In this document: piece by piece, positions 1 to 64,000 of the stretch
Numbering within the stretch: the stretch's first letter is position 1
How the letters are laid out: each line of letters starts with the position of its first letter
NCBI GenBank assembly: GCA_045616425.1
Contig: JAZLGS010000025.1
Coordinates: 6,712 to 70,711 of the forward strand
DNA length: 64,000 bases
Origin: Treponema sp.
GTDB taxonomy: Bacteria; Spirochaetota; Spirochaetia; Treponematales; Treponemataceae
Direction: 5' to 3'
The notes under the pieces: model-generated
The model's database searches: none
Seen by the model: the letters and a program-made list of their open reading frames with translations, nothing else
Told to the model about the DNA's origin: nothing
Translations under genes and position numbers: made by a program

Positions 1-1
1 T

Positions 2-874
2 TTTCAACTGTTCAAGGGAATCGCCAAGGGATTTCCATTCAGCTTCTGAGAATGTAGTGCTTCCCGAGGCCAGACCGGTATTCTTTTCCACCATTTCCAA
101 AGTCTGCATTCCGGAAAGAGCACAGTTCATGGAAGGATTTCCGAGAACAAACTTGAATGCCAGTTCATATGTCGGTACGGATTTTCCACCAGTCAGCTTT
201 GCATAAAGTTCCGAAGGAGCTGAAAGCCGGCCACCGCCAACCGGTCCCATTGCCACAGTCCCCAGCCCTTTTGAGTAAGCATAATCAATCATTTCTTCAT
301 TGCTTCTGTCAAGGAGATTATATTGAACCAGCATTGATTCCATAGGCACTCCATATTTTTCTGCTTCTTCAATGATGTATTTAATGGAAGAAGGTGAATC
401 ATGGAATGAAAAGGAAATGTGGCGTATCAGGCCTTCTTCCTTTAAAAGCTGGGCATCCTTTAAAAGATTCTGGGCCATTATCACTCCGTCAAAAGAACCT
501 TTATTTATTCCCCAGAAATGATAAAAATCGATGTAACCGGTGCCCAGACGGCTCAAAGTAGTCTCAAGCTGTTTCCTGAAATCCCCGGGCTTCTTTGCAA
601 CTTCGCAGGGAAATTTTGAAGAAAGCAGGATTTTATCCCGGAAGTTTTTTACCCCATGCCCTACTGCTGCTTCAGAATTGCTGTTGCAATAATATGGAGC
701 TGTATCAAAATAATTGACACCCTTTTCATATGCCCGCAAAATCATTTCGTCTGATTTTTCCAGATCTACAAAATGCTTTCCATTTTCCTCGTATTCAGGA
801 AGCCGCATGCATCCGAATCCTAATGCTGATATTTTTTCTCCAGTCTTTCCAAATTCACGGTAATTCAAATTCAT
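2..874 (-). CDS. Aldo/keto reductase (3' end runs off the window)
   Basis: Absent from the ORF track because it is truncated. Manual translation from ATG at 874 (GGAGG RBS): MNLNYREFGKTGEKISALGFGCMRLP...GVNYFDTAPYY...YIDFYHFW, open to position 2. These are AKR-family motifs. Confidence 0.9.
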   Translation of the reverse strand, partial: MNLNYREFGKTGEKISALGFGCMRLPEYEENGKHFVDLEKSDEMILRAYEKGVNYFDTAPYYCNSNSEAAVGHGVKNFRDKILLSSKFPCEVAKKPGDFRKQLETTLSRLGTGYIDFYHFWGINKGSFDGVIMAQNLLKDAQLLKEEGLIRHISFSFHDSPSSIKYIIEEAEKYGVPMESMLVQYNLLDRSNEEMIDYAYSKGLGTVAMGPVGGGRLSAPSELYAKLTGGKSVPTYELAFKFVLGNPSMNCALSGMQTLEMVEKNTGLASGSTTFSEAEWKSLGDSLEQLK

Positions 875-1151
875 TCCTCCAGAAATATTCATATCGGGAC
901 AGCGTTCCTAAGATGACTGCCATATTTTCAGTATAAAGTATGAATGGAAATACATAAAATAAAAAATTGTTTCCAGTCGTAAAAAATACTTTCATCCGCC
1001 CGTCACACCGTTGAAACACAGGAAATTCTGGTATTATAAATTTTCTACAATTCTGAATATTTTAATATAACCACATTTTTCATATTATAATGCTGTCGAC
1101 AAACACAAAAAAGCTGCGCAGTTTTCATCCAAAAAGCAAAAGGAAAATATT

Positions 1152-2027
1152 ATGGCTGAAAACAGAAGTGAATTGAACAGGAATCTGGCACAGATGCTTA
1201 AAGGTGGCGTCATCATGGACGTTACAACTCCTGAACAGGCAAAGATTGCAGAACAGGCCGGAGCATGTGCAGTAATGGCATTGGAACGCATTCCGGCAGA
1301 CATCCGTGCTGCAGGCGGCGTTTCCCGCATGAGTGATCCGAAGATGATTGAAGGAATCCAGAACGCCGTTTCAATTCCTGTAATGGCAAAATGCCGCATC
1401 GGTCATTTCGTTGAAGCCCAGATTCTTGAGGCAATCGAAATTGACTACATTGACGAAAGTGAAGTCCTCTCCCCTGCCGATGACGTATATCATATCAATA
1501 AAAGGAATTTCAAAGTTCCATTTGTCTGCGGTGCAAAAGATTTAGGTGAAGCACTCCGCCGCATTAACGAAGGTGCCTCCATGATCCGCACAAAAGGTGA
1601 ACCTGGAACAGGCGACATCATCCAGGCTGTCCGCCACATGCGCATGATGAACAGTGAAATTGCAAAAATTTCTGCCATGACTGAAGACGAACTTTTTGTT
1701 GAAGCCAAGAACCTTCAGGTTCCATACGAACTTGTACTCTATGTACATCAAAACAAAAAACTTCCTGTTGTAAATTTTGCAGCCGGTGGTGTTGCAACTC
1801 CTGCCGATGCCGCTTTAATGATGCAGCTTGGTGCAGAAGGTGTCTTTGTAGGTTCAGGAATCTTCAAATCTGGAAATCCTGAAAAACGTGCACAGGCAAT
1901 CGTAAAGGCTGTAACAAATTTCCGTGATGCAAAAATGATTGCAGAACTGAGTAAAGATCTTGGTGAAGCAATGGTGGGCATCAACGAAAGCGAAATTGAA
2001 TTACTTATGGCGGAACGCGGAAAATGA
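1152..2027 (+). CDS. pdxS: Pyridoxal 5'-phosphate synthase, synthase subunit
   Basis: [19 protein letters not shown] and GEPGTG motifs. Confidence 0.98.
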
Positions 2028-2596
2028 AAATTGCAGTCCTTGCAGTACAGGGTGCTTTTATAGAACATGAAAAATGCCTTATGGAACTTGGTGCAGAATG
2101 CATTGAGCTCCGTAAGAAGGAAGATCTGGAACAAGACTTTGATGCTCTGGTGCTGCCAGGTGGCGAAAGCACAGTCCAGGGAAAACTCCTCCGGGAACTG
2201 GGAATGTTCGACATCCTTAAAAATAAAATAGAAGGCGGGATTCCTGTCCTTGCAACTTGTGCGGGCCTCATCCTTCTTGCAGAAAATCTGGATAACGATC
2301 CGGCAAGGCATTTTGCCACACTTCCGGTAACTGTAGTACGGAACGCCTACGGAAGGCAGCTTGGAAGTTTCTTTACGGAATCAGATTTCGGTGGACTTGG
2401 AAAAGTGCCTATGACTTTCATCCGGGCACCTTACATCAAGGAAGCCGGAAAAGATGTAGAAACACTCGCTGAGGTCAATGGAAAGATTGTTGCCGTAAAA
2501 TATGGAAAGCAGCTTGCCATGAGTTTCCACCCGGAATTAAATGAAAGCCGCAAAATCCACAGCCTGTTCCTGAAAATGGCCGCTTCACAAGACTGA
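2024..2596 (+). CDS. pdxT: PLP synthase glutaminase subunit
   Basis: LAVQGAF, LPGGEST, ATCAG nucleophile and SFHPE; ATGA overlap with pdxS. Confidence 0.97.
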
Positions 2597-2601
2597 TTTT
2601 C

Positions 2602-2648
2602 AAAAGTTCCGGTGACTTTCCAGAGCTGCCGGACTTTTTTTCTTTTTT
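2602..2648 (+). terminator. Intrinsic terminator after pdxT
   Basis: AAAAGTTCCGG...CCGGACTTTT stem followed by a T run. Confidence 0.7.
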
Positions 2649-2687
2649 CATGAACACAAAAACACTTCCTATGATAAAATCAGATAT

Positions 2688-3227
2688 ATGGACGAAATAA
2701 AGACAGTTTCAAGGGAACTGAAATATTCAAATAAATGGATGAAAGTATATGAAGACAGCATCATCCGGGCAGATGGAAAACAAGGCATTTACGGAATAGT
2801 CGAAAAAGGTGATTTCTGCCTTATCGTACCTGTAGAAGACGGCTGTTTCTGGCTTGTTGAACAGTACCGCTATCCCGTAAAGGAGCGGTGTCTGGAATTT
2901 CCCCAAGGTTCATGGGAATTTGAAAAAATTGATCCGCTGGAACTTGCAAAGGCAGAACTGAAAGAAGAAACCGGAATTACGGCAGATTCCATTCAGGAGG
3001 CAGGATGGTTCTATCTTGCTTACGGCTATTCGCCCCAGAAATGCCATGTCTTTATTGCCCGGGGCCTGCATCATGGAAAGCAGGAACTGGACGAAGAAGA
3101 AAACGGACTGATATGTAAAAAAATTCCATTTGACGAATTCAACAGGATGGCAGTAAATAACGGAATTACAGACAGTTCAAGCCTGGCAGCTTTTTCATTA
3201 CTGAAACTGAAAGGCATGATTCAATGA
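2688..3227 (+). CDS. NUDIX hydrolase (ADP-ribose pyrophosphatase-like)
   Basis: VEQYRYPV and LEFPQG...ELKEETG Nudix box. Confidence 0.9.
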   Translation: MDEIKTVSRELKYSNKWMKVYEDSIIRADGKQGIYGIVEKGDFCLIVPVEDGCFWLVEQYRYPVKERCLEFPQGSWEFEKIDPLELAKAELKEETGITADSIQEAGWFYLAYGYSPQKCHVFIARGLHHGKQELDEEENGLICKKIPFDEFNRMAVNNGITDSSSLAAFSLLKLKGMIQ

Positions 3228-3410
3228 CGAGAGATTGTCTGAGAATTACTGTCATACTGAATTTGCCCCAGAATCTACGCGATATATAATGCATGGATTC
3301 CTGCAAATGCCGGTGCATAAATCGCAATTTCCAGCTCCGCAAAAAAAAGCTTTAAATCCGTAAAGCCCCCTGCCTCCGCTTCCATCCGGACCTACCGGGG
3401 ATGCGTATTA

Positions 3411-3439
3411 TTGAACAATGGTGTTTTTTAGACTATAAT
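3411..3439 (+). promoter_or_regulatory. Sigma70-type promoter of leuS
   Basis: TTGAAC-17bp-TATAAT, about 40 bp upstream of the leuS start. Confidence 0.7.
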
Positions 3440-3479
3440 CAAATTTGCAATTTCATTTCGCTTATATGCAGAGGTAAAT

Positions 3480-6149
3480 ATGTCTAAATATCCTTTTGAC
3501 ACCATTGAGCCTAAATGGCAGAAATACTGGGAAAAAAATAAAACTTTCAAGGCTGTTGAAGATCCTTCAGTTCCAAAAGAAAAGAGGCGCTACATCCTTG
3601 ACATGTTTCCATACCCTTCAGCACAGGGACTTCATGTAGGACACCCTGAAGGTTACACGGCAACTGACATCTATTCAAGATATCTCAGGATGAACGGTTA
3701 CAATGTGCTTCATCCGATGGGCTATGATGCATTCGGACTTCCTGCAGAAAACTATGCAATCAAAACTGGAACGCATCCAAGCACAACTACTTTTGCCAAC
3801 ATCGAACATTTTACACAGCAGATTAAGGCTCTTGGTTTTTCCTATGACTGGGACCGTTGCATCACCACATGTACGCCGGATTACTATAAATGGACACAGT
3901 GGATTTTCCTCCAGCTTTACAAGAAGGGACTTGCATATGAAGCACAGACTCCTATCAACTGGTGTCCCTCATGTCTTACAGGTCTTGCAAACGAAGAAGT
4001 AAAGGAAGGCCGCTGTGAACGCTGCGGTTCCGTAGTTACCCACAAGACAATCCGCCAGTGGATACTCAAGATTACAGCTTATGCCGACAGGCTTTTAAAT
4101 GACCTGGACGGGCTTGACTGGCCTGAAAGCGTAAAACTCATGCAGCGCAACTGGATCGGCCGTTCTGAAGGTGCAGAAGTAAATTTTGCAATTGCAGATA
4201 AAGACGGAAAACCTACAGAAGACAAACTCACTGTTTACACTACCCGTGCAGATACACTTTACGGTGCAACCTACATGGTCATTGCTCCGGAACACAAACT
4301 GGTACAGCGCCTTACCACAGATGAACATAAAGCAGAAGTTGAAGCATATGTTGATGCCGCTGCAAAGAAAAGCGACCTTGAAAGGACTGACCTTGCAAAG
4401 ACAAAGAGCGGTGTATTCACAGGAAGCTACGGCATTGATCCTGTAAACGGCCACCTTGTTCCTATCTGGATTTCTGACTATGTACTTACATCATACGGAA
4501 CCGGAGCAATCATGGCTGTTCCTGCCCATGATGAACGTGACTGGGATTTTGCCAAAATGTTCAACCTGCCTATCATCAAGGTTGTGGCAACAAAAGAAGA
4601 AATTGCATCCCTTGCAGGTGGCGACGAAAAGAAAGGTGCAGAACTCCTCAGGACTGCAGCCGGAAATCCGGAAGAGTATAAAAAGCTGGTTGAAGCCCAT
4701 CCAGATGTATTCAATGTTGCTTCACAGTGTACGTCTGCAAAAGACGGTTATGCAATCAATTCTGAACAGTTCACCGGACTTCCTACAAAAGAGACGATTC
4801 CGGGAATGATTAAATGGCTTGATGAACAGGGAATCGGAAAGAAAGCCGTAAACTACAAGCTCCGTGACTGGGTATTCAGCCGCCAGCGTTACTGGGGAGA
4901 ACCTATTCCTTTGGTTCATTGTCCAAAATGTGGAACTGTTGCAATTCCTGAAGACCAGCTTCCACTTGAATTGCCAGACGTAAAGAGCTACCAGCCTACA
5001 GGAACCGGGGAAAGTCCTCTTGCAGGAATCGACTCATGGGTTAACTGTAAATGTCCGGAATGTGGAGCAGATGCAAAGCGTGAAACAAATACAATGCCTC
5101 AGTGGGCTGGTTCATGCTGGTATTACCTCCGCTATCTTGATGCTGTAAATTCTGAAAATTTTGCAGATAAGGAAAAGGTTGACTACTGGATGCCTGTTGA
5201 CCTCTATGTCGGTGGTGCAGAACATGCAGTACTCCACCTCCTCTATTCAAGATTCTGGCATAAGGTACTTTTTGATATCGGTGTTGTAAACACAACTGAA
5301 CCGTTCCAGAGGCTCATAAATCAGGGAATGATTACTTCATTTGCATACCAGAGAAAGAATAAAACCCTCGTTCCGACAGATGAAGTTGAAGAAAAGACAC
5401 CTGGAGTATACATTGAGAAAGCAACCGGTGAACAGCTTGAACAGGTTGTTGCAAAAATGTCAAAGTCACTTAAAAATGTCGTAAATCCTGATGAAGAAAT
5501 CAAGCTTTACGGTGCAGACAGTGTACGCATGTATGAAAAGTTCATGGGACCACTTACAATGTCAAAACCATGGAACACCCAGGGCATCATCGGCATCAAC
5601 CGGTTCCTTGAAAAAGTATGGAACATGAGCGAAAAGCCTATGAGCGACATCGACATTACAGGAAAGCTGGATGATGAAAATCTTGTTGAAGCAAGGAAAG
5701 TATTTGCAAAAACCGTTGTCAAGGTCTCAGAAGATACGGCTTCACTCAGTTTCAATACTGCCATCAGTCAGATGATGATTTTCATTAATGCCATGAGCAA
5801 ACTGGATGCAATTCCAAAGGCAATGTGGAGTGATTTTGTAAAGATGCTTTCCTGCTATGCACCTCATCTTGGTGAAGAACTGTGGGAAAAGCTCGGTCAT
5901 GACAATACCATTGCATATGAAGCCTGGCCGACAGTAGATGCAGGACTTGCAGCTGATGACATGAAGACAATTGTCGTAATGATTAACGGAAAACTCCGTG
6001 ATAAATTCCAGGTTGCACCTGGAACAGGCAATGAAGAACTTCAGAAGCTTGCATATGAAACTGAAGGTGCAAAGAAATTCATGGAAGGTAAGTCAATCGT
6101 GAAGGTTGTTTGTGTTCCTGATAAGCTTGTAAACATCGTCGTAAAATAA
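3480..6149 (+). CDS. leuS: Leucine--tRNA ligase
   Basis: MFPYPS, HVGH (HIGH motif), KMSKS, CP1 editing motif [15 protein letters not shown]. Confidence 0.99.
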
Positions 6150-7087
6150 TGGTGCATAATTCTGAAACAGAACGCAGCAGGTTTATAAAATCAGCAGGAT
6201 TCATTGCTTTAACAGGCAATCTTTTCCTGTCTGTAATAAAATTCCTCTGTGCCCGTATTTCAGGAAGCTCTGCAATAATGGGCGATGCAATTGATTCATC
6301 TTCTGATGTATGCATCGCCCTTCTCAGCATCTTCATAAGCAGGGTCATTTCAAAACCAGAAGATGGGGAGCACCCCTGGGGACATGAACGGGCAGAAACA
6401 ACCGCATCAATGTTCCTTTCTTTTTTAATTTTCTATGCCGGAATGCAGTGCATCATTTCTGCCGTTTCAGCAATTCATAAATCATCATTTCCTGATGAAA
6501 TAAATATCTATGCAATACTGGCGGCATCAGTTTCAATTGCAGGAAAGCTGGCATTATGCTTCATTCTGAATATTCTTGCAAAAAAAAGTGGAAGTGAAAT
6601 AATCAAGGCTACTGCTCAGAACATGGGAAACGACATAATGCTTTCTGCAGGTGTCCTTACCGGTATTGCCACCTCCAGATTTCTGAGACTTCCGGTTCTG
6701 GATCCTCTTCTGGGAATTGTCATAGGGCTTTGGATTATAAAAAATGCCTTCCTGCTGTTCAAGCAGTGCAATATGGAACTCATGGATGGAAATACAGACA
6801 AAGAGCTTTATTCAAGGCTCTTTAAAGCTGCAACATCTGTAAAAGGAGTCACAAATCCCCACCGTGCCCGCATCCGGAAAATGGCATCCCGCTGGGATAT
6901 AGACCTTGACATAGAAGTCGACGCCGGCATGAGCGTACACCAGGCTCACGAACTAGCCAGCCGGGTTGAAAATGCAATCAAAAATGAAATACCGGACGTC
7001 TTTGACATAATGGTACATATTGAACCTGCCGGACATCAGAATCATCACAAACCTGAACAGTTCGGTCTTTCACAGTCGGATTTATAA
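6149..7087 (+). CDS. Cation diffusion facilitator (FieF-like) transporter
   Basis: DAIDSSSD, HPWGHERAE, C-terminal zinc-binding-type domain (AHELA...VHIEP). Confidence 0.92.
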   Translation: MVHNSETERSRFIKSAGFIALTGNLFLSVIKFLCARISGSSAIMGDAIDSSSDVCIALLSIFISRVISKPEDGEHPWGHERAETTASMFLSFLIFYAGMQCIISAVSAIHKSSFPDEINIYAILAASVSIAGKLALCFILNILAKKSGSEIIKATAQNMGNDIMLSAGVLTGIATSRFLRLPVLDPLLGIVIGLWIIKNAFLLFKQCNMELMDGNTDKELYSRLFKAATSVKGVTNPHRARIRKMASRWDIDLDIEVDAGMSVHQAHELASRVENAIKNEIPDVFDIMVHIEPAGHQNHHKPEQFGLSQSDL

Positions 7088-7194
7088 AATGTCCCCATCA
7101 ATCAGAATCATCGGGTTTTATTCACCTATCGGAATTCCGGATTTTGAAGTTTTGTCATTTCTGAATGACCAAGTTTTTTTCCATAGCAGTAGCC

Positions 7195-7308
7195 CGTCAT
7201 TCAAAACTTAAGTCCGTCATTCAGAACTTATCCCGGTATCTCTACACAATATTCAGTACAGATGTTGCATGACAAAATGAATCTGTCACCCTGAATTTAT
7301 TTCAAGGG
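7195..7308. repeat. Cluster of degenerate GTCA-type REP-like palindromes
   Basis: CGTCATTCAAAACTT, CGTCATTCAGAACTTATCCCGGTATCT and TGTCACCCTGAATTTATTTCAAGGG; related copies at 3250-3276 and 21487-21532. Confidence 0.55.
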
Positions 7309-7339
7309 CTGCAGGACAAACATCCCCTATTTTGGTAAG

Positions 7340-7734
7340 GTCATATCCTTAAAAATTGCTGCTGAAAAAATCTGCATTACCGTGGAAAATGTGCCAGAAC
7401 CCTCCGGGGCAACAAGTCGCAATGTCGGCCTGCCGCCTTCGAAGCCCAGCTTCTCGGAGACTCGCTAAAATTGCTTTCGCAATTTTCCGGCTTTGCCGTC
7501 GCTCCCTTCCGCCTTCGAAGCCCAGCTTCTCGGAGACTCGCTAAAATCGCTTTCGCGATTTTCCGGCTTTGCCGTCGCTCCCTACATATTTTCCACCATC
7601 ATGCAGTTAATTTTGCCATCAATTCTATATAGCCTTATAAATTTTAGAAGTAAATTTACATAGCAGTACGGCAACAGTCCGACTTGTTGCATTGAAATTC
7701 CTCATTAATCAGCAACACCATAAACAGACATAGC
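7340..7734 (+). mobile_element. MITE-like element copy with an internal tandem hairpin module
   Basis: Collinear with the reverse complement of 52885-53116 (AATCTGCATTACCGTGGAAAATG.GCCAGAACCCTCCGG.GCAACAAGT; CATGCAGTTAATTTT; GACATAGC end). About 150 bp extra at 7433-7583. Left TIR is degenerate. Confidence 0.7.
7433..7583 (+). repeat. Tandem 2 x 76-bp structured hairpin module (family A)
   Basis: CCGCCTTCGAAGCCCAGCTTCTCGGAGACTCGCT-[stem-loop]-CCGGCTTTGCCGTCGCTCCCT twice, starting at 7433 and 7509. Confidence 0.9.
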
Positions 7735-7795
7735 GTTTTTGATAAAAGCGGTTCTTATTTATGAGTTAAAAAAAAGAAATCGAAGCTAGCAGCAT

Positions 7796-7824
7796 AAAAA
7801 AAGCCTGACGTTTCTGCCAGGCTA
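7796..7824 (-). terminator. Intrinsic terminator after the STAS gene
   Basis: AGCCTG-GCAGAAACGT-CAGGCT followed by T7 on the minus strand. Confidence 0.7.
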
Positions 7825-7846
7825 TATCAGCAAGCGTTGACTGATA

Positions 7847-8173
7847 CTATTCAACTTCAGTTACAGACTGTATGATATTGAAAGCTTCCATGAATCCAGT
7901 GTCATTTACAGTTTTATGAGCTGATGGAGAAAGATTCATCAGGTACAGTTTCTTTCCGCAATCTAGCGCATCATTAAAAACAGCCATAATCATCCCCATT
8001 CCGGAAGAATCAATATCAATCACCTGGGAAAGGTCTAAAACCACATTTGTTTCCTGAATGCTGGCAAAAAGCTTTACCTGCAGTTCCGAAATAGTATACG
8101 AGTTACAATCCCCGAAAAGTTCATACAGAATATAGTTTGAACCATGTTTTTCAGTTACACGTAATTGTTCCAT
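7847..8173 (-). CDS. STAS-domain anti-sigma factor antagonist
   Basis: VVLDLSQVIDIDSSGMG phosphorylatable-Ser motif, 108 aa. Confidence 0.92.
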   Translation of the reverse strand: MEQLRVTEKHGSNYILYELFGDCNSYTISELQVKLFASIQETNVVLDLSQVIDIDSSGMGMIMAVFNDALDCGKKLYLMNLSPSAHKTVNDTGFMEAFNIIQSVTEVE

Positions 8174-8202
8174 AAATCATCCTCTTCAGATTAAAAATTC
8201 CG

Positions 8203-10416
8203 TCATACAACTTCAGCAGGAGTTTCTTCAACAGCTTCCGATGATTCCTCATCCTGAAGCGTAACATTATCTTTTCCAAGATACCTGAAAATCATCAAAG
8301 TAATGTCATCTTCAAGCTCTTTAGCCATGAACTTCTTGAGATTATCAAATGTAAAGTTAACCATACGGTTGGCTTTATACATGTAGTTATCAGTCATTGC
8401 CTGCTTTATGCGGTCCTTTCCATACTGTTCACCTCGGAGGGAATGGGAATTTATCAGACCCGCTGTTGAAGCCGCAATAATGTCACCGGCATTAAGATGA
8501 ATCTGCTTTACCTTAAGGAGCGGTGTAATGTCTTTTACAAAGCCCAGTACATATCCACTACCCTGGATTTCAATAACATTGTTATATGCCCTGGTATAAA
8601 GCAGGAGCGTAGGAATTCCACAGTTGATGTAATACATGGTATCCGTTTCAAAATCAAGAAGGCAGAACACACCTGCAAAGAAAGTTCCCTTAGGCAGGTT
8701 GAACCTGATGAATTTATTGATTTTAGCAACAAGAGTCTTAAAATCATGAGTATCTGCAAGGTTTGTACGGATGATGGACTTAAGGATGACCATACTCATA
8801 CTGGCAGAAATACCTTTACCGCTCAGAGAACCGACAACAGCAATATGACGGGTATCAGTCAGGCGGATAAAGTCAATGAATTCACCACCAATGTTATGAG
8901 CCGGAACCATAAGGTATCCGGTATCAATCTTAGGATTTTCAATCGGATCCATATTTTCCTGAATGGAAGTAATAATCTGTGCAGACATCTTGATTTCGCG
9001 GTTAACAGTACCGACAACAGCAGCATTGGCAATGTTGCTCATATAGTAACCGAATACAAAGAAGTTTGAATACAGATTGTTGAATGCGATTTTGTCATAT
9101 TCATCATAGGTATTTCCAGAGGATTTTTCGCTCAGGAAAATAATGCCCATTATATGACGTCCCTCCCGGAGGATTATCATAGCCTCTGCATCCGCTTCTG
9201 CAAAAAGTGCATTTATGTCAGAACGGAATTCCATAAGGAGTACATTGGAAACAGTATCTTCCTTAAAACATACCGGATGGTCATTATCCAGAAGCGCATC
9301 AAGCCCCTTATTTTTTAAAGGAATGGTACAACGTTCACCAGACGAACTGAAAGTAGTTTCAAGTTCACCGTTGCCGTTGTCAATAAGTACCATCATGTCT
9401 TTCACGCCTACTTTTTCCCGGAAGATATTAAGCAGCTGGTTACAGATTTCCACCTGCTCTCCTTCATAATTCATTTCCGCAAGTGCGCTTTCAACTTCCG
9501 TATCGTACTGGGCAGAACGGAAATTTGAAAATTTGGATGCGTAACTTGTAAGCAGTGTCGCCAGTTCCATGATGAAGATAGTAATAACAGTAACGATTGT
9601 TATGTAGAATGCATGGGACGTATAATAAATCGGACGCAGCATTACAAAAAGAATCGAACCGACAATTGCAGGTAATGCAAATTTTACAGCAAGTACCAGA
9701 ATCGAAGAAATCATCGTCGGAACGTCATATATCTTGTCCATTGTTGCAGATTTGACCATAACAGCAGCCATAAGTGCAAAGACAAGGAATATGAGGGTCT
9801 TCATCATAGGAAGCATTCCGGAAATGGACATAATCATGATAAGCCCAGTCCATGAAAGCAGCATACATCCTAAATACCAGAGGGAACGCTGGAAAGCAAT
9901 TCTCGAAGCAGTATTTTCCGTATACATAAGCATGAGGAGCATACAGAAACCAGGGACAAAGAACACAAAAGATCCGTAATACAGGCCGACCCATGTTATA
10001 GGGAAATACGAAGCCAGGAGCCCACTGAAAATCTGTTCACCTGCAATTTCAAAACGGGTATAATCTACAACCTTAATCTTGAATACGGAAATATAGAATG
10101 CAAGGGCAATGAACATGAACTGCAGGACGCTCAGGACCCCTATGTTCTTTTCAGAGAGATAGGAAAGGAAATAGAACGACACTACAATAAGAATCAGCGC
10201 AATAAAGAACAGAACAAGATGTTCAAGGAATATGGAAAAGTTTTCAGGTCCCCACAAGATGGAACTGACCGTGCCAGCCATAATGATGGCACCACCAGTA
10301 ACAAGGAGTACGATATTGATAAGAGAGTTTTCATTTCTGACTGTTTTTGTGTTAATGTTAAGCGAAAACCATATCAGATATGCTGCAAGTATCAGGTTTA
10401 TAAAAACGTAAATCAT
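8203..10416 (-). CDS. Polytopic membrane protein with GAF-like region and degenerate SpoIIE/PP2C domain
   Basis: About 9 hydrophobic segments followed by a PP2C-like C-terminus (IGGEFID, VGSLSGKG, STAGL, EDDIT). Confidence 0.85.
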   Translation of the reverse strand: MIYVFINLILAAYLIWFSLNINTKTVRNENSLINIVLLVTGGAIIMAGTVSSILWGPENFSIFLEHLVLFFIALILIVVSFYFLSYLSEKNIGVLSVLQFMFIALAFYISVFKIKVVDYTRFEIAGEQIFSGLLASYFPITWVGLYYGSFVFFVPGFCMLLMLMYTENTASRIAFQRSLWYLGCMLLSWTGLIMIMSISGMLPMMKTLIFLVFALMAAVMVKSATMDKIYDVPTMISSILVLAVKFALPAIVGSILFVMLRPIYYTSHAFYITIVTVITIFIMELATLLTSYASKFSNFRSAQYDTEVESALAEMNYEGEQVEICNQLLNIFREKVGVKDMMVLIDNGNGELETTFSSSGERCTIPLKNKGLDALLDNDHPVCFKEDTVSNVLLMEFRSDINALFAEADAEAMIILREGRHIMGIIFLSEKSSGNTYDEYDKIAFNNLYSNFFVFGYYMSNIANAAVVGTVNREIKMSAQIITSIQENMDPIENPKIDTGYLMVPAHNIGGEFIDFIRLTDTRHIAVVGSLSGKGISASMSMVILKSIIRTNLADTHDFKTLVAKINKFIRFNLPKGTFFAGVFCLLDFETDTMYYINCGIPTLLLYTRAYNNVIEIQGSGYVLGFVKDITPLLKVKQIHLNAGDIIAASTAGLINSHSLRGEQYGKDRIKQAMTDNYMYKANRMVNFTFDNLKKFMAKELEDDITLMIFRYLGKDNVTLQDEESSEAVEETPAEVV

Positions 10417-11810
10417 CAGCCTACCACCTTTGTAACCATCATGGTAATATCATCATGCAGTTTATTTTCACCCTTATATTCAAAAATAAGGTTTACGATA
10501 TCATCAACAAATTCCTGCGGCTGTTTAGCAGCACTACGCTTGATTGTCTGGGTATACAGTTCCGTATCCCCAAGTTCCACACCGTCTTCATTCATTACCT
10601 CAGAAACACCGTCAGATGCAAAAAGGATAAGGTCATCGCGGAAAAGACGCTGTTCATCAACATGGATGTCATCAATATCAATGATTCCGACAACACCACA
10701 GTTGGATGTCAGAGGCTTGATTGTATAACCGTCAGGCGCGCGGGTAACAATAAGGGGATCAGACATGGAAGCATTTACATATTTAATAGTCATCTTCTGG
10801 GTATCAACGATACTGATGAAGAGAACCGTATATTTATCCTGCAGCTTCATCCCTTTAATGGCATTATCAATTGCATGTACGATACCGATAAGATTTTCCT
10901 TATCTTCAATGATTTTTACGGTATTCATAACCAGACCCATGATAAGGGCAGCCGGAAGTCCTTTACCGGAAACATCACCAAGCATAAGCAGGGTTTTGTG
11001 CCTGTCAATCGGAATTACTGTGTAATAGTCACCGGAAACATTTACAAGAGGTCTGAAATATGCAGCAACTTTAAGGTGAGGAATTTCAGGCATATTCTGA
11101 GGAAGGAAAAGGCGCTGTGTTTCTGCCAGCTGTTCCCATTCTTTAGAAAGGTTTGCAATTTCGGAAAGTCCTGCAATCGTTTCCGCACGCTTCCTGAAAC
11201 GTCCGTATTCTTCAAAAAGAGTCTTATAAATACCGGTATCAAAAAGGCGTGTATAACGGCAGAAGACAAACAAATGGAATTTGTTTGAACACAGGAAGAA
11301 GCCGCGGGCATTACGGTAGCTGGAAACAACACCATACGCATCACTCAAATAATAAATTCCATCTGCCCACTGTTCCGTAAAGTTCATCTGGATTGTACGG
11401 ATAGTTTCCTTTGAAGAAGTGACCAGAGACGGAGAACTGTAAAGGATGTATTTTTTTTCACTATCAATAAAAAGAACAGAACAGTCGGCCTTAAGTTCAA
11501 GGACATTCCTGATAAGTTCATAAAAATCGTCAAGGGAATAACAGAAACGGAGTTTTTCAATAAATTCATGAAGGTAGACATTCTCAGTCATCTTCATGGT
11601 GACAAATTCCATATTCCTGTTTACCAGCTTGGAAAAAGAAGAGCTCATAATCAGGCACAGAAGCAGCAGGATGAATTCAAGGATTACAAAATAAACAGGC
11701 ACAATGCCGATTGTAACCTTTGGAAGAATGAAATATGAAATAATCATAAACAAGAATGCTGCAACAATATCTGAAACTATCAGAACATTCCTTTTTTTGT
11801 TCTTAAGCAT
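10416..11810 (-). CDS. SpoIIE/PP2C-family Ser phosphatase with 2 N-terminal TM helices
   Basis: VSGDYY, LGDVSGKG, ASDGV, HDDIT. Start placed at ATG 11810 (AGGGG RBS) rather than the ORF-track 11945. Confidence 0.9.
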   Translation of the reverse strand: MLKNKKRNVLIVSDIVAAFLFMIISYFILPKVTIGIVPVYFVILEFILLLLCLIMSSSFSKLVNRNMEFVTMKMTENVYLHEFIEKLRFCYSLDDFYELIRNVLELKADCSVLFIDSEKKYILYSSPSLVTSSKETIRTIQMNFTEQWADGIYYLSDAYGVVSSYRNARGFFLCSNKFHLFVFCRYTRLFDTGIYKTLFEEYGRFRKRAETIAGLSEIANLSKEWEQLAETQRLFLPQNMPEIPHLKVAAYFRPLVNVSGDYYTVIPIDRHKTLLMLGDVSGKGLPAALIMGLVMNTVKIIEDKENLIGIVHAIDNAIKGMKLQDKYTVLFISIVDTQKMTIKYVNASMSDPLIVTRAPDGYTIKPLTSNCGVVGIIDIDDIHVDEQRLFRDDLILFASDGVSEVMNEDGVELGDTELYTQTIKRSAAKQPQEFVDDIVNLIFEYKGENKLHDDITMMVTKVVG

Positions 11811-12096
11811 ATATACCCCTGAAAAATGATTCGATAGTATTATACTACATATATCGGCAGATTTGGGTAAAAAAAACACACTTTCTTGAAGATATGGAGA
11901 TTTTTTAGAAAAAGGGCAAAGGAATCCGGAACTGTTGCTATGCAAAAATTAACTGAAATGAAAAAACAGGTGAAACATGACAAAACAGGAGTTTAAAATA
12001 TCTCCTGAAGCCGGCCATGAAATCTGGTTTCCGGAGATATGTCCATCAAAAAAAACCCCGCAGCAAAACTGCCGCAGAGGTTTTTATGAAAAGAAA

Positions 12097-13224
12097 TTAC
12101 AGCTTTGAAAGAGGAATCATCTGAGGTTCCTTGGTTGCATTTTCAGCTTCCGCAAATGCTTCCAGCAGCTTTTTCTGCTGGGAATTAAGTTTTGAAGGAA
12201 TCTGTACCATAAGCTTGATGTAAAGGTCACCTTTCCTTGTACTACCGGAACACTGTACGCCCTCCCCTTTTATGCGGAGGAGTTTTCCATTTTCACTTCC
12301 AGCAGGAATTGAAACCTGGATTTTTGAATCATCCAAAGCTTTGATGGAAATAACAGCACCAAGGGCCGCCTGCGTCATTGAAATAGGAACTACACAGTAA
12401 AGATCCTGTCCATCCCTTTCAAAATACTGGTGGTCTGCCACATGCACCACAATGACCAGATCGCCATTACGTCCACCGTTACGGCCTGCATCACCCTGAT
12501 TCGGGATTACAATGCGGCGGCCATCTTCAACACCAGCTGGAATATTGATTGTAACACGCTTAGATTCCTGTTCATAACCAGAACCACGGCATGCCTTACA
12601 AGGATTATCAATTACCTTTCCGGAACCTGAGCATTCAGGACATGTCTGCTGAACTGCAAAGAAACCTGCACTACGTCTTACCTGTCCCATACCGTTACAT
12701 GTACGGCATGTCTTACGGCTTGCCCCAGGAGCACATCCAGTACCGCCACATGAAGAACATGCTGCATTGTGCGTGAACCTGACTTCCTGCTTAGTTCCGT
12801 AAACAGCATCCTTAAATGAAATTTCAAGATCATACCTTAGGGAAGCACCATCGCCTGATTCAGAACGTGATCGGGATGAACGGCCGCCACCGAACATTCC
12901 TTCAAAAATATCACTGAAACCGCCGCCCATGCCGCCAAAAAGATCTGCAAAATCATTAAACGCATGAGAATACTGGGCACCGCCACCGCCACCCATACCA
13001 TCTAAACCGGCAAATCCATACTGGTCATAAATTGAACGCTTTTTTTCATCAGAAAGAACTTCGTAAGCTTCAGTTGCTTCCTTAAATTTTTCTTCTGCTT
13101 CCTTATCACCAGGATTTCGGTCAGGATGATATTTTACAGCCAGTTTTCTGTAGCCTTTCTTTATATCATCTGTAGAGGCGCCTTTTTCAACACCAAGCAC
13201 TTCATAATAATCACGTTTTGCCAT
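12097..13224 (-). CDS. dnaJ: Chaperone DnaJ
   Basis: J domain HPD, G/F-rich region, four CxxCxGxG repeats. Confidence 0.99.
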
Positions 13225-13310
13225 AATTCCAGAACCTTATATTCATAAATGAAGTTACCCCGGTGAAATTTCCGGGGTAGTTCTTCAAGTACATTAAGAA
13301 ACATTACCAA

Positions 13311-13398
13311 GGACATCTCTAAAAAAACTTTTTAAAGATGCCTGCTGCTTTCATCCTTAAAATTATAAGGACTAAACACAGCATTTTCAAAGTTACCT
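13311..13398. repeat. Intergenic repeat family B
   Basis: GGACATCTCTAAAAA...AAAGATGCC...TTCATCCTTAAAATTATAAGG...GCATTTTCAAAGTTACCT; aligns with 17971, 31507 and 44282. Confidence 0.75.
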
Positions 13399-13401
13399 TA
13401 A

Positions 13402-15354
13402 TTATTTGTCGTCATGAACTTCATAATCAACATCTTCTGCAGATCCCTTGTCGAATCCAGAAGTTTTTCCTGCCCCGGCAGAAGCACCAGCACCAGCATC
13501 TGCTCCAGGCTGTGCACCTGCACCACCATTCTGAGCTGCCTGCTGCTTATACATTTCTTCAGCCATCTTATAAGAAGCCTGCTTCAATTCTTCTGTCTTA
13601 GCCTTAATGTCTGCTGTATTGTCAGATTCAAGTGCCTTCTTGAGGGCTGCAACTGCATCTTCAATCTTCTGCTTGTCTGCACCGGAAATCTTGTCACCAA
13701 CATCTTTAAGTGTCTTTTCAGTCTGGTAAACAAGAGTATCACCTTCGTTTTTGGCATCTACAGCTTCACGCTTTTCTTTATCAGCAGCTGCATTAGCTTC
13801 TGCATCCTTAACCATCTTGTTGATTTCTTCTTCGCTCAATCCTGAAGAAGAAGTAATCTGGATGTGCTGTTCCTTTCCAGTTCCAAGATCCTTGGCAGAA
13901 ACATGAACGATACCGTTAGCATCGATGTCAAATGTAACTTCAATCTGTGGAACTCCACGAGGAGCTGCTGGAATATCTGTAAGGTCAAAGTTTCCAAGTG
14001 TACGGTTCTGGGCTGCCATTTCACGTTCACCCTGAAGTACGTGGATTGAAACTGCTGTCTGTCCATCCGCTGCTGTAGAGAAAATCTGACTCTTCTTTGT
14101 AGGAATAGTTGTATTGCGGGCGATGAGCTTTGTCATAACGCCGCCCATTGTTTCAATACCAAGAGAAAGCGGAGTTACATCAAGAAGGATGATGTCCTGC
14201 TTGACATCCTTGTTAAGGATACCGCCCTGGATTGATGCACCTACTGCAACTGCTTCATCAGGGTTAACTGCACGGCTTCCTTCCTTACCAAAGAGAGCCT
14301 TTACGACTTCCTGAACTTTCGGCATACGTGAAGAACCACCAACAAGAAGAACTTCGTCAATCTTGTCTGTAGTAAGCTTTGCATCAGCGAGAGCCTTCCT
14401 GCAAGGTTCCTTTGTCCTTTCAAAAAGTTCATCTGTCATCTGTTCAAACTGTGCACGTGTCAGGCTCTTCTGAAGGTGCTTTGGTCCAGTTGCATCAGCT
14501 GTAATGAACGGAAGGTTGATGTCTGTAGAAGTCTGGTTTGAAAGACTGATTTTTGCATTTTCAGCTGCTTCACGGAGACGCTGCATAGCCATAGGATCTG
14601 CAGAAAGGTCAATTCCTGTATCTTTCTTGAATTCTGCAATGAGCCAGTTGGAAATAACGCGGTCCCAGTCATCACCACCAAGATGTGTATCACCATTTGT
14701 AGAAAGAACTTCAAACACACCGTCTGCCAGCTGGAGGATGGAAATATCGAATGTACCACCACCAAGGTCATAAACGGCAATTGTCTTTTCCTTTGACTGA
14801 TCCTGCTTGAAACCGAATGCAAGGGCTGCAGCAGTAGGTTCATTGATGATGCGCTTTACATCGAGACCGGCAATCTTACCTGCATCTTTTGTTGCCTGAC
14901 GCTGTGCATCATTAAAATATGCTGGAACTGTAATAACAGCTTCTGTAACTTCTTCGCCAAGATAATCTTCAGCAGTCTTCTTCATCTTCTGGAGGATGAA
15001 AGCAGAAATTTCCTGTGGAGAATACTGCTTTCTTGAACCTGCTTCATCTACTTCCACACGGCAGTCTGAACCGTTATCAATAACTGTATATGGGAGCTTT
15101 GTTGCTTCACCCTGAAGTTCTGCAAAACGGTGGCCGATAAGACGCTTTACGGAATATACAGTGTTCTTCGGATTTGTAACCATCTGGTTCTTTGCAGGAG
15201 CACCGACAACACGGTCTCCCTTAGTTGTAAAACCTACAATAGAAGGAGTTGTACGTCCACCTTCTGAGTTCTGGATTACAACCGGTTCTCCATTTTCCAT
15301 TACTGCAACACAAGAGTTTGTTGTACCAAGGTCAATACCAATAATCTTTCCCAT
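13402..15354 (-). CDS. dnaK: Chaperone DnaK
   Basis: [39 protein letters not shown]. Confidence 0.99.
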
Positions 15355-15411
15355 TTTCTTTTACTCCTATGAATCGAAAACTTGCGTTTCCTACTTTATC
15401 CATTATTTATT

Positions 15412-16053
15412 TTATTCAGATTCCACTGCGGAACCAGCATTTTCTTCCGTTACAGAAGTTTCAGCATTAACAGAACCATCAGGCATTGTAACCATTACTT
15501 TTGCATTTCTGATTACCCTGTCTTTAAGTTTATAACCTTTCAGGTACACTTCCTTTAATGTAGGAACTGCAACAGGACCTGGACAGCTTCCGATTGCCTC
15601 ATGTTCATCAGGATTGAACTCATCTCCGGCATTACCATAGCTGGTAAGGTTGTACTTTGACTCAAGCATGGAAACAAGGCTTTTATTTATCATCTTGACA
15701 CCATCTGCAATTGATTTTGCATCACCAGCAGTTTCAGCTGCTGCAACAGTGCGGTCAAAATTATCAAGACTGTCAAGGAGATCCTTTAAGAGATTTGTAT
15801 TTGCATAATCAAAAGCTTCCTGTTTTTCCTTAATCATGCGCTTACGGTAATTATCAAAATCTGCAATACGGCGGAGAAGCTGGTCCTTCAGCTCCGCATT
15901 TTCCTTTGTAAGGGCTTCAATCTTTTCTGCATCGGTAATTTCAGGCTGTGCATCTTCTGCAGCAGCTCCAGCAGTCTGATCTGTTACATCACTCTGATTT
16001 TCAGGCTGTACAACTGTTTCTGATTCAGCCTGCATTGTCTGTTCATCACTCAT
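15412..16053 (-). CDS. grpE: Nucleotide exchange factor GrpE
   Basis: ADFDNYRKR, FNPDEHEA, KGYKLKDRVIR. Confidence 0.97.
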   Translation of the reverse strand: MSDEQTMQAESETVVQPENQSDVTDQTAGAAAEDAQPEITDAEKIEALTKENAELKDQLLRRIADFDNYRKRMIKEKQEAFDYANTNLLKDLLDSLDNFDRTVAAAETAGDAKSIADGVKMINKSLVSMLESKYNLTSYGNAGDEFNPDEHEAIGSCPGPVAVPTLKEVYLKGYKLKDRVIRNAKVMVTMPDGSVNAETSVTEENAGSAVESE

Positions 16054-16153
16054 TAAAACAATCCTTTATCTATTTATTATTAAAATAATAAAATACTGGG
16101 AAAATCGTCAATATTTTTATAAAAAATCAATAAAAAAGTTCAGGAACTCCTGT

Positions 16154-16188
16154 AAAAAAAAGAACCGTTTTTTCATGACGGTTCTTTT
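16154..16188 (-). terminator. Intrinsic (possibly bidirectional) terminator after purN
   Basis: AAAAGAACCGT/ACGGTTCTTTT inverted repeat with A/T tails. Confidence 0.7.
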
Positions 16189-16212
16189 CAAGAATAGCTG
16201 TCAAATCCAGGG

Positions 16213-16833
16213 CTACAGACATTCTGCCATCATGCAGACACCTTCAATGATTGCCTCTTTTTCTTTTGGTGCAATCCTTGCATAAAGAGTTTCCACAGTA
16301 TCACCAGGCATAACTGGAACTTTTTTCTGCACAAGGATACGGCCGGTGTCACAACCGGAATCTGCGATATGCACGGTACATCCGCTTTCTTTTTCTCCAG
16401 CTGCAAGTACGGCCTTATGGACATTTTCTCCCCACATACCTTCACCACCGAATTTCGGAAGCAGTGCAGGATGGAGGTTGATGATCCTGTTTTCATAATC
16501 CTTACAAATCTGTCCACCAAGAACCACAAGACAGCCGGCAAGGACAATAAGGTCAATGTTGAACTTGCGGCAGTTTTCAAGGATGCGGTCAGAAACTGCA
16601 AACCTTTTTTCATCACGGCTTGCCGTTTTTGCTTTTTCCGCACCAAGAACTGCATATGGACCTACAAGTTCCACCGGAATTCCGGCTTTCTTTGCACGTT
16701 CAACAGCATATGCATCTTTTCTTGTACTCATGACACAGGAAATATGATAAGGACAGTCTTTTCCTGCCGCTTCATGATCAATCAAAGCCTGGAGATTAGT
16801 ACCGCCACCTGAAACTAATACCGCAATATTCAT
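16213..16833 (-). CDS. purN: Phosphoribosylglycinamide formyltransferase
   Basis: VSGGGTNLQA, INLHPALLP, ESGCTVH. Start placed at ATG 16833, just after the purM stop. Confidence 0.96.
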   Translation of the reverse strand: MNIAVLVSGGGTNLQALIDHEAAGKDCPYHISCVMSTRKDAYAVERAKKAGIPVELVGPYAVLGAEKAKTASRDEKRFAVSDRILENCRKFNIDLIVLAGCLVVLGGQICKDYENRIINLHPALLPKFGGEGMWGENVHKAVLAAGEKESGCTVHIADSGCDTGRILVQKKVPVMPGDTVETLYARIAPKEKEAIIEGVCMMAECL

Positions 16834-16834
16834 C

Positions 16835-17935
16835 TTAGTCCTCAAACAATACAGAATCTTTCTGTCCGGTTACTCCGCCTTCTGCTTTTGCAACGCGGCC
16901 AATCCGGTAAGCCTTCATATCAGGAATTCCAGGTTTAGAATACTTAGAGGCATTATTATTGAACATTTCAATGATTGCAGGAGCATCAGAAGCTTTTACT
17001 GCAAGTACGAAACCGATACCCATGTTGAATGTATTGTAAACCTTATCTACTTCTGCACCACGTTTAATCAATTCACCAAATACAGGAGGAATATCCCAGC
17101 TTCCGCGGTTGATTACGGAAATAAGCTGCTTCTTACCATCTGCGGCCTTTGGATACATACGTGGAATATTTTCATAGAATCCGCCACCTGTAACATGAAC
17201 CATGCCATGTACGGATTTACGGAATTTTGCAAGCACTTCCATTACCGGCTTTACATAAATGCGTGTAGGAGTAAGGAGGACTTCACCTATCGTCTTTCCT
17301 GTATCTTTTCCATCAACAACAAAAGGAGCATTGAAATCAGTCACAAGCCTGCGTACAAGTGAGAAACCGTTGGAATGTACACCAGTAGAAGAAAGGCCGA
17401 TGAGCACGTCGCCTTCCTTAATATTGGCACCATTAATCATTTCTGACTTTTCGCCCACACCTACACCGAAACCGGCCAGGTCATATTTTCCATCATCGTA
17501 GAAATCAGGCATTTCAGCTGTTTCGCCACCAAGAAGTGCACAGCCTGTTTCAACACAACCGTCTGCAACACCTTTTACCAGTTCAGCAGCAACATCAGCT
17601 TCCAGCTTTCCACAAGCTACATAATCAAGGAAGAACAACGGCTGGACACCAGAACAAAGGATGTCGTTCACACTCATTGCAACACAGTCAATTCCGACTG
17701 TGTCATATTTCTTCATCTTGAATGCAATATCAAGCTTTGTACCGACACCGTCAGTACCACTTACCATTACAGGATTCTTCAAACCTTTTGGAACAGAAAA
17801 CATTCCATTGAATGAACCTAGGTCTGTCAAAAGTCCCGGGATGGCTGTACGCTTTGCATGTTCCTTATATTTATTTACAGCGCGGTAACCTTCTTCAACA
17901 TCAACACCTGCTTCTTTGTAATTAACAGTTCCCAT
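16835..17935 (-). CDS. purM: AIR synthase
   Basis: YKEAGVDV, SGTDGVGTK, GGETAEMP, HSNGFSL, TFNMGIG. Confidence 0.98.
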   Translation of the reverse strand: MGTVNYKEAGVDVEEGYRAVNKYKEHAKRTAIPGLLTDLGSFNGMFSVPKGLKNPVMVSGTDGVGTKLDIAFKMKKYDTVGIDCVAMSVNDILCSGVQPLFFLDYVACGKLEADVAAELVKGVADGCVETGCALLGGETAEMPDFYDDGKYDLAGFGVGVGEKSEMINGANIKEGDVLIGLSSTGVHSNGFSLVRRLVTDFNAPFVVDGKDTGKTIGEVLLTPTRIYVKPVMEVLAKFRKSVHGMVHVTGGGFYENIPRMYPKAADGKKQLISVINRGSWDIPPVFGELIKRGAEVDKVYNTFNMGIGFVLAVKASDAPAIIEMFNNNASKYSKPGIPDMKAYRIGRVAKAEGGVTGQKDSVLFED

Positions 17936-17970
17936 GATTCCTCCAAAAAATCTTTTTTTTATAATTTCAA

Positions 17971-18086
17971 GTCATCTCTGAAAATACCATTCCGAAATGA
18001 CCGCGGTTTTCATCCTTGAAACTACAAGGCCAAAAACACCGCATTTTCAAAGTTGCCTCTAAAAACCGCAGTTTCCAGAGGGTTTC
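17971..18086. repeat. Intergenic repeat family B (full-length, about 115 bp)
   Basis: Collinear with 44282-44397 and 13311-13398. Confidence 0.75.
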
Positions 18087-18106
18087 TTCACATTTTATGC
18101 AGAAAA

Positions 18107-19573
18107 CTAATCTGCATGTTTTCCATTAATCTCACCAGGTACGGAAATAGGATATTCACCCGTAAAGCAGCCTTTACAATAACCGTATTGGTCAGGATTA
18201 CATTCCCGGAGTGCTTCAAGCATTCCTTCTGCAGAAATAAATGCCAGCGTATCAGCACCTATTTCCTTACAGATTTCGTCTACGTCATGGGCACTGGATA
18301 TCAGTTCAGCACGGCTTGGCGTATCGATTCCAAAATAACATGGATATTTTACAGGCGGGCTTGAAACCCTGAAATGAACTTCTTTTGCTCCTGCCCTGCG
18401 GATTATCTGGATAAGACGGCGGCTGGTAGTACCACGGACAATGGAATCGTCAATTACGACTACCCTCTTTCCATCCAGTTCAGATTTCAAGGCATTAAGC
18501 TTTACAAAAACCATGTTTTCACGCTCTTTCTGAGAAGGAGCAATGAAAGTACGGCCGATATATTTATTCTTTACGATTCCCATTGCATAAGGAATTCCGC
18601 TTTCACGGGAATAGCCGATGGCAGCACCGATTCCACTGTCAGGTACGCCGATTACCACATCAGCAGGAACGGAACTTTCCCTTGCCAGCACGGCACCCAT
18701 TTTAAGGCGTGCAGTCTGTACCGGGATTTCATCAATGATTGAATCCGGCCGGGCAAAATAAATGTATTCAAAAATACACGAACGTTTGCTGGTCTTTTCA
18801 CCGAATTCAAACGAAAGCACGCCGTCATCATTTATGATTACGATTTCACCAGGATGAATGTCACGGACAAAAGTTCCGTTTACGGCATCAATGGCACAGC
18901 TTTCACTGGCAAGCACCCAGCCGTCATCAAGCTTTCCAAGACACAGCGGACGGATTCCGTTAGGGTCACGGGCACCGATAAGGCCTTTTTCCGTAAGGAC
19001 GCACAGTGCAAATGAACCTTTTATCATCTGGATTGTATCTGTAAGTGCCCGTTCAAGGCCCTTTTTATAACTTTTTGCAATAAGCTTTACGATAACTTCA
19101 GTATCACTTGAGGAAGAAAAAGTCGAACCTGTCTCCTCAAGCATTTCACGGAGCTGTTCATAATTTATGAGCTGTCCGTTATGGGCAACGGCAACAGTAC
19201 CAAGCTTCATCTGAGAAACCATAGGCTGGGCGTTTTCAACGGATTTTCCACCGGCAGTTGCATAACGGACATGTCCCACAGCAGAATAACCGGAAAGAGA
19301 CTCAAGATCGGATGGTTTGAATACATCGGAAACGAGTCCCATCTGTTTCTTTACATTTATTTCGTTTCCATCCCATACTGCAATACCGGCACTTTCCTGT
19401 CCGCGGTGCTGGAGGGAATAAAGACCGAAATATGTAAGGGATGCAGCGGACATGCCATCTGGCATTGACCCGTCTTCATTGCGTTTGAGGTAAATTCCCA
19501 TTACGCCACATTCATCATGAAGTTTGTCATCAGATGCAAAATCTGACGGAAGCAGTGAATCACCGGAAATCAC
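18107..19573 (-). CDS. purF: Amidophosphoribosyltransferase
   Basis: DECG N-terminal nucleophile after a propeptide, LQHRGQ, DDSIVRGTT, Fe-S cysteines. Confidence 0.98.
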   Translation of the reverse strand: MISGDSLLPSDFASDDKLHDECGVMGIYLKRNEDGSMPDGMSAASLTYFGLYSLQHRGQESAGIAVWDGNEINVKKQMGLVSDVFKPSDLESLSGYSAVGHVRYATAGGKSVENAQPMVSQMKLGTVAVAHNGQLINYEQLREMLEETGSTFSSSSDTEVIVKLIAKSYKKGLERALTDTIQMIKGSFALCVLTEKGLIGARDPNGIRPLCLGKLDDGWVLASESCAIDAVNGTFVRDIHPGEIVIINDDGVLSFEFGEKTSKRSCIFEYIYFARPDSIIDEIPVQTARLKMGAVLARESSVPADVVIGVPDSGIGAAIGYSRESGIPYAMGIVKNKYIGRTFIAPSQKERENMVFVKLNALKSELDGKRVVVIDDSIVRGTTSRRLIQIIRRAGAKEVHFRVSSPPVKYPCYFGIDTPSRAELISSAHDVDEICKEIGADTLAFISAEGMLEALRECNPDQYGYCKGCFTGEYPISVPGEINGKHAD

Positions 19574-20067
19574 AATTCAACTCCTGTACCACCATTAGCC
19601 TCTGTATCAGAAGCAAGCTTATTCCTGAATGCCACAAGCTTCTGACGAAGTTCAGGATACTTTACAGCGAGAATCTGTACGGCAAGATAACCTGCATTCT
19701 TTGCATTTCCGATTCCGACTGTCGCAACCGGAATCTGAGGAGGCATCTGGACAATGGAAAGGAGTGAATCCATTCCGCCAAGACCATTAGAATTACCTGA
19801 AATACATTCAAGAGGAACACCGATTACAGGAATCGTTGTAATCCCGGCAATCACACCAGGCAGTGCAGCTGCAAGACCGGCTCCGGCAATAATCACTTCA
19901 TAGCCTTCCGATTCTATCTGTTTTACTGTCTTGTGGAGAAGTTCACCTGCACGGTGGGCAGAAATTATAAAAGCCTTGTAGTCAACACCGAATTCCTTAA
20001 GGACTTCAGCGGCTTTCTTCATCTTGTCTGTATCGGACTTTGAACCGAAAAAAATGGCAACCTTCAT
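19570..20067 (-). CDS. purE: AIR carboxylase / N5-CAIR mutase
   Basis: GSKSD, SAHR, AGLAAALPG, QMPPQIPVATV. Start placed at ATG 20067 (GGAGG RBS). Confidence 0.97.
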   Translation of the reverse strand: MKVAIFFGSKSDTDKMKKAAEVLKEFGVDYKAFIISAHRAGELLHKTVKQIESEGYEVIIAGAGLAAALPGVIAGITTIPVIGVPLECISGNSNGLGGMDSLLSIVQMPPQIPVATVGIGNAKNAGYLAVQILAVKYPELRQKLVAFRNKLASDTEANGGTGVEL

Positions 20068-20171
20068 TAAAAATGACCTCCGCTCAAAATACCGCAGCAG
20101 AAAAAAACAATTTTTACCGTTTTGCATTAACATGAAAGCAGTATGGTACAGGATTTTTCTGACGATTACAA

Positions 20172-20200
20172 ACTATAGCATAATTCAGGGCTTCAATCAA
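20172..20200 (-). promoter_or_regulatory. Sigma70-type promoter of the pur operon
   Basis: TTGATT-17bp-TATAGT with extended TG on the minus strand. Confidence 0.6.
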
Positions 20201-20357
20201 CACGGAGGAATCAAGAAGGAAAAGGCATGGAAGGGAAAAAAAGCAGTTTCCTGACGGCAAAAAAAAATCCCCTGCATTGATGTGGCAGGAAAGCCGCATT
20301 TACAGGGGACTGGCATTATTTTTTTCTTCCGGAAAAAACAGTTTCCAGAAGTGCTTT

Positions 20358-21197
20358 TTACATTTCGCCGCCTTCAACAACAAGACTGTCAGCATCTGCC
20401 TGTGGTCCGTATACAGGACGGAGGGTTGCTTCGTATGCCTTATGGAAGAAGTTTTCCTTTGCAAGAGCCCTGATTTCACTGTTGATGAAATCAAGGAGTT
20501 CTGCATTCCCCTTCTGTACTGCAGGTGCAATTGCATCAAGGCTTCCAAGGGATTCGATTCCCACTGCAAAGCCCGGATTTTCCAATGCCCATGCAAGGAC
20601 TTCAGTATTGTCAGTAGAAAGACCTGCGCCGCGTCCGTCAAGAAGTGCATTGTAGGCTTCGCTGTACTGGTCAAACTTAAGGAGTTTTACTTCCGGATAG
20701 TTGTTTGTAAAATAAGTTTCCGCTGTAGTTCCCTTACTTACGATAAGGTTCTTTCCATTCAGCTGTTCAGGAGCTGTAATGAGGTTCTTTTCAGAAGATA
20801 CGACACCAAGGGCAACCTTCATGTAAGGAAGCGCAAAATCAACTTTTTCTGCACGTTCAGGAGTGCGTGTAAAGTTTGCAAGTACAAGGTCAACCTTTCC
20901 TGTAACAAGGTATTCAACACGGTTTGCAGCTTCTACCGGAATGTATTTTGCCTTTACACCGAGATCCTTTGCAATACGGTTTCCAAAGTAAACATCATAT
21001 CCCTGATATTCACCGAATTCATCAACATAACCAAACGGTTTTTTGTCACTGAATACGGCAATAATGATTTCTCCGCTCTTTTTTATTTCTTCTACAGAAC
21101 GGGCACCTGTGTTATCCTTTGCACCAAGTGCTGATGCAGGAAGGGCGAATGCTGCAGCAACAACAAGGGCTGCAAGAGTCTTGAACAATTTTTTCAT
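20358..21197 (-). CDS. Amino-acid ABC transporter substrate-binding protein (cysteine-type, CjaA-like)
   Basis: Signal peptide; AVFSDKKPFGY, EAANRVEYL, ANFT, DFALPYMKVALGV. Confidence 0.9.
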   Translation of the reverse strand: MKKLFKTLAALVVAAAFALPASALGAKDNTGARSVEEIKKSGEIIIAVFSDKKPFGYVDEFGEYQGYDVYFGNRIAKDLGVKAKYIPVEAANRVEYLVTGKVDLVLANFTRTPERAEKVDFALPYMKVALGVVSSEKNLITAPEQLNGKNLIVSKGTTAETYFTNNYPEVKLLKFDQYSEAYNALLDGRGAGLSTDNTEVLAWALENPGFAVGIESLGSLDAIAPAVQKGNAELLDFINSEIRALAKENFFHKAYEATLRPVYGPQADADSLVVEGGEM

Positions 21198-21262
21198 GAT
21201 AACCTCCAGTTTTATTATTAATGAAAATGTTTTTCCTGATGAGATATATTTACTCTGAATTA

Positions 21263-21279
21263 CCTATTAAGTCAATAGG
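21263..21279. promoter_or_regulatory. Palindromic candidate operator upstream of the substrate-binding gene
   Basis: CCTATT-AAGTC-AATAGG; contains TTGACT on the minus strand. Confidence 0.45.
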
Positions 21280-21307
21280 AAAACAGGATAATATTTAATA
21301 TTATTTG

Positions 21308-21365
21308 GCTATGTCCGTAAAAAGTGTTGCTAAAACATCCGCACTTTACTAAAAAAGAGGGTCCC
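21308..21365 (+). mobile_element. Isolated MITE left-end fragment
   Basis: GCTATGTCCGTAAAAAGTGTTG, identical to one TIR end of 52885-53116; continues like the 30694 copy. Confidence 0.65.
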
Positions 21366-21486
21366 TCTTTTTTTTATAATATGTCAGTTTAATCCAGCAT
21401 TAATTTTGTTCAATCTTTATTCATAATGACGGTGTTGATTCAATTTATATGCATTCTGCATCGCCTGAATGTCGGTTTTAAAGTCT

Positions 21487-21532
21487 TGTCATCCCGGATT
21501 TTCCCCGTCATCCCGGACTGGATCCGGGATCT
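21487..21532. repeat. GTCA-type REP palindrome (one partial and one full copy)
   Basis: TGTCATCCCGGA then CGTCATCCCGGACTGGATCCGGGATCT (ATCCCGGA/TCCGGGAT stem). Confidence 0.75.
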
Positions 21533-21601
21533 ATAAACAGATGCTGAAAAAGGCTAAGAAGAATTAATGGCAAAATTAATCGCATGGTGGTGGAAACTAC
21601 G

Positions 21602-21675
21602 TAGGGAGCGACGGCAAAGCCGGAAAATTGCGGAAGCAATTTTAGCGAGTCTCCGAGAAGCTGGGCTTCGAAGGC
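21602..21675 (-). repeat. Single family-A hairpin module joined to MITE internal sequence
   Basis: The reverse complement differs from unit 1 at 7433 only in the loop (TTCC vs TTTC) and is followed by the same CCAC...CATGC..TTAATTTTGCCAT junction sequence. Confidence 0.9.
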
Positions 21676-21737
21676 GCATAGAACAAAGAGGGAACCTGCA
21701 GGAATTATTTTTACAGGTATCCCCTTTTTTACCTTCC

Positions 21738-22502
21738 TTACTGTCCGGAAGTTTTTTTATGCCTGCTTTCAAATTCAAAATTGTTCAGGAATTCCTTTGC
21801 CCTGTCAGTCTTTGGATTTGTAAAGAAAGTTTCAGGATCACAGTCTTCAAGGATTTTTCCGGAATCAACAAAAATGATACGGTCTGCAACAGCCCGGGCA
21901 AAACGCATCTGGTGTGTAACAATAAGCATTGTCTTTCCCTGGTCTGCCAGATCCATCATTACGTCAAGGACTTCCCGGACCATTTCAGGATCAAGGGCTG
22001 CCGTGACTTCATCAAAAAGCATGATTTCCGGATGCATGCACAAGGCACGGACAATGGCGACACGCTGTTTCTGACCGCCTGAAAGCTGCCGCGGATATGC
22101 ATATTTCTTGTCCGGAAGTCCTACACGGTCAAGCAATGCCGAAGCTTCTGCTTCCACTTCTGCCCTCTGGCGTTTCTGAGCCTTCATCGGCCCAAGAAGA
22201 ATGTTTTCCATTACGTTCATATGCGGAAAAAGGTCATAGCTCTGGAAAACCATTCCTATTTTCTGGCGTATGATATGCATATCCTTCTTGCGGTTACTGA
22301 TTACTTCGCCATCAAGGAGGATTTCACCTTCTTCGATACTTTCAAGGCCGTTAATGCAGCGGAGCAATGTACTCTTTCCACAGCCTGAAGGCCCCAGGAT
22401 TACAACGACCTGACCTTTTTCAACGGAAAAATCCATGCCGTTGATTATATGGTTATTTTCAAATTTCTTCTTAAGATTCTTTATTTCAAGTAATGCCATC
22501 AT
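21738..22502 (-). CDS. Polar amino-acid ABC transporter ATP-binding protein
   Basis: GPSGCGKS, LSGGQKQR, MLFDEVTAALDPE. Confidence 0.96.
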   Translation of the reverse strand: MMALLEIKNLKKKFENNHIINGMDFSVEKGQVVVILGPSGCGKSTLLRCINGLESIEEGEILLDGEVISNRKKDMHIIRQKIGMVFQSYDLFPHMNVMENILLGPMKAQKRQRAEVEAEASALLDRVGLPDKKYAYPRQLSGGQKQRVAIVRALCMHPEIMLFDEVTAALDPEMVREVLDVMMDLADQGKTMLIVTHQMRFARAVADRIIFVDSGKILEDCDPETFFTNPKTDRAKEFLNNFEFESRHKKTSGQ

Positions 22503-22527
22503 GTCCTCCTGATATTTTAAGCAATCC

Positions 22528-23229
22528 TCATCCGTTTTTCTGATTCTTTTCTATTACTGAAGCGCAGAATGAAAGAAGGTAGCACACTGCAAAATACATA
22601 AAGAAAATCACGGAATATATGGCAATTGATGCCGACGGAACCGTAAGCCGGTTAGCCTCGATAATCTGCTGTCCTACTTTTACGACTTCAATGACGCCGA
22701 CGAAAACCACAAGGGATGTAGTCTTTATCATTCGTGTGATAAGATTCATGGAAAGCGGCAGAAGGCGGCGCAATGTCTGGGGAATTATAATATAGAAAAA
22801 TATCTGCCTGCCGGTAAGGCCTATAGCCATTCCGCTTTCGTACTGATGCTTTGGAACCGATTCAAGGGCACCCCGCACCAGGTCTCCCATTTCGGCAGTC
22901 CCCCACATTGTAAAAACAAGCAGGGCCGCCGCTTCTCCGGAAAGACGGATGCCGAAAGCCCTTGTAAGACCGAAATAGGCAATGAAAAGAAGGACCATCT
23001 GCGGCATTATGCGCATAAACTCAAGGTAAATCCGGCATACTGCTTTTACTGCCTTAGATTTTACCGTCATCACCATTCCAAAAATGATTCCCAGAACTAT
23101 GGAAAACATTACTGAAACAAGGGCAATCCTGATTGTAACCCACAATCCTGCCATAAGGCGTACAAAATTTTTACCCATAAAAAGCACGCCGAATGCCTGT
23201 GCAATCACACTATCTGCCGAACTGAGCAT
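22528..23229 (-). CDS. Polar amino-acid ABC transporter permease
   Basis: AEMGDLVRGALESVPKHQYE (EAA loop). Start placed at ATG 23229 (GGAGG RBS). Confidence 0.93.
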   Translation of the reverse strand: MLSSADSVIAQAFGVLFMGKNFVRLMAGLWVTIRIALVSVMFSIVLGIIFGMVMTVKSKAVKAVCRIYLEFMRIMPQMVLLFIAYFGLTRAFGIRLSGEAAALLVFTMWGTAEMGDLVRGALESVPKHQYESGMAIGLTGRQIFFYIIIPQTLRRLLPLSMNLITRMIKTTSLVVFVGVIEVVKVGQQIIEANRLTVPSASIAIYSVIFFMYFAVCYLLSFCASVIEKNQKNG

Positions 23230-23869
23230 AACGGAGCCTCCTTTCAGCATAACTGCTGGCTAATGTTACAGGAAGAAGAAGCACGAAATAAGCTGCCACC
23301 AGCATTATAAGGGCTTCATCAGTCTTGTAATAAAGTCCGATAAGGTCCTTTGCAACATACATAAGGTCTGCCAGGGCAACGGCACTGAACACGGAAGTTT
23401 CCTTTATGAGGAACATTATGTTTGCACAAAATCCCGGTACTGAAACGCTCACTGCCTGCGGAAGGATTACATACCGCATTATCTGGGGCTTTGTAAGTCC
23501 TATGCACTGTCCCGATTCAATCTGTACTTTTGAAACAGTCTCAAGGGCACTGCGGAAAGTCTCTTCCATGTAGCTTCCGCCAAGGAAAGTCAGCCCGATT
23601 ATACAGCACTGCAGTGAAGAAAGTATGACGCCTGCTTTCGGCAGGGCATGATAAAGGAAAAAAAGCTGTATAAGCAGAGGCGTATTACGGGAAAGTTCTA
23701 CATAAACGCAGGCTATTTCCCGCAATACAGGTATCCTCTCATATCTTACCACAGCACACACAAGACCCACGAGAATGGAAAGCAGAATGCCGGCCATCGC
23801 AATTTTCAGCGTAAGGACGGCAGCTTCCTGATACATGGGTATGAATTTCTGAATGAATGCAAAGTCCAC
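23210..23869 (-). CDS. Polar amino-acid ABC transporter permease
   Basis: RNTPLLIQLFF, EAA loop (QIESGQCIGL), LIKETS; GTG start; TTGACA-17-TACCTT upstream. Confidence 0.93.
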   Translation of the reverse strand: MDFAFIQKFIPMYQEAAVLTLKIAMAGILLSILVGLVCAVVRYERIPVLREIACVYVELSRNTPLLIQLFFLYHALPKAGVILSSLQCCIIGLTFLGGSYMEETFRSALETVSKVQIESGQCIGLTKPQIMRYVILPQAVSVSVPGFCANIMFLIKETSVFSAVALADLMYVAKDLIGLYYKTDEALIMLVAAYFVLLLPVTLASSYAERRLRYAQFGR

Positions 23870-23952
23870 GGAGATCCAGCCTGTAAAGATTTTTCTATTA
23901 AGGTAGATTTTATAAAAGCATTTGTCAATGCACCCCGTGTTCCAGGCATTTC

Positions 23953-25323
23953 CTAAAACGGCAGCCTGCTCCTTTCGTCAGGTCCTGTAATGACAAAATA
24001 ACGGCTGTTTCCGTCAAGCCAGTACTTTCTGAATACACGGAGCACATCATCTGCGCTGACCTGGGCCGCCTGAACAGCAAGGGCATCAGAAGCATGAATA
24101 TCCCCGAACTGCAGCAGGCTGGATGCATATTTAGAAGCAATTCCAGATGCCGTCTGGACATTCTGGTATTTCTGGTTTATGTAACTGTTCCTGAACCCTT
24201 CAATGCGGTCTTCTATTGAATCATATTCATACACACCGTCTTTATATGACGAAACCAGTTTTCCCTGTGCCATTATGTCTTCTGCTTCTTTTACATATTC
24301 AGGAAAATGTGTAAATTCAGAAAGTCTTGAAAGTGCCGTAAAACCATAAGGAGCCGGCTTACTTGAAATTACAGACTGGGGCGTATAACAGGCCGCATAT
24401 TTTGCACGTACCACATTAAAAAGGATTTGTGAAAACATATCTTCTGCAATGCGGGAAGGTACATAATCAGGACTGTCCACAGGTGCAGAAGCAAAGACCT
24501 TGTAAGCATGTCCCGTACCGGCAGAAGATTTATGAGTCATTACAAATGGTTTACCTTCAATTTTAAGCTGTGGAATTTCCGGCTCCACAAAGACTTCTTC
24601 CTTCGGCGGGATTTTTCCCAGGGAAGATTCAAGGGTCTTTAAAAGCTTCTTTGCATTCATCTTTCCAACGGCAACCACGCTGATCCTTTTTGCATCAAGG
24701 ATTTTACCATGCAGTTCCTTCATGTTCTCAACCGTAATGTTTCCGATTGAAGCCGGAGTTACCGAAGATGAAGTTTCAAGAGGATGTCCTTTGTAAACAG
24801 CCCTGTTCATTTCATATGCAAGAAGGCTTTCCGGCGTATTCTGCATTGCCTGGATTGACTGGCTGTATCCCTTCATAAGGAGCTGGTATTCCTTTTCGCT
24901 GAATGAAGGATTAAGGAATCCGTCCAGCATCACAGGAAGCATGTCATTAAGGTAATGGTCAAGGCAGCTGACTCCGAATACGGAACCGCAGTAAATTGAA
25001 TAACTTACGGCAGAAGACCTGGTCTTATATTCAAGCTGCTGTATTTCTTCCCGGGAATATTCTGCAGTTTCCTGCTTCATCATGCTGAAAAGGGCAGATT
25101 CCAGACCTGATTTTTCAGGAGGAAGAAGGAGGCTTCCGCCTTTTACAACTATAAAGACAGCATCCACATTATTCTGGGGCATTGAAGATACATACACTGG
25201 AATTCCGTTTGAAAGTGCATAAACCTTAAGTTTTCCGTCCGATGTCTTTGCGGCACACACATTCTGGAAAACAGCCAGCAGTAAAAAAACTAAAAATCCG
25301 TTCAATATTTTCTTATTCATCAT
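23953..25323 (-). CDS. M16B peptidase-like protein, non-catalytic subunit
   Basis: M16-like sequence with signal peptide; GLESALFSM in place of HxxEH; VRAKYAACY R/Y motif; ATGA overlap with the upstream gene. Confidence 0.85.
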   Translation of the reverse strand: MMNKKILNGFLVFLLLAVFQNVCAAKTSDGKLKVYALSNGIPVYVSSMPQNNVDAVFIVVKGGSLLLPPEKSGLESALFSMMKQETAEYSREEIQQLEYKTRSSAVSYSIYCGSVFGVSCLDHYLNDMLPVMLDGFLNPSFSEKEYQLLMKGYSQSIQAMQNTPESLLAYEMNRAVYKGHPLETSSSVTPASIGNITVENMKELHGKILDAKRISVVAVGKMNAKKLLKTLESSLGKIPPKEEVFVEPEIPQLKIEGKPFVMTHKSSAGTGHAYKVFASAPVDSPDYVPSRIAEDMFSQILFNVVRAKYAACYTPQSVISSKPAPYGFTALSRLSEFTHFPEYVKEAEDIMAQGKLVSSYKDGVYEYDSIEDRIEGFRNSYINQKYQNVQTASGIASKYASSLLQFGDIHASDALAVQAAQVSADDVLRVFRKYWLDGNSRYFVITGPDERSRLPF

Positions 25324-26780
25324 CTGCTCCACCAAAATGCATTTTCTTCTTTTACTTCAGTAAAGCCGGCTTTTGTAAATTCTTCTTTCTGTGCCTCATA
25401 TAAAGCAGGATTTATAAGGACCATGACAACCGGATTTTTTCCTGCCACATATTTTTTCAGGAAATCCTTTATGTCCTTTGTCTTTACCTTACCAAGCTTC
25501 TTTGGATAAGAAAGATAATAGTCAACACCGGCATCAGTCCACCAGAAACGCAATGAAGAAAGTATTCCGTTTGCAGTTTCAGTTTCCAGCATGCGGCTGT
25601 CCTTCTGGTGCTGGAGGATTACAGCCAGATCCTTCTTCGGGATTATTTCACGGGCAGAAAGGAACGTATCCTCCACCACATTTTTCTGTATGAAAGAAAG
25701 GAATTCCTTTGCCCTTCCTGCCATATCTTCCTCAGGAGAAAGCATTACTGCCCCGAATTCCACTACACCTATACGGCGGTGGGTTCCGTAATTTTCCCAG
25801 AGATAATCTTCTGCAGGAATTTTAAACACCGGATTATTCACAGCCATCTGTTTATACGATGATGAAGGATTGTCAAGGTAGAACCCCAGAAGGTCCGCTG
25901 CATAAGTTGAATCAATATCCACATCCGAATCCGGACCACGGAACCTTACGGAAACCTGGGCATAATCACCGGAAAGCTTTTCGTAAGGCATTACGCATAA
26001 CCGCGGTTCATCAAATGGAGCAGGATTCTGGAATACCGAATCAGCATCATAGGAACCGCTGCCCTTTTTCCAGCTTCCGTAGATTGAATTGACAAGCCGG
26101 AACACTTCTCCAGGATTTACATCGCCGCCGACAAAAAGGGCCGCATTATCCGGCACATAGTAACGGGCCTGCATTTCCCTTAATTCATCCACAGTAGCAC
26201 TCATTACGGACTCTTCAGAACCTGAAGGATCAAGCTGCCATGGTGCATCAGGAAACAGTGTCTTTGAAAAATATGACGTAAGTATGCGGCCCGGATTTTT
26301 TACGGTTCCGTTGATTTCTGAAACCACGACTTTCTTTTCGGTTTCAAATTCAGCTTCATCCATAAGCGGTTCACGGATTGCAGCATTCCAGAATTCAAGG
26401 CCGTCCTTTAATTTTGCAGATGGAATCGTAAAGAAATAATTCACACACTGGACACCAGTAGTACCGTTCCACGAAGCAACACCAAGGTCAGAAAGGGCCT
26501 TCTGCACGGCAGCCTCATCTTTATAAAGACTGTTTCCCTTGAACATCATGTGTTCATAAAGATGGAAAATACCCGCACTTTTTTCGCTCTGGGTGACAGC
26601 CCCTGCCCTTACTGCTATTTCAATGTAAACAAGGGGAACCGTATGTTTTTCGGCAACGAAAAGTGTAAGGCCGTTATCAAGCCTGTAGCAGGTGACTCCC
26701 GGCGCAATCTTCTGACCGGCATGAACCGGGGCAAGGAAAAACAAGGCCAGCAAAGTGACCAGCAAGCGTTTTACTTTCAT
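25320..26780 (-). CDS. M16B zinc peptidase, catalytic subunit
   Basis: Signal peptide; GIFHLYEHMMFKG inverted zincin motif; downstream EKKVVVSEI. Confidence 0.92.
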   Translation of the reverse strand: MKVKRLLVTLLALFFLAPVHAGQKIAPGVTCYRLDNGLTLFVAEKHTVPLVYIEIAVRAGAVTQSEKSAGIFHLYEHMMFKGNSLYKDEAAVQKALSDLGVASWNGTTGVQCVNYFFTIPSAKLKDGLEFWNAAIREPLMDEAEFETEKKVVVSEINGTVKNPGRILTSYFSKTLFPDAPWQLDPSGSEESVMSATVDELREMQARYYVPDNAALFVGGDVNPGEVFRLVNSIYGSWKKGSGSYDADSVFQNPAPFDEPRLCVMPYEKLSGDYAQVSVRFRGPDSDVDIDSTYAADLLGFYLDNPSSSYKQMAVNNPVFKIPAEDYLWENYGTHRRIGVVEFGAVMLSPEEDMAGRAKEFLSFIQKNVVEDTFLSAREIIPKKDLAVILQHQKDSRMLETETANGILSSLRFWWTDAGVDYYLSYPKKLGKVKTKDIKDFLKKYVAGKNPVVMVLINPALYEAQKEEFTKAGFTEVKEENAFWWSR

Positions 26781-26843
26781 ATTCCTCCAAATTAAGGGAA
26801 CCTCTGGAAATCCGGTTTTCAGAAGTTTCCCGGTTATTCGTTT

Positions 26844-27716
26844 CTAGTTTGTTCTTTTATTGTAAACAAAAACAAGGACAGCCATCATTATGATTACTGA
26901 ATATCCCGTAAAACTCAGTAAATCCGGAATCTGGCCAAAAAGGACATATCCCAGCAGGGCAGAAAAAATAATCTGTGAATAATCATAGATGGAAATATCT
27001 CTGGCAGGAGCATTGTAATATGCATACGTAATGCCGAACTGTCCTCCGGCTGCAGCTGCACCGGCACCGCACAAAAGCAGGACCTGCCTCAATGTCATTG
27101 GGGAAAAATCAAATATAAAGAAAGGAATGGAAACCAGCGTCGAAAATGCTGAAAAGAAAACCACAATCAGGGATCCGGTCATTTTCATGGAACCAAGCTT
27201 ACGGACACAGGCATACGCAATTCCTGCCCCCATTCCCCCAAGGAATCCCACCAGTGCCGGCAGTGACTCCAGTATATGGATGCCGGGTTTTATGACGCAC
27301 ATGGCACCGCCAAAAGCAACCATTACAGCGATAAAGGGAACCGGCGCAATTTTTTCACCAAGGATAAGGTAACTGAATATGACGGCAAAAAACGGTGACA
27401 TTTTATTCAATATGGCAGCATCCGCAATATTGATCCTGTCAATGGCATAAAAATTCCCGAATATGCCGAAGGAGCCTGCAGCAGACCTTATGAAAAGGTA
27501 TTTCAAAGCCCCGGCAGGTATGTTGATGCTTCCACGTTCTTTAAAAAGGATGCAGGAAGCAATGACCAATGCAACAATATTCCTGAAAAAGCCCTTCTGC
27601 ATGAACGGCACATCCCCTGAAAGGCGCACAAAGACACCCATCAGGGCAAAACAGAATGCCGAAAACACTATGCAGAAAATGCCTTTTACAAGATTGACAT
27701 TCTTTACAGAACTCAA
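26844..27716 (-). CDS. DMT/EamA family transporter
   Basis: About 10 TM segments in two EamA repeats; 4-bp overlap with lysA. Confidence 0.92.
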   Translation of the reverse strand: MSSVKNVNLVKGIFCIVFSAFCFALMGVFVRLSGDVPFMQKGFFRNIVALVIASCILFKERGSINIPAGALKYLFIRSAAGSFGIFGNFYAIDRINIADAAILNKMSPFFAVIFSYLILGEKIAPVPFIAVMVAFGGAMCVIKPGIHILESLPALVGFLGGMGAGIAYACVRKLGSMKMTGSLIVVFFSAFSTLVSIPFFIFDFSPMTLRQVLLLCGAGAAAAGGQFGITYAYYNAPARDISIYDYSQIIFSALLGYVLFGQIPDLLSFTGYSVIIMMAVLVFVYNKRTN

Positions 27717-28981
27717 TTAAATTCCTTTACTCCATCAAGATCCAAGGTTGCAAAAAGGTCGTCGATTGTTTCGCGGCGGCGGATTTCCTTGAATGTTCCA
27801 TCAGGACGCATGAGGATTTCACCACAGCGGAGCTTGCCGTTATAGTTGAATCCCATTGCACGTCCGTGGGCACCGGCATCGTGGATGATTACATAATCGC
27901 CCATGTCGATTTTTGGAAGCGGACGCTGGACGGCAAATTTGTCGCAGTTTTCACAGAGTGAACCTACAACATCGTAAACTTCAGTCTTTGGTGCATCTTC
28001 TTTGCCGCTTACTGTAACTTCATGGTATGAACCATACATGCCAGGCCTCATAAGGTCAGCCATGCATGAGTCAACGGCAATGTATTCGCGGTAAATGTGC
28101 TTCTGGTGGATTGCAGTTGTAACAAGCCATCCATACGGACCTGTAATAGGACGGCCGCATTCCCAGTAAATTTCAAGAGGATCAAGTCCGGCAGGAACTA
28201 CAACCCTGTCATATTCGGCACGGATGCCCTTTGCAACTTCATCGTAGTCAACTGCCTTCTGTTCAGGCTTATAAGGAATGCCGAGACCACCGCCAAGGTC
28301 AACGAATTCAATGCGTACACCGCACTTTTCCTTGATTTCTGCACAAAGTTCAAAAAGGAGTTTTGCAGTATCAACAAAGAATGCGGGGTTCAGTTCATTG
28401 GAAGCAACCATCGTATGGAGTCCGAAATGCTTTACGCCTTCTTTCTTGCAGATTGAATATGCTTCAAGAATCTGGGCGCGGGTGAGTCCGTACTTTGCTT
28501 CTTCCGGCTTTCCGATGATGGAATTGCAGCCTGTCTTTTCCGTTCCAGGATTATAACGGAAGCAGATTGTTTCAGGAAGTTTACCGCCCAGGGCATTCTT
28601 AAGGAAGTCAATATGGGTAATGTCGTCAAGGTTGATGATGTTTCCATGTTCATATGCGTATACATATTCAGAAGCAGGAGTTTCATTTGAAGTAAAAATC
28701 ACATGATTCCCCTTGATTCCGGAAAGTTCAGAAAGCATGAGTTCCGGAAGGCTTGAACAGTCAGCACCACAGCCCTCATCTTTAAGAACTTTAAGAAGGT
28801 AAGGATTAGGACATGCCTTTACGGCAAAATGTTCCCTGAAAACAGGAAAAATGCTGAACGCTTTTGTAAAGCGCTGCATGTTTTCACGGATTGCCTTTTC
28901 GTCATAAATATAAAATGGCGTAGGAAACTTCTTGATCAGCTCAGAAAGCTGAGCATGTGTCAGTGGAAAATTAGAACTCAT
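27713..28981 (-). CDS. lysA: Diaminopimelate decarboxylase
   Basis: FAVKACPN PLP lysine, DLGGG, ECGR, GSLCENCD, GAHG...MGFNYN. Start placed at ATG 28981 (AGGAG RBS). Confidence 0.95.
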   Translation of the reverse strand: MSSNFPLTHAQLSELIKKFPTPFYIYDEKAIRENMQRFTKAFSIFPVFREHFAVKACPNPYLLKVLKDEGCGADCSSLPELMLSELSGIKGNHVIFTSNETPASEYVYAYEHGNIINLDDITHIDFLKNALGGKLPETICFRYNPGTEKTGCNSIIGKPEEAKYGLTRAQILEAYSICKKEGVKHFGLHTMVASNELNPAFFVDTAKLLFELCAEIKEKCGVRIEFVDLGGGLGIPYKPEQKAVDYDEVAKGIRAEYDRVVVPAGLDPLEIYWECGRPITGPYGWLVTTAIHQKHIYREYIAVDSCMADLMRPGMYGSYHEVTVSGKEDAPKTEVYDVVGSLCENCDKFAVQRPLPKIDMGDYVIIHDAGAHGRAMGFNYNGKLRCGEILMRPDGTFKEIRRRETIDDLFATLDLDGVKEFN

Positions 28982-29180
28982 ATTAACTCCTGTAAAATCA
29001 GTTTTCAAGAATCAGTTTACCACAAAGGGGCATTCATATTCAAATAATTTTTGAAAAGCACCTGATTTCCTTCTATAAATAAATCATGCATTATGCTATA
29101 TTTCCGTTGCAAACTTAAACATCAACTGCACATTCCCGTTACATTACGGATGTGCATAAAAAGTCAACACGGGAGGAAAT

Positions 29181-30605
29181 ATGAATTTCCCTAAGGATTT
29201 TGTATGGGGTGCTGCCACAGCCAGCTATCAGATAGAAGGAGCCGCAGAAGAAGACGGAAGGCAGCCGTCAGTGTGGGATGCATTCAGTCATGAAAAAGGT
29301 AAGACAAGGGACGGTTACACCGGCGACATTGCATGTGACCATTACCATCACCAGAAAGAGGACATACAGCTTCTTGCCGACCTTGGAATAAAGAATTACC
29401 GTTTTTCCGTTGCATGGCCAAGGATATTGAACTATCAGAGCGCATATGGTCCGGAAGCAGTAAAAGGAACCGTAAACCAGAAGGGGCTTGATTTCTACGA
29501 CCGGCTCATTGACGGACTCCTTGAAAAAGGAATCACACCATGGATGACGCTCTTCCACTGGGATCTTCCTATGGAACTGGAACACAGGGGCGGATGGCGC
29601 AACCGTGAAATAATGTACTGGGCAGCAGATTATACCGAACTCATAGCTAAGAAATACGGCGACAGGGTTAAGAATTTCTTTACCATCAACGAAATGCCTT
29701 GCGTGCTCGGCGGATATGACAGCTGGATGGCTCCCGGACTTAAAGTTTCACAAAAGGAACTCCTTAATGTAACCCACAACCTGCTCCTTACCCAGGGTAC
29801 AATGGCAAAAGTACTCCGTCAGAATACTCCTTCGGGTTCACGGATTGGCTTTGCCCACTGTGGTGCAGCACCATTTCCGGCAAGTGACTCACAGGAAGAT
29901 ATTGAGGCATTCAGGAAAGCCGTCACAGTATACGAAGCCCATCCTGAATATTATGCACCAAGGAAAGGTTCCGGCCGTTATATGGGGGACAGCCTTACAT
30001 ACTGGTGTGACCCGGTTTATCTGGGACACTATCCTGAAGGTGCACATGAAACATTCGGAAAAGACATGCCGCAGATTCTTGACGGCGATATGAAGATTAT
30101 TTCAGAACCTCTGGATTTCCATGCACAGAACATTTACCAGGGGCCTGCCATCTGTGCTCCGACAGCTGAAGAAGACAAGTCCCAGGGATTCAGCATACAG
30201 CGCTTTGCACAGGGCTACCCGATTACAGCTGCAAAATGGCCTATCACACCACGCTCAATGAATTACTTTACACGCTTCATAAATGAACGCTACAAGAAGC
30301 CTGTATACATCAGCGAAAACGGACTTTCCGGGGCAGATGTAATCTCATTGGACGGAAAATGCCATGACCCTCAGCGCATTGACTTTACCCACCGCTACTT
30401 AAAGGAACTGGGAAAGGCGATAGAAGCCGGAGCCGACATCCGGGGCTACTTCCACTGGTCATTGATGGACAATTTTGAATGGGCAAGAGGCTACGAAGAA
30501 AGGTTCGGCATGGTTTATGTAGATTACGAAACCCAGGTACGTACGCCGAAAGACAGCGCATACTGGTACAAGAATGTAATTGAAACAAACGGCGCCGGAA
30601 TTTAG
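29181..30605 (+). CDS. GH1 beta-glucosidase
   Basis: FVWGAATASYQIEGA, TINEM acid/base, ISENG nucleophile, DNFEW. Confidence 0.95.
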   Translation: MNFPKDFVWGAATASYQIEGAAEEDGRQPSVWDAFSHEKGKTRDGYTGDIACDHYHHQKEDIQLLADLGIKNYRFSVAWPRILNYQSAYGPEAVKGTVNQKGLDFYDRLIDGLLEKGITPWMTLFHWDLPMELEHRGGWRNREIMYWAADYTELIAKKYGDRVKNFFTINEMPCVLGGYDSWMAPGLKVSQKELLNVTHNLLLTQGTMAKVLRQNTPSGSRIGFAHCGAAPFPASDSQEDIEAFRKAVTVYEAHPEYYAPRKGSGRYMGDSLTYWCDPVYLGHYPEGAHETFGKDMPQILDGDMKIISEPLDFHAQNIYQGPAICAPTAEEDKSQGFSIQRFAQGYPITAAKWPITPRSMNYFTRFINERYKKPVYISENGLSGADVISLDGKCHDPQRIDFTHRYLKELGKAIEAGADIRGYFHWSLMDNFEWARGYEERFGMVYVDYETQVRTPKDSAYWYKNVIETNGAGI

Positions 30606-30693
30606 AGACACAAGGGCATCTCAAAAAACATTTTTCCAGATGCCCCGTTTTAAGTGACCTGAGCCTGCAGGCCCTGAAAACACATCACACAAG

Positions 30694-30745
30694 GCAATAT
30701 CCGTAAAAAGTGTTGCTGAAAATCTGCATTTTACTAAGAAAAAAG
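30694..30745 (+). mobile_element. MITE left-end fragment
   Basis: GCAATATCCGTAAAAAGTGTTGCTGAAAATCTGCATT matches the TIR and left end of the 52885-53116 family. Confidence 0.6.
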
Positions 30746-30833
30746 CGGGTCCCAGCGACGGAAAGAAGATCAGGTTCCTGTACTGGAAAACAGGAACCAT
30801 GTATCCCCAATGGTTCCCCCTTAGGCAACTACA

Positions 30834-30987
30834 CCTTCGAAGCACAGCTTCTCGGAGACTCGCTCAAAACTCACCTCGTGAGTTTTGCCGGCGTTGCCGT
30901 CGCTCCTGGGGCCTTCGAAGCACAGCTTCTCGGAGACTCGCTCAAAACTCACCTCGTGAGTTTTGCCGGCGTTGCCGTCGCTCCCTA
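30834..30987 (+). repeat. Tandem 2 x 78-bp family-A module, variant stem
   Basis: CCTTCGAAGCACAGCTTCTCGGAGACTCGCT-CAAAACTCAC CTC GTGAGTTTTG-CCGGCGTTGCCGTCGCTCC twice, starting at 30834 and 30912. Confidence 0.9.
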
Positions 30988-31050
30988 TCTGCGCCAACTC
31001 CTGGAAGCTTTTTTCATGCCCGGCGCCTGATTAATCCAGGCCTGGAGGAT

Positions 31051-31458
31051 TTATCCAGCCATGGAATCTTTTAAAGCCTTGAAAAAGTCAGGATGCTCTT
31101 TTTCCACGATTACAGGACGTCCTTCCATGTTCAGGAAGCAGTGCTCGGATTTTCCAAGGCCGCATACTTCGCCGTTACAAGTAAGGGTATATGCAAGGCA
31201 CAGCTTTACAGGAGAAAGTTTTTCAACCTTCACGTCAATTGATATGACGTCAGCAAAAGTCGTAGTCTTCCTGTAATTATATTCAATCCTGATTACGGGA
31301 CTTACAATCCCCTGGGTTTCAATCTTGTCAAAAGGAAAACCAATCTGGCTTAAAAAATCAACCCTGGCTTCTTCCATAAAGCGGATGTAATTTGAATGAT
31401 GGGTAATTGCCATCTTATCCGTTTCATAATAATTAACTTTGTGAATATACGGTGTCAT
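31051..31458 (-). CDS. Acyl-CoA thioesterase (YbgC/FadM family)
   Basis: YYETDKM...HHSNYIRFMEEAR. Start placed at ATG 31458 (GGAGGAG RBS). Confidence 0.92.
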   Translation of the reverse strand: MTPYIHKVNYYETDKMAITHHSNYIRFMEEARVDFLSQIGFPFDKIETQGIVSPVIRIEYNYRKTTTFADVISIDVKVEKLSPVKLCLAYTLTCNGEVCGLGKSEHCFLNMEGRPVIVEKEHPDFFKALKDSMAG

Positions 31459-31506
31459 TGTCACTCCTCCTGCGTCTTCATAAATGTCCATTTGTGCATC
31501 ATATAA

Positions 31507-31588
31507 GGACATCTCTAAAAAATACTTTTTCGAGATGCCTGCGAGTTTTTCAAAGTTACCTCAGAAAATTGCAATTTTCAAAGGTTCC
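31507..31588. repeat. Intergenic repeat family B (internally deleted copy)
   Basis: GGACATCTCTAAAAAA...GAGATGCC then TTTTCAAAGTTACCTC...AAAGGTTCC. Confidence 0.7.
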
Positions 31589-31753
31589 AAAAAAAAAGCG
31601 CTACCGTAAAACGATAACGCCTTTCTTCCGGTTATGTCCATAGCAGTTCTACAAAAATGCCGCACTGCCTTGGAAAACCGCTGCAACTACAAGCTGTCAA
31701 AGAATCATCTCAACTGCTTACCGGGTTCCGTTTCGCAAAACCCGTTCAGCAGC

Positions 31754-32851
31754 CTAGAGATTGTCGAAATATCCCTTAGCTTTAAGAAGTTCTGCATTCA
31801 GGATGCCACCGAGAGCAGCACCACGCTTTGTGTTGTGGCTCAAGGCAACAAACTTGATGTCAAATACGTTACATGGACGGAGGCGTCCGATTACACATGC
31901 CATTCCCTTTTCTGTTTCACGGTCGCGGCGTGGCTGCGGACGGTTTTCTTCATGGCGGACAACGATTGGATGTTCCGGTGCACTAGGAAGCTTCAGTTCC
32001 TGTGGAACCGATGTATAAGAAGTCCAGATTTTTTCGATTTCTTCCATACTTGGCTTCTTTTCACCAAATTCAAGGGATACACATGCCGTGTGTCCGTCAA
32101 TTACAGGAACGCGTGTACATGTTGAAGAAACGACCGGACCTGCAGCATTTTCAATCTTTCCGTCCTTTACAGTTCCCAGGATCTTAAGGCATTCTTTTTC
32201 TGTCTTTTCTTCTTCGCCGCCAATGTATGGAACTATGTTGTCAATCATGTCAAATGAAGGAACACCAGGATAACCGGCACCGGAAGTAGCCTGAAGTGTT
32301 GTTACAACCATCCTCTTGATTTCGTATCCAGCCTGAATAAGGGCATGAATCGGCATCATGTATGTCTGGAGGGAACAGTTAGGCTTAACTGCAATAAATC
32401 CCTTGTCCCAGCCGTGATGCTTCTTCTGGTCAGCAATTACATCAAGATGAGAGTAGTTGATTTCCGGAACCAGCATTGGAACATCTTCTGTCCAGCGGTT
32501 TGCAGAAGCATTGGAAACTACAGGGATTCCCTCTGCAGCATAAGCTGCTTCAAGATTCTTGATGTCTTCCTTTTTTGGAAGTTCAAGGGCAGAGAATACG
32601 AACTGACACCTGCCGATTGCCTTTTCTGCAAGATTTGCATCTTCTACCATAAGGTTCTGGACACCTGCCGGAATTTCAGCACCAATGAGCCAGCGGTTTG
32701 CAACTGCATCCTTGTAAAGCTGACCTGCTGAACGTGGAGATGCTGCAACATAAGTTACTTCAAACCAAGGATGATCTTCCAGCAACTTGATATAGCGCTG
32801 TCCTACCATTCCTGTTGCGCCTAAAACACCTACCTTTATCTTTCCTGCCAT
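31754..32851 (-). CDS. asd: Aspartate-semialdehyde dehydrogenase
   Basis: GATGMVG, PNCS catalytic Cys, QATSGAG, RVPVIDGH, HNTKRGAA. Confidence 0.97.
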   Translation of the reverse strand: MAGKIKVGVLGATGMVGQRYIKLLEDHPWFEVTYVAASPRSAGQLYKDAVANRWLIGAEIPAGVQNLMVEDANLAEKAIGRCQFVFSALELPKKEDIKNLEAAYAAEGIPVVSNASANRWTEDVPMLVPEINYSHLDVIADQKKHHGWDKGFIAVKPNCSLQTYMMPIHALIQAGYEIKRMVVTTLQATSGAGYPGVPSFDMIDNIVPYIGGEEEKTEKECLKILGTVKDGKIENAAGPVVSSTCTRVPVIDGHTACVSLEFGEKKPSMEEIEKIWTSYTSVPQELKLPSAPEHPIVVRHEENRPQPRRDRETEKGMACVIGRLRPCNVFDIKFVALSHNTKRGAALGGILNAELLKAKGYFDNL

Positions 32852-32913
32852 TTTTCATTACTCCAATTATGAATATAAAGGCACCCGTATCTTTTCAAGA
32901 TGCCTGTCACTTT

Positions 32914-33819
32914 CTAAAGATTGCATTCCTTCAATGCATCTTCAATTACTTTCTTTGCACTTTCCTTAACTTCCGCCAGTGGAAGGCGTACGCAAGGCTT
33001 GCACATTCCCCTTACACTCATGGCATATTTTATTGAGCCAGGGTTTCCATCTACGAAAGCTGCCTTAAAGAAAGGAAGGAGCCTGTAGTGGAGTTTGCGT
33101 GCAGTTTCAAAATCACCATCAAGGGCTGCATGTGTCATTTCCGTAACAAGAGCCGGTGTAAAGTTTGAAACGACACTGAACACACCGTCGCCGCCAGCAG
33201 CAGTCAGCGGAAGTGTAAGTCCGTCATCTCCGGAAATTACTGCAAAATCAGGATGCTTAGCCTTAACCTTAAGGATTACGTCCATCATCTGGTTTATGTT
33301 TCCGCTGGCTTCCTTAACACCGCAGATATTCGGAAGGTCTGCAATGCGGGCCAGGGTTGCAGTATCAATATTTACACCAGTACGTCCCTGGATATTGTAT
33401 ACGACAATAGGAATTCCCACTTTTGAAACAGCCTCAAAATGGCGGAAGATGCCTTCTGCACTCGGCTTGTTGTAATATGGTGTCACAACCAGGGCTGCAT
33501 CAGCACCAACTGCTTTTGCCCTTTCGCAATAACGTACGGCATCCCTTGTACAGTTTGAACCGGCACCAAGGACGATTTTAATTTTTTTATTTTTTGCCTT
33601 TTCAAAAGCTCTGACTTCTTCAAAAGCAATTTTAATCAGTTCATCTTCTTCATCTTCTGTCAAAGTCGGAGTTTCTGCAGTTGTTCCCAATGGAAGGATA
33701 CCGTCAATTCCACCTTCCAGCTGAGATTTGACAAGTTTACGGAACCCATCGTAATCAATCGATTCATCTTCATTCATTGGTGTGACAAGAGCAGTGAGCG
33801 CACCTCTAATAACTGTCAT
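32914..33819 (-). CDS. dapA: 4-hydroxy-tetrahydrodipicolinate synthase
   Basis: GTTAE, VTPYYNKP, YNIQGRTG, GVKEAS, SGDD. Confidence 0.97.
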   Translation of the reverse strand: MTVIRGALTALVTPMNEDESIDYDGFRKLVKSQLEGGIDGILPLGTTAETPTLTEDEEDELIKIAFEEVRAFEKAKNKKIKIVLGAGSNCTRDAVRYCERAKAVGADAALVVTPYYNKPSAEGIFRHFEAVSKVGIPIVVYNIQGRTGVNIDTATLARIADLPNICGVKEASGNINQMMDVILKVKAKHPDFAVISGDDGLTLPLTAAGGDGVFSVVSNFTPALVTEMTHAALDGDFETARKLHYRLLPFFKAAFVDGNPGSIKYAMSVRGMCKPCVRLPLAEVKESAKKVIEDALKECNL

Positions 33820-34031
33820 AATCAGACTCCTTTTTTATATGATACTTACCGAAATACTAATTCCGGAAAGTTTTATCCATTATTTCATTTTCACAAAAAA
33901 CATTCAATATATTTGAAGATTTTTGAAGTACAGCTTTTATTTCCACAGTAAACCTTTTACTTGGAAAACAGGCATTTAAGGACATAATGAAAATTGCAAT
34001 TTTCAGCAGTTCCCATTAATATAATGGAATC

Positions 34032-34931
34032 ATGGCATATACACTGAAAAATAATTTATTAAAAGTAGAAATTGAACTTCCGGGTGAAAAATACACAGGA
34101 AGCCGCTTTGACTGGAACGGAACCGTAATCCAGATTTACTACAAAGGAATTCCGGTGCTTTCAGAAGAAAAACTCCCTGAATTCAGGAATCCTGCCATTT
34201 TCGGAAGGGGACTCCACAACGAATTCGGCATAAAAGACTGCATTGGTTATGACGAAGTTCCCGAAGGCGGATTCTTCCCGAAAATCGGTACCGGATGGCT
34301 CCGGAAAGACTCAAAGCCGTATTTCTTCTTTACCCAGTATGAACTGGAAAAACTTGACTTTAAGTCAGAAGCCAGTGAATCAAAGGCAGTCTTTGAATGT
34401 GATTCAGGGATAAGGAACGGATACGGGTACCATTACACAAAGACTTTTTCCATAAAAGAAAACAGGCTCACCATTGATTACAGGCTGGAAAACACCGGTA
34501 CGAAGACGCTTTCCACAACAGAATACGTGCACAATTTCCTTCAGCCGGGACAGCACAAAACCGGTCCCCACCTGAAAATTGAACTTCCATGGAAATTTGA
34601 TCCGGCAAAGCTTGCAGAAAATGTAAACACAGACGGAATCCTTGAACTTAAGGACGGAGGCATCGGAATTACAGCAGTTCCTGATAAGGAATTCTTCCTT
34701 GGAGGAATCTGGCAGGCACGGAAAGACGGATTTGAAGGAACAAAAGCCAGCTGGACCGTAAAAGACACAAAAGACGGATTCCAGTTTTCAGAAACAGATT
34801 CATTTACGGCAACAGGAAGCGACATGTGGGGACATGAAGGAGCCTTAAGCCCTGAACTTTTTACCACATTCACTGCAAAGCCAGGTGAAACCGTAAGCTG
34901 GCAGCGGGAATACACTTTCGCCGACCTCTGA
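34032..34931 (+). CDS. Hypothetical protein, possibly galactose-mutarotase-like beta-sandwich
   Basis: 299-aa beta-rich ORF with normal codon use; YHYTKTFSI...IDYRLENTG...EYVHNF resembles the aldose-epimerase superfamily. Confidence 0.6.
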   Translation: MAYTLKNNLLKVEIELPGEKYTGSRFDWNGTVIQIYYKGIPVLSEEKLPEFRNPAIFGRGLHNEFGIKDCIGYDEVPEGGFFPKIGTGWLRKDSKPYFFFTQYELEKLDFKSEASESKAVFECDSGIRNGYGYHYTKTFSIKENRLTIDYRLENTGTKTLSTTEYVHNFLQPGQHKTGPHLKIELPWKFDPAKLAENVNTDGILELKDGGIGITAVPDKEFFLGGIWQARKDGFEGTKASWTVKDTKDGFQFSETDSFTATGSDMWGHEGALSPELFTTFTAKPGETVSWQREYTFADL

Positions 34932-34965
34932 AGAAAGTAAGCAAAAGGTAATATGGGAGGAAGTT

Positions 34966-35751
34966 TTGGATAACACAGTAAGTACCATACTGATTCTTGC
35001 AGTTCCGTTTGCAGGAACCGCATTAGGAGCTGCCTGCGTCTTCTTTATGAAAAACGAAATGAAGGCCGGGCTGCAGAAAACCCTTCTTGGATTTGCTTCC
35101 GGAGTAATGGTGGCAGCCTCAGTATGGTCGCTCATCATTCCATCCATTGAAAGATCCTCCCACATGGGACGGCTTGCATTCATTCCGGCAGCCATAGGAA
35201 TTGCACTTGGAATGGGCTTCCTGTTCCTGCTGGATAAAATCATTCCCCACCTGCATTTAAATGCCGGAACAGCCGATGGACCAAAAAGCCAGCTGCAGAA
35301 AACCGCAATGCTGGTACTGGCTGTCACGCTCCACAACATCCCGGAAGGAATGGCTGTAGGAGTCGCAGCAGCCGGATTTTTACAAAACGGCACAATCCCG
35401 CTTGCCGCCGCCATATCCCTTTCAATAGGAATCGCCATACAGAATTTCCCGGAAGGTGCCATCATTTCCCTTCCATTGAAGTCTTCCGGCGGATCAAAAG
35501 CAAAGGCATTTTCATACGGCATGCTGTCCGGCATCGTTGAACCTGCCGCAGCATTCATCACGATACTTCTTTCGCGGCTTCTGGTACCTGTACTACCCTA
35601 TCTGCTTTCATTCGCAGCAGGAGCAATGCTTTTTGTCGTAGTAGAAGAACTTATCCCGGAAGCCTCTGAAGGTGAACATTCCAACGCAGGAAGTGCGGGA
35701 TTCGGGCTAGGCTTCATTGTCATGATGATTCTTGACGTGGCTCTTGGTTAA
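34966..35751 (+). CDS. ZIP family metal transporter
   Basis: AVTLHNIPEG, IAIQNFPEG, VEELIPE; TTG start after GGAGG. Confidence 0.94.
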   Translation: MDNTVSTILILAVPFAGTALGAACVFFMKNEMKAGLQKTLLGFASGVMVAASVWSLIIPSIERSSHMGRLAFIPAAIGIALGMGFLFLLDKIIPHLHLNAGTADGPKSQLQKTAMLVLAVTLHNIPEGMAVGVAAAGFLQNGTIPLAAAISLSIGIAIQNFPEGAIISLPLKSSGGSKAKAFSYGMLSGIVEPAAAFITILLSRLLVPVLPYLLSFAAGAMLFVVVEELIPEASEGEHSNAGSAGFGLGFIVMMILDVALG

Positions 35752-35838
35752 GTTAAAAGGAAATAAAAAAAATCCCCTGCACAGCTCAAAGGCACACAGG
35801 GGAATCTTTATCAGGCATATAAAATACAGAAATACTTA

Positions 35839-35911
35839 CGGTCCCTACGGGAGTCGAACCCGTCTTTAGAGATTGAGAATCTCTCGTCCTAAACCGATAG
35901 ACGAAGGGACC
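35839..35911 (-). tRNA. tRNA-Glu(CTC)
   Basis: Acceptor stem GGTCCCT/AGGGACC, anticodon arm AGAGA-TTCTCAA-TCTCT, T-loop GGTTCGACTC; no encoded CCA. Confidence 0.95.
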
Positions 35912-35951
35912 AGAAAAAACAAAAGCTGACCAATCAGTCAGCTTTCTTTAT

Positions 35952-36022
35952 TTCCCCAAGGAGGATTCGAACCCCCACAATCAGAACCAGAATCTGAGGT
36001 GCTACCATTACACAATCGGGGA
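35952..36022 (-). tRNA. tRNA-Gln(CTG)
   Basis: Acceptor stem TCCCCGA/TTGGGGA, anticodon arm TCAGA-TTCTGGT-TCTGA, GGTTCGAATCC. Confidence 0.95.
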
Positions 36023-36203
36023 ATGGCTTATGTTTATAATATATAGAACTGCTGTTTTTTTGTCAATAACAGAAAGGCAAAAATTTAAAAAAATCTTTAT
36101 TTTTTTTCCGCCGCCAGGACCCGTTTTTCAATGTTTTCTTTAACGATACTTTTTGCAGACTATGCTTTTTTTTCATAGAACACCGGTCTTTGCAATACCT
36201 AAA

Positions 36204-36232
36204 TTGACAACCGCATAATTTACAGACATAAT
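36204..36232 (+). promoter_or_regulatory. Sigma70 promoter of rsgA-mutS2 (probably leaderless)
   Basis: TTGACA-17bp-CATAAT ending 6 nt before the ATG at 36239; no SD. Confidence 0.7.
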
Positions 36233-36238
36233 TAAAGA

Positions 36239-37201
36239 ATGCATGGAATCGTACTGGCAGGAACCAACAATTTTTTTGAAGTTGAATGTAGCGACGGAAC
36301 CACCCGCACCTGCTCAATCAAAGGAAAGAAAATCAAGACAGACCGGGAATACTACAATCCCCTTGCCCCCGGTGATGAAGTAGAAATCGAAGGTGATCCG
36401 CTTAATGAAGAAAAGGGACAGATTACGGAACTCCTTCCACGGAAAAATACATTCCTCCGCTGGAATGTAAAGGGCCGTGCACCGCAGCTTCTTGCCTCAA
36501 ACCTTGACTACCTCATTCTGGTAACGACTCCGGACGAACCTCCGTTCAGGCCCCGTTTCATCGACAGGGAACTGATTCAGGCTGACTACCAGGATATTGA
36601 ACCGGTAATAGTCGTAAATAAATATGACCTGCCTGCCGCCCAGGATCCTGACTTTCAGGAACGGCTTACCACATGGGAAGATCTGGGATATAAGGTACTG
36701 CGCATTTCAGCAAAGACAGGCGAAGGCCTCATGGATTTTGCAGAACTTCTGGAAAATAAGAAAAGTGCATTCGTGGGACAATCCGGTGTCGGAAAATCAA
36801 GCCTTGTAAACGTACTTGACAATTCATGCATTTTAAAAACAGGAAGCCTCTCCAAGAAATACGGAAGAGGCCAGCACACTACAACAAAAGGAACACTGCT
36901 GCACCTCCAGCTGAATGAATCGCTGACAGGCGGAATAAAGGGCAGGACGGCTTCAATAATCGACACGCCGGGAATACGCCGTTTCATGCTTGACGAAATA
37001 CCATGGAAAGACGTTGCACTTTACTTCAGGGAATTCAAGCCGCTCATAGGCCAGTGCACATTCGGAATGTCATGCACCCATACCGGTGAACCGGGATGCA
37101 AGATTCTGGAAGCCGTCTATTCAGGAAAGATTACGGAGGACCGCTACGAAAGCTGGCAGCGCATTTCTGAAGAAATCAGGACAGGAAACTGGAAAGACTG
37201 A
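36239..37201 (+). CDS. rsgA: Ribosome small subunit-dependent GTPase
   Basis: Circularly permuted GTPase order NKYD, GQSGVGKS, HTT, DTPG; C-terminal CxFxxxCxHxxEPGC. Confidence 0.97.
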   Translation: MHGIVLAGTNNFFEVECSDGTTRTCSIKGKKIKTDREYYNPLAPGDEVEIEGDPLNEEKGQITELLPRKNTFLRWNVKGRAPQLLASNLDYLILVTTPDEPPFRPRFIDRELIQADYQDIEPVIVVNKYDLPAAQDPDFQERLTTWEDLGYKVLRISAKTGEGLMDFAELLENKKSAFVGQSGVGKSSLVNVLDNSCILKTGSLSKKYGRGQHTTTKGTLLHLQLNESLTGGIKGRTASIIDTPGIRRFMLDEIPWKDVALYFREFKPLIGQCTFGMSCTHTGEPGCKILEAVYSGKITEDRYESWQRISEEIRTGNWKD

Positions 37202-37228
37202 CGCAGGTGTTTTCATGGGAAGGATTTT

Positions 37229-39793
37229 ATGAACAGAAAGACACTTTCTGAACTTGACTATTACAGGATACGGGATTCAATAGCAGAATATTGTGTCAGT
37301 CAGGAAGGAAAAGAAAAGTTTTTACAGAGGGAGCCATATTCAGACTTCAGGGATTACGACAGGCTCAAGAAGACAAGCCGGGAATGGACGGCATGTTTCA
37401 ATTCACAGAAAAACATTTCACTCCACGGATTTGATCCGGTAAAGAAACTTTTTTCAATCATCAGGACAGAAGGGGCAACACTTACAGCATCACAAGCTTA
37501 CGCATTGGGAATTTTCTGCAACGTACAAAAGGATGTTTCTGCTGCCATACATTCAGCAAAGACAGAACTGAACTTGAAAAGGCTCGTACAGCATGTAGAA
37601 AAACTTCCTGACCTGAGCGGTGCTTCTGACGAGATATTCCGCATAATCGATGCATCCGGGGAACTGCGGGACCTGCCGGAAATAAGGGAAATAAAAAGGA
37701 ACATTGCAGCCATAAGGCGTGACATTGAAAGTACAATCAAAAAATACGCTTCAGACTCTTCCCTTTCCACTGCACTGGAATCATCAATTCCGGTATTGAA
37801 GGCTGACAGGCAGGTTCTTGCCGTAAAATCAAGCCAGAGGAGCCGCATAAAGGGAATCATCCACGAAGTTTCCCAGAGCGGACACACCGTCTTCATTGAA
37901 CCGGAAGAAATAGTACGGCGCAACAATGACCTTATCCAGGAAGAATTCAAGCTTGAACAGGCAGTGCGCAAGGTATTTACGGAACTTACTGCCAGACTAG
38001 CGCCTTATGCAGACGCATTTGAGGAATCCCATCCGGAAATGATAATGATGGACATGACGCAAGCCGTCGCCAGATGGGGCATGGAAAACAACTGCACCTA
38101 TGCCCTTTCCTGTGGTGACGAAAAGCAGGGATCCACTTTTGAAACAGTTGACCCTCCCCTGCTCCTTCAGGCAAGGCATCCGCTTTTAAAAGAACGGGCA
38201 GTTCCGGTTGACGTGCACTTCATAAGCGGAAAAAGAATCCTCATAATCACAGGGCCGAACACAGGCGGCAAGACCGTCACATTAAAGACAATCGCACTTT
38301 TTGCCATGCTGAACCAGTCAGGTTTCCCGGTACCAGCCGCAGAAGGAACAAGGCTTCCATGCTTTGACAGTGTATTTGCAGACATAGGTGATGAACAGTC
38401 CCTGGACGAAAGCCTTTCCACATTCAGCGGCCACATGAAGAACATTGCAACCGCATTGAAGGGTGCAGGCAAAAAAAGCCTGGTACTCCTTGACGAACTT
38501 GGAAGCGGCACAGACCCGCAGGAAGGTTCTGCAATTGCAATGGCAGCATTGGACGAACTCATAGAAAAAGGTTCATTCGTACTTGTAACCACCCATCACG
38601 GAATCCTCAAGAATTACGGCTACACCCACCCGGCCTGTATAAACGCCAGCGTTGAATTTGACGGAAACACACTGCGCCCTACGTACAGACTCATGATGGG
38701 AATTCCTGGAGAAAGCCATGCACTGGACATTGCAAAGCGCTCCGGACTTCCAGATGCAATCGTAGAAAAGGCAAAGAATTACATTGCAACTGAACAGGCC
38801 GACATTTCTTCACTCATCAAAGGATTGAACCAGAAACATTCAGAACTGGATAAAATGCTCAGGGAATACCAGAAGAAAGATGAAGAAATCGAAGAAAGGA
38901 TACTGCGGAACAAGCAGCATGAGATAAACATCCGCCAGCGTGAGCACGACCTGAAAGTCATGGAAAACAAAAAGGAAAGCCATTTCCTTTACGAAACCCG
39001 CAAAAAGCTTGAAAACCTGGTACGCACATTGAAAGAAGGCGAAATCACCCGGGAAAAGACACTGGAAGTAAAAGGATTCATTTCAAATCTTGCTGAATCA
39101 GTGGAAAAACACGAAAAGAACCTTGATGCAGAAGAAAGGAACCTGGAACAGGATGCGGAAAAACTTCAGGCCAAGGTAAACAGCCACAAGAGCAACAAGA
39201 AGACAAAGAAACGGATAAAACTTGCAGACGCACTGCTTACAGCCACACCGATGGAAGTGCCGGAAAATTTCAAGAAAAAACAGCAGGAATCCATTCCACT
39301 GAAATTTGAAGCCGGAGCAAAAGTCATTGCAAAATCATCAAAAATGGAAGGCACATTACTCCGGGAAGAAAAGAAGGGAATGTGGAGTGTCCAGTTCGGT
39401 TCGTTGAAAATGACGGTAAAGGAAAAAGACCTGAAACTCGTGGGTGCACCTGAAAATGTAATGACCGCCGATGTTTCCTATGACCTTGTTTCAGACCGGG
39501 AGAATAAAAACAACTTCGTCCAGTACGATGCATTTCCAGACAACAAGCCTGTATTTGAACTGCGGCTCCTGGGCATGCGGTGCGATGAAGGAATACGCCT
39601 GCTTGAACGGCAGCTGGACCTTTGCGTAATCCATAATTTCCACGAATTCAGCGTAATACACGGAAAAGGAACAGGGGCACTGCAGCAGGCCGTACAGGAC
39701 TACCTTTCCCACTATCCGGGCGTAACGGACTTCCAGTTTGCACCGCCGGAAGACGGAGGCAGCGGAAAGACCTACGTAAAAATGCAGCTGTAG
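37229..39793 (+). CDS. mutS2: Endonuclease MutS2
   Basis: TGPNTGGKT, DELGSGTDP, TTHH, coiled coil, C-terminal Smr domain (IHGKGTG). Confidence 0.96.
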   Translation: MNRKTLSELDYYRIRDSIAEYCVSQEGKEKFLQREPYSDFRDYDRLKKTSREWTACFNSQKNISLHGFDPVKKLFSIIRTEGATLTASQAYALGIFCNVQKDVSAAIHSAKTELNLKRLVQHVEKLPDLSGASDEIFRIIDASGELRDLPEIREIKRNIAAIRRDIESTIKKYASDSSLSTALESSIPVLKADRQVLAVKSSQRSRIKGIIHEVSQSGHTVFIEPEEIVRRNNDLIQEEFKLEQAVRKVFTELTARLAPYADAFEESHPEMIMMDMTQAVARWGMENNCTYALSCGDEKQGSTFETVDPPLLLQARHPLLKERAVPVDVHFISGKRILIITGPNTGGKTVTLKTIALFAMLNQSGFPVPAAEGTRLPCFDSVFADIGDEQSLDESLSTFSGHMKNIATALKGAGKKSLVLLDELGSGTDPQEGSAIAMAALDELIEKGSFVLVTTHHGILKNYGYTHPACINASVEFDGNTLRPTYRLMMGIPGESHALDIAKRSGLPDAIVEKAKNYIATEQADISSLIKGLNQKHSELDKMLREYQKKDEEIEERILRNKQHEINIRQREHDLKVMENKKESHFLYETRKKLENLVRTLKEGEITREKTLEVKGFISNLAESVEKHEKNLDAEERNLEQDAEKLQAKVNSHKSNKKTKKRIKLADALLTATPMEVPENFKKKQQESIPLKFEAGAKVIAKSSKMEGTLLREEKKGMWSVQFGSLKMTVKEKDLKLVGAPENVMTADVSYDLVSDRENKNNFVQYDAFPDNKPVFELRLLGMRCDEGIRLLERQLDLCVIHNFHEFSVIHGKGTGALQQAVQDYLSHYPGVTDFQFAPPEDGGSGKTYVKMQL

Positions 39794-39834
39794 TATTTCC
39801 TCCATTCAGAAAAAAATACCGTTCCCGCCATTCA

Positions 39835-39887
39835 TTGACAAGAACGGTATTTTTATTCATTATGTATACATAAATATGCATAATGAA
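39835..39887 (+). promoter_or_regulatory. argR promoter with palindromic ARG-box-like operator
   Basis: TTGACA-17-CATTAT overlapped by TTCATTATG-N14-CATAATGAA; TACATAAATATGCA resembles the ARG-box core. Confidence 0.55.
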
Positions 39888-39904
39888 AATCTGGAGAAAG
39901 CAGA

Positions 39905-40375
39905 ATGAAAGAACGTATATCCCGGCTTAAGGCAATACGGAAACTGATAAAAACCACAAGAATTGAAAGTCAGGAAGAGCTGCTGGGACTTCTGAACAAC
40001 GAAGGCTTTGAAGTTACGCAGGCAACACTTTCCAGAGATCTGAAACTCCTTAAGGTAGGAAAAATTGCAGACGGCCGTGATGGATATGTATACACGCTTC
40101 CTACAGAAGAAGAAAGACAGGAAAGTGAGCACATCTTCATTCAGGATTTTCTCCGGGGCTACATAAGCATAGAAACCAGCGGGAACATCGTAGTGATAAA
40201 GACATTTCCCGGACACGCAAACCCCGTGTGCAATGCCCTTGACAACATGAATTTTGACGAAATCCTTGGCACCGTTGCAGGAGACAACTGCCTTTTTGCA
40301 TGCCTCAGGGAAGGCGTTTCCGGAGAACAGTTCCTGCAGATATTGAAAAAACACATCCCGGAACTGGAAGAATGA
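39905..40375 (+). CDS. argR: Arginine repressor
   Basis: SQEEL, VTQATLSRD, GTVAGDN. Confidence 0.96.
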   Translation: MKERISRLKAIRKLIKTTRIESQEELLGLLNNEGFEVTQATLSRDLKLLKVGKIADGRDGYVYTLPTEEERQESEHIFIQDFLRGYISIETSGNIVVIKTFPGHANPVCNALDNMNFDEILGTVAGDNCLFACLREGVSGEQFLQILKKHIPELEE

Positions 40376-40557
40376 CGGCTTCGGATGCAGAAAATGCAGG
40401 ATGCTTTTTGCATCCGAGTATCAGCCCCGTCGGCACGAATAACAGAGGTTCATAAAAACTTCACTTTTCATGTAACGGCAAAATATGTTATATTACATCG
40501 GGAACAATGGCATTTCTTATGCAGATGCCAAAAAAATAAATTTTAAGAGGCACAACA

Positions 40558-42141
40558 ATGATTTCTTGGGAAAACCTTGACAAGCTTCCTTCATTCAAAA
40601 AACTCCAGTCTTTGAAAGGCTCAGTTTCAGTTGCAAAAGAACTTTCAGCTCCAGATGCTGCAAAGCGTGTTGCTGAATATTCCATTCCAATGGGAGCAGG
40701 CCTTACATACAATTATGCTGCAAAGCAGGTAAACTCACAGGTTCTTTCCGTACTCAAGGAACTTGCAGAAGAAAGCCAGCTTCTTGAAAAATTTGAAGCA
40801 CTTTACAATGGTGATGTGATCAACACAGGAGAAAAGCGCATGGTACTTCACCAGCTTCTCCGTGGTCAGCTTGGAAAAGACGTTATGGCTGACGGTGTAA
40901 ACAAGCGTGAGTTCTACATCAACGAACAGAAGAAAATGGCAGATTTTGCAGACAAGGTTCACAATGGTGAAATCGTAAACGAAAAAGGCGAAAAATTCAC
41001 AACTGTATGCCAGATTGGTATCGGCGGATCTGACCTTGGTCCACGCGCAATCTACCTTGCACTGGAAAACTGGGCAAAGGCAAACAACACATTCAAGATG
41101 GAAGCAAAATTCATCTCCAATGTTGACCCGGACGATGCAGCTGCAGTATGTTCTTCAATCGACATTTCAAAGACAATCTTCATACTTGTTTCAAAATCAG
41201 GAACAACACTTGAAACACTTACAAACGAATCATTCGTAAAGGACTTCATCGTAAAGGCTGGATGCAATCCGACTAAGCACATGATTGCAGTTACATCTGA
41301 AACATCACCACTTGCAAAGAGCCCGGACTACCTTGCAGCATTCTTCATGGATGACTACATTGGCGGACGCTACTCTTCTTCTTCTGGTGTAGGCGGAGCA
41401 ATCCTTTCGCTGGCATTCGGACCGAAAGTATTTGCAGACTTCCTTGACGGTGCAGCAGAACAGGACAAGAACGCAACAGAGAAAGACATACTCAAGAATT
41501 CTTCACTCCTTGACGCTCTCATCGGTGTTTACGAAAGAAACGTTCAGGGATATCCTTCGACAACAGTTCTTCCATACTCACAGGCTCTTTCAAGATTCCC
41601 TGCACACCTCCAGCAGCTGGACATGGAATCAAACGGAAAGTCTGTAAACCGCTTCGGTGAAAAGATTGACTATGTTACAGGTCCTGTAATCTTTGGTGAA
41701 CCTGGAACAAACGGACAGCACTCATTCTACCAGCTTCTCCACCAGGGAACAGACATTGTTCCTCTACAGTTCATCGCATACAAGGAAAACCAGACTGGAA
41801 AAGATGTTATCATTGAAGACAGCACAAGCCAGAAGAAACTCTGCGCAAACGTAACTGCACAGATTATCGCCTTCGCATGCGGAAAGGACAATGAAAATCC
41901 GAATAAATTCTTTGCTGGTGAACGCCCGTCAAGCCTCATCTATGCAGATAAGGTAGAACCAAAAACAATCGGTGCCCTTCTTGCCCACTACGAAAACAAA
42001 GTAATGTTCCAGGGCTTCCTTTGGAACATCAACAGTTTTGACCAGGAAGGTGTACAGCTTGGTAAAGTATTGGCAAAAACAGTACTCTCCAAGAAGTACG
42101 ACGGTGCACTCAAAGCATACGCTGAAATCTTTGGACTTTAA
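40558..42141 (+). CDS. pgi: Glucose-6-phosphate isomerase
   Basis: IGIGGSDLG, VSKSGTT, GGRYS, GTNGQHSF, FDQEGVQLGK. Confidence 0.98.
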   Translation: MISWENLDKLPSFKKLQSLKGSVSVAKELSAPDAAKRVAEYSIPMGAGLTYNYAAKQVNSQVLSVLKELAEESQLLEKFEALYNGDVINTGEKRMVLHQLLRGQLGKDVMADGVNKREFYINEQKKMADFADKVHNGEIVNEKGEKFTTVCQIGIGGSDLGPRAIYLALENWAKANNTFKMEAKFISNVDPDDAAAVCSSIDISKTIFILVSKSGTTLETLTNESFVKDFIVKAGCNPTKHMIAVTSETSPLAKSPDYLAAFFMDDYIGGRYSSSSGVGGAILSLAFGPKVFADFLDGAAEQDKNATEKDILKNSSLLDALIGVYERNVQGYPSTTVLPYSQALSRFPAHLQQLDMESNGKSVNRFGEKIDYVTGPVIFGEPGTNGQHSFYQLLHQGTDIVPLQFIAYKENQTGKDVIIEDSTSQKKLCANVTAQIIAFACGKDNENPNKFFAGERPSSLIYADKVEPKTIGALLAHYENKVMFQGFLWNINSFDQEGVQLGKVLAKTVLSKKYDGALKAYAEIFGL

Positions 42142-42160
42142 AAGCAGGTTTTAAAACTTC

Positions 42161-42200
42161 AAGGGCTGTCTGATTTTTGAATCAGGCAGCCCTTTTTATT
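42161..42200 (+). terminator. Intrinsic terminator after pgi
   Basis: AAGGGCTGTCTGAT/ATCAGGCAGCCCTT stem followed by a T run. Confidence 0.75.
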
Positions 42201-42268
42201 TATTGAGGTTCAGAAAAAAAAATTGTAAAAAGGAAAAGTCACGACACCCCGACTTTATCCAGCATGAT

Positions 42269-43492
42269 TTAATATGTGACTGAAAGCTTTAATTCACAGA
42301 CAAATCCATATTTTTCAATCTTTCCATAATAAATCGGAAAACCTACCGAAAAGTCTGCATATTTCATTATATTGGCCACCGATACGCCCGGCGTTATGAG
42401 ACCGTAATCTTCATACCTGTCATGGAACCATTTGACCGCAAGCCCAAGGTCCCTTCCTGTATCACCGATAAAGTGTTTCCAGCCCAGTTCACCGGACCAA
42501 TAATGCTTTTCAGTATGAGGTGAAGAGCCACGTGGAAGAGGTTCATTATATATGTATTGATATTCCAGCCTTGCACCAAGTCTTACAGGTTCCTTTATAT
42601 ATTCATATATACCGCCATGAAATTTCATGCGTGTAGTTGAAAAATTATCACCCCTGCTGTTGATGTTGAAATTTCCCTGGAAAAAAAACTGACTTTTGAA
42701 AACATCGCTGTCAACAGGGGTTCCCTGGAACTCCAATCCGATGACTGGATCATATGCCTGATTATCATTGTAAGCCCAGCTTCTGCCAAAAATAGTAACT
42801 GCAAAACGGCCAATTTTCGTTTCTATGCGGCCTGCATAGGAAAGGTCATCAGGTGTATATTTTCCGTTATTAAGATAATTTTTGTAAAATACAAGCCCTG
42901 TAAAAGTAACGTATGGTGGAAAAGGCACAATGACAGCCACGGTAAATTTACTTTTTTCAAGTTCATAATTGTCTTTGTTAAGGATTTTCTCAGGATCAAT
43001 TACAGTATCACTCTGGTCATCAAGTATATTTGTATCCAGAATGCTGTCAAATCCCCAGGAAAGGTTACGCTGGCCGGCGCTTATAGTAAGACGTCCGTAG
43101 GGTGTGTAGTTAAAAAAAAGTTCATACAGGCCGATTTTCATATCAGGAAACTCTGTAAGAAGTGAGCCTTCCATATGAAACCAGCCGTCAGAAGTATTTG
43201 ATATGAATCCGAGCTTATTCTGGAATACCGCTCCAGGTTCATTAGCCCTCGGATAAAACCATATGTATCCGCCAAGACGTGTATCATTTACACCGGTAAA
43301 AGTAATCCCCTTTTTCTTTTCATCTGTCTGCTGAACCGGAGGAGTTTTTACAACCGGATCAACATCCACAGCAGTATCAAAAAGGGAATCGATGTCACCA
43401 CCTTCAGATTCCACATCCTGGGAAAATGCAGACATGCAGAGAACGGATAAAAATGCGGCAGATAATACAATCTGCCTGAAAACTTTTTTCAT
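42269..43492 (-). CDS. Hypothetical secreted protein, probable outer-membrane beta-barrel
   Basis: Signal peptide, alternating beta-strand patterns, C-terminal ELKLSVTY ending in an aromatic residue. Confidence 0.65.
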   Translation of the reverse strand: MKKVFRQIVLSAAFLSVLCMSAFSQDVESEGGDIDSLFDTAVDVDPVVKTPPVQQTDEKKKGITFTGVNDTRLGGYIWFYPRANEPGAVFQNKLGFISNTSDGWFHMEGSLLTEFPDMKIGLYELFFNYTPYGRLTISAGQRNLSWGFDSILDTNILDDQSDTVIDPEKILNKDNYELEKSKFTVAVIVPFPPYVTFTGLVFYKNYLNNGKYTPDDLSYAGRIETKIGRFAVTIFGRSWAYNDNQAYDPVIGLEFQGTPVDSDVFKSQFFFQGNFNINSRGDNFSTTRMKFHGGIYEYIKEPVRLGARLEYQYIYNEPLPRGSSPHTEKHYWSGELGWKHFIGDTGRDLGLAVKWFHDRYEDYGLITPGVSVANIMKYADFSVGFPIYYGKIEKYGFVCELKLSVTY

Positions 43493-44260
43493 TTAGTCAC
43501 TCATATTTTCAAGAAATTGTTTTGAGTATACTATATCGCCCTGCTTTTGAAAAGACACATTCGAAATAGAAAGCTGGGTCTTTTCATACTGCATTTTACC
43601 GTTGATTTTCTGACCGCGCAGGTTATCCACAACAACCATGTTGGCAGGAATAGAACGGCCGCTAAGCTTCTGATAGCTGGGAATTGCAGTAGTACGGAGA
43701 AGCTGTCCGGAAAGGCTGTAGTCTTCACGCTTCCTTATAAGCATATCGTCTTTGCTGACCCAGAGCTTGATTTCAGGATAATCAACATTCTTTGAAGTTG
43801 CCTTCAGGTCAAAGAAAATACAGTTGAAGTTTCCAAGTTTTTCTTCTGAAACTGATTCAACCTTATAGTTTTCCGAATAATTCTGCGGACCAAGGTCACT
43901 GTTGTTAAAGTTGGTATTATTGAACCTGTTTTTTGCAGAAGTATATGTAAACTGCTTGTCATGGGGATCATACATCCAGATATTGTTGTCATACTGAACA
44001 TATCCTTTTCCACGGTCAGCTTCCGGTCCGGTAATAAGGATGGTATACATAGATTTGGAATCCCGGCGGTACATTGTAGCTTCTGTAATTGAACGTCCAC
44101 CACCCAGCTTTTCCTGAACCATGACATAATTTGCAGTAAAATCCACACCTTTATATGCCGTATTTGCATCAACCTGCTTTAACATTTTTTCTGCATTTGA
44201 CTCTGCAAAAAGTGAGACTGCTGTAAACATAAACAACGCAATCAACGAAATCTTTTTCAT
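43493..44260 (-). CDS. Outer membrane lipoprotein-sorting protein (LolA-like fold)
   Basis: Signal peptide; G.GY...DNNIWMY, F.NTNFNNSDL, KLWVSKD...KREDYSLSG.LLRT patterns typical of this family. Confidence 0.85.
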   Translation of the reverse strand: MKKISLIALFMFTAVSLFAESNAEKMLKQVDANTAYKGVDFTANYVMVQEKLGGGRSITEATMYRRDSKSMYTILITGPEADRGKGYVQYDNNIWMYDPHDKQFTYTSAKNRFNNTNFNNSDLGPQNYSENYKVESVSEEKLGNFNCIFFDLKATSKNVDYPEIKLWVSKDDMLIRKREDYSLSGQLLRTTAIPSYQKLSGRSIPANMVVVDNLRGQKINGKMQYEKTQLSISNVSFQKQGDIVYSKQFLENMSD

Positions 44261-44281
44261 AAAATCTCCTGTTATAATCCT

Positions 44282-44397
44282 GGCATCTCTAAAAAATAAA
44301 TTTCCGAGAAACTTTAGAGTTTTTCACCCTGAGATTGCAAGGTTCAAAAACTGCACTTCAAAAGTTACTTCTGTAAATTGCAATTTACAGAGTTTTC
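44282..44397. repeat. Intergenic repeat family B (full-length)
   Basis: Collinear with 17971-18086. Confidence 0.75.
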
Positions 44398-44412
44398 TTT
44401 ATTTTCTTTAGG

Positions 44413-45699
44413 TTAAACTGTCGCTGCAATAGCTCCAACGGGGCTTATGTGAATCAGCTTACGCAAAGTAAACAAGACAGCACCCAGAGTAGTTACTAAA
44501 ATTACACCGATAAGGAAAATAACTTCAGGAAAAACAAAAACAGGCGCAAGACAACCACCAGTCAGGAACATATCAAAACCGGAAATAAATGAAAGATTAA
44601 AGGTCGAAGCAACTTTTACGACTATTAATGAAGCAATCATTCCAGAAATACATCCTGAAAGGAGCAGGAGCAGGACTTCCGTAAAATATATGCCCATAAG
44701 GCCAGCCGGCTTCATTCCCAAAGCACGGAAAGTACCGCTTTCTACAGTACGTTTCATTACGATTACACGGAAAGTGCTGCTGATACCTACGGAAATTATG
44801 ATGACCAGAAGCACCACGATTATCAGTACGATACCCCGGAGTGCCTGCACAAGAAGCCGCAGGTCAGAAACATTTGCATCCAGCGGGATAATTCCGTAAA
44901 GAGGCTCTTCTGAATGCTTTATGGCATCGTAAAAATCATTTTTATTGCTGCTGAGCGGAAACATGGGAATCAGTTTTTCAAGCCCAGCCTGTATTTTCTG
45001 TAATTCTGAATGAGTCAGGATTCCTTCGGTATAATAAACACAGATTTTGTTAACCACGAGTTCAGGAAGATCCAACGCCTTCATGAGGCCCCGGATATCA
45101 ACATATGAAGTATACATACCGAAAATGCTGGAATCCTGGAAAATGCCGGTCACTTCAAGGGGAACCGTATTTTTGTATCCGTCATTCGTAGAAATGAACA
45201 GTGTGATTTCATCACCGATATGAACGCCAAGTTTTTTGGCAATAGGTTCAGAAAGTATGACAGTATCACCGGATTCCGTTGCTACCGCATTACCTTCAAT
45301 GAAAGTAAATTTCGAAAAAAGTGCTTTTTCAGCTTCAAAATCAACCCCCTGAATGACGCGCTGCCTTACACTGGCACCTTCAAAATAATAGCTTTCGTTC
45401 CTTGCATCGTAATTATAACGCATGGAAACTGCAGCCTTTGCAGGGAGCACAGATTTCAATGCCTCAACAGCCTGGACTGATTCGGAGGCCGGATGCACAA
45501 GGTGAAGCCCTCCCAGAAGCTGGAAGTCACCGCCATAATACTGCCTGGCCTTTTCGTTCATGGAAACAAGCATTCCGTCTGTCACCATAAGTACGGAAAG
45601 CATTATGCAGACACCGACAGCACATACAGAAAACAGCGAACGGTACTGCCTCGCACGGCTGATCAGGGAATTTAACGCAAAACGGAAATAGAACATCAT
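44413..45699 (-). CDS. FtsX/MacB/LolC-like ABC permease
   Basis: TM1, large periplasmic domain, then 3 TMs; KRTVESGTFRALG. Start placed at 45699 (ATGA overlap). Confidence 0.9.
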   Translation of the reverse strand: MMFYFRFALNSLISRARQYRSLFSVCAVGVCIMLSVLMVTDGMLVSMNEKARQYYGGDFQLLGGLHLVHPASESVQAVEALKSVLPAKAAVSMRYNYDARNESYYFEGASVRQRVIQGVDFEAEKALFSKFTFIEGNAVATESGDTVILSEPIAKKLGVHIGDEITLFISTNDGYKNTVPLEVTGIFQDSSIFGMYTSYVDIRGLMKALDLPELVVNKICVYYTEGILTHSELQKIQAGLEKLIPMFPLSSNKNDFYDAIKHSEEPLYGIIPLDANVSDLRLLVQALRGIVLIIVVLLVIIISVGISSTFRVIVMKRTVESGTFRALGMKPAGLMGIYFTEVLLLLLSGCISGMIASLIVVKVASTFNLSFISGFDMFLTGGCLAPVFVFPEVIFLIGVILVTTLGAVLFTLRKLIHISPVGAIAATV

Positions 45700-47174
45700 C
45701 TGACAGCCTCCATAGCCATTACAGGACTTGTAGACAGGGCAATGCGGACAGGATAAAGCCATCCGATTATTGCAAGGATCAGGGAAAGCCCCATGCCTTT
45801 CATCAGGTTGACGGCGGTAATTACGGTCTTAAGCTGACGGCCTCCAAAAAGCTGTATGAGATATGTGTTTGAAAATTCAATGCCGCTGGAAACCATAAGT
45901 GAATTTCCAAAAATTCCCAGAAGGCATCCTATGAGTCCGGCAGAAAGGGTCAGCATGAGCGTTTCAAAAAGATATTCAATGCCGACAAATCTACGGCCTG
46001 CCCCTATTGCCCTGAGCACTCCGGTTTCCTTTGTCCGGTCCAGGGCGGCAATTACAAGGGTATTATTTACGACGATAAATCCGGTACCGATTATGATTAT
46101 TATCCCGATGTTGAAAATAAGGCGCATCCAGTAAATATACTGGGCCGCCATACCGGCCGCAGTACGCCAGTCAACAGCCTGTACAGCAAGTTCATTACGT
46201 ACAAAATACCGGTTCAAGCGGCGCACCAGAAGTTTTGCAGGAACACCATCTTCTACGTCACAGACAATGTAGTTCCATACAGTTTCATCGGAATTATTTT
46301 TTTCAACCTGGCCTGAAGGTTCAGGAACCGACTGGAGTGATTCCTTCTTAGCTTCAATCGACTGGTCTGCTGAATCAGAAAGCATGGAATCTTCTATGGA
46401 TGCATCACCAAAAAGATCATCGATGGAATCAAAACCGTCCAGAAGGCCGGAATTTGATTCATCAAAAAGACTTTCATCTATTGATGTCGAAACCATACCG
46501 ATAAGGGAACGCAATACAGAAGGATTTACAAGGACAATCTTATCCTGTATGTCATTTTCAACGGAATATTCATAAATGGCACTGACTTCTGCCGCACGCA
46601 ATGTATAGGATGAACCGTTGGAAGAAATAAGCTGTACGGTATCTCCGACCTTTACATCCCTGTCTGTGGCATTCCTGATGATTTTCAGCACCTGGGTAGA
46701 AAGCATTATCTTGTTTTCATCCGGGCCATAAGGTTCACCTTCAAGGATGCGGATTCCTTCCATAAGGCTGCCGTAACGTTTTCCATCTACACCAAACATA
46801 TAGACCGGGACGTTATCATCACCAAAGCGGAGGACCGCCTGCCCGGTAATCTGCGGCACGGCTGCCTTTATTCCGGGAACGGAAGAAACATAACCGTAAA
46901 TCTGGGTGTAGGGAACAATCTGCGGAAGTTCAGAAAGGCTTCCTGTAACCGGTGTTTCATCACCAAAAAGACTCATGGGGAAATCAGCCTTAGGCCTTAT
47001 TACAATATCCCCGGTAAAATTACTGCTGAAAGTCTTTTCAATCCCCGTACCAGTCCCGTCAAACACGGCATTGGCCATTACGAGCACTGCAATGGAAAAT
47101 GCAATGAACAGTACGATTACGAGGGAACTTTTCCTTGAAATTATATTCTTGAAGGCAAGGCGCAGTGCAAACAT
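45696..47174 (-). CDS. FtsX/MacB/LolC-like ABC permease with acidic periplasmic insertion
   Basis: DRTKETGVLRAIG; 4-TM topology. Confidence 0.9.
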   Translation of the reverse strand: MFALRLAFKNIISRKSSLVIVLFIAFSIAVLVMANAVFDGTGTGIEKTFSSNFTGDIVIRPKADFPMSLFGDETPVTGSLSELPQIVPYTQIYGYVSSVPGIKAAVPQITGQAVLRFGDDNVPVYMFGVDGKRYGSLMEGIRILEGEPYGPDENKIMLSTQVLKIIRNATDRDVKVGDTVQLISSNGSSYTLRAAEVSAIYEYSVENDIQDKIVLVNPSVLRSLIGMVSTSIDESLFDESNSGLLDGFDSIDDLFGDASIEDSMLSDSADQSIEAKKESLQSVPEPSGQVEKNNSDETVWNYIVCDVEDGVPAKLLVRRLNRYFVRNELAVQAVDWRTAAGMAAQYIYWMRLIFNIGIIIIIGTGFIVVNNTLVIAALDRTKETGVLRAIGAGRRFVGIEYLFETLMLTLSAGLIGCLLGIFGNSLMVSSGIEFSNTYLIQLFGGRQLKTVITAVNLMKGMGLSLILAIIGWLYPVRIALSTSPVMAMEAVR

Positions 47175-48142
47175 CAGTTGCTGTACCTGTTCTTGAAATC
47201 TTCGTAAGAAATCCTGATGCCATCCTTAAAACCTGTAGAAGCCTTCCAGCCAAGGGCTTCAAGGCGTGATACGTCACAAAGTTTTTTTGGAGTTCCATTA
47301 GGTTTTGAAGGATCCCATTCCATCCTGCATGTGCGTCCAGGGACATCTTCGTAAACCACGTCCCGCACAAGTTCAGCAACAGCCTTGATCGTCTGGTCAG
47401 TACCGGTTCCTACATTCACAAAGTCCCCGGTTTCACAGCGCAGGTCCTTTGCATCACAGTTTTCCATAAGGTAAACGACTGCATCAGCCAGGTCTTCGCT
47501 GTAAAGGAATTCGCGCTCAGGAGAACCGTCGCCCCAGAGATGGACCACATCTTCCCCGCTGGCTTTAGCTTCGTGGAATTTGCGGATCATGGCAGGAAGC
47601 ACATGGGATCCCTGGAGGTCATAATTATCCCCAGGTCCGTAAAGGTTCGTAGGCATTACGGAAAGGTAGTTTGTACCATATTCAATATTATACTTTGTAC
47701 AGAGCTTGATTACGGAAATCTTTGCAATTGCATATGCATCATTTGTAGGTTCAAGCTGGCCTGTAAGGAGGTATTCTTCTTTAAGAGGCTGTGGAGCCAT
47801 CTTCGGATAGATGCATGTTGAACCCAGGTTCATGAGCTTTTTAACACCACTCTGATAAGCAGCCTCAACGATATTAAAACCGATCATCATATTCTGGTAA
47901 ATGAAGGCAGCAGGATGGGTAGAGTTTGCACCGATGCCGCCTACGTGGGCAGCTGCAAGGAAAACATATTCAGGCTTTTCTTTTGCAAAGAATTCATTTA
48001 CAGCAGCCTGATTTGTAAGGTCGAGTTCAGAATGAGTACGGGTAATGATGTTTGTATAACCTTTTGCAGTAAGGTTTCTGTAAATTGCACTGCCGACAAG
48101 ACCACGGTGTCCGGCAACAAAGATTTTAGCATTTTTTTCCAT
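47174..48142 (-). CDS. fcl: GDP-L-fucose synthase
   Basis: GHRGLVG, LGSTCIYP, YAIAK, PTNLYG, SHVLPAMI, GTPKK. Confidence 0.95.
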   Translation of the reverse strand: MEKNAKIFVAGHRGLVGSAIYRNLTAKGYTNIITRTHSELDLTNQAAVNEFFAKEKPEYVFLAAAHVGGIGANSTHPAAFIYQNMMIGFNIVEAAYQSGVKKLMNLGSTCIYPKMAPQPLKEEYLLTGQLEPTNDAYAIAKISVIKLCTKYNIEYGTNYLSVMPTNLYGPGDNYDLQGSHVLPAMIRKFHEAKASGEDVVHLWGDGSPEREFLYSEDLADAVVYLMENCDAKDLRCETGDFVNVGTGTDQTIKAVAELVRDVVYEDVPGRTCRMEWDPSKPNGTPKKLCDVSRLEALGWKASTGFKDGIRISYEDFKNRYSN

Positions 48143-48226
48143 AACTAATTACTCCAATTATCCATGCATTTTATAATATTTAAGTTTTTTTGTATAGCTT
48201 GACACGGCATACAAAAACCACCGGCA

Positions 48227-49540
48227 TCATTTCCAGACAAACCACAGGAAGGCAGAAGCAGCAGCTACCGTAATCAAAGTGAACGGACCGCACACCCTGA
48301 GCCAGCCGGAAAAACCGGCGGGATGCCCTTCCTTTTTCAATATCCCCGAAGCAACCACATTTGCAGATGCACCAAAAGGCGTCAGGTTTCCGCCAAGGCA
48401 GCTTCCGGTAAGCAGTGCGAACATGAAAAGCTCCCGGTGCACTCCGGTTGAAGAAGCAAGGCTGTCTGCCACAGGAAGCATCACGATTATGTAAGGCACA
48501 TTATCCACGAATCCTGAAATGAATATGGAAACCAAAAGTATCAGCAGGAATCCGCAGATTTTTGAACCGCCGGTAATACGCTCAAGGAATACGGCAAAAT
48601 CGGAAAGGAGCCCTGCTTCACTTACGGCCCCTACCACAACGAAGATTCCCGTAAGGAAACCGATGGTCTCCCAGTCCAGTTCCCTGAGCAATGCCTTTAC
48701 ACCGGCACTCCCCTGCCGGCAGGCCAACCAGTACCACAATATGCCGGCAATCCCGAGTGCAAAGACAAAAAGCCCTGATGCGTAACCGGCTTCGATGTGC
48801 AGGAAAGAAATGGCAGCAAGTCCGGTAATCATCAGCAGCAGAAGGATCAATGGAACGGAAGAAACGACCTTTACAGGCTGGACGGCCACCTTCTCCTTTG
48901 CGTTCCTGAAATAAATATAGAAAAAAACACAGCCTGCCAGCATTCCGGTCTGGATTACAAAGAAAATCGACGGCCGGCCGGCGTAAACGAAAAAGTCATT
49001 GAAGGTATAGCCGGCATAACTTGCAAAAATCATGCTTGGAGGATCACCTACAAGTGTTGCGGTCCCTTCAAGGTTTGACATTACGGCAAGTCCCAGAAGG
49101 AATACGGTGGGATTCAGCCTGAGTTTTTTACAGAGGGACAGCGCAATCGGGGCCATTACAAGGACGGTTGCCACATTCTCAACGAAAATGGAAATGATTC
49201 CAGTCATGGCAAGGATCAGGACGATTGCAATTCCGGTGGAAGGGGATTTCCCAACAATGAAGTCAGCAATCCTTGAAGGCATTTTTGAATAGATGAAAAG
49301 CGCGGCAATGACCATGCTTCCCACATAAATCATGAGTACGTTCCAGTTTATGAGTTCAATGAAAAGGTGCATAAAAAGGCGCCGGCCGTCAGGACGGAAA
49401 ACCAATCCCGGGAAACAGAAACCGGCAGCGGCAAGCACCAGGGCAGCAGCAGTCGTAAACCAGACTTTCTTTTCCTGAAACAGTATCACAAGGAGATACA
49501 TCAGGAGTGCGGTAAACAAGACGAATATTTTAAGGTTCAT
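48227..49540 (-). CDS. SLC13/ArsB/NhaD-family permease
   Basis: FVENVATV, ATLVGDPPS, VDNVP, GGNLTPFGASAN; about 12 TMs. Confidence 0.9.
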   Translation of the reverse strand: MNLKIFVLFTALLMYLLVILFQEKKVWFTTAAALVLAAAGFCFPGLVFRPDGRRLFMHLFIELINWNVLMIYVGSMVIAALFIYSKMPSRIADFIVGKSPSTGIAIVLILAMTGIISIFVENVATVLVMAPIALSLCKKLRLNPTVFLLGLAVMSNLEGTATLVGDPPSMIFASYAGYTFNDFFVYAGRPSIFFVIQTGMLAGCVFFYIYFRNAKEKVAVQPVKVVSSVPLILLLLMITGLAAISFLHIEAGYASGLFVFALGIAGILWYWLACRQGSAGVKALLRELDWETIGFLTGIFVVVGAVSEAGLLSDFAVFLERITGGSKICGFLLILLVSIFISGFVDNVPYIIVMLPVADSLASSTGVHRELFMFALLTGSCLGGNLTPFGASANVVASGILKKEGHPAGFSGWLRVCGPFTLITVAAASAFLWFVWK

Positions 49541-49705
49541 TACTGAAAAATTAACACAGCAGAATCAAAATATCAATTGCAGTAAAACACAATAATCTTG
49601 AATATATGCCGGAAAAATATTATTATTTATCATGAACCGAAATATTGGTCTGCCGGAATGACGCCGCAAGACGGAACCGGCAAATAATTTTATACAGGAG
49701 CTCGT

Positions 49706-51550
49706 ATGAAGGTTGAAGAAATCAAGAATGCCAAAATCAAGGCATGGATTGAAGAATGTGTAAAAATGTGTGAACCAGATGCAGTTGTAGTTTGTGATGG
49801 TTCTACAGCTGAGTATGACCGCTTGATGCAGAAATGTGTTGATGCAGGTCTTGCTACTCCGCTTGCAAAGAAAGAAAATTCTTTCTTGTTCCGTTCACTC
49901 CCAAGCGACGTTGCCCGTGTTGAAGGACGTACATTCATTTCTTCAGTAAAAGAAGAAGATGCCGGTCCTACAAACCACTGGATCGATCCAAAAGAACTCA
50001 AGGCTACAATGACAGGTCTTTACACAGGTTGTATGCACGGACGTACAATGTACGTAATTCCATTCTGCATGGGTCCACTTGGTTCACCAATCGCAAAATA
50101 CGGTGTTGAACTTACAGACTCTGAATACGTTGTATTGAACATGGACATCATGACACGTGCAGGCGAAAAAGTATGGCAGTATCTTGATGACGGATTCGTT
50201 CCATGTCTCCACTCAGTTGGAAAACCACTCAACAACGGCGAAAAAGACAACGGTGTATGGCCTTGCGCAGATGTTGAAAACAAATACATTTCCCACTTCC
50301 CAGAAGAAAGGCTCATCTGGTCTTACGGTTCTGGATACGGTGGAAACGCACTCCTCGGAAAGAAGTGTTTCGCACTCCGCATTGCTACAGTAATTGCACG
50401 CGAAGAAGGCTGGCTTGCTGAACACATGCTCATCCTCAAGCTCACAAACCCACAGGGCGAAGTTAAGTACGTAACTGGTGCATTCCCGTCAGCATGTGGA
50501 AAGACAAACCTTGCAATGCTCATTCCTACAATCCCAGGATGGAAGGTTGAAACAGTCGGTGATGATATCGCATGGATGAAGTACGGAAAGGACGGCCGCC
50601 TCTATGCCATCAATCCGGAAGCAGGATTCTTTGGTGTTGCACCAGGAACATCTGCTGAATCTAACAAGAACGCACTTATCTCTGCAGAAAAGAACACAAT
50701 CTATACAAACTGTGCACTTACAGAAGACGGCGACGTATGGTGGGAAGGTATCGGATACCCTGCAACAGGCAAGCTTGTTGACTGGAAAGGCAACACACGT
50801 GACGCACTTCCAAAGGACAAGGCTCCTAAGGGAGAAGAAATGGCACATCCAAATGCACGCTTTACAGCACCTGCAGGACAGTGTCCATGTATCGCATCTG
50901 ACTGGGAATCTCCAGAAGGTGTACCAATCTCTGCAATCCTCTTCGGTGGACGCCGCCCATCTACAGTACCTCTCGTACATCAGGCACGTTCATGGAACCA
51001 CGGTGTATTCCTCGGTTCTATCGTAGGATCAGAAATCACAGCAGCTTCTACAATCAATGCAGCAGAAGTTGGTAAGATCCGCCGCGACCCATTCGCAATC
51101 CTCCCATTCTGTGGATACAACATGGGTGACTACTTCAAGCACTGGATTGACGTTGGTAACGCGGCACAGGACAAGGACAAGCTTCCTAAGATCTTCTACG
51201 TTAACTGGTTCCGCAAGGACGAAAACAACGCTGACCTTCCGGGCGGATTCATGTGGCCAGGATACGGTGACAACTCACGCGTTCTCGCATGGATTTTCGA
51301 CCGCTGTAACGGTGTTGACAACTGTGTTGACACTCCACTTGGATTCATGCCAAAAGAAGGCGCACTCAATACTGAAGGACTGGCAGATTGCTACAAGAAG
51401 ACTCTCCCAGAAATCCTCAAGGTTGATGTTGAAGGATGGAAGAAGGAAGTTAAGGACATCCGTGAAAACCACTATCCAAAGTTCGGTGCTCACCTTCCAA
51501 AGGAACTTACAGAAACTCTCGACGATCTGGAAGCACGCCTTTCAAAATAG
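49706..51550 (+). CDS. pckG: Phosphoenolpyruvate carboxykinase (GTP)
   Basis: [39 protein letters not shown]. Confidence 0.98.
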
Positions 51551-51560
51551 GTTTTCAAAT

Positions 51561-51841
51561 CCGACAAAATGGCTGTGCCACTTTGCGGTTTAAAACCATT
51601 CCATATGGTGACTTGTGCACCATAAAATAGTTTCGAAGCGACGGTTTCCGCGCTTCAAACCATTGGGTCTGCCGGCTTTTTGCCGGTGGGCCTTTTTTTT
51701 CCGACATAATGTGCTGTGCCACTTTGTCGGCTTAAAACCATTTCATATGGTGACTTGCGCACCATAAACTGGTTTCGAAGTGACGGTTTCCGCGCTTAAA
51801 ACCATTGGGCCTGCCGGCTTTTTGCCGGTGGGCCTTTTTTT
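51561..51841 (+). repeat. Tandem 2 x about 140-bp multi-hairpin unit ending in a terminator
   Basis: Units start at 51561 and 51701, roughly 90% identical by eye; each ends GG(T/C)CTGCCGGC-TTTTT-GCCGGTGGGCC-T7+. Confidence 0.9.
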
Positions 51842-51860
51842 CCAGAAAAATTCCTTCAGG

Positions 51861-51901
51861 ACAAAAAAAATCCTTAACGGCTGGATACCATTAAGGATTT
51901 T
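51861..51901 (-). terminator. Intrinsic terminator after purC
   Basis: AAATCCTTAA/TTAAGGATTT stem with a T tail on the minus strand. Confidence 0.65.
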
Positions 51902-51921
51902 AATGCTTTGGTCAGATATCC

Positions 51922-52764
51922 TTACTTACAGATTCTTTCCTGACATTCGCGGTAAAGGGCTGATGTCTTTTCTACGATTTCTGCAGGGATGCTCTTGATT
52001 GAAGGGTCACCGGCAAGGTTATTGTCCTTGAGCCAGTCGCGTACAAACTGTTTGTCATAGCTTGCAGGGCTTGTTCCAATCTTGTATTCAGCAAGATTCC
52101 AGAAACGGCTTGAATCAGGAGTAAGAACTTCGTCTCCCAGCACCAGGTCACCGTTTTCATCAAGACCAAATTCAAACTTAGTGTCAGCAATGATGATGCC
52201 GTTCTTGTATGCGTGGTCGTAGCACTTCTTATAGATAGCAAGGGCAGCCTGTTCTATCTTTGTTCCAAGTTCTTCGCCCAGGTCATTCTTCATGTATTCA
52301 AGTGTCACGTTGATGTCATGGCCTTCTGCAGCCTTTGTAGAAGGAGTAACGATAGGACAGTCAAGCTTTTCTGCCTGCTGGTATTCCTTGTCAAACTTAT
52401 GGCCAAGAAAAGGTTCCCCTTTCTTGTAAGCTTCGTACATTGAACCGAACATATAGCCGCGTACGATTACTTCGTAAGGAATCATCTTGAGCTTCTTGAC
52501 AAGGATAGTACGTCCTTCGTATTCAGGCTTCTGGAATTCTTCAGGCATATCCTTAAGGTCAGAAGAAATCATGTGGTTCTTTACGATGTCGCCTGTAAGG
52601 CTGAACCAGTAATTTGAAAGTGCATTCAGTACCTTTCCTTTATCTGTAATCATTGTAGGCAGAATCACATCAAATGCCGAAATACGGTCTGTAGTAACAA
52701 TGACCATGCGTCCGTCTTCAAGGTCGTAAACTTCGCGGACTTTTCCACTGATAATCTTTTTCAT
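51922..52764 (-). CDS. purC: SAICAR synthase
   Basis: SGKVREVY, TDRISAFD, IADTKFEFG, DEVLTPDSSRFW. Confidence 0.98.
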   Translation of the reverse strand: MKKIISGKVREVYDLEDGRMVIVTTDRISAFDVILPTMITDKGKVLNALSNYWFSLTGDIVKNHMISSDLKDMPEEFQKPEYEGRTILVKKLKMIPYEVIVRGYMFGSMYEAYKKGEPFLGHKFDKEYQQAEKLDCPIVTPSTKAAEGHDINVTLEYMKNDLGEELGTKIEQAALAIYKKCYDHAYKNGIIIADTKFEFGLDENGDLVLGDEVLTPDSSRFWNLAEYKIGTSPASYDKQFVRDWLKDNNLAGDPSIKSIPAEIVEKTSALYRECQERICK

Positions 52765-52884
52765 AACAAATCCTTCTATTGATTAATATAATCTGCAAAA
52801 ATGCCTTTAATTGAATAATATCAAAGTTTTCAAAGTCCCACAATCGGAATTTTACACCATCACGGCAGACATGTATTTTTTTTT

Positions 52885-53116
52885 GCTATGTCCGGCGATA
52901 GTATTGCTGGATAATGAAGAATCTCGAAGTATCGATGCAGTGGTAAGAAACTACACTCGATGCTGATAAAGACTATGTAGAGTTAATGGTAAAATTAACT
53001 GCATGGTAGTAGAAAATACGACAGATTCCGACATTGCAACTTGTTGCACCGGAGGGTTCTGGCGCATTTTCCACGGTAATGCAGATTTTTTTAACAACAC
53101 TTTTTACGGACATAGC
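52885..53116. mobile_element. Intact 232-bp MITE-like element
   Basis: Perfect 10-bp TIR GCTATGTCCG/CGGACATAGC; T9 on both flanks (52876-52884 and 53117-53125), consistent with a target-site duplication; related copies at 7340, 21308 and 30694. Confidence 0.8.
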
Positions 53117-53250
53117 TTTTTTTTTGCTTCCGCACTACCAAAAAAAGGATTTATCCCCCATAATGGAAAAGCATATGCCTGCCTCTGAAAACATAGTTCC
53201 AGAGGTTTCCGGTATATTCTGCGCTGCTAACTTATTTACAGGAGGAACAG

Positions 53251-55635
53251 ATGAAGAAGACGGCACTTTTCCTGATGCTTCTTTCATTTACTACATTCAT
53301 TTTTGCACAGAACAAATACCCCACGGAAGATGAACTTACTCCGGGGCCTAAACCACAGGGACGGCCTTCAGTTGCACTGGTACTTGCAGGCGGAGGGGCA
53401 AAAGGATTTGCAGAACTCCCCATAATGGAACTGATACAGGAAATGGACATTCCGATTGACATGATCATCGGTACCAGTATCGGGTCAATAATCGGCGGCC
53501 TTTATTCTGCAGGATATTCTGCTGAGGAAATCGTAACGGAATTTGGAAGCACTGACTGGACGCCTTTGTTCAGCGATGCAGCAGTTTCTCCGTTTGAACA
53601 TATTCTGGGTGAACACAGCGTCTTTGAAAATCCGCTTGTAATCAATTTCAATACGAAATTCAAGATGCACCTTGGAAAAGGACTTTCCAGCGGGCAGAAT
53701 GTCTACCAGCTTTTCAAGGAAAAGACCATAAAATATCCGTCAGACATGAATTTTGACGACTTCCCTATCCCGTTCAGGGCAGTTGCCACAAACATGCTTA
53801 CCGGTGATGCAGTAATCCTTGACAAGGGCGACATAGCAGAAGCAATGCGTGCTTCCATGAGCCTTCCTGCGGTATTCTCGCCTTTTGAAATGGACGGCTA
53901 TTACTTTATGGACGGCGGCCTCCGTTACAACCTTGCAATCAATGTTGCAAAAAAAATGGGATATGACTACATCATTGCCATCGACATTTCCCAGCCGGTC
54001 AGGGACAATCCCGAAGTATTCGACTCAAATCCTGCGGTTGCCATCCTGAATACCATGACGATTGCACAGCAGACCGCCACAAAGCAGATGATAAAGGACG
54101 CAGACCTGGTAATAAAGCCGGATGTGGCAAATTATGCAACACTGGACTTTAAAAAGGCTAAGACAATCTTTAAGGAAGGACAGGCGGCAGCAGAAAAATA
54201 CAAGCCACAGATTGAAGAATTCCGCAGGAAACTGTTCCCGGAAGACTACACTCCGGACGGAAAGCGCATTTCCAAACATCAGGAAAAGGAAAAAAATGCA
54301 GAAAGTGCCTATTCTGCAAAAAAAGCTGTAAAACTTGATTCAATCAAAATAGACGGAGCACTTTCCCAGGATGAAAAATACATCGCCGAAGCCTTTAAGG
54401 AAATAAAGGGAAAGACTTACTCCATTCCTGTCATGAAAGACTTCATGAGGCACCTGTACAGCCTTGGAAACTACTCCAGCGTACGGCCGAAAATCATCAG
54501 GGCTGATGACGGCAGCTACAGGATGGAGCTTTACCTTACTGAAATATATCCAAAGGGCATAAAGATTCTTGTATCGCCGGAACTTGAACAGACCGTAAGT
54601 TCTTCAAGCATCACCACTTTCAACCTTGCAGCAGAAATCCAGGCCAGGGGAATTACAGGACGCAATTCTGTAATAGGATTACGGGGAAAATGCCTTAATG
54701 ATTACGAAGCTGAAGTTTTCTACATGCAGCCATTCAATCCGTATGTATATGTAGAAGCCAGTGCAGAGTATTACGATGACAGGTTCTATTCCCTTTCTTC
54801 AGAAGGAATGAGCAAATCAGATTTTTCAAGGTATGAAACCTGGAATGCAACGGCAGATGCAGGATTCAGGTTTGGACACGGAAGGACATTGAAAGCAGGC
54901 GGATTCTATACATGGTCAAGGAACTCCTGGGCCTCAATCAAAAATGACCCGTTCCTTAATGAATATGTGGCAAAATCACCGGATACAGCTAAAGACAGTA
55001 CCATTTCCGGAAGCTGTTTCGGTCCGTTCCTGAGCTTTACATTCAACGTAATAGACAGGACGACATTCGCCCATGAAGGAATTCACATAGAATCAAGTAC
55101 GAAACTGGTATTTCCTCAGAAAAAGCCGGAAAACATGTCAGTAGTAACAGACCTGCATTTTACAGGTGCAATCCCGCTAGGCGAAAAAGCTTCGCTCAAC
55201 GTGAATCTGCTGGCAGGCACGGACTTTACGGAAAGGCTTGCAGAAGACGCAGCACTTTACCTCAGCCAGGGCTTTTCAACAGGTGACAGGATGTTCTTTC
55301 CGCAGCTCCCGGCAAGAAAGCGCCACGGACAGGAAGTACTGGCTGCAACACTGGCATTGCAGCTTGAACCATGGGACAGCATAACGATCCTTGGTGGCAA
55401 AGTAATCCTCCGCATCCAGGGAACAGCCGGTAACCTTACAAAGACATGGGGACAGATGTTTGCGCCGGAAGGAAACGAGACTAAAGACTACCGCCTTTTG
55501 TGGAACGGCTGTCTCGGAATCGGCATCAAGCTCAAGGAAAACTTCAACTTCATGATCCGTGGCGGCGTAGGTTCAACGGAAGACACAGAAGTTGCACCGT
55601 TCCTTGCAATCGACATCGGCGGATTCAGGTTCTAG
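53251..55635 (+). CDS. Patatin-like phospholipase with POTRA-like linker and C-terminal beta-barrel (PlpD/type Vd-like)
   Basis: Signal peptide; GGGAKG, GTSIG, DGG catalytic motifs; beta-strand-rich C-terminus ending in F. Confidence 0.85.
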   Translation: MKKTALFLMLLSFTTFIFAQNKYPTEDELTPGPKPQGRPSVALVLAGGGAKGFAELPIMELIQEMDIPIDMIIGTSIGSIIGGLYSAGYSAEEIVTEFGSTDWTPLFSDAAVSPFEHILGEHSVFENPLVINFNTKFKMHLGKGLSSGQNVYQLFKEKTIKYPSDMNFDDFPIPFRAVATNMLTGDAVILDKGDIAEAMRASMSLPAVFSPFEMDGYYFMDGGLRYNLAINVAKKMGYDYIIAIDISQPVRDNPEVFDSNPAVAILNTMTIAQQTATKQMIKDADLVIKPDVANYATLDFKKAKTIFKEGQAAAEKYKPQIEEFRRKLFPEDYTPDGKRISKHQEKEKNAESAYSAKKAVKLDSIKIDGALSQDEKYIAEAFKEIKGKTYSIPVMKDFMRHLYSLGNYSSVRPKIIRADDGSYRMELYLTEIYPKGIKILVSPELEQTVSSSSITTFNLAAEIQARGITGRNSVIGLRGKCLNDYEAEVFYMQPFNPYVYVEASAEYYDDRFYSLSSEGMSKSDFSRYETWNATADAGFRFGHGRTLKAGGFYTWSRNSWASIKNDPFLNEYVAKSPDTAKDSTISGSCFGPFLSFTFNVIDRTTFAHEGIHIESSTKLVFPQKKPENMSVVTDLHFTGAIPLGEKASLNVNLLAGTDFTERLAEDAALYLSQGFSTGDRMFFPQLPARKRHGQEVLAATLALQLEPWDSITILGGKVILRIQGTAGNLTKTWGQMFAPEGNETKDYRLLWNGCLGIGIKLKENFNFMIRGGVGSTEDTEVAPFLAIDIGGFRF

Positions 55636-55750
55636 GAAAGAATGGAACGACAGAGGGAGGTATATTTATGATACCTTCCTCGTCAAAGTCGGGGCGTACA
55701 ATACATCATATAAGATAGAATTCAATGCCATAATATGATAACATTCAAGT

Positions 55751-57343
55751 ATGGGAACATATTTGAATCCGGATAATATAAATTTCAGAGATTATGTCAA
55801 TGATTTATTTATTGACAAAACAATGCTTTTAAGCATCTTGAATGAACGGTTAGATAAAACAAGCAGGAAATTCATATGCCTGAGCCGTCCGCGCCGTTTT
55901 GGAAAAACCGTTGCCGAAAATATGATAGCGGCCTACTATTCCAAGGGTGCAGATTCAAAAAAATTGTTCTCAAAATTCAAGATTTCCAAAACAGATGATT
56001 TTAAAAAACACCTGAATAAGTTCAACGTCATTAAAATTGACCTGAATGGAATATTCGCTGAATGGAAATCCAGCATCGGCAGAAACAAACCAGAAACTGC
56101 AATTCAATATCTGACAAACCTCGTCTGCCGGGAATTCAAAGAATATTTTTCTGATATAGATTTTAACGAAGAATTCTCGCTGGCAGGCTTCATCCTGAAA
56201 GTTTATGTCCAGAAAAAAGAAACATTCATAGTTATAATTGATGAATATGACGTTCTTGTCCGTGAACAGGTTCCAGAATCAGAATTCCAGCAATATCTGG
56301 ATTTTCTAAATTCACTTTTTAAAAATGAGTCATTAAAACCTGCCATTTCCCTTGCATACCTTACGGGAATCCTTCCTATAGTCCGTGACAAAATCCAATC
56401 AAAACTGAACACTTTTGATGAAATCACAATGCTGCAGACTGGAAGATTTGCAGAATTCACAGGCTTTACAACTGAGGAAGTCCAGTCGCTTTGCGAAAAC
56501 TACGGTTGCGATTTTAAAGAATGCAAAAGCTGGTACAACGGATACAAAGTCGGAAAATTTGAAATATATAACCCTCAGTCAGTTACAAAATCTGTCATCA
56601 ATGAAGGGTTCAGGTCTTATTGGAGTGCAACTTCAAGTTATGAAGTAATTGCCGACAAGCTCAACATGAATTTTGACGGAATCAGGGATGCTGTTACAGC
56701 CATGCTTTCTGGTGAAACAATTGATGTCAACGTTGGAAAATATAAAAATACCATGAAAGATTTTGACAGCCGGGATGATGTCTTTACATTTTTGATTCAT
56801 CTTGGATATCTTGCATATGATTGCGAAAAAGGTCAATGCTACATTCCAAACCGTGAAATTTATGAGGAATGGAAAAATGCCATTGAAAATAATCCAGAAT
56901 ATGAACTGACTAACAAAATCATAAAAGCCTCAAAAGAACTCTTAAAACAGACAATTGCCGGTAACGGAAATGCAGTTGCCGCTGCCCTTGATGAAAGTCA
57001 CATACACGTAACTTCAAACCGCAGCTACAATAACGAAGATTCTTTTCAAAGTGCCATTTATCTTGCATATATTTACGCAATAAACAATTACACAATTGTC
57101 AAGGAAATGACAACCGGCAAAGGATTTGCAGATATTGTCTACATTCCATTAAAGAAAAATGCACCGGCAATGATTATTGAACTAAAACGCAACAGTTCCA
57201 CAGAATCGGCCTTAGAACAGATAAAAGAAAAGAAATACCAGGCCTCGCTTGAACACTACTCGGGAGACCTTCTGTTCGTCGGTATAAATTATGATGAACA
57301 TACAAAACTCCACCAATGCAAGATTGAAAGGTTTGTTAAGTAG
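55751..57343 (+). CDS. AAA-ATPase-like protein with C-terminal PD-(D/E)XK nuclease domain
   Basis: RPRRFGKT, IIDEYD, GKGFADIVY...IIELK...ALEQIKEKKY. Confidence 0.9.
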   Translation: MGTYLNPDNINFRDYVNDLFIDKTMLLSILNERLDKTSRKFICLSRPRRFGKTVAENMIAAYYSKGADSKKLFSKFKISKTDDFKKHLNKFNVIKIDLNGIFAEWKSSIGRNKPETAIQYLTNLVCREFKEYFSDIDFNEEFSLAGFILKVYVQKKETFIVIIDEYDVLVREQVPESEFQQYLDFLNSLFKNESLKPAISLAYLTGILPIVRDKIQSKLNTFDEITMLQTGRFAEFTGFTTEEVQSLCENYGCDFKECKSWYNGYKVGKFEIYNPQSVTKSVINEGFRSYWSATSSYEVIADKLNMNFDGIRDAVTAMLSGETIDVNVGKYKNTMKDFDSRDDVFTFLIHLGYLAYDCEKGQCYIPNREIYEEWKNAIENNPEYELTNKIIKASKELLKQTIAGNGNAVAAALDESHIHVTSNRSYNNEDSFQSAIYLAYIYAINNYTIVKEMTTGKGFADIVYIPLKKNAPAMIIELKRNSSTESALEQIKEKKYQASLEHYSGDLLFVGINYDEHTKLHQCKIERFVK

Positions 57344-57553
57344 TGTCCTTATTTCAAACGGGATTCACTGACTAAATGTATAGCAAGATTCTCTCTAAGC
57401 AGCTGTGCTGCGCTATCTAGGCGGTGTTTTATGGAAGCATGCAGACAAGTTACACATATCAGGATTCACCGTTAAAAAGTCTTTTTATAACTTTTTTCAA
57501 TGATTCCGGGATAAGACATTTTACAAATTCTTTAAGTACAAATGCCTTTCTTT

Positions 57554-58408
57554 TCAACTTTTCTGCAAATACCCCCCCCCGTATTTTGAACATCGAATCA
57601 GGTAAGGAATAAAAGTCCTATATATCTCTATATTATAAAATTTTTGTTCTTTTGCACCGAACCTTGACTTGTATTCACAATTTCCCCATAAAAAATTAAA
57701 TACATGAATGTCATTAGTAATTGCATATTCAATCGTCTTTAACAAAATCAAATTTCCAATGTTAAACTGACCATATGAATTACTATGCGCTATGACATGA
57801 AGATTAAGTGCGCCATTGTAAACACTGGCAATTGTACCGGCAACAATTTTTGAATCAATTTCCAGATAATTAATTACACAATTTTCATGGAGCCGTTTGA
57901 AAAGAAGACCGGAATCTACGCCGCTTTCAAAACCTTTTCCTAAACACCGTTCCTGATTTAATGCAACAATATTTTCAAATACGGCTTTATTTATATGGGA
58001 TTTTTCGCACACATATTTGCTTTTAATATCCTGTGATAACAAAAACTTATCAAGCTGGCGCTGATACCATTTCAAATGCTGCCTCGTTTTTTTCCCTAAT
58101 GAAGCCATATATTCATCCAGCGAATCAGGAAGGTATAAACAAAAATTACTGTCAACAGGGTGTGGAACAAATAAGGCTTTTTTATATGTACAAGGATTAC
58201 TTCTGGTTATCGAATCCAAAACTATTTTTTTACAATCATATTTTTGAAAAATATAATCCAAAATCTGCTGATTAAAATCATCTGTATTTTGCAATCGGGA
58301 AAGCAAAACAAATGAATTACCGGCAGTTTTATACAAATACTTATGGTTATTAAAAGAAAAAGAATCAGCTCCTGGATTGAAAGAATCAGTTTGATAAATT
58401 GTCTCCAT
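57554..58408 (-). CDS. GNAT (Acetyltransf_6/FemAB-like) protein of the glycan locus; C-terminus shifted at a G9 tract
   Basis: LPDSLDEYMASLGKKTR...FNFLWGNCEYKSRFGA; G9 at 57572-57580. Confidence 0.8.
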   Translation of the reverse strand: METIYQTDSFNPGADSFSFNNHKYLYKTAGNSFVLLSRLQNTDDFNQQILDYIFQKYDCKKIVLDSITRSNPCTYKKALFVPHPVDSNFCLYLPDSLDEYMASLGKKTRQHLKWYQRQLDKFLLSQDIKSKYVCEKSHINKAVFENIVALNQERCLGKGFESGVDSGLLFKRLHENCVINYLEIDSKIVAGTIASVYNGALNLHVIAHSNSYGQFNIGNLILLKTIEYAITNDIHVFNFLWGNCEYKSRFGAKEQKFYNIEIYRTFIPYLIRCSKYGGGYLQKS

Positions 58409-58414
58409 CTTTCA

Positions 58415-59362
58415 TTACCTCTTTAAAATTTTTTTCAGCTTATTTTTTAAGGATAAAGGTATTAATTTTTTTATCAATGAAAATAAACTAATTTTCCAAG
58501 AATGTGATTTTTTTATATACATTTTGTTTTTATAAAATTCTCTTTTATTGACGCATATTTTTACAGGATATTTTCTAATTTTCCAGTCAATAGAATCAGT
58601 AATCGTCTGACACTCATTATCACCACAATGTACTCCGGTATTATCAAAACCAATATTTTTTACTAAAGATTTTGTTGGTGCAAGACACAAGCCTTTATTA
58701 AGATAAATCGTTATATACCAGAAAATTGCCCATGTATTAATCTTGCCATCAATATTATTTTCGACCTGAATCCACATACCGGGCTCCACACCTTCAATGT
58801 TCAAGTCCCATTTCATTTTTTCCGTAAAAATTGCCTTGTAATACAAAGCATCTTTCTTAAAATACTGCCATCTGTCCGCCCATGTAGCCCATCCCCAGCA
58901 ATCCATTGTCGGATAAAAAAAAGCTTTATTCTTGGCAGTTCTCTTTACCGGATCACGCCACCCGGTAATATGCCATACGGCTTTTTCGGCCTGATATTTT
59001 TCAAGTGACTCATTCATGTACTCAAGGAAAAACTTTCCGGTAACAATATCATCCTCAAGAACAATAACCTTTCCGAATTTATTTACTATTTCAGTCACGC
59101 CGTTAATTATACTGACTGCCAGCCCTTTATTAACATCAGATTCAATTACAGTGACGTTTTTACACCACGACTTTGAATGGCATACATCCCGGGTTGCGTT
59201 AATTCTCAAAAGCTGTTCTTCTGTAGCAGCAGTTTTCGGTCCGTCACAGAAAATATACAACTCTGATTCTTTTGCCAAAGTATTCTGCGAGAGTGCTTCA
59301 AGAGTCCTTTCCGTATGATCAGGCCGGTTATATGTAAAAAGAATTATCGGTGCGTATGACAT
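58415..59362 (-). CDS. GT-A fold glycosyltransferase (GT2-like)
   Basis: PIILFTYNRP, FCDG, NKGLA, VLEDD, CWGWATW. Confidence 0.9.
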   Translation of the reverse strand: MSYAPIILFTYNRPDHTERTLEALSQNTLAKESELYIFCDGPKTAATEEQLLRINATRDVCHSKSWCKNVTVIESDVNKGLAVSIINGVTEIVNKFGKVIVLEDDIVTGKFFLEYMNESLEKYQAEKAVWHITGWRDPVKRTAKNKAFFYPTMDCWGWATWADRWQYFKKDALYYKAIFTEKMKWDLNIEGVEPGMWIQVENNIDGKINTWAIFWYITIYLNKGLCLAPTKSLVKNIGFDNTGVHCGDNECQTITDSIDWKIRKYPVKICVNKREFYKNKMYIKKSHSWKISLFSLIKKLIPLSLKNKLKKILKR

Positions 59363-59367
59363 AAAAT

Positions 59368-60594
59368 TTATTCAAAAAGTGAAATGTTTGCAATTGAACC
59401 ATTTATCTGAAATGATGAAGTAATTTCCATATTATAGGAATTAACAATCCAACGGGTATTTTTTAATGATGCCCCTAATGAAAGAATGTATTTTCCCGGA
59501 AGAAAAGTTTTCTTTCTTAATGGTGCATAAACAGTATTAAGACCTGTTTTATAGCCATAGTTATCAGGCATATTAATTCGAAGAACCATTTCAGTATCCC
59601 GATAGACAGAAATCCAGAAATCAACATTACTGTCTGGTTTTTCGATATCAAACATAAGTTTCAATCTGTATTCTTTTTCGTAATCCAAAGCATCGGTAAC
59701 AACAGTATCATTATCATCCACTATACAAAATTCTACAGGAGAAAAATTTTCATCTGTAAACGAACCGTCATTTTTCCAGATAGTCGTTACATATCCCCCC
59801 CCATTTTCATCTGTCCCCTGATACCAGCTGACGCTCTTATCTATATTATCATCCTGCCGTATGATATGCCCTTTTTCAAGGATAATACCACGATTACAAA
59901 GTCTTTTTACCTGACTCATATTATGGCTTACAAAAAGGACCGTTCTTCCTTCCCCCGTACTCAAGTCGTTCATTTTACCAAGAGCCTTTTTCTGGAATGC
60001 TGCATCCCCTACTGCAAGAACTTCATCTGCAATAAGAATTTCGCTGTCCAAATGAGCGGCAACGGCAAAAGCAAGACGTACATACATACCGCTGGAATAA
60101 CGTTTTACAGGAGTATCAATATGTTTTTCAATTTCGCTGAATGCAATAATCTCGTCTAATTTTCTGGAAACTTCATGGCGTTTCATACCAAGAATGGCAC
60201 CGTTAAGATAGATATTCTCACGGCCTGTAAGTTCAGCATGGAAACCTGTACCTACTTCGAGAAGGCTGGCAATACGACCTTTGATTTTTACACTTCCTTC
60301 AGTAGGCGCAGTAATACGACTTAAAATCTTTAAAAGTGTAGACTTTCCTGCACCATTTTTCCCAAGAATACCTACTCGATCACCTTTTCTTATTTCAAAA
60401 TCAAGATTTTCAAGAGCCCAAAAACCGTCTAAACCACTATCATATTTATGACTTCCAATTGTACTGTGAGGATCCTGTTTTCCATGTTTCAATGCCATCC
60501 AAGTCTGTATATCACGGAATAAAGTACCATTATTAATTACACCAAGACGATAATATTTTGAAAGATGTTCTGCTTTTATTAAAGTTTCACTCAT
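59368..60594 (-). CDS. Polysaccharide ABC exporter ATPase (Wzt-like) with C-terminal domain
   Basis: GKNGAGKS, YSSGMYVRLAF, DEVLAVGD, plus about 140 aa C-terminal extension. Confidence 0.92.
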   Translation of the reverse strand: MSETLIKAEHLSKYYRLGVINNGTLFRDIQTWMALKHGKQDPHSTIGSHKYDSGLDGFWALENLDFEIRKGDRVGILGKNGAGKSTLLKILSRITAPTEGSVKIKGRIASLLEVGTGFHAELTGRENIYLNGAILGMKRHEVSRKLDEIIAFSEIEKHIDTPVKRYSSGMYVRLAFAVAAHLDSEILIADEVLAVGDAAFQKKALGKMNDLSTGEGRTVLFVSHNMSQVKRLCNRGIILEKGHIIRQDDNIDKSVSWYQGTDENGGGYVTTIWKNDGSFTDENFSPVEFCIVDDNDTVVTDALDYEKEYRLKLMFDIEKPDSNVDFWISVYRDTEMVLRINMPDNYGYKTGLNTVYAPLRKKTFLPGKYILSLGASLKNTRWIVNSYNMEITSSFQINGSIANISLFE

Positions 60595-60642
60595 ACAGAT
60601 AAAATACCATAAGTAGATAAAAATGTCGATAAACAGGCAATC

Positions 60643-62556
60643 TCAGTAAAGATGTGGATAAATTCTGAAAACAAAATGTATAACCGTAAAAAATGCCAAT
60701 ATAAGCGACAGATTGAATCCATCTGAAAACCCGACAACTATTTTTCCGGTACGAAGTTTTTCCGAAGCAATAAAATATAATGGAACAACAGGTAAGAAAT
60801 ATCGAGGCTGAATCCCCCACATAACAGGAGAATTGAAATTTGTCCAGGTCATACCGACTACAACAATAAAAGCCGTAACTACTACAGCTATAATAATTGA
60901 AGGAAGATAAAACTCCGGAACATCGTTCTTCTTTAGACAAAAAAGGACAATAAGCAGGAAAAAGAAAAGATATTCAAATGATTTGGCCATTCTTCCACTT
61001 GCTGCATTGTAAAAAAAGAAATCCCCTATCTGATCATAAGGAAGTTCCAAAATAGTATTCAGCTGGATAAGAACAGTATTTCCCGGGTGCTGAATAAGGT
61101 CCGCTATAGAATAAGCAACCTCGTGTGTATTCTGTCCTGTCCCCCTGGACTGCAAGAAAGCAATATTCGGATTCAAAGAACACAAATACCCCCCCAGATA
61201 CAGAACAGCCAATACAAAAACTGCTGAAATCACAGGAATTTTAACTTTCTTGTTAGCAAAGAAATATGTAAGAATAAAATAAAATGCCAACGGAAAATAA
61301 ACAGCCTTGATAGGTAAGATAAAAACACAAAGAAAAGTGAGGATTAAAACATCTTTTAAAGTCTTCTTTTCTGCATAGTAAAAATAAATAGAAAAATTTA
61401 TCAATGCAAAAGCAACAGGAAGTAAAAGAGCATCATAAGAATATGATCCCAGCTCCAAAAGGATTACCGGCCAGCTCGATAGAATCAAAATTATGTTGTT
61501 CTTCAAAAACTTGTTTTTTTTGCAAGAAAAATAAATGAGAAAAATCCCAATTAGAAAATTAACAACAGCACCAACATAAAACAAAGCAAATTGATTCAAT
61601 CTTAGAAGACGTGCAACAGTGATTGAAAGGCAGGAAAAAATAAATGCACGTTGTGGTTTCATAACCTTTGCGGCAAAAGAGTCCACAAGATGTATATCAG
61701 GAGACTTAAAAGCATTCTTTGCAAAGTGTGCAGCATAATCAAAAAAGCTGCCAAACCAGCACCAGTAACTTTCATAATACTGGTCAGGATAATACCCCGG
61801 AAGAAGCTCCAGGTCACATGCACGCTTTAAGAGATTTCCGGTAACTTGAGAATCACCATAGCCCATCAACATATTTGACATATTGTAGGCACTGTCAAAA
61901 TGAATCAAGTCATTGTATTGGGAACACGGTGGCCGGGAAAATATCATAAACAGTCCGAGTACAAGTGAAAATATTAAGAACTTATTCTCCCGTTTCCATT
62001 TGGTACTTTTTACAAGAAGCAGGCAGAACACCCCCAATGCAATTACATACGCTACAGAAATTGCAAACTGTAACCATATAAGAGCACCGCCTTGCTTGTT
62101 TACAATTGAACCGTCCTTGTTAAATTTTACAAGAGCTTTATCAGACTGAATAGAATAATGTAGGGTTTTATTTTTTATGTTAAGACCGACTTTTGGAAGA
62201 TGAAGAATAAGAAAAGTTTCATTGTTAAAAAAAACAGTTTCTGCTTTCGTTATAACTTTAGGCACTTCTTTTAATTCCACAAAAAAATCTTCTGGAGTAA
62301 GTTCTTCGCCGTTTATGGATTCATATACAAAAGTAATTTTTTTTGGATGTCGTGTTACAAGTTTGATTTCGCCATCTTTTGTTGAATCAACAGACATAAA
62401 AAGGGCAGAATCAGAATTATTATAATACAACCTTACGTTGTCAAATTTCTCTACAAGCCGAACAAATGTATAAACAGAAAGGATTACAAAGGTAATAGTT
62501 AAAAATATGGTCCATCGTCTCTGAAAGAACTGGCAGATATTATTTTTTACAAGCAT
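60643..62556 (-). CDS. Polytopic membrane protein, probable DUF2142/GT-C glycosyltransferase
   Basis: PP....D..HF..AY.MS loop and late QPRYFLP motif; about 11-12 TMs. Confidence 0.7.
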   Translation of the reverse strand: MLVKNNICQFFQRRWTIFLTITFVILSVYTFVRLVEKFDNVRLYYNNSDSALFMSVDSTKDGEIKLVTRHPKKITFVYESINGEELTPEDFFVELKEVPKVITKAETVFFNNETFLILHLPKVGLNIKNKTLHYSIQSDKALVKFNKDGSIVNKQGGALIWLQFAISVAYVIALGVFCLLLVKSTKWKRENKFLIFSLVLGLFMIFSRPPCSQYNDLIHFDSAYNMSNMLMGYGDSQVTGNLLKRACDLELLPGYYPDQYYESYWCWFGSFFDYAAHFAKNAFKSPDIHLVDSFAAKVMKPQRAFIFSCLSITVARLLRLNQFALFYVGAVVNFLIGIFLIYFSCKKNKFLKNNIILILSSWPVILLELGSYSYDALLLPVAFALINFSIYFYYAEKKTLKDVLILTFLCVFILPIKAVYFPLAFYFILTYFFANKKVKIPVISAVFVLAVLYLGGYLCSLNPNIAFLQSRGTGQNTHEVAYSIADLIQHPGNTVLIQLNTILELPYDQIGDFFFYNAASGRMAKSFEYLFFFLLIVLFCLKKNDVPEFYLPSIIIAVVVTAFIVVVGMTWTNFNSPVMWGIQPRYFLPVVPLYFIASEKLRTGKIVVGFSDGFNLSLILAFFTVIHFVFRIYPHLY

Positions 62557-62884
62557 TTTCCTTTTCCTTTAATGCAAGATTCTGAACCAGATCTTCAAAA
62601 CGCTGCTGGAGGCGTGAAAGCTGTAAAGTTAAGGTAAAAACTTTATAAAGAAGCAGGAAAATTACAAAAAACAGGATAAAATTTAAAGGAGAAATGATTC
62701 CTGCAATCCTTGCACCATAATCTGCGATTTTTGGGAAAATACTCAATAATAATGTCAAAAAAGAAAAAGCAACCCAGAAAAATGTATTATCAAGCTTTAC
62801 CTTTGACTTTCTTATGTTTGTTACGACAAATATGAAAGAAAAGAAAGAAACTATTACCAATATAATCCTTAAATGAAAAGACAT
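62540..62884 (-). CDS. DUF2304 family membrane protein
   Basis: 114 aa, 3 TMs, LSIFP...ARIAGIISPLNF...LAQ-type C-terminal coil. Confidence 0.85.
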   Translation of the reverse strand: MSFHLRIILVIVSFFSFIFVVTNIRKSKVKLDNTFFWVAFSFLTLLLSIFPKIADYGARIAGIISPLNFILFFVIFLLLYKVFTLTLQLSRLQQRFEDLVQNLALKEKENACKK

Positions 62885-62887
62885 AAA

Positions 62888-63577
62888 CTACCCTCTTTTT
62901 CTGAACCACTGGATGAAAATAATCGAAATGCACATCTTCAGCATATACTGCATGGAACCTATCAAATTCAGATACGAGGTTCCAGCTATACGCTCATCCA
63001 TCGTGACCTGAACTTCCTGAACCTTGCATTTTCTGTTCAATAGATAGGCAATAGTATCAGGTTCAGGACCGTAATTAATCCTGTTGGCATATTCATCCAT
63101 AACCTTACGGTTATAAAGCCGCATCCCGCTTGTAGGATCCTTTATATATTTAAAAGTTGTAAGACAGATTAACAAAGAAATAAGGCGGGAACCAAGCATT
63201 CTCGGAGAAAGAGGCTTCTTTTCTGTTACAAAACGTGAACCTATGACAATATCGGCCCTATTTTCTTCCATACAGCGCTGCATATCTGCAATATATTCAG
63301 GCCGGTGCTGGCCGTCGCCGTCAAACTGAATGGCAGCATCATAGCCGTTACGGAAGGCATACTTCATACCGGTCTGAAAAGCCCCTGCAAGACCAAGATT
63401 TACAGGTAAATCCACAAGATTATAGCCGTTCCTACGGCATATCTCGGCAGTATTATCTCTTGAACCGTCATTTATAACGACATAATCGTACTGAGGAAAG
63501 TTAGTTTTAAGGTTGTTTACAACTCTTTCTATATTTTCAGCCTCATTATAAGCTGGAATAATTATCAATATACGCAT
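62888..63577 (-). CDS. GT2 polyprenyl-phosphate glycosyltransferase (DPM-synthase/GacI-like)
   Basis: IPAYNE, INDGS, NLG.AGAFQTG, DGDGQH, GSRF, DPTSG.R. Confidence 0.92.
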   Translation of the reverse strand: MRILIIIPAYNEAENIERVVNNLKTNFPQYDYVVINDGSRDNTAEICRRNGYNLVDLPVNLGLAGAFQTGMKYAFRNGYDAAIQFDGDGQHRPEYIADMQRCMEENRADIVIGSRFVTEKKPLSPRMLGSRLISLLICLTTFKYIKDPTSGMRLYNRKVMDEYANRINYGPEPDTIAYLLNRKCKVQEVQVTMDERIAGTSYLNLIGSMQYMLKMCISIIFIQWFRKRG

Positions 63578-63586
63578 TTCGGACTA

Positions 63587-64000
63587 TTATAATATATTAT
63601 TAATAATATTTTCAACTCTGCCTGCAGTCTGTTTCCATGTGAAATTATTCATAACTCGATCATAGCATTTTTTGCAAGCTGATTTCTGTTTTTCTTTATC
63701 ATCTATTATGTCTAATATTGCTTTAGCTATTTCCCCGGCAGCTGGTTCTGGCGACAATATAGTACCATATGCCGAATCCAAAACGATTTCTACAATTCCA
63801 CCGACGGGAGTTGCAATTATGTAATTATCAGTTGCGGCTGCTTCCAATCCAGAAGTTGTGAATCCTTCTGATCGTGTTGGTAAACAAAATATACTTGAAA
63901 CCATCAACATAGAAACAATATGATTAAAATCTAATTTTCCTAAAAGATGTATATTACTGTTTTTTATTCTATTGCATTCATCTTCCAAAGGACCATTTCC
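63587..64000 (-). CDS. GT4 glycosyltransferase, C-terminal part (5' end beyond the window)
   Basis: GNGPLE...FCLPTRSEGFTTSGLEAAA...ATPVGG; frame open to the window edge. Confidence 0.9.
   Translation of the reverse strand, partial: GNGPLEDECNRIKNSNIHLLGKLDFNHIVSMLMVSSIFCLPTRSEGFTTSGLEAAATDNYIIATPVGGIVEIVLDSAYGTILSPEPAAGEIAKAILDIIDDKEKQKSACKKCYDRVMNNFTWKQTAGRVENIINNIL

Follow-up and report, generated by a model that had tools for sequence, protein, structure and literature searches.

The 64,000-nucleotide window analyzed here (C25:6712-70711) is part of a 2.95-Mb, 91-contig draft Treponema genome with 41.3% G+C and 94% completeness. A hairpin-forming module recurs in it at three separate loci, and the question raised is what this repeat is and by what means it was dispersed. 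All five copies reported in the initial annotation are present. Copy 1 (7433-7508, forward strand) and copy 2 (7509-7585, forward strand) lie in tandem with a 76-nt period and are referred to as type A, with central stems of AAAATTGC/GCAATTTT and AAAATCGC/GCGATTTT, respectively; copy 2 was matched by a covariance model at 82.8 bits. A single type A module with the loop TTCC is located on the reverse strand at 21601-21677 (covariance-model match, 81.6 bits), and two type B modules with the central stem CAAAACTCAC/GTGAGTTTTG and a 78-nt period occupy 30831-30908 and 30909-30988 on the forward strand (covariance-model match of 88 bits at this locus). The stem variants, including the loop-only change to TTCC, are as first described, and variation in the two small hairpins is likewise confined to their loops. 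The 17-nt core of the module, CTTCTCGGAGACTCGCT, was found 5 times in the window against an expectation of 0.05, and none of 100 shuffles reached 5.

The modules in the window are not free-standing but sit within larger elements with terminal inverted repeats. The tandem pair is contained in a complete MITE copy of 397 bp (7339..7735, forward strand), which has the same architecture as the elements found genome-wide, with the left terminus GGTCATATCCTTAAAAATTGCTGCTG and the right terminus ...CAGCAACACCATAAACAGACATAGCG. A repeat search demonstrated that the flanks of the pair, 7343-7428 and 7587-7636, recur inverted at 53028-53113 and 52969-53018. The latter segments belong to a complete, module-less MITE of 234 bp on the reverse strand (52884..53117; contig coordinates C25:59595-59828), in which 9 nt (AATCTGTCG) stand in place of the 2 x 76 nt at the 7339-7735 locus and which carries TTTTTTTT on either flank, an 8/8 target-site duplication (TSD). 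Since the same flanks recur around only 9 nt, the module is part of a longer repeat that occurs in module-less form as well. Module-less MITEs could have arisen by deletion between 6-nt CTNNCG linkers rather than represent the ancestral state. The two type B modules are contained in a truncated MITE (30693..30988, forward strand) with the left terminus GGCAATATCCGTAAAAAGTGTTGCTG and internal pieces but without a right terminus. The third locus, 21307-~21740, is a compound, decayed element built of MITE fragments: a perfect MITE terminus, GGCTATGTCCGTAAAAAGTGTTGC, and the first internal piece form its far end (21307..21370, forward strand), and the MITE right-hand piece CCATGCGATTAATTTTGCCATTAATTC is located at 21550-21600, on the 3' side of the 21601-21677 module.

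The module, which measures 76-80 nt, is present in ~220 copies in the draft genome, so that the five-copy family of the initial annotation was a considerable undercount. Across the whole assembly, 222 core matches were obtained at up to 3 mismatches and 175 full modules were recovered with a strict anchor pattern. The latter comprise 115 type A modules (stem AAAATYGC/GCRATTTT, 76-nt period), 55 type B modules (79-80 nt, with the stem given above for the window pair) and 5 short forms devoid of the central hairpin. They are organized as 119 arrays, namely 80 single, 27 double, 7 triple and 5 quadruple, some of them mixed A/B, and the copies within an array run head-to-tail as direct tandems. 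Adjacent modules differ at 3.15 positions, compared to 5.13 between arrays (70 nt compared, p = 2e-9); the closer likeness of neighbors within an array indicates local tandem duplication or conversion. The repeat system also lies within 250 nt of 44 of the 182 contig ends (24%), compared to 3.4% of random windows. This concentration identifies it as a major cause of assembly breaks, and the real array lengths may be larger than those observed.

The carrier elements were delimited by their ~25-nt terminal inverted repeats, GGCTATGTCCGTAAAAAGTGTTGCT... and ...AGCAACACTATAGCCGGACATAGCC, which are the outermost of the recurring framing pieces. At up to 3 mismatches, 174 termini were found in this genome and none with a reversed-pattern control. 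Complete MITEs span 143-414 bp, have mosaic interiors without an ORF, and enclose 0, 1, 2, 3 or 4 modules between identical termini. A perfect 8-bp direct repeat was observed at 16 of 79 adjacent terminus pairs and a 7/8 repeat at 8 more, compared to 0.46 perfect and 0.88 at 7/8 when partners were shuffled, and the signal was lost at registers shifted by 1-3 or 8 nt. The repeats are AT-rich (e.g. TTAAAGAA, TATATTTT, AAAGTATT and AATATTTA). These flanking 8-bp repeats are target-site duplications, and the elements were therefore inserted by transposition. Among the 96 internal arrays, 79 adjoin at least one recognizable terminus and 35 have both; no recognizable terminus was found for the remaining 17, which counts against the carrier explanation. 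Only 9 of the 119 arrays fall within long ORFs, and the elements are small, non-coding, multicopy and dispersed between genes, as is characteristic of IS1595-derived MITEs. The module is internal cargo of this MITE family in the present genome, at 0 to 4+ tandem copies per element, and the IS1595-type carrier explains its dispersal here. The initial annotation had missed that the copies are repeated in tandem within an IS1595-type MITE flanked by 8-bp target duplications.

The parentage of the MITEs was established from a relative, G055. In G055 a perfect 24-nt terminus identical to that at 21307 is followed, 43 nt on, by a 342-aa ORF (L056 344-1372), and an inverted terminus lies 1.8 kb downstream at 2067-2090 of L056. 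On NF033547, the NCBIfam model named "IS1595 family transposase", the ORF product scored 200 bits against a cut-off of 75; Pfam PF12762 gave 50 bits (cut-off 27), and the IS1/IS1595 N-terminal zinc-binding domain is present as well. [quoted passage not shown] The MITEs of this genome share both properties expected of IS1595 derivatives, as their terminal inverted repeats match those of an autonomous insertion sequence, being identical to those around the relative's transposase, and their target duplications are AT-rich and 8 bp long. The MITEs derive from an IS1595-family insertion sequence. They differ from ordinary derivatives in that the autonomous partner is absent here and in that the interior, rather than being a simple deletion derivative of the insertion sequence, combines unrelated hairpin pieces, the tandem module among them, into a mosaic. 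A tblastn search of the whole assembly with the G055 transposase returned no match at E<=1e-3, and inspection of the DNA between MITE termini for an autonomous element revealed only ordinary genes between separate MITEs. Given this lack of a transposase match, the ~90 MITE copies are orphans, or else loss or assembly collapse removed their parent; with an assembly 94% complete and 24% of contig ends on the repeat, a collapsed IS1595 copy may have escaped detection.

The module extends well beyond its carrier. The terminus (up to 3 mismatches) was detected in 14 of 121 congeneric species, with 6-26 occurrences in six others besides the 174 in this genome. By BLAST, ~80%-identical modules were found in 11 of 24 congeners, all without IS1595 termini. 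A covariance model was then built from 14 diverse module copies and scored the best 13 candidates per genome, so that per-genome copy counts are lower bounds. With this model, 190 of 338 congeneric species proved to have the module; at the level of the order, 3 of 98 genera did, all of one family, namely the genus itself and two sister genera. One sister genus holds 12-15 divergent copies per genome, some in tandem. A search for the 17-mer core across 185,579 species genomes gave mostly single chance matches, and only L013, from a Treponema MAG, was relevant. The module is a discrete three-hairpin unit confined to a single Treponema family lineage.

Single copies prevail in other species, where the module lies within at least two other recurrent frames. 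The first is a ~200-nt GC-rich element, GGGCGTTCCC...GCCAC..[module]GTGGC..., and the second is built on a 25-nt palindrome, GTCATCCYGAAC-TTGT-TTCRGGATC, whose loop contains the module. One orthologous site is uninterrupted in G005 and contains ~110 extra bases in G138, arranged as AAAATCCTGAAC-[module]-GTTTCAGGATCCAC; this empty and filled pair indicates that a module-bearing block was gained or lost as a unit in a frame other than IS1595. With 190 of 338 species positive for the module, also in other frames, and only 14 of 121 congeners positive for the termini, the module is more widely distributed than the IS1595 carrier and appears to predate it.

Selection on structure had been proposed from the five window copies, and comparison across species, from which the convincing covariation comes, bore this out. 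The module consists of a variable hairpin H1, the invariant segment GAGACTCGCT, hairpin H2, hairpin H3 of free sequence, and the invariant segment CGCTCCCTA. In a first covariation set of 48 distinct sequences from about 45-50 species, standard pairs were present in 99.4% of cells compared to 92.2% after column shuffling, double-sided changes were observed at 12 of 24 pairs compared to 4.6 expected, and neither value was reached in 500 shuffles. Compensatory cells numbered 64 compared to 9.2 expected, and sliding the 3' partners by 1-3 columns reduced pairing to 33-56%. After 40 more divergent copies were added, 67 of 67 distinct sequences folded as H1-H2-H3. All three hairpins covary relative to shuffles. 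Across 90 distinct copies, Watson-Crick pairing was found in 94-98% at H1 pairs 2-4 (73-80% shuffled), in 93-97% at H2 pairs 6-8 (39-46% shuffled) and in 85-95% at H3 pairs 3-5 (47-57% shuffled), with H3 stems ranging over CCGGC/GCCGT, GCCCTGC/GCAGGGC, GCCCC/GGGGC, TCGCC/GGCGA and GCCAC/GTGGC. The base of H2 is near-invariant (A4-5/T4-5, 84-88 of 90 copies) and its upper stem is free and GC-rich. Canonical copies folded better than shuffles (z -3.2 and -3.9); a type A copy of this genome was not clearly better (z -1.2). Some plasticity was also evident, as variants without H2 or H3 exist and, in the sister genus, H1 is swapped for unrelated hairpins while the 3' two-thirds are kept. The compensatory stem changes first noted in the window thus hold across species; within this genome alone they amount essentially to two subfamilies, with the stem pair distributed as T:A 72, C:G 29, T:G 11 and C:A 3. 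Separately, an extra closing helix, GGA[GACUC]GC/GCUCC, shows a few coupled changes across species, and single changes dominate at it in this genome (A:C 10, G:T 6, A:T 2).

The type of pairing retained bears on which molecule folds. A functional RNA made from one strand normally tolerates G:U far better than A:C. Across species, G:U was observed 9 times and A:C 16 times in ~1600 cells of the 90 distinct copies. An A:C pair becomes a G:U pair when the complementary strand is read; with both rare, neither strand is favored and pairing is strictly Watson-Crick. Within this genome, G:T-type wobbles exceed C:A-type wobbles on the written strand by 22 to 4, which hints at one favored strand, these counts being shared among neighbors and subfamilies and hence non-independent. 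Arrays in co-directional gene contexts of this genome are oriented 24 sense and 23 antisense. Co-directional contexts in other species showed a 17:5 antisense bias, in a small sample with several orthologous loci. Convergent gaps hold 27 of 85 arrays in this genome, an enrichment over the 15% of gaps that are convergent by count and 19% by length, and divergent gaps are depleted (11 of 85), which is the usual footprint of tolerated insertions. Judged from sequence comparison, these data favor hairpins that must form on either strand, in single-stranded DNA, extruded DNA or two-way transcripts, over a dedicated one-strand ncRNA.

Taken jointly, the data are probably best explained by a three-hairpin module that is cargo of IS1595-derived MITEs in this genome, predates that carrier, and acts as a selfish or domesticated cassette. 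Under this explanation, an IS1595 transposase acting in trans, now absent from the assembly, would have moved the MITEs by cut-and-paste into AT-rich DNA between genes. The internal arrays would then have grown and shrunk through replication slippage or unequal recombination of their 76-nt units, and the mosaic variants would stem from recombination at modules that the elements share. Selection would act on hairpins that have to form whichever strand is read, be it in single-stranded DNA, extruded DNA or transcripts made in either direction. The conserved architecture and the invariant linkers, retained in >190 species, exceed the needs of a passive passenger and point to a function or to recognition; the linkers are probably read in a sequence-specific manner by a putative factor.

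A possible but less likely alternative is that the module is a portable bidirectional terminator, insulator or 3'-end stabilizer that acts through the near-palindromic H2, which reads alike on both strands and would halt or stabilize transcripts arriving from either direction. This reading is compatible with MITE cargo; it would supply a function, make the cassette tolerable or useful between genes and account for the strand-symmetric covariation. The near-invariant A/T base of H2 with its free upper stem, the better folding of canonical copies and the enrichment in convergent 3'-3' gaps are consistent with it; so are the position of copies 5-80 nt past stop codons at many loci and the Watson-Crick-only covariation, which is expected if both transcripts fold. 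Against it, a consensus terminator scan made no call on H2 in this genome or in canonical copies, as the T-run is only 4-5 nt long and pairs with the A-run, and the type A stem here has 2-3 G:C pairs. The neighboring gene at 7847-8173 has a separate terminator-like hairpin, divergent and convergent contexts are equal in other species (6 and 6), and H1, H3 and the invariant linkers are left unexplained.

It is also conceivable, if rather unlikely, that the module is the folded-strand recognition substrate of a putative, undescribed Treponema mobilization or processing system, in which GAGACUCGCU and CGCUCCCUA, the two invariant linkers, would serve for docking and the three freely covarying hairpins would form a required scaffold. 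Such a system would explain the conservation of the module in >190 species and its entry into different frames, among them the loop of the 25-nt palindrome and the interior of the IS1595 MITEs, and the responsible enzyme would belong to none of the classes Y1/RAYT, TnpB and IS110. When ORFs within 1.2 kb of 40 loci were clustered, only translations of the repeat itself recurred. TnpB-type matches, which would suggest an omega-RNA link, were sub-threshold in 10 high-copy genomes, and IS110 transposases, which would suggest a bridge-RNA link, were present in 5 of the 10; neither enzyme class tracks the module, and both links were rejected.

The initial annotation had offered a domain of an unnamed structured ncRNA as one identity for the module, which would here be transcribed from one strand as an sRNA, a cis-regulator or a ribozyme-like three-way junction. 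The strong covariation of three helices, the invariant junction sequences, the possible closing helix GGA..GC/GCUCC with its few coupled changes, and the excess of G:T-type wobbles in this genome are in line with such an RNA. The strand-symmetric, Watson-Crick-only covariation and the 24:23 orientation argue against it, and at the suggested closing helix most changes in this genome affect one side only. Also at odds with it are the occurrence of as many as 4 copies in tandem within TSD-flanked transposed elements, the persistence of H2-less or H3-less variants and the wholesale replacement of H1 in the sister genus, and a one-strand RNA is accordingly regarded as very improbable. The initial annotation had recognized no named family, and the Rfam comparison agrees. 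Rfam 15 at the gathering threshold identified two tRNAs only in the window, and permissive scans with module forms from this genome and canonical forms gave chance-level matches only (E>=1.2), with no Rfam family matched even at E<=10. The module appears instead to behave as a REP/BOX-like selfish or domesticated hairpin cassette.

The other identity first suggested, a REP/BIME-like element whose movement depends on a RAYT or another HUH (Y1) transposase that works on single-stranded DNA in folded form, is scarcely credible, since of 338 species 114 had PF01797 (Y1) matches, 190 had the module and 58 had both, which amounts to no association (contingency 58/132/56/92, odds ratio 0.72, p 0.17). 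The module is hairpin-based, intergenic, highly repeated and mosaic, as such elements are, and direct reading of its reverse strand places TAGGGAGCG before H3, superficially like the GTAG-plus-hairpin of REPs. It is, however, 76-86 nt long with three hairpins, the first base of the reverse-strand NTAGGGAGCG (that before TAGGGAG) is variable, and the arrays are direct tandems rather than inverted doublets. Y1 matches were lacking from 132 of the 190 module-positive genomes and from 22 of the 40 with high copy numbers, G137 and G138 (both 99% complete) among them. Three PF01797 fragments do lie within ~600 nt of MITE copies in this genome, but they are remnants of IS200-type TnpA, one cut by a contig end and two with stop codons, and none is framed by the module. 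The observation that no cognate enzyme lies in the window was upheld, and no protein gene is recurrently linked to the module within 1.2 kb at 40 loci. An IS200/IS605-derived PATE was rejected on the same lack of Y1 association and on the variability of the three bases 5' of CCTTCG. On direct reading, an integron attC site was also set aside, as the ends CCTTCG... and ...CCCTA lack the RYYYAAC/GTTRRRY cores and no cassettes lie between copies, and a 76-nt period, not being a multiple of 3, excludes a protein-coding repeat.

In its architecture, the MITE-borne module is closest to the BOX element of Streptococcus pneumoniae (boxA-boxB(n)-boxC), a non-coding, dispersed, intergenic repeat with an internal unit of 45 nt. 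In both, terminal modules with inverted complementarity enclose zero to several direct tandem hairpin modules, and the A-B(n)-C arrangement of terminal modules with a variable number of internal ones was found here. The likeness is one of architecture only, with no apparent sequence relationship. The Treponema unit has 76-80 nt and three hairpins instead of 45 nt, its termini match an autonomous insertion sequence (IS1595) and are flanked by 8-bp TSDs, and the module also occurs outside this frame, in >190 species. The module also resembles the mosaic REP/BIME/REPIN repeats of Enterobacteria and Pseudomonas, which are abundant extragenic hairpin repeats, mosaic with linkers, conserved lineage-wide and enriched at gene 3' ends. 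It differs from them in being ~80 nt with three hairpins and not one 20-40-nt palindrome, in its direct arrays, in the lack of Y1/RAYT association, and in a DDE-type carrier that explains its dispersal here. Correia/NEMIS elements of Neisseria and ERIC/IRU elements of Enterobacteria are, like the MITEs, bounded by terminal inverted repeats, flanked by TSDs, intergenic and co-transcribed with their neighbors (putatively so here), and longer forms of ERIC with extra internal segments occur. Their termini, TSD length (8 bp in Treponema) and host lineage are different, and neither is known to contain an internal module that is conserved in its own right, amplified in tandem and common to other frames. 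No description of the module was found in literature searches. It is undescribed but belongs to a familiar sort of bacterial repeat rather than to a new RNA gene, and its spread in this genome is that of an IS1595-derived MITE.

Roughly one in four contig breaks of the assembly is attributable to the repeat system, which also gives rise to spurious ORFs (e.g. ...GDSLKMLH...) and to hairpins that resemble RNA genes. Strong covariation alone is no proof of an RNA gene, and the strand symmetry of covariation (G:U compared to A:C) and gene-orientation statistics are cheap discriminators. Recognizing the repeat guards against spurious annotation of ncRNAs and genes in hundreds of Treponema genomes from gut and rumen. 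The module also provides a clean example of a conserved hairpin cassette hitch-hiking in several unrelated mobile frames, one of which is a DDE-type MITE with a nameable parent insertion sequence.

Three structural variants of the module, the 76-80-nt three-hairpin repeat, were identified. Tandem copies at G085:C1:173144-173631 (L130), which recur with a 93-nt period, carry an extra hairpin nested in the loop of H3, while one copy in genome G197 (L132) is devoid of H3 and five copies in G000, the genome containing the window, lack H2 (the 'S' variants). These variants indicate that H1, H2 and H3 behave as separable sub-modules.

In other species, the module is inserted in the loop of a 25-nt palindromic unit, GTCATCCYGAAC-TTGT-TTCRGGATC, which serves as its frame and is common throughout the genus. 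Copies of the same unit (GTCATCCCGGA...; GTCATCCCGGACTGGATCCGGGATC) were observed at window 21480-21545, adjoining the single module of the compound decayed MITE at locus B.

The relative's IS1595-type element (1.8 kb; L056, G055:C45) includes a 125-aa passenger ORF at 1590-1967. Its neighbour, at 2085-3407 of L056, is a 440-aa protein made up of repeated zinc-ribbon-like units of ~50 aa (...KVIISCPKHGEFLMSP..GCPKCG...).

The repeat search of the window also returned a second dispersed intergenic family, unrelated to the module/MITE family, at 13309-13398, 18034-18083, 31505-31588, 33989-34013 and 44284-44400. It consists of the palindrome GAAAATTGCAATTTTC together with the pieces AAGGACATCTCTAAAAAA and AAACACNGCATTTTCAAAGTTACCT, and could represent a shared operator or promoter region. 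A direct repeat pair (2 x 119 nt, 92% identity, 142-nt spacing) was located at 51586-51846, between genes ending at 51550 and 51922. Two adjacent tRNA genes lie on the minus strand at 35839-36022 (Rfam RF00005, 56.8 and 54.8 bits).

Proteins of the genus matching the Y1 transposase profile PF01797 fall in two classes. One, of ~153 aa, is IS200-type (E about 1e-40); the other, of ~250 aa, is possibly RAYT-like (E about 1e-15). The ~250-aa class was counted by hand in 17 module-positive versus 14 module-negative genomes and therefore does not track the module. G000 itself contains three IS200-type Y1 remnants (C71:2-229; C43:33792-33953; C67:1289-1393), one truncated at a contig end and the other two interrupted by stop codons. 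A copy of the MITE, the small non-coding IS1595-derived element that can carry module copies, was present within ~600 nt of each remnant. This proximity suggests two readings: shared permissive gaps collect nested mobile elements, or the MITE repeats serve as targets for IS200.

Follow-up and report, generated by a model that had tools for sequence, protein, structure and literature searches.

BOX elements of Streptococcus pneumoniae are short, non-coding intergenic repeats organized as boxA-(boxB)n-boxC, with variable internal units and a strong potential for secondary structure. The REP and BIME repeats of enterobacteria and pseudomonads are small clusters of imperfect palindromes, solitary or in tandem, which are intergenic and found genus-wide, and insertion sequences (IS) of the IS1595 family, as listed in ISfinder, have an ISXO2-like DDE transposase (PF12762) and produce 8-bp duplications of their target. 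The BrickBuilt MITE of Porphyromonas gingivalis (PMC4596501) is an intergenic repeat of a single species, present in 19 copies per genome, in which a "leader" and a "tail" with small inverted ends enclose a variable-number minisatellite made of a 23-nt unit. A census of 2024 reported that the Spirochaetes, including Treponema, are rich in MITEs; no earlier description of the family presented here was found in the literature searched.

The locus considered here, positions 52885-53116 of the window (i.e., the whole stretch of 64,000 nucleotides that was analysed), belongs to a highly abundant family of non-autonomous DNA transposons (MITEs) in a pig-gut Treponema. As in BOX, constant outer modules surround variable tandem units, a functional resemblance that is read from the architecture only; unlike BOX, the Treponema MITE has transposase-type inverted ends, 8-bp duplications and an IS partner, and its unit is 76 bp long, has three hairpins and is also found alone in related species. 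The likeness with BrickBuilt concerns the outer pieces with inverted ends around a variable-number repeat, the intergenic location and the one-species range, whereas the Treponema element differs in the length of the unit (76 nt), in its hundreds of copies and in having an identified partner transposase family; moreover, its internal repeat extends to more taxa than the MITE does. The module recalls REP/BIME in being a small cluster of imperfect palindromes, solitary or tandem, intergenic and genus-wide, and in having a central stem that varies with compensatory changes; in this genome, however, the units lie mostly inside a DDE-type MITE. With IS1595 the element has in common the terminal 23 nt, which are identical to those of transposase-bearing elements of Treponema and Spirochaetaceae, as well as the 8-bp duplication and the AT-rich targets, but it lacks a transposase, shares only about 27 terminal bases and has a variant left end, while the autonomous elements measure 2.6-3.2 kb and contain passenger genes and an extra internal end. 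The Treponema MITE is not filed as a member of BOX or of BrickBuilt, from which it is set apart by its hosts and, with respect to BrickBuilt, by its unit length (76 versus 23 nt). It is a known type of bacterial repeat, with a clearer link to a transposase than BOX or BrickBuilt, and not a new kind of system.

The copy is a 232-bp segment comprised between a T9 at 52876-52884 and another T9 at 53117-53125. Its first ten bases, GCTATGTCCG (52885-52894), and its last ten (53107-53116) are exact reverse complements; thus, the perfect 10-bp inverted ends and the T9 on both sides, reported in the preliminary description of this DNA, are exact. The copy and its site comprise the following features:

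52876-52884, + strand: left T9 run, i.e., a target-site duplication, of 8 bp if the family rule applies, and one further base of ambiguous assignment; a single T7-8 in the empty allele of related strains
52885-53116, + strand: module-free MITE copy of 232 bp, with left arm (about 52885-53016), 9-nt junction (about 53017-53027) and right arm (about 53028-53116)
52885-52908, + strand: left-type imperfect terminal inverted repeat (TIR), composed of GCTATGTCCG, 5 variable bases and AGTrTTGCT
53093-53116, - strand: right-type TIR, whose family consensus is identical to the ends of an autonomous IS1595-family element
53117-53125, + strand: right T9 run, second copy of the target duplication

The insertion site is a T-run in the intergenic region between purC and a patatin-like gene, which are divergent. 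The ORFs lying mostly inside the segment are chance ones only, of at most 61 aa, and a 99-aa ORF (53034-53333) overlaps its right end and continues into the flank. An optional GC hairpin of the right arm, 17-22 bp long (AGCGTGCTTTACACGCT), which is found in about half of the aligned family copies and in metagenome variants, is missing from this copy at 53055-53056. A promoter-like pair, TTTACA-17-TATTTT, identified by consensus match only, is located at 52851-52879 (+), overlapping the target T-run with its end and oriented towards the patatin-like gene; the insertion would place 241 bp between this pair and the gene, which starts at 53251. Just past the upstream gene, at 51560-51877, there is also a 142-bp tandem duplication, with two copies that are 92% identical.

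An allele without the element was found in pig-gut metagenome contigs from three studies, where 52875 is joined to 53118 (53119 in contig X5) via a single T7-8 run. The bridging contigs, i.e., X1 record 1 (2891 bp), X10 record 8 (916 bp) and X5, which has a shorter side, match 52500-52875 and then 53118-53500; they skip 242-243 bp, with an ambiguity of 7-8 T, and their flanks share about 92-97% identity with the window (a difference of about 3-8%). Thus, in related strains purC and the patatin-like gene are separated by one T7-8 run and the element is absent, which provides the empty site in sister strains that had been proposed as a check, and the single run in this allele shows that the T-run was duplicated on insertion. 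The 30 nearest reference genomes offer no orthologous site for comparison, since purC is present with 72-83% DNA identity but conservation does not extend to the intergenic region or to the gene next to it. In the same metagenome runs there are loose ends that depart from the element at 53007 and return to it at 53038, bringing module sequence, and therefore module-bearing relatives differ from the present copy exactly at the junction. The statements on habitat and strains are based on these metagenome contigs; in the index of sequencing runs, the word shares were at most 0.18.

The length of the target duplication was derived from the whole family. Flanks taken directly beside GCTATG are almost never identical (3 of 100 at k = 1), the reason being an additional terminal base in most copies, a G on the left and a C on the right; indeed, the usual family terminus, GGCTATGTCCG, is one base longer than that of the 52885-53116 copy. 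When the extra base is included, an exact 8-bp direct repeat is found in 21 of 93 elements and one with at most one mismatch in 35, versus 0.5 and 2.6, respectively, in shuffled pairings; no other offset or length of direct repeat was enriched among these 93 elements, and the duplicated 8-mers are 91% A/T. A 9-bp duplication was rejected as the family rule, since enrichment occurs only at offset 1 and length 8. Of the T9 target duplication proposed previously, what stands is that the T-run was duplicated on insertion, while the 9 bp are replaced, as a rule, by 8 bp with an extra terminal G...C. In the present copy the terminal base outside GCTATG is T...T, versus G...C in the family, and the T-run hides the difference between 8 and 9 bp: a T8 plus an odd terminal base is here indistinguishable from a 9-bp duplication, and 9 bp are possible for this one insertion. 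A preference for the T-tracts of terminators was also considered and discarded: over the 32 nt that precede the duplicated sites, folding is not stronger than in controls sharing the 8-mer (mean -2.7 versus -3.0 kcal/mol, p = 0.8).

A transposase associated with the same ends was identified in a congener, thus answering the question of a partner with identical TIRs. Treponema sp. MAG172 (contig JAEDIW010000010, L035:477-3714) contains a 3238-bp element that is bounded by the same 23-nt ends, is flanked by a perfect duplication of TTTAGTAA and encodes a 343-aa transposase with a zinc ribbon and a DDE_Tnp_IS1595 domain (PF12762, E = 4e-13). Further complete IS copies with perfect 8-bp duplications were found in a goat-caecum Spirochaetaceae MAG and in a Treponemataceae MAG, more distant complete copies in Mucispirillum and Eubacteriales, and in T. 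saccharophilum DSM 2985 the same left end lies beside a transposase that is 75% identical; the autonomous elements are 2.6-3.2 kb long. The match between MITE and IS is limited to the terminal 22-27 nt, so that a derivation of the arms from the IS was rejected, and within the terminus the 5 variable bases set the left end of the MITE apart from the IS end. ISL3, considered in view of the 8-bp duplication and the GGCT ends, was excluded as a parent, since PF01610 is absent from the genome and the ends flank an IS1595-type transposase. Because the ends are identical and the duplications are of equal length, an IS1595-family transposase probably moves the MITE in trans, as far as can be judged from sequence.

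In its own 94%-complete assembly, the PF12762 profile gave 0 matches, and by tblastn the sole transposase trace in this genome corresponds to residues 319-342, the last 24 codons, at C84:3978-4049, 92% identical to the congener protein; the MITE is presumably immobile at present in this genome. The distance between the 24-codon remnant and the left end of a 412-bp MITE copy is about 75 bp. Among the passenger ORFs of the MAG172 element there is one for a 442-aa protein with matches to DUF723, DUF4379 and the CapR-homology domain; the element also has an additional end in its interior, at 2290, the third in all, which could let alternative end pairs transpose. In the same congener, three single IS-type ends in one orientation are located on contig C48 (L037:504-2275), each followed by a small ORF of 154-176 aa; these ORFs have no Pfam match and are mutually related, an organization that looks like an end-linked cassette array.

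The census of the family was performed on the assembly to which the window belongs (2.95 Mb, 91 contigs, 94% complete). BLAST of 52885-53116 against this genome returned several hundred matches; the 23-nt terminus pattern occurs 435 times with at most 4 substitutions, and the 24-nt right terminus 130 times with at most 2 mismatches, versus 0 for the reversed control. Inward-facing pairs of termini less than 3 kb apart number 100 and enclose in most cases 110-470 bp; the elements measure 100-470 bp. Closed pairs of 716, 1604 and 2356 bp were rejected as autonomous copies, as they are unrelated ends bracketing ordinary genes. Two end types can be distinguished, both formed by GCTATGTCCG, 5 variable bases and AGTGTTGCT, the variable bases being GCTAT-like on the left and TAAAA on the right; the family consensus TIR is imperfect and about 24 bp long at both. 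The inverted ends shared with an autonomous IS, the target duplications, the hundreds of copies and the empty allele bear out the non-autonomous nature that had been attributed to the element. The family accounts for about 2.4% of the assembled bases, and 57 of the 182 contig ends (31%) fall inside it, indicating that it is a main cause of the fragmented assembly and that the true copy number is higher. A second, unrelated MITE family of 256 bp is also present in this genome, with 8 copies that are 90-94% identical, right-type ends on both sides and no hairpin modules:

C27:25009-25264, C31:48271-48526, C67:953-1208, C82:4169-4424, C84:33731-33986 and others, own genome: copies of the 256-bp family

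Within the window, further copies and fragments of the family are found:

7343-7734, - strand: sister MITE copy with a two-unit array at the junction, recognized by alignment to 52885-53116
7429-7583, - strand: two tandem 76-bp three-hairpin modules (A units), from TRF and profile search
21308-21335, + strand: isolated right-type terminus, exact over 24 nt
21540-21676, + strand: MITE fragment with no termini, i.e., left-arm element positions 75-136 (21540-21601), then one A unit (21606-21676)
30694-30984, - strand: reverse-oriented MITE remnant, with a degenerate right-type end (30694-30730), a B-type spacer and two variant A units (30832-30984)

Aligned with 52885-53116, the reverse complement of 7343-7734 gives three blocks, with 90%, 84% and 76% identity, and the two differ substantially at one place only, where the sister copy has two 76-bp units instead of the 9 nt between GAAAATA and CCGACATT; the alignment, together with the TRF tandem, agrees with the collinearity and the two-module replacement described previously. 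The 11-bp internal inverted repeat said to bracket this cargo is also exact, with GCAACAAGTCG at 7409-7419 and CGACTTGTTGC at 7680-7690. The fragment at 21540-21676 corresponds to the one-module piece that had been placed at 21.55-21.68 kb. At 30.7 kb, a MITE end is indeed present about 100-140 bp before the variant tandem, but it is a degenerate right-type end and not the left end that had been proposed.

The ends, the arms and the module have different taxonomic ranges. Module-like units were detected in 24 of the 60 congeners searched and the 24-nt terminus in 7 of 60, while the MITE body, i.e., the arms, was found in none of the 60 at E <= 1e-6. At 20 inspected congener loci from nine genomes the units are solitary (two in tandem at one locus) and have variable central stems, without these arms or ends. 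The occurrence of the module alone in 24 of 60 congeners, and of the arms in none, suggests that the module was captured by the MITE. In two congeners (G055 and G006; L015-L022) the solitary module is flanked by a short inverted pair, GTCATCCCGAAC ... GTTCGGGATGAC, which may represent a different small hairpin element; a motif resembling this pair is found in the window at about 21490-21530.

A profile search of the genome identified 261 units in 175 arrays. A correctly facing terminus lies within 330 bp of 136 of the 175 arrays, for a family that occupies about 2.4% of the genome, and hence the association of modules with the MITE is far beyond chance; about 23 arrays have no recognizable arm or terminus nearby. 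Oriented closed elements consist of a left arm, 0-4 units and then one of several right-arm forms, and the 80 oriented elements have 0 (35 elements), 0.5 (2), 1 (25), 2 (12), 3 (5) or 4 (1) units. The 0, 1 or 2 modules per copy of the preliminary description are therefore found, between the same two arms, within a range that extends to 4. Cargo number is weakly clustered on the tree of the arms (31 changes versus 35.5 +/- 2.2 in shuffles); this tree is unrooted, 53 of its 76 inner branches are unsupported, and reading the order of cargo gain and loss from it was abandoned, since it is too poorly supported.

Whether the module-free form is derived is a first point on which alternative readings can be weighed. 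According to one of them, the 232-bp form lost its whole array once, from a module-bearing ancestor, and then spread by transposition. Six module-free copies, including 52885-53116, share the junction ACGACAG(G/A)TTCCGACATT and are mutual best matches with 80-86% identity, and two of the six have their own perfect 8-bp duplications; furthermore, the module-free state is modestly clustered on the arm tree (19 changes versus 25.9, with counts this low in 3 of 500 shuffles), internal deletions abound throughout the family and all other subfamilies are dominated by module-bearing forms. However, the junction (...CAGGTTCCGAC...) is not an exact CAGG-to-CAGG deletion product, as its extra TT is unexplained by a simple recombination of the flanking CAGG repeats, and the unrooted, little supported tree does not allow polarity to be read. 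Thus, the deletion from a larger ancestor, which had been offered previously as an alternative, is a real possibility for the module-free form, at somewhat under even odds: the shared junction speaks for it, the extra TT and the unrooted tree against it.

A second reading is that the 76-bp module is an independently mobile cassette, which inserts in a specific orientation into a preferred site (approximately CAGG) of an originally empty MITE and has been loaded repeatedly. Its existence without these arms in congeners would fit, as would the arrays with no recognizable arm or terminus, the short AGG/CAGG repeats that bracket arrays, the collinearity of the best-preserved loaded copies with empty ones up to the junction, and the divergence of the module-free subfamily (80-86%), which equals that of the whole family. 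On the other hand, polarity is near-invariant: downstream of the array, with the unit read forward, there is a right-type terminus in 108 cases and a left-type one in 3. The junctions are of many types on both sides, since arrays follow at least six different sequences on the left, and on the right they abut the full right arm at two points, a 60-70-bp B module or directly the last 23 nt. The edges of arrays often consist of partial units (model positions 1-62, 35-76), and units are 93.7% identical within arrays versus 87.7% between them, the nearest neighbour being in the same array for 38 of 97 units (expected, less than 1). In addition, the module is not associated with a recombinase or any other machinery, and solitary units in other species lack duplications or inverted ends of their own. 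Repeated targeted insertion is consequently unlikely, and the swappable cargo and the fixed site of the preliminary description do not hold in that form, the site being fixed only coarsely; "chassis plus cargo" is apt in a descriptive sense only. Polarity, edge partial units and within-array similarity point instead to tandem duplication and deletion inside an inherited array, and copy number changes mainly in this way and not by repeated targeted insertion; slippage or recombination would be the mechanism.

A still more doubtful variant is that the module is a cassette that integrates by itself at a specific site and in a specific orientation, adding a second, nested level of mobility, and that it loads into a CAGG site of the MITE, perhaps via a hairpin-recognizing host or IS enzyme; if so, the MITE would be a dissemination vehicle for a genus-wide structured repeat. 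Finally, that the segment is a host-encoded structured RNA or regulatory region, with the terminal repeat and the T-runs as terminator or attenuator features, is highly improbable: its single-strand folding is strong (z -4.8 on the + strand and -7.6 on the - strand) and it is intergenic between divergent genes, beside a promoter-like site, but Rfam gave two tRNAs and no other match in the whole window, the dispersed copies, in their hundreds, have locus-specific 8-bp duplications and ends identical to those of a transposase-bearing IS, and the absence of the element from the locus in related strains, a presence/absence polymorphism, already contradicts it.

The preferred explanation, an IS1595-mobilized MITE mosaic with an inherited module array that duplicates and deletes, is assigned as a whole a probability of about 0.8. 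According to it, an IS1595-family DDE transposase acting in trans would recognize the imperfect ends of about 24 bp (GGCTATGTCCG, 5 variable bases, AGTGTTGC), and insertion into an AT-rich 8-mer, here the T-run between purC and the patatin-like gene, duplicates this 8-mer. The element would be a mosaic of three layers, i.e., ends shared with the IS, lineage-specific arms and, between them, an inherited array of the 76-bp three-hairpin unit. IS1595-type ends may have come to flank lineage-specific DNA that contained, or later received, the genus-wide hairpin repeat; the extra internal end of the autonomous element suggests how alternative end pairs could mobilize foreign segments. The repeat would be older than the MITE and would have been captured once or a few times; afterwards the number of units, from 0 to 4, probably changed for the most part through tandem duplications, deletions and recombination between short AGG/CAGG homologies, while transposition would have copied whole arrays to new loci, multiplying the repeat about two-hundred-fold. 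In this view, the 52885-53116 copy belongs to a small, old, module-free subfamily, which was itself able to transpose.

The MITE family, for which both an empty allele and a transposase partner have been identified, thus represents about 2.4% of the assembled bases of a gut Treponema and about a third of the breaks in its assembly. The evolutionary range is a different one for each of its three parts, namely the transposase-binding ends, the lineage-specific arms and a host hairpin repeat of much greater age, which shows how such elements are built. These data can be used for the annotation and assembly of spirochaete genomes, for strain typing by insertion polymorphism and unit-number variation, and for the study of how a REP-like repeat is amplified by hitch-hiking on a transposon.

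Follow-up and report, generated by a model that had tools for sequence, protein, structure and literature searches.

The last gene of a surface-glycan operon in a gut Treponema has the reading frame of its 3' end set by a run of nine G, which we take to be a slipped-strand (contingency) tract; this is the best explanation of the evidence, though an unproven one, and we give it a probability of about 0.55. The run lies at 57572-57580 on the minus strand of the window (the whole stretch of DNA that was analysed, 64,000 nucleotides), inside a gene for a FemX-like transferase (57554-58408, minus strand). Changes in its length would toggle a C-terminal extension of this enzyme.

Run length and reading frame

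As assembled, the run is read as three glycine codons (277-279), the stop follows 5 codons on and the product is 284 aa long (P0001). Beyond it lies an out-of-frame C-terminal tail of 37 codons and a stop (P0002; 57459-57572, minus strand), which is joined to the gene by a run of either ten or seven G. The resulting products, computed in silico, are 316 and 315 aa long, respectively, both carrying the 37-residue tail and terminating at 57459-57461, while runs of eight and eleven G lead to products of 291 and 292 aa whose last 12 residues are unrelated to that tail. The gain or loss of one unit thus amounts to a choice among alternative protein products (284 aa with nine G, 316 aa with ten, 292 aa with eleven), and this computation agrees exactly with the original prediction, according to which the ORF ends soon after a run of nine G and ten or seven G extend it to the stop at 57459-57461. 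The nine-G run removes a conserved helical tail, and the layout is of the type familiar from slippage switches; the length change itself is putative. No terminator or promoter was found in a scan of positions 57250-57700, and the 44-aa ORF of the tail was looked for, and not found, as a protein called in its own right.

A FemX-like enzyme with the run at the edge of its fold

The enzyme matches Acetyltransf_6 (PF13480) with 35.6 bits against a curated cut-off of 22 (E 1.2e-8). NCBIfam gave no match, and a sequence search of the PDB returned no true match to any chain. AlphaFold models are of high confidence for both the 284-aa form (pLDDT 94.4) and the homolog P0006 (pLDDT 95.6); the latter was used as the query for the structure search, and the model of the 284-aa form has the same order of elements. 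FemX and FemA structures match the P0006 model with Z 19-20 and rmsd 3.2-3.5 over 257-265 aligned residues (for FemX 6snr, Z 19.9 and rmsd 3.2 over 257 residues), aminoacyl-phosphatidylglycerol synthases (L-PGS/MprF) follow at Z about 16, and new aminoacyl-tRNA-dependent peptide synthases are also close. As modelled, the enzyme is a two-lobed FemX-like tandem-GNAT transferase, not a single GNAT. The name "GNAT acetyltransferase", under which the gene had first been described, is therefore too narrow, since the fold resembles FemX and the aminoacyl-phosphatidylglycerol synthases. The donor could be an acyl-CoA (as in GNAT enzymes) or an aminoacyl-tRNA (as in Fem enzymes).

The two-lobed fold is the one found in FemX, FemA and the C-domain of MprF, at a sequence identity of 7-14%. 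Two differences stand out. The family of the window enzyme has a helix of about 30 residues past the FemX C-terminus, which is specific to the family and absent from the FemX-type fold, and the gene sits in a glycan operon and not in a peptidoglycan or lipid pathway.

In the P0006 model the last strand (residues 256-266) is followed by a single continuous helix (269-311). The solved structures of FemX, FemA and MprF align up to about residue 280 of this model, which corresponds to about residue 277 of the window enzyme, the first glycine of the run. By these models, the run is predicted to sit at the seam where the FemX-equivalent fold gives way to a helical extension of about 30 residues that is specific to the family. 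The model of the nine-G product retains every strand together with a helix at 266-275 (the first 10 residues of the last helix), and its disorder is confined to residues 276-284. The short form is thus predicted to keep the whole catalytic fold while the run toggles the C-terminal extension, and the proposal that the tail is switched and the catalytic domain spared gains in this way from both the end point of the FemX alignments and the confident model of the 284-aa form. Glycines are absent at the run position from the other close homologs, which makes the run resemble an insertion specific to this lineage, at a site that would tolerate it.

The out-of-frame tail as coding sequence

The original prediction held the longer form to be the true protein, and three independent lines of evidence back it. 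Tail length in the family was taken as the number of residues after query position 265, in the 149 representatives that align as far as the core's end; its median is 48 aa (quartiles 39-55.5), to be compared with 51 for the ten-G form and 19 for the nine-G form. Homologs do not routinely end at the short position: only 2/149 have a tail of 19 residues or fewer, and 6/149 are long fusions.

Codon usage gives the second line. Log-likelihoods were computed over segments of 37 codons from the codon tables of the other twelve genes of the operon. Read in the ten-G frame, the tail scores 8.58, which is the 35th percentile of in-frame operon segments (9.94 +/- 3.97) and is reached by 0/738 out-of-frame segments (-14.7 +/- 7.4). 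The other two frames of the tail score -16.5 and -8.4, and both contain stops. By this signature, the out-of-frame tail is genuine coding sequence.

Finally, a family profile built without the window sequence and without its closest relative (P0004) gives 258.9 bits to the ten-G form, 255.1 to the nine-G form and 254.3 to the core alone. The gain of 3.8 bits of the ten-G over the nine-G form is mostly a matter of composition and length; shuffled tails score 256.5 +/- 0.97 bits on the same profile, and 2.6% of them match the ten-G score. Pairwise alignments of the tail with most homologs likewise do not rise above shuffles, position-specific likeness being weak, as is expected of fast-evolving basic helices. 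Because of the family tail lengths, the codon usage of the tail and the profile scores, the long form is well supported as the complete protein.

A closer likeness is found next door. The GT2-like glycosyltransferase encoded just upstream (P0003; 58415-59362, minus strand, 315 aa) ends in about 20 residues with a basic tail pattern, K.LIP.SLK, that is common to its C-terminus and the out-of-frame tail. The local alignment of the two ends scores 40, where shuffled tails reach 23.5 +/- 4.5 (z 3.65, p 0.005), so that the resemblance to the adjacent glycosyltransferase, which had been noticed from the outset, is real beyond composition. Recent DNA duplication is not the source of this likeness. 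Basic, hydrophobic C-terminal tails are also present on two other transferases of the operon.

Relatives and the age of the short frame

The closest relative of the enzyme, P0004 (87% identical, found on two ENA contigs), is equally long and, past its three glycines, likewise continues in the short frame. All three assemblies with a close version of the gene (the window and the two P0004 contigs) carry the short frame, no full-length close relative is present among 5.8 billion clustered proteins, and scans of genome and metagenome contigs yielded relatives at 26-43% identity only. The enzyme occurs in 3/337 other species of the genus (338 same-genus genomes), as two deacetylase fusions at 38-40% identity and one distant match; among the genomes of 101 relatives, matches were limited to the window's own genome and one distant hit from the same order.

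Such a distribution could reflect a young fixed frameshift: after the loss of one G or the gain of two, the lineage would make the tail-less enzyme only, without meaningful switching, and the tail would be a recent relic that has yet to decay. The uniformly short close versions and the lack of a long close relative in the protein databases are what this would produce. It seems unlikely all the same, as the short state is common to a protein only 87% identical, and over that divergence a neutral tail would be expected to pick up stops and to lose its codon signature, whereas it scores like in-frame sequence and has no stop in 37 codons. Moreover, a run of nine G is mutationally unstable in Treponema (PMC7864442). 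The retention of coding quality in the tail, in spite of a short frame common to both sequences, agrees with recurrent switching and is hard to square with a frameshift fixed long ago.

The same combination might also be produced by programmed recoding, with nine G as the conserved genotype and slippage of RNA polymerase, or -1 slippage of the ribosome, yielding short and long proteins at a set ratio. Slippage-type recoding operates in Thermus dnaX, in IS elements and in Shigella mxiE, nine identical bases make a slippery template, and the out-of-frame arrangement has been kept in the only close relative while the tail retains its coding quality. This conservation, however, involves two distinct sequences only, and the region downstream of the run contains no frameshift-stimulating RNA structure (MFE -12.9 kcal/mol, z -0.36 against shuffles). 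Known bacterial transcriptional slippage sites are, furthermore, mostly runs of A or T, and we regard recoding as improbable here.

Poly-G runs of 7-11 G vary within isolates of T. pallidum in vivo, often with one dominant length (PMC7864442), and we infer a comparable change of length in vivo for the present run. Taken together, the indirect evidence favours an unstable run with nine G as its mode.

Several relatives from other Treponema and from metagenomes (L003, L004, L021 and L022; proteins P0010, P0012 and P0015) have the FemX-like domain fused to a polysaccharide deacetylase in proteins of about 600 aa. The domain pairing hints at a possible step in which an amino sugar is de-N-acetylated and then re-acylated; a deacetylase was not among the genes seen in the operon of the window.

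G runs in the operon and the genome

The enzyme gene closes a long minus-strand glycan operon whose GC content of 31-36% is below that of the genome (41%). Starting at the contig's far end, the operon encodes nucleotide-sugar enzymes, then GT2, DXD-type and GT4 transferases, a GT2/DUF2304/DUF2142 trio and lastly the Wzt-like ABC ATPase, the GT2-like protein and the FemX-like enzyme. No ORF recognisable as an ABC-2 (Wzm-type) permease lies beside the Wzt-like ATPase (59368-60940); a 117-aa ORF at 60587-60940, which matches nothing in Pfam, overlaps the DUF2142 gene at its end.

Two further G runs occur on the minus strand of the operon, a G8 (59795-59802) in frame at codon 265 of the Wzt-like ABC ATPase gene (59368-60594) and a G7 (61189-61195) in frame at codon 454 of the DUF2142 membrane protein gene (60643-62556). 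All three runs of the operon (G9, G8 and G7) precede a tyrosine codon, in the peptides ENGGGY, LGGY and KYGGGY, and the motif NGGGY recurs in mid-protein in the homologs P0005, P0006 and P0011. Taking the window by itself, runs of eight or more G are not significantly enriched (3 matches against 1.22 expected, a number reached by 18/100 dinucleotide shuffles).

At the scale of the genome, a 2.95-Mb Treponema draft in 91 contigs (three FlaA genes score above the Pfam cut-off, against none in 14 control genomes), long runs are rare, yet more frequent than expected. Counts of G/C runs drop about 8-fold per base from length 5 to 7 (703, 95 and 12) and then level off (5, 3 and 1), so that 9 runs of at least 8 are observed in the 2.95 Mb where about 1.8 would be expected from the decay over lengths 5, 6 and 7. 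Two of these 9, plus a G7, are on the coding strand of the glycan operon, which thus holds, within 3.6 kb, three of the genome's 21 G/C runs of at least 7. The other long runs are mostly uninformative: one is at the end of a GGDEF-EAL gene, one just past the stop of RtcB, others are intergenic near clpX and near a BspA-type gene, and two lie in ORFs that lack a Pfam match. The last two (a G9 at 54423-54431 of contig C89 and a C8 at 25977-25984 of contig C17) lie 141 and 58 nt, respectively, from the start of stop-to-stop ORFs with 319 and 185 codons, and may be tracts like those of T. pallidum, in a promoter or at the 5' end of a gene. A G7 on contig C67 (at 13613) was considered as a frameshift and rejected, as it marks an ordinary overlap of two genes.

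A second gene of the genome is interrupted at a G run. The G7 at 21049-21055 of contig C79 splits an MBOAT O-acyltransferase gene (C79:19820-21324, equivalent to L026:1321-2825) into a 421-aa ORF with the MBOAT domain and a 99-aa ORF in another frame. The latter matches the C-terminal part of open frames of 491-535 aa in five genomes of the same genus, and the pieces would fuse upon the gain of one G or the loss of two.

Frame breaks at G runs may also arise from sequencing or assembly error, in which case the true run would have ten G and the FemX-like gene would simply be intact. Several sequencing platforms are prone to error at long G runs, the draft genome is in 91 contigs, and the break in the MBOAT gene, like that in the FemX-like gene, requires one additional G. 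Against this, P0004 is an independent, ENA-derived protein that has the same frame on two contigs. Frames break at 11/2490 (0.44%) long A/T homopolymers, no more often than at random positions (0.58%), and long ORFs read through several G7-G9 runs in frame (the G8 in the Wzt-like gene, the G7 in the DUF2142 gene and the G9 on contig C89). Systematic miscalling of homopolymers is thus unlikely, and we consider an artefact at this particular run improbable.

G runs elsewhere in the enzyme family

The homolog of Blautia wexlerae MSK.20.46 (NZ_JAAIMY010000030.1; L005:5697-6633) is split near codon 33 by a G9 of its own (L005:5792-5800). Its N-terminal piece of 35 codons has the conserved start of the family and ends just after the run, the remaining 277 aa being in another frame; the gene that follows encodes a polysaccharide deacetylase (PF01522). 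At the protein level, triple glycines in family representatives are found conspicuously often beside a protein end: P0008 starts at a triple glycine, P0110 stops 11 residues after one, P0029 stops 5 residues after a double glycine, and P0015 is also among the members resembling pieces that begin or end beside two or three glycines. These cases suggest that G-run frameshifts may have arisen at other positions of the enzyme in other lineages.

A more speculative possibility would be that nine G is a maintained genotype and not an "off" allele. A folded, tail-less form would then coexist with a smaller amount of full-length, tethered enzyme produced through slippage at the DNA or RNA level. The run would determine how much of the enzyme is soluble and how much is docked at the machinery, and would in this way grade the decoration of the glycan instead of switching it; the family would have acquired G runs independently at several positions in Treponema and Firmicutes. 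We think this quite doubtful.

A possible role for the tail

In the homologs P0005 and P0006 the tail has a strongly amphipathic character (muH 0.77-0.82, p<0.01). The window tail is moderately amphipathic (muH 0.52, p 0.2 against shuffles) and has a net charge of +6. Helices of this kind serve known enzymes as membrane attachments, an example being the C-terminal amphipathic helix of H. pylori FutA, a monotopic glycan enzyme at the inner membrane. PssG and PssI of Rhizobium are likewise soluble-fold glycosyltransferases kept at the inner membrane by C-terminal amphipathic helices, and C-terminally shortened PssG is less membrane-bound (PMC9961541). Like these tails, that of the window enzyme is basic and hydrophobic, is predicted to be helical, falls within the range of 30-60 residues and ends a polysaccharide-synthesis enzyme with a soluble fold, and by this analogy we infer that it may bind the membrane. 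It differs in being only moderately amphipathic and in its occurrence as an interdomain linker: in the deacetylase-fused relatives the same basic helix sits between the FemX-like and deacetylase domains. As it is internal in those proteins, membrane anchoring need not be its only role, and docking or tRNA binding are possible as well.

Returning to the reading that we prefer, a slipped-strand tract, the switch would work as follows. Nine G would be the modal or assembled state and give a folded, tail-less enzyme; the gain of one G or the loss of two would restore the full-length protein, whereas eight or eleven G would yield a third, short end. The FemX-like transferase would decorate the glycan made by an operon of the ABC-transporter type, with the basic helical extension (about 35-45 residues) most likely tethering or docking the enzyme at the membrane-bound assembly machinery. 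The tail-less form would probably be inactive or much less effective in vivo, and cells within the population would then differ in one decoration of the glycan.

Should the run vary, the consequence would be cell-by-cell diversity in a single decoration of a surface polysaccharide, with a bearing on phage and immune pressure in the gut. Its placement at the seam offers a natural pair of isoforms for probing the basic C-terminal helices of glycan-assembly enzymes. As to annotation, the gene is better recorded as encoding a product of 284 or 316 aa, depending on run length, of a FemX-like family than as a plain 284-aa GNAT acetyltransferase.

Comparison with known systems

Poly-G tracts of 7-11 G are known in surface-related genes of T. 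pallidum, which broadly belongs to the same genus (tprE/G/J/L, tp0126 and some 40 others; PMC7864442). Those tracts mostly affect promoters and transcription (PMC7864442), whereas the putative tract described here belongs to a gut commensal and lies within the 3' end of the coding region for a glycan enzyme. If it does vary, the poly-G switching of the syphilis agent would extend to the glycan operons of its commensal relatives.

Phase variation of glycan genes through poly-G/C runs within the genes themselves is well established in other bacteria, namely in Campylobacter (wlaN/cgtA and capsule modification genes), Neisseria (lgtA/C/D and pglA/pglI) and Haemophilus (oafA). As in the window gene, a homopolymer in a glycan transferase or acyltransferase gene sets the reading frame by its length; the outcome at such loci is a population heterogeneous in a single surface decoration. 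The tracts at these loci usually lie early or midway in the gene and abolish the enzyme, whereas the present run spares the predicted fold and would toggle a C-terminal extension, a placement at the seam of fold and tail that is mildly unusual.
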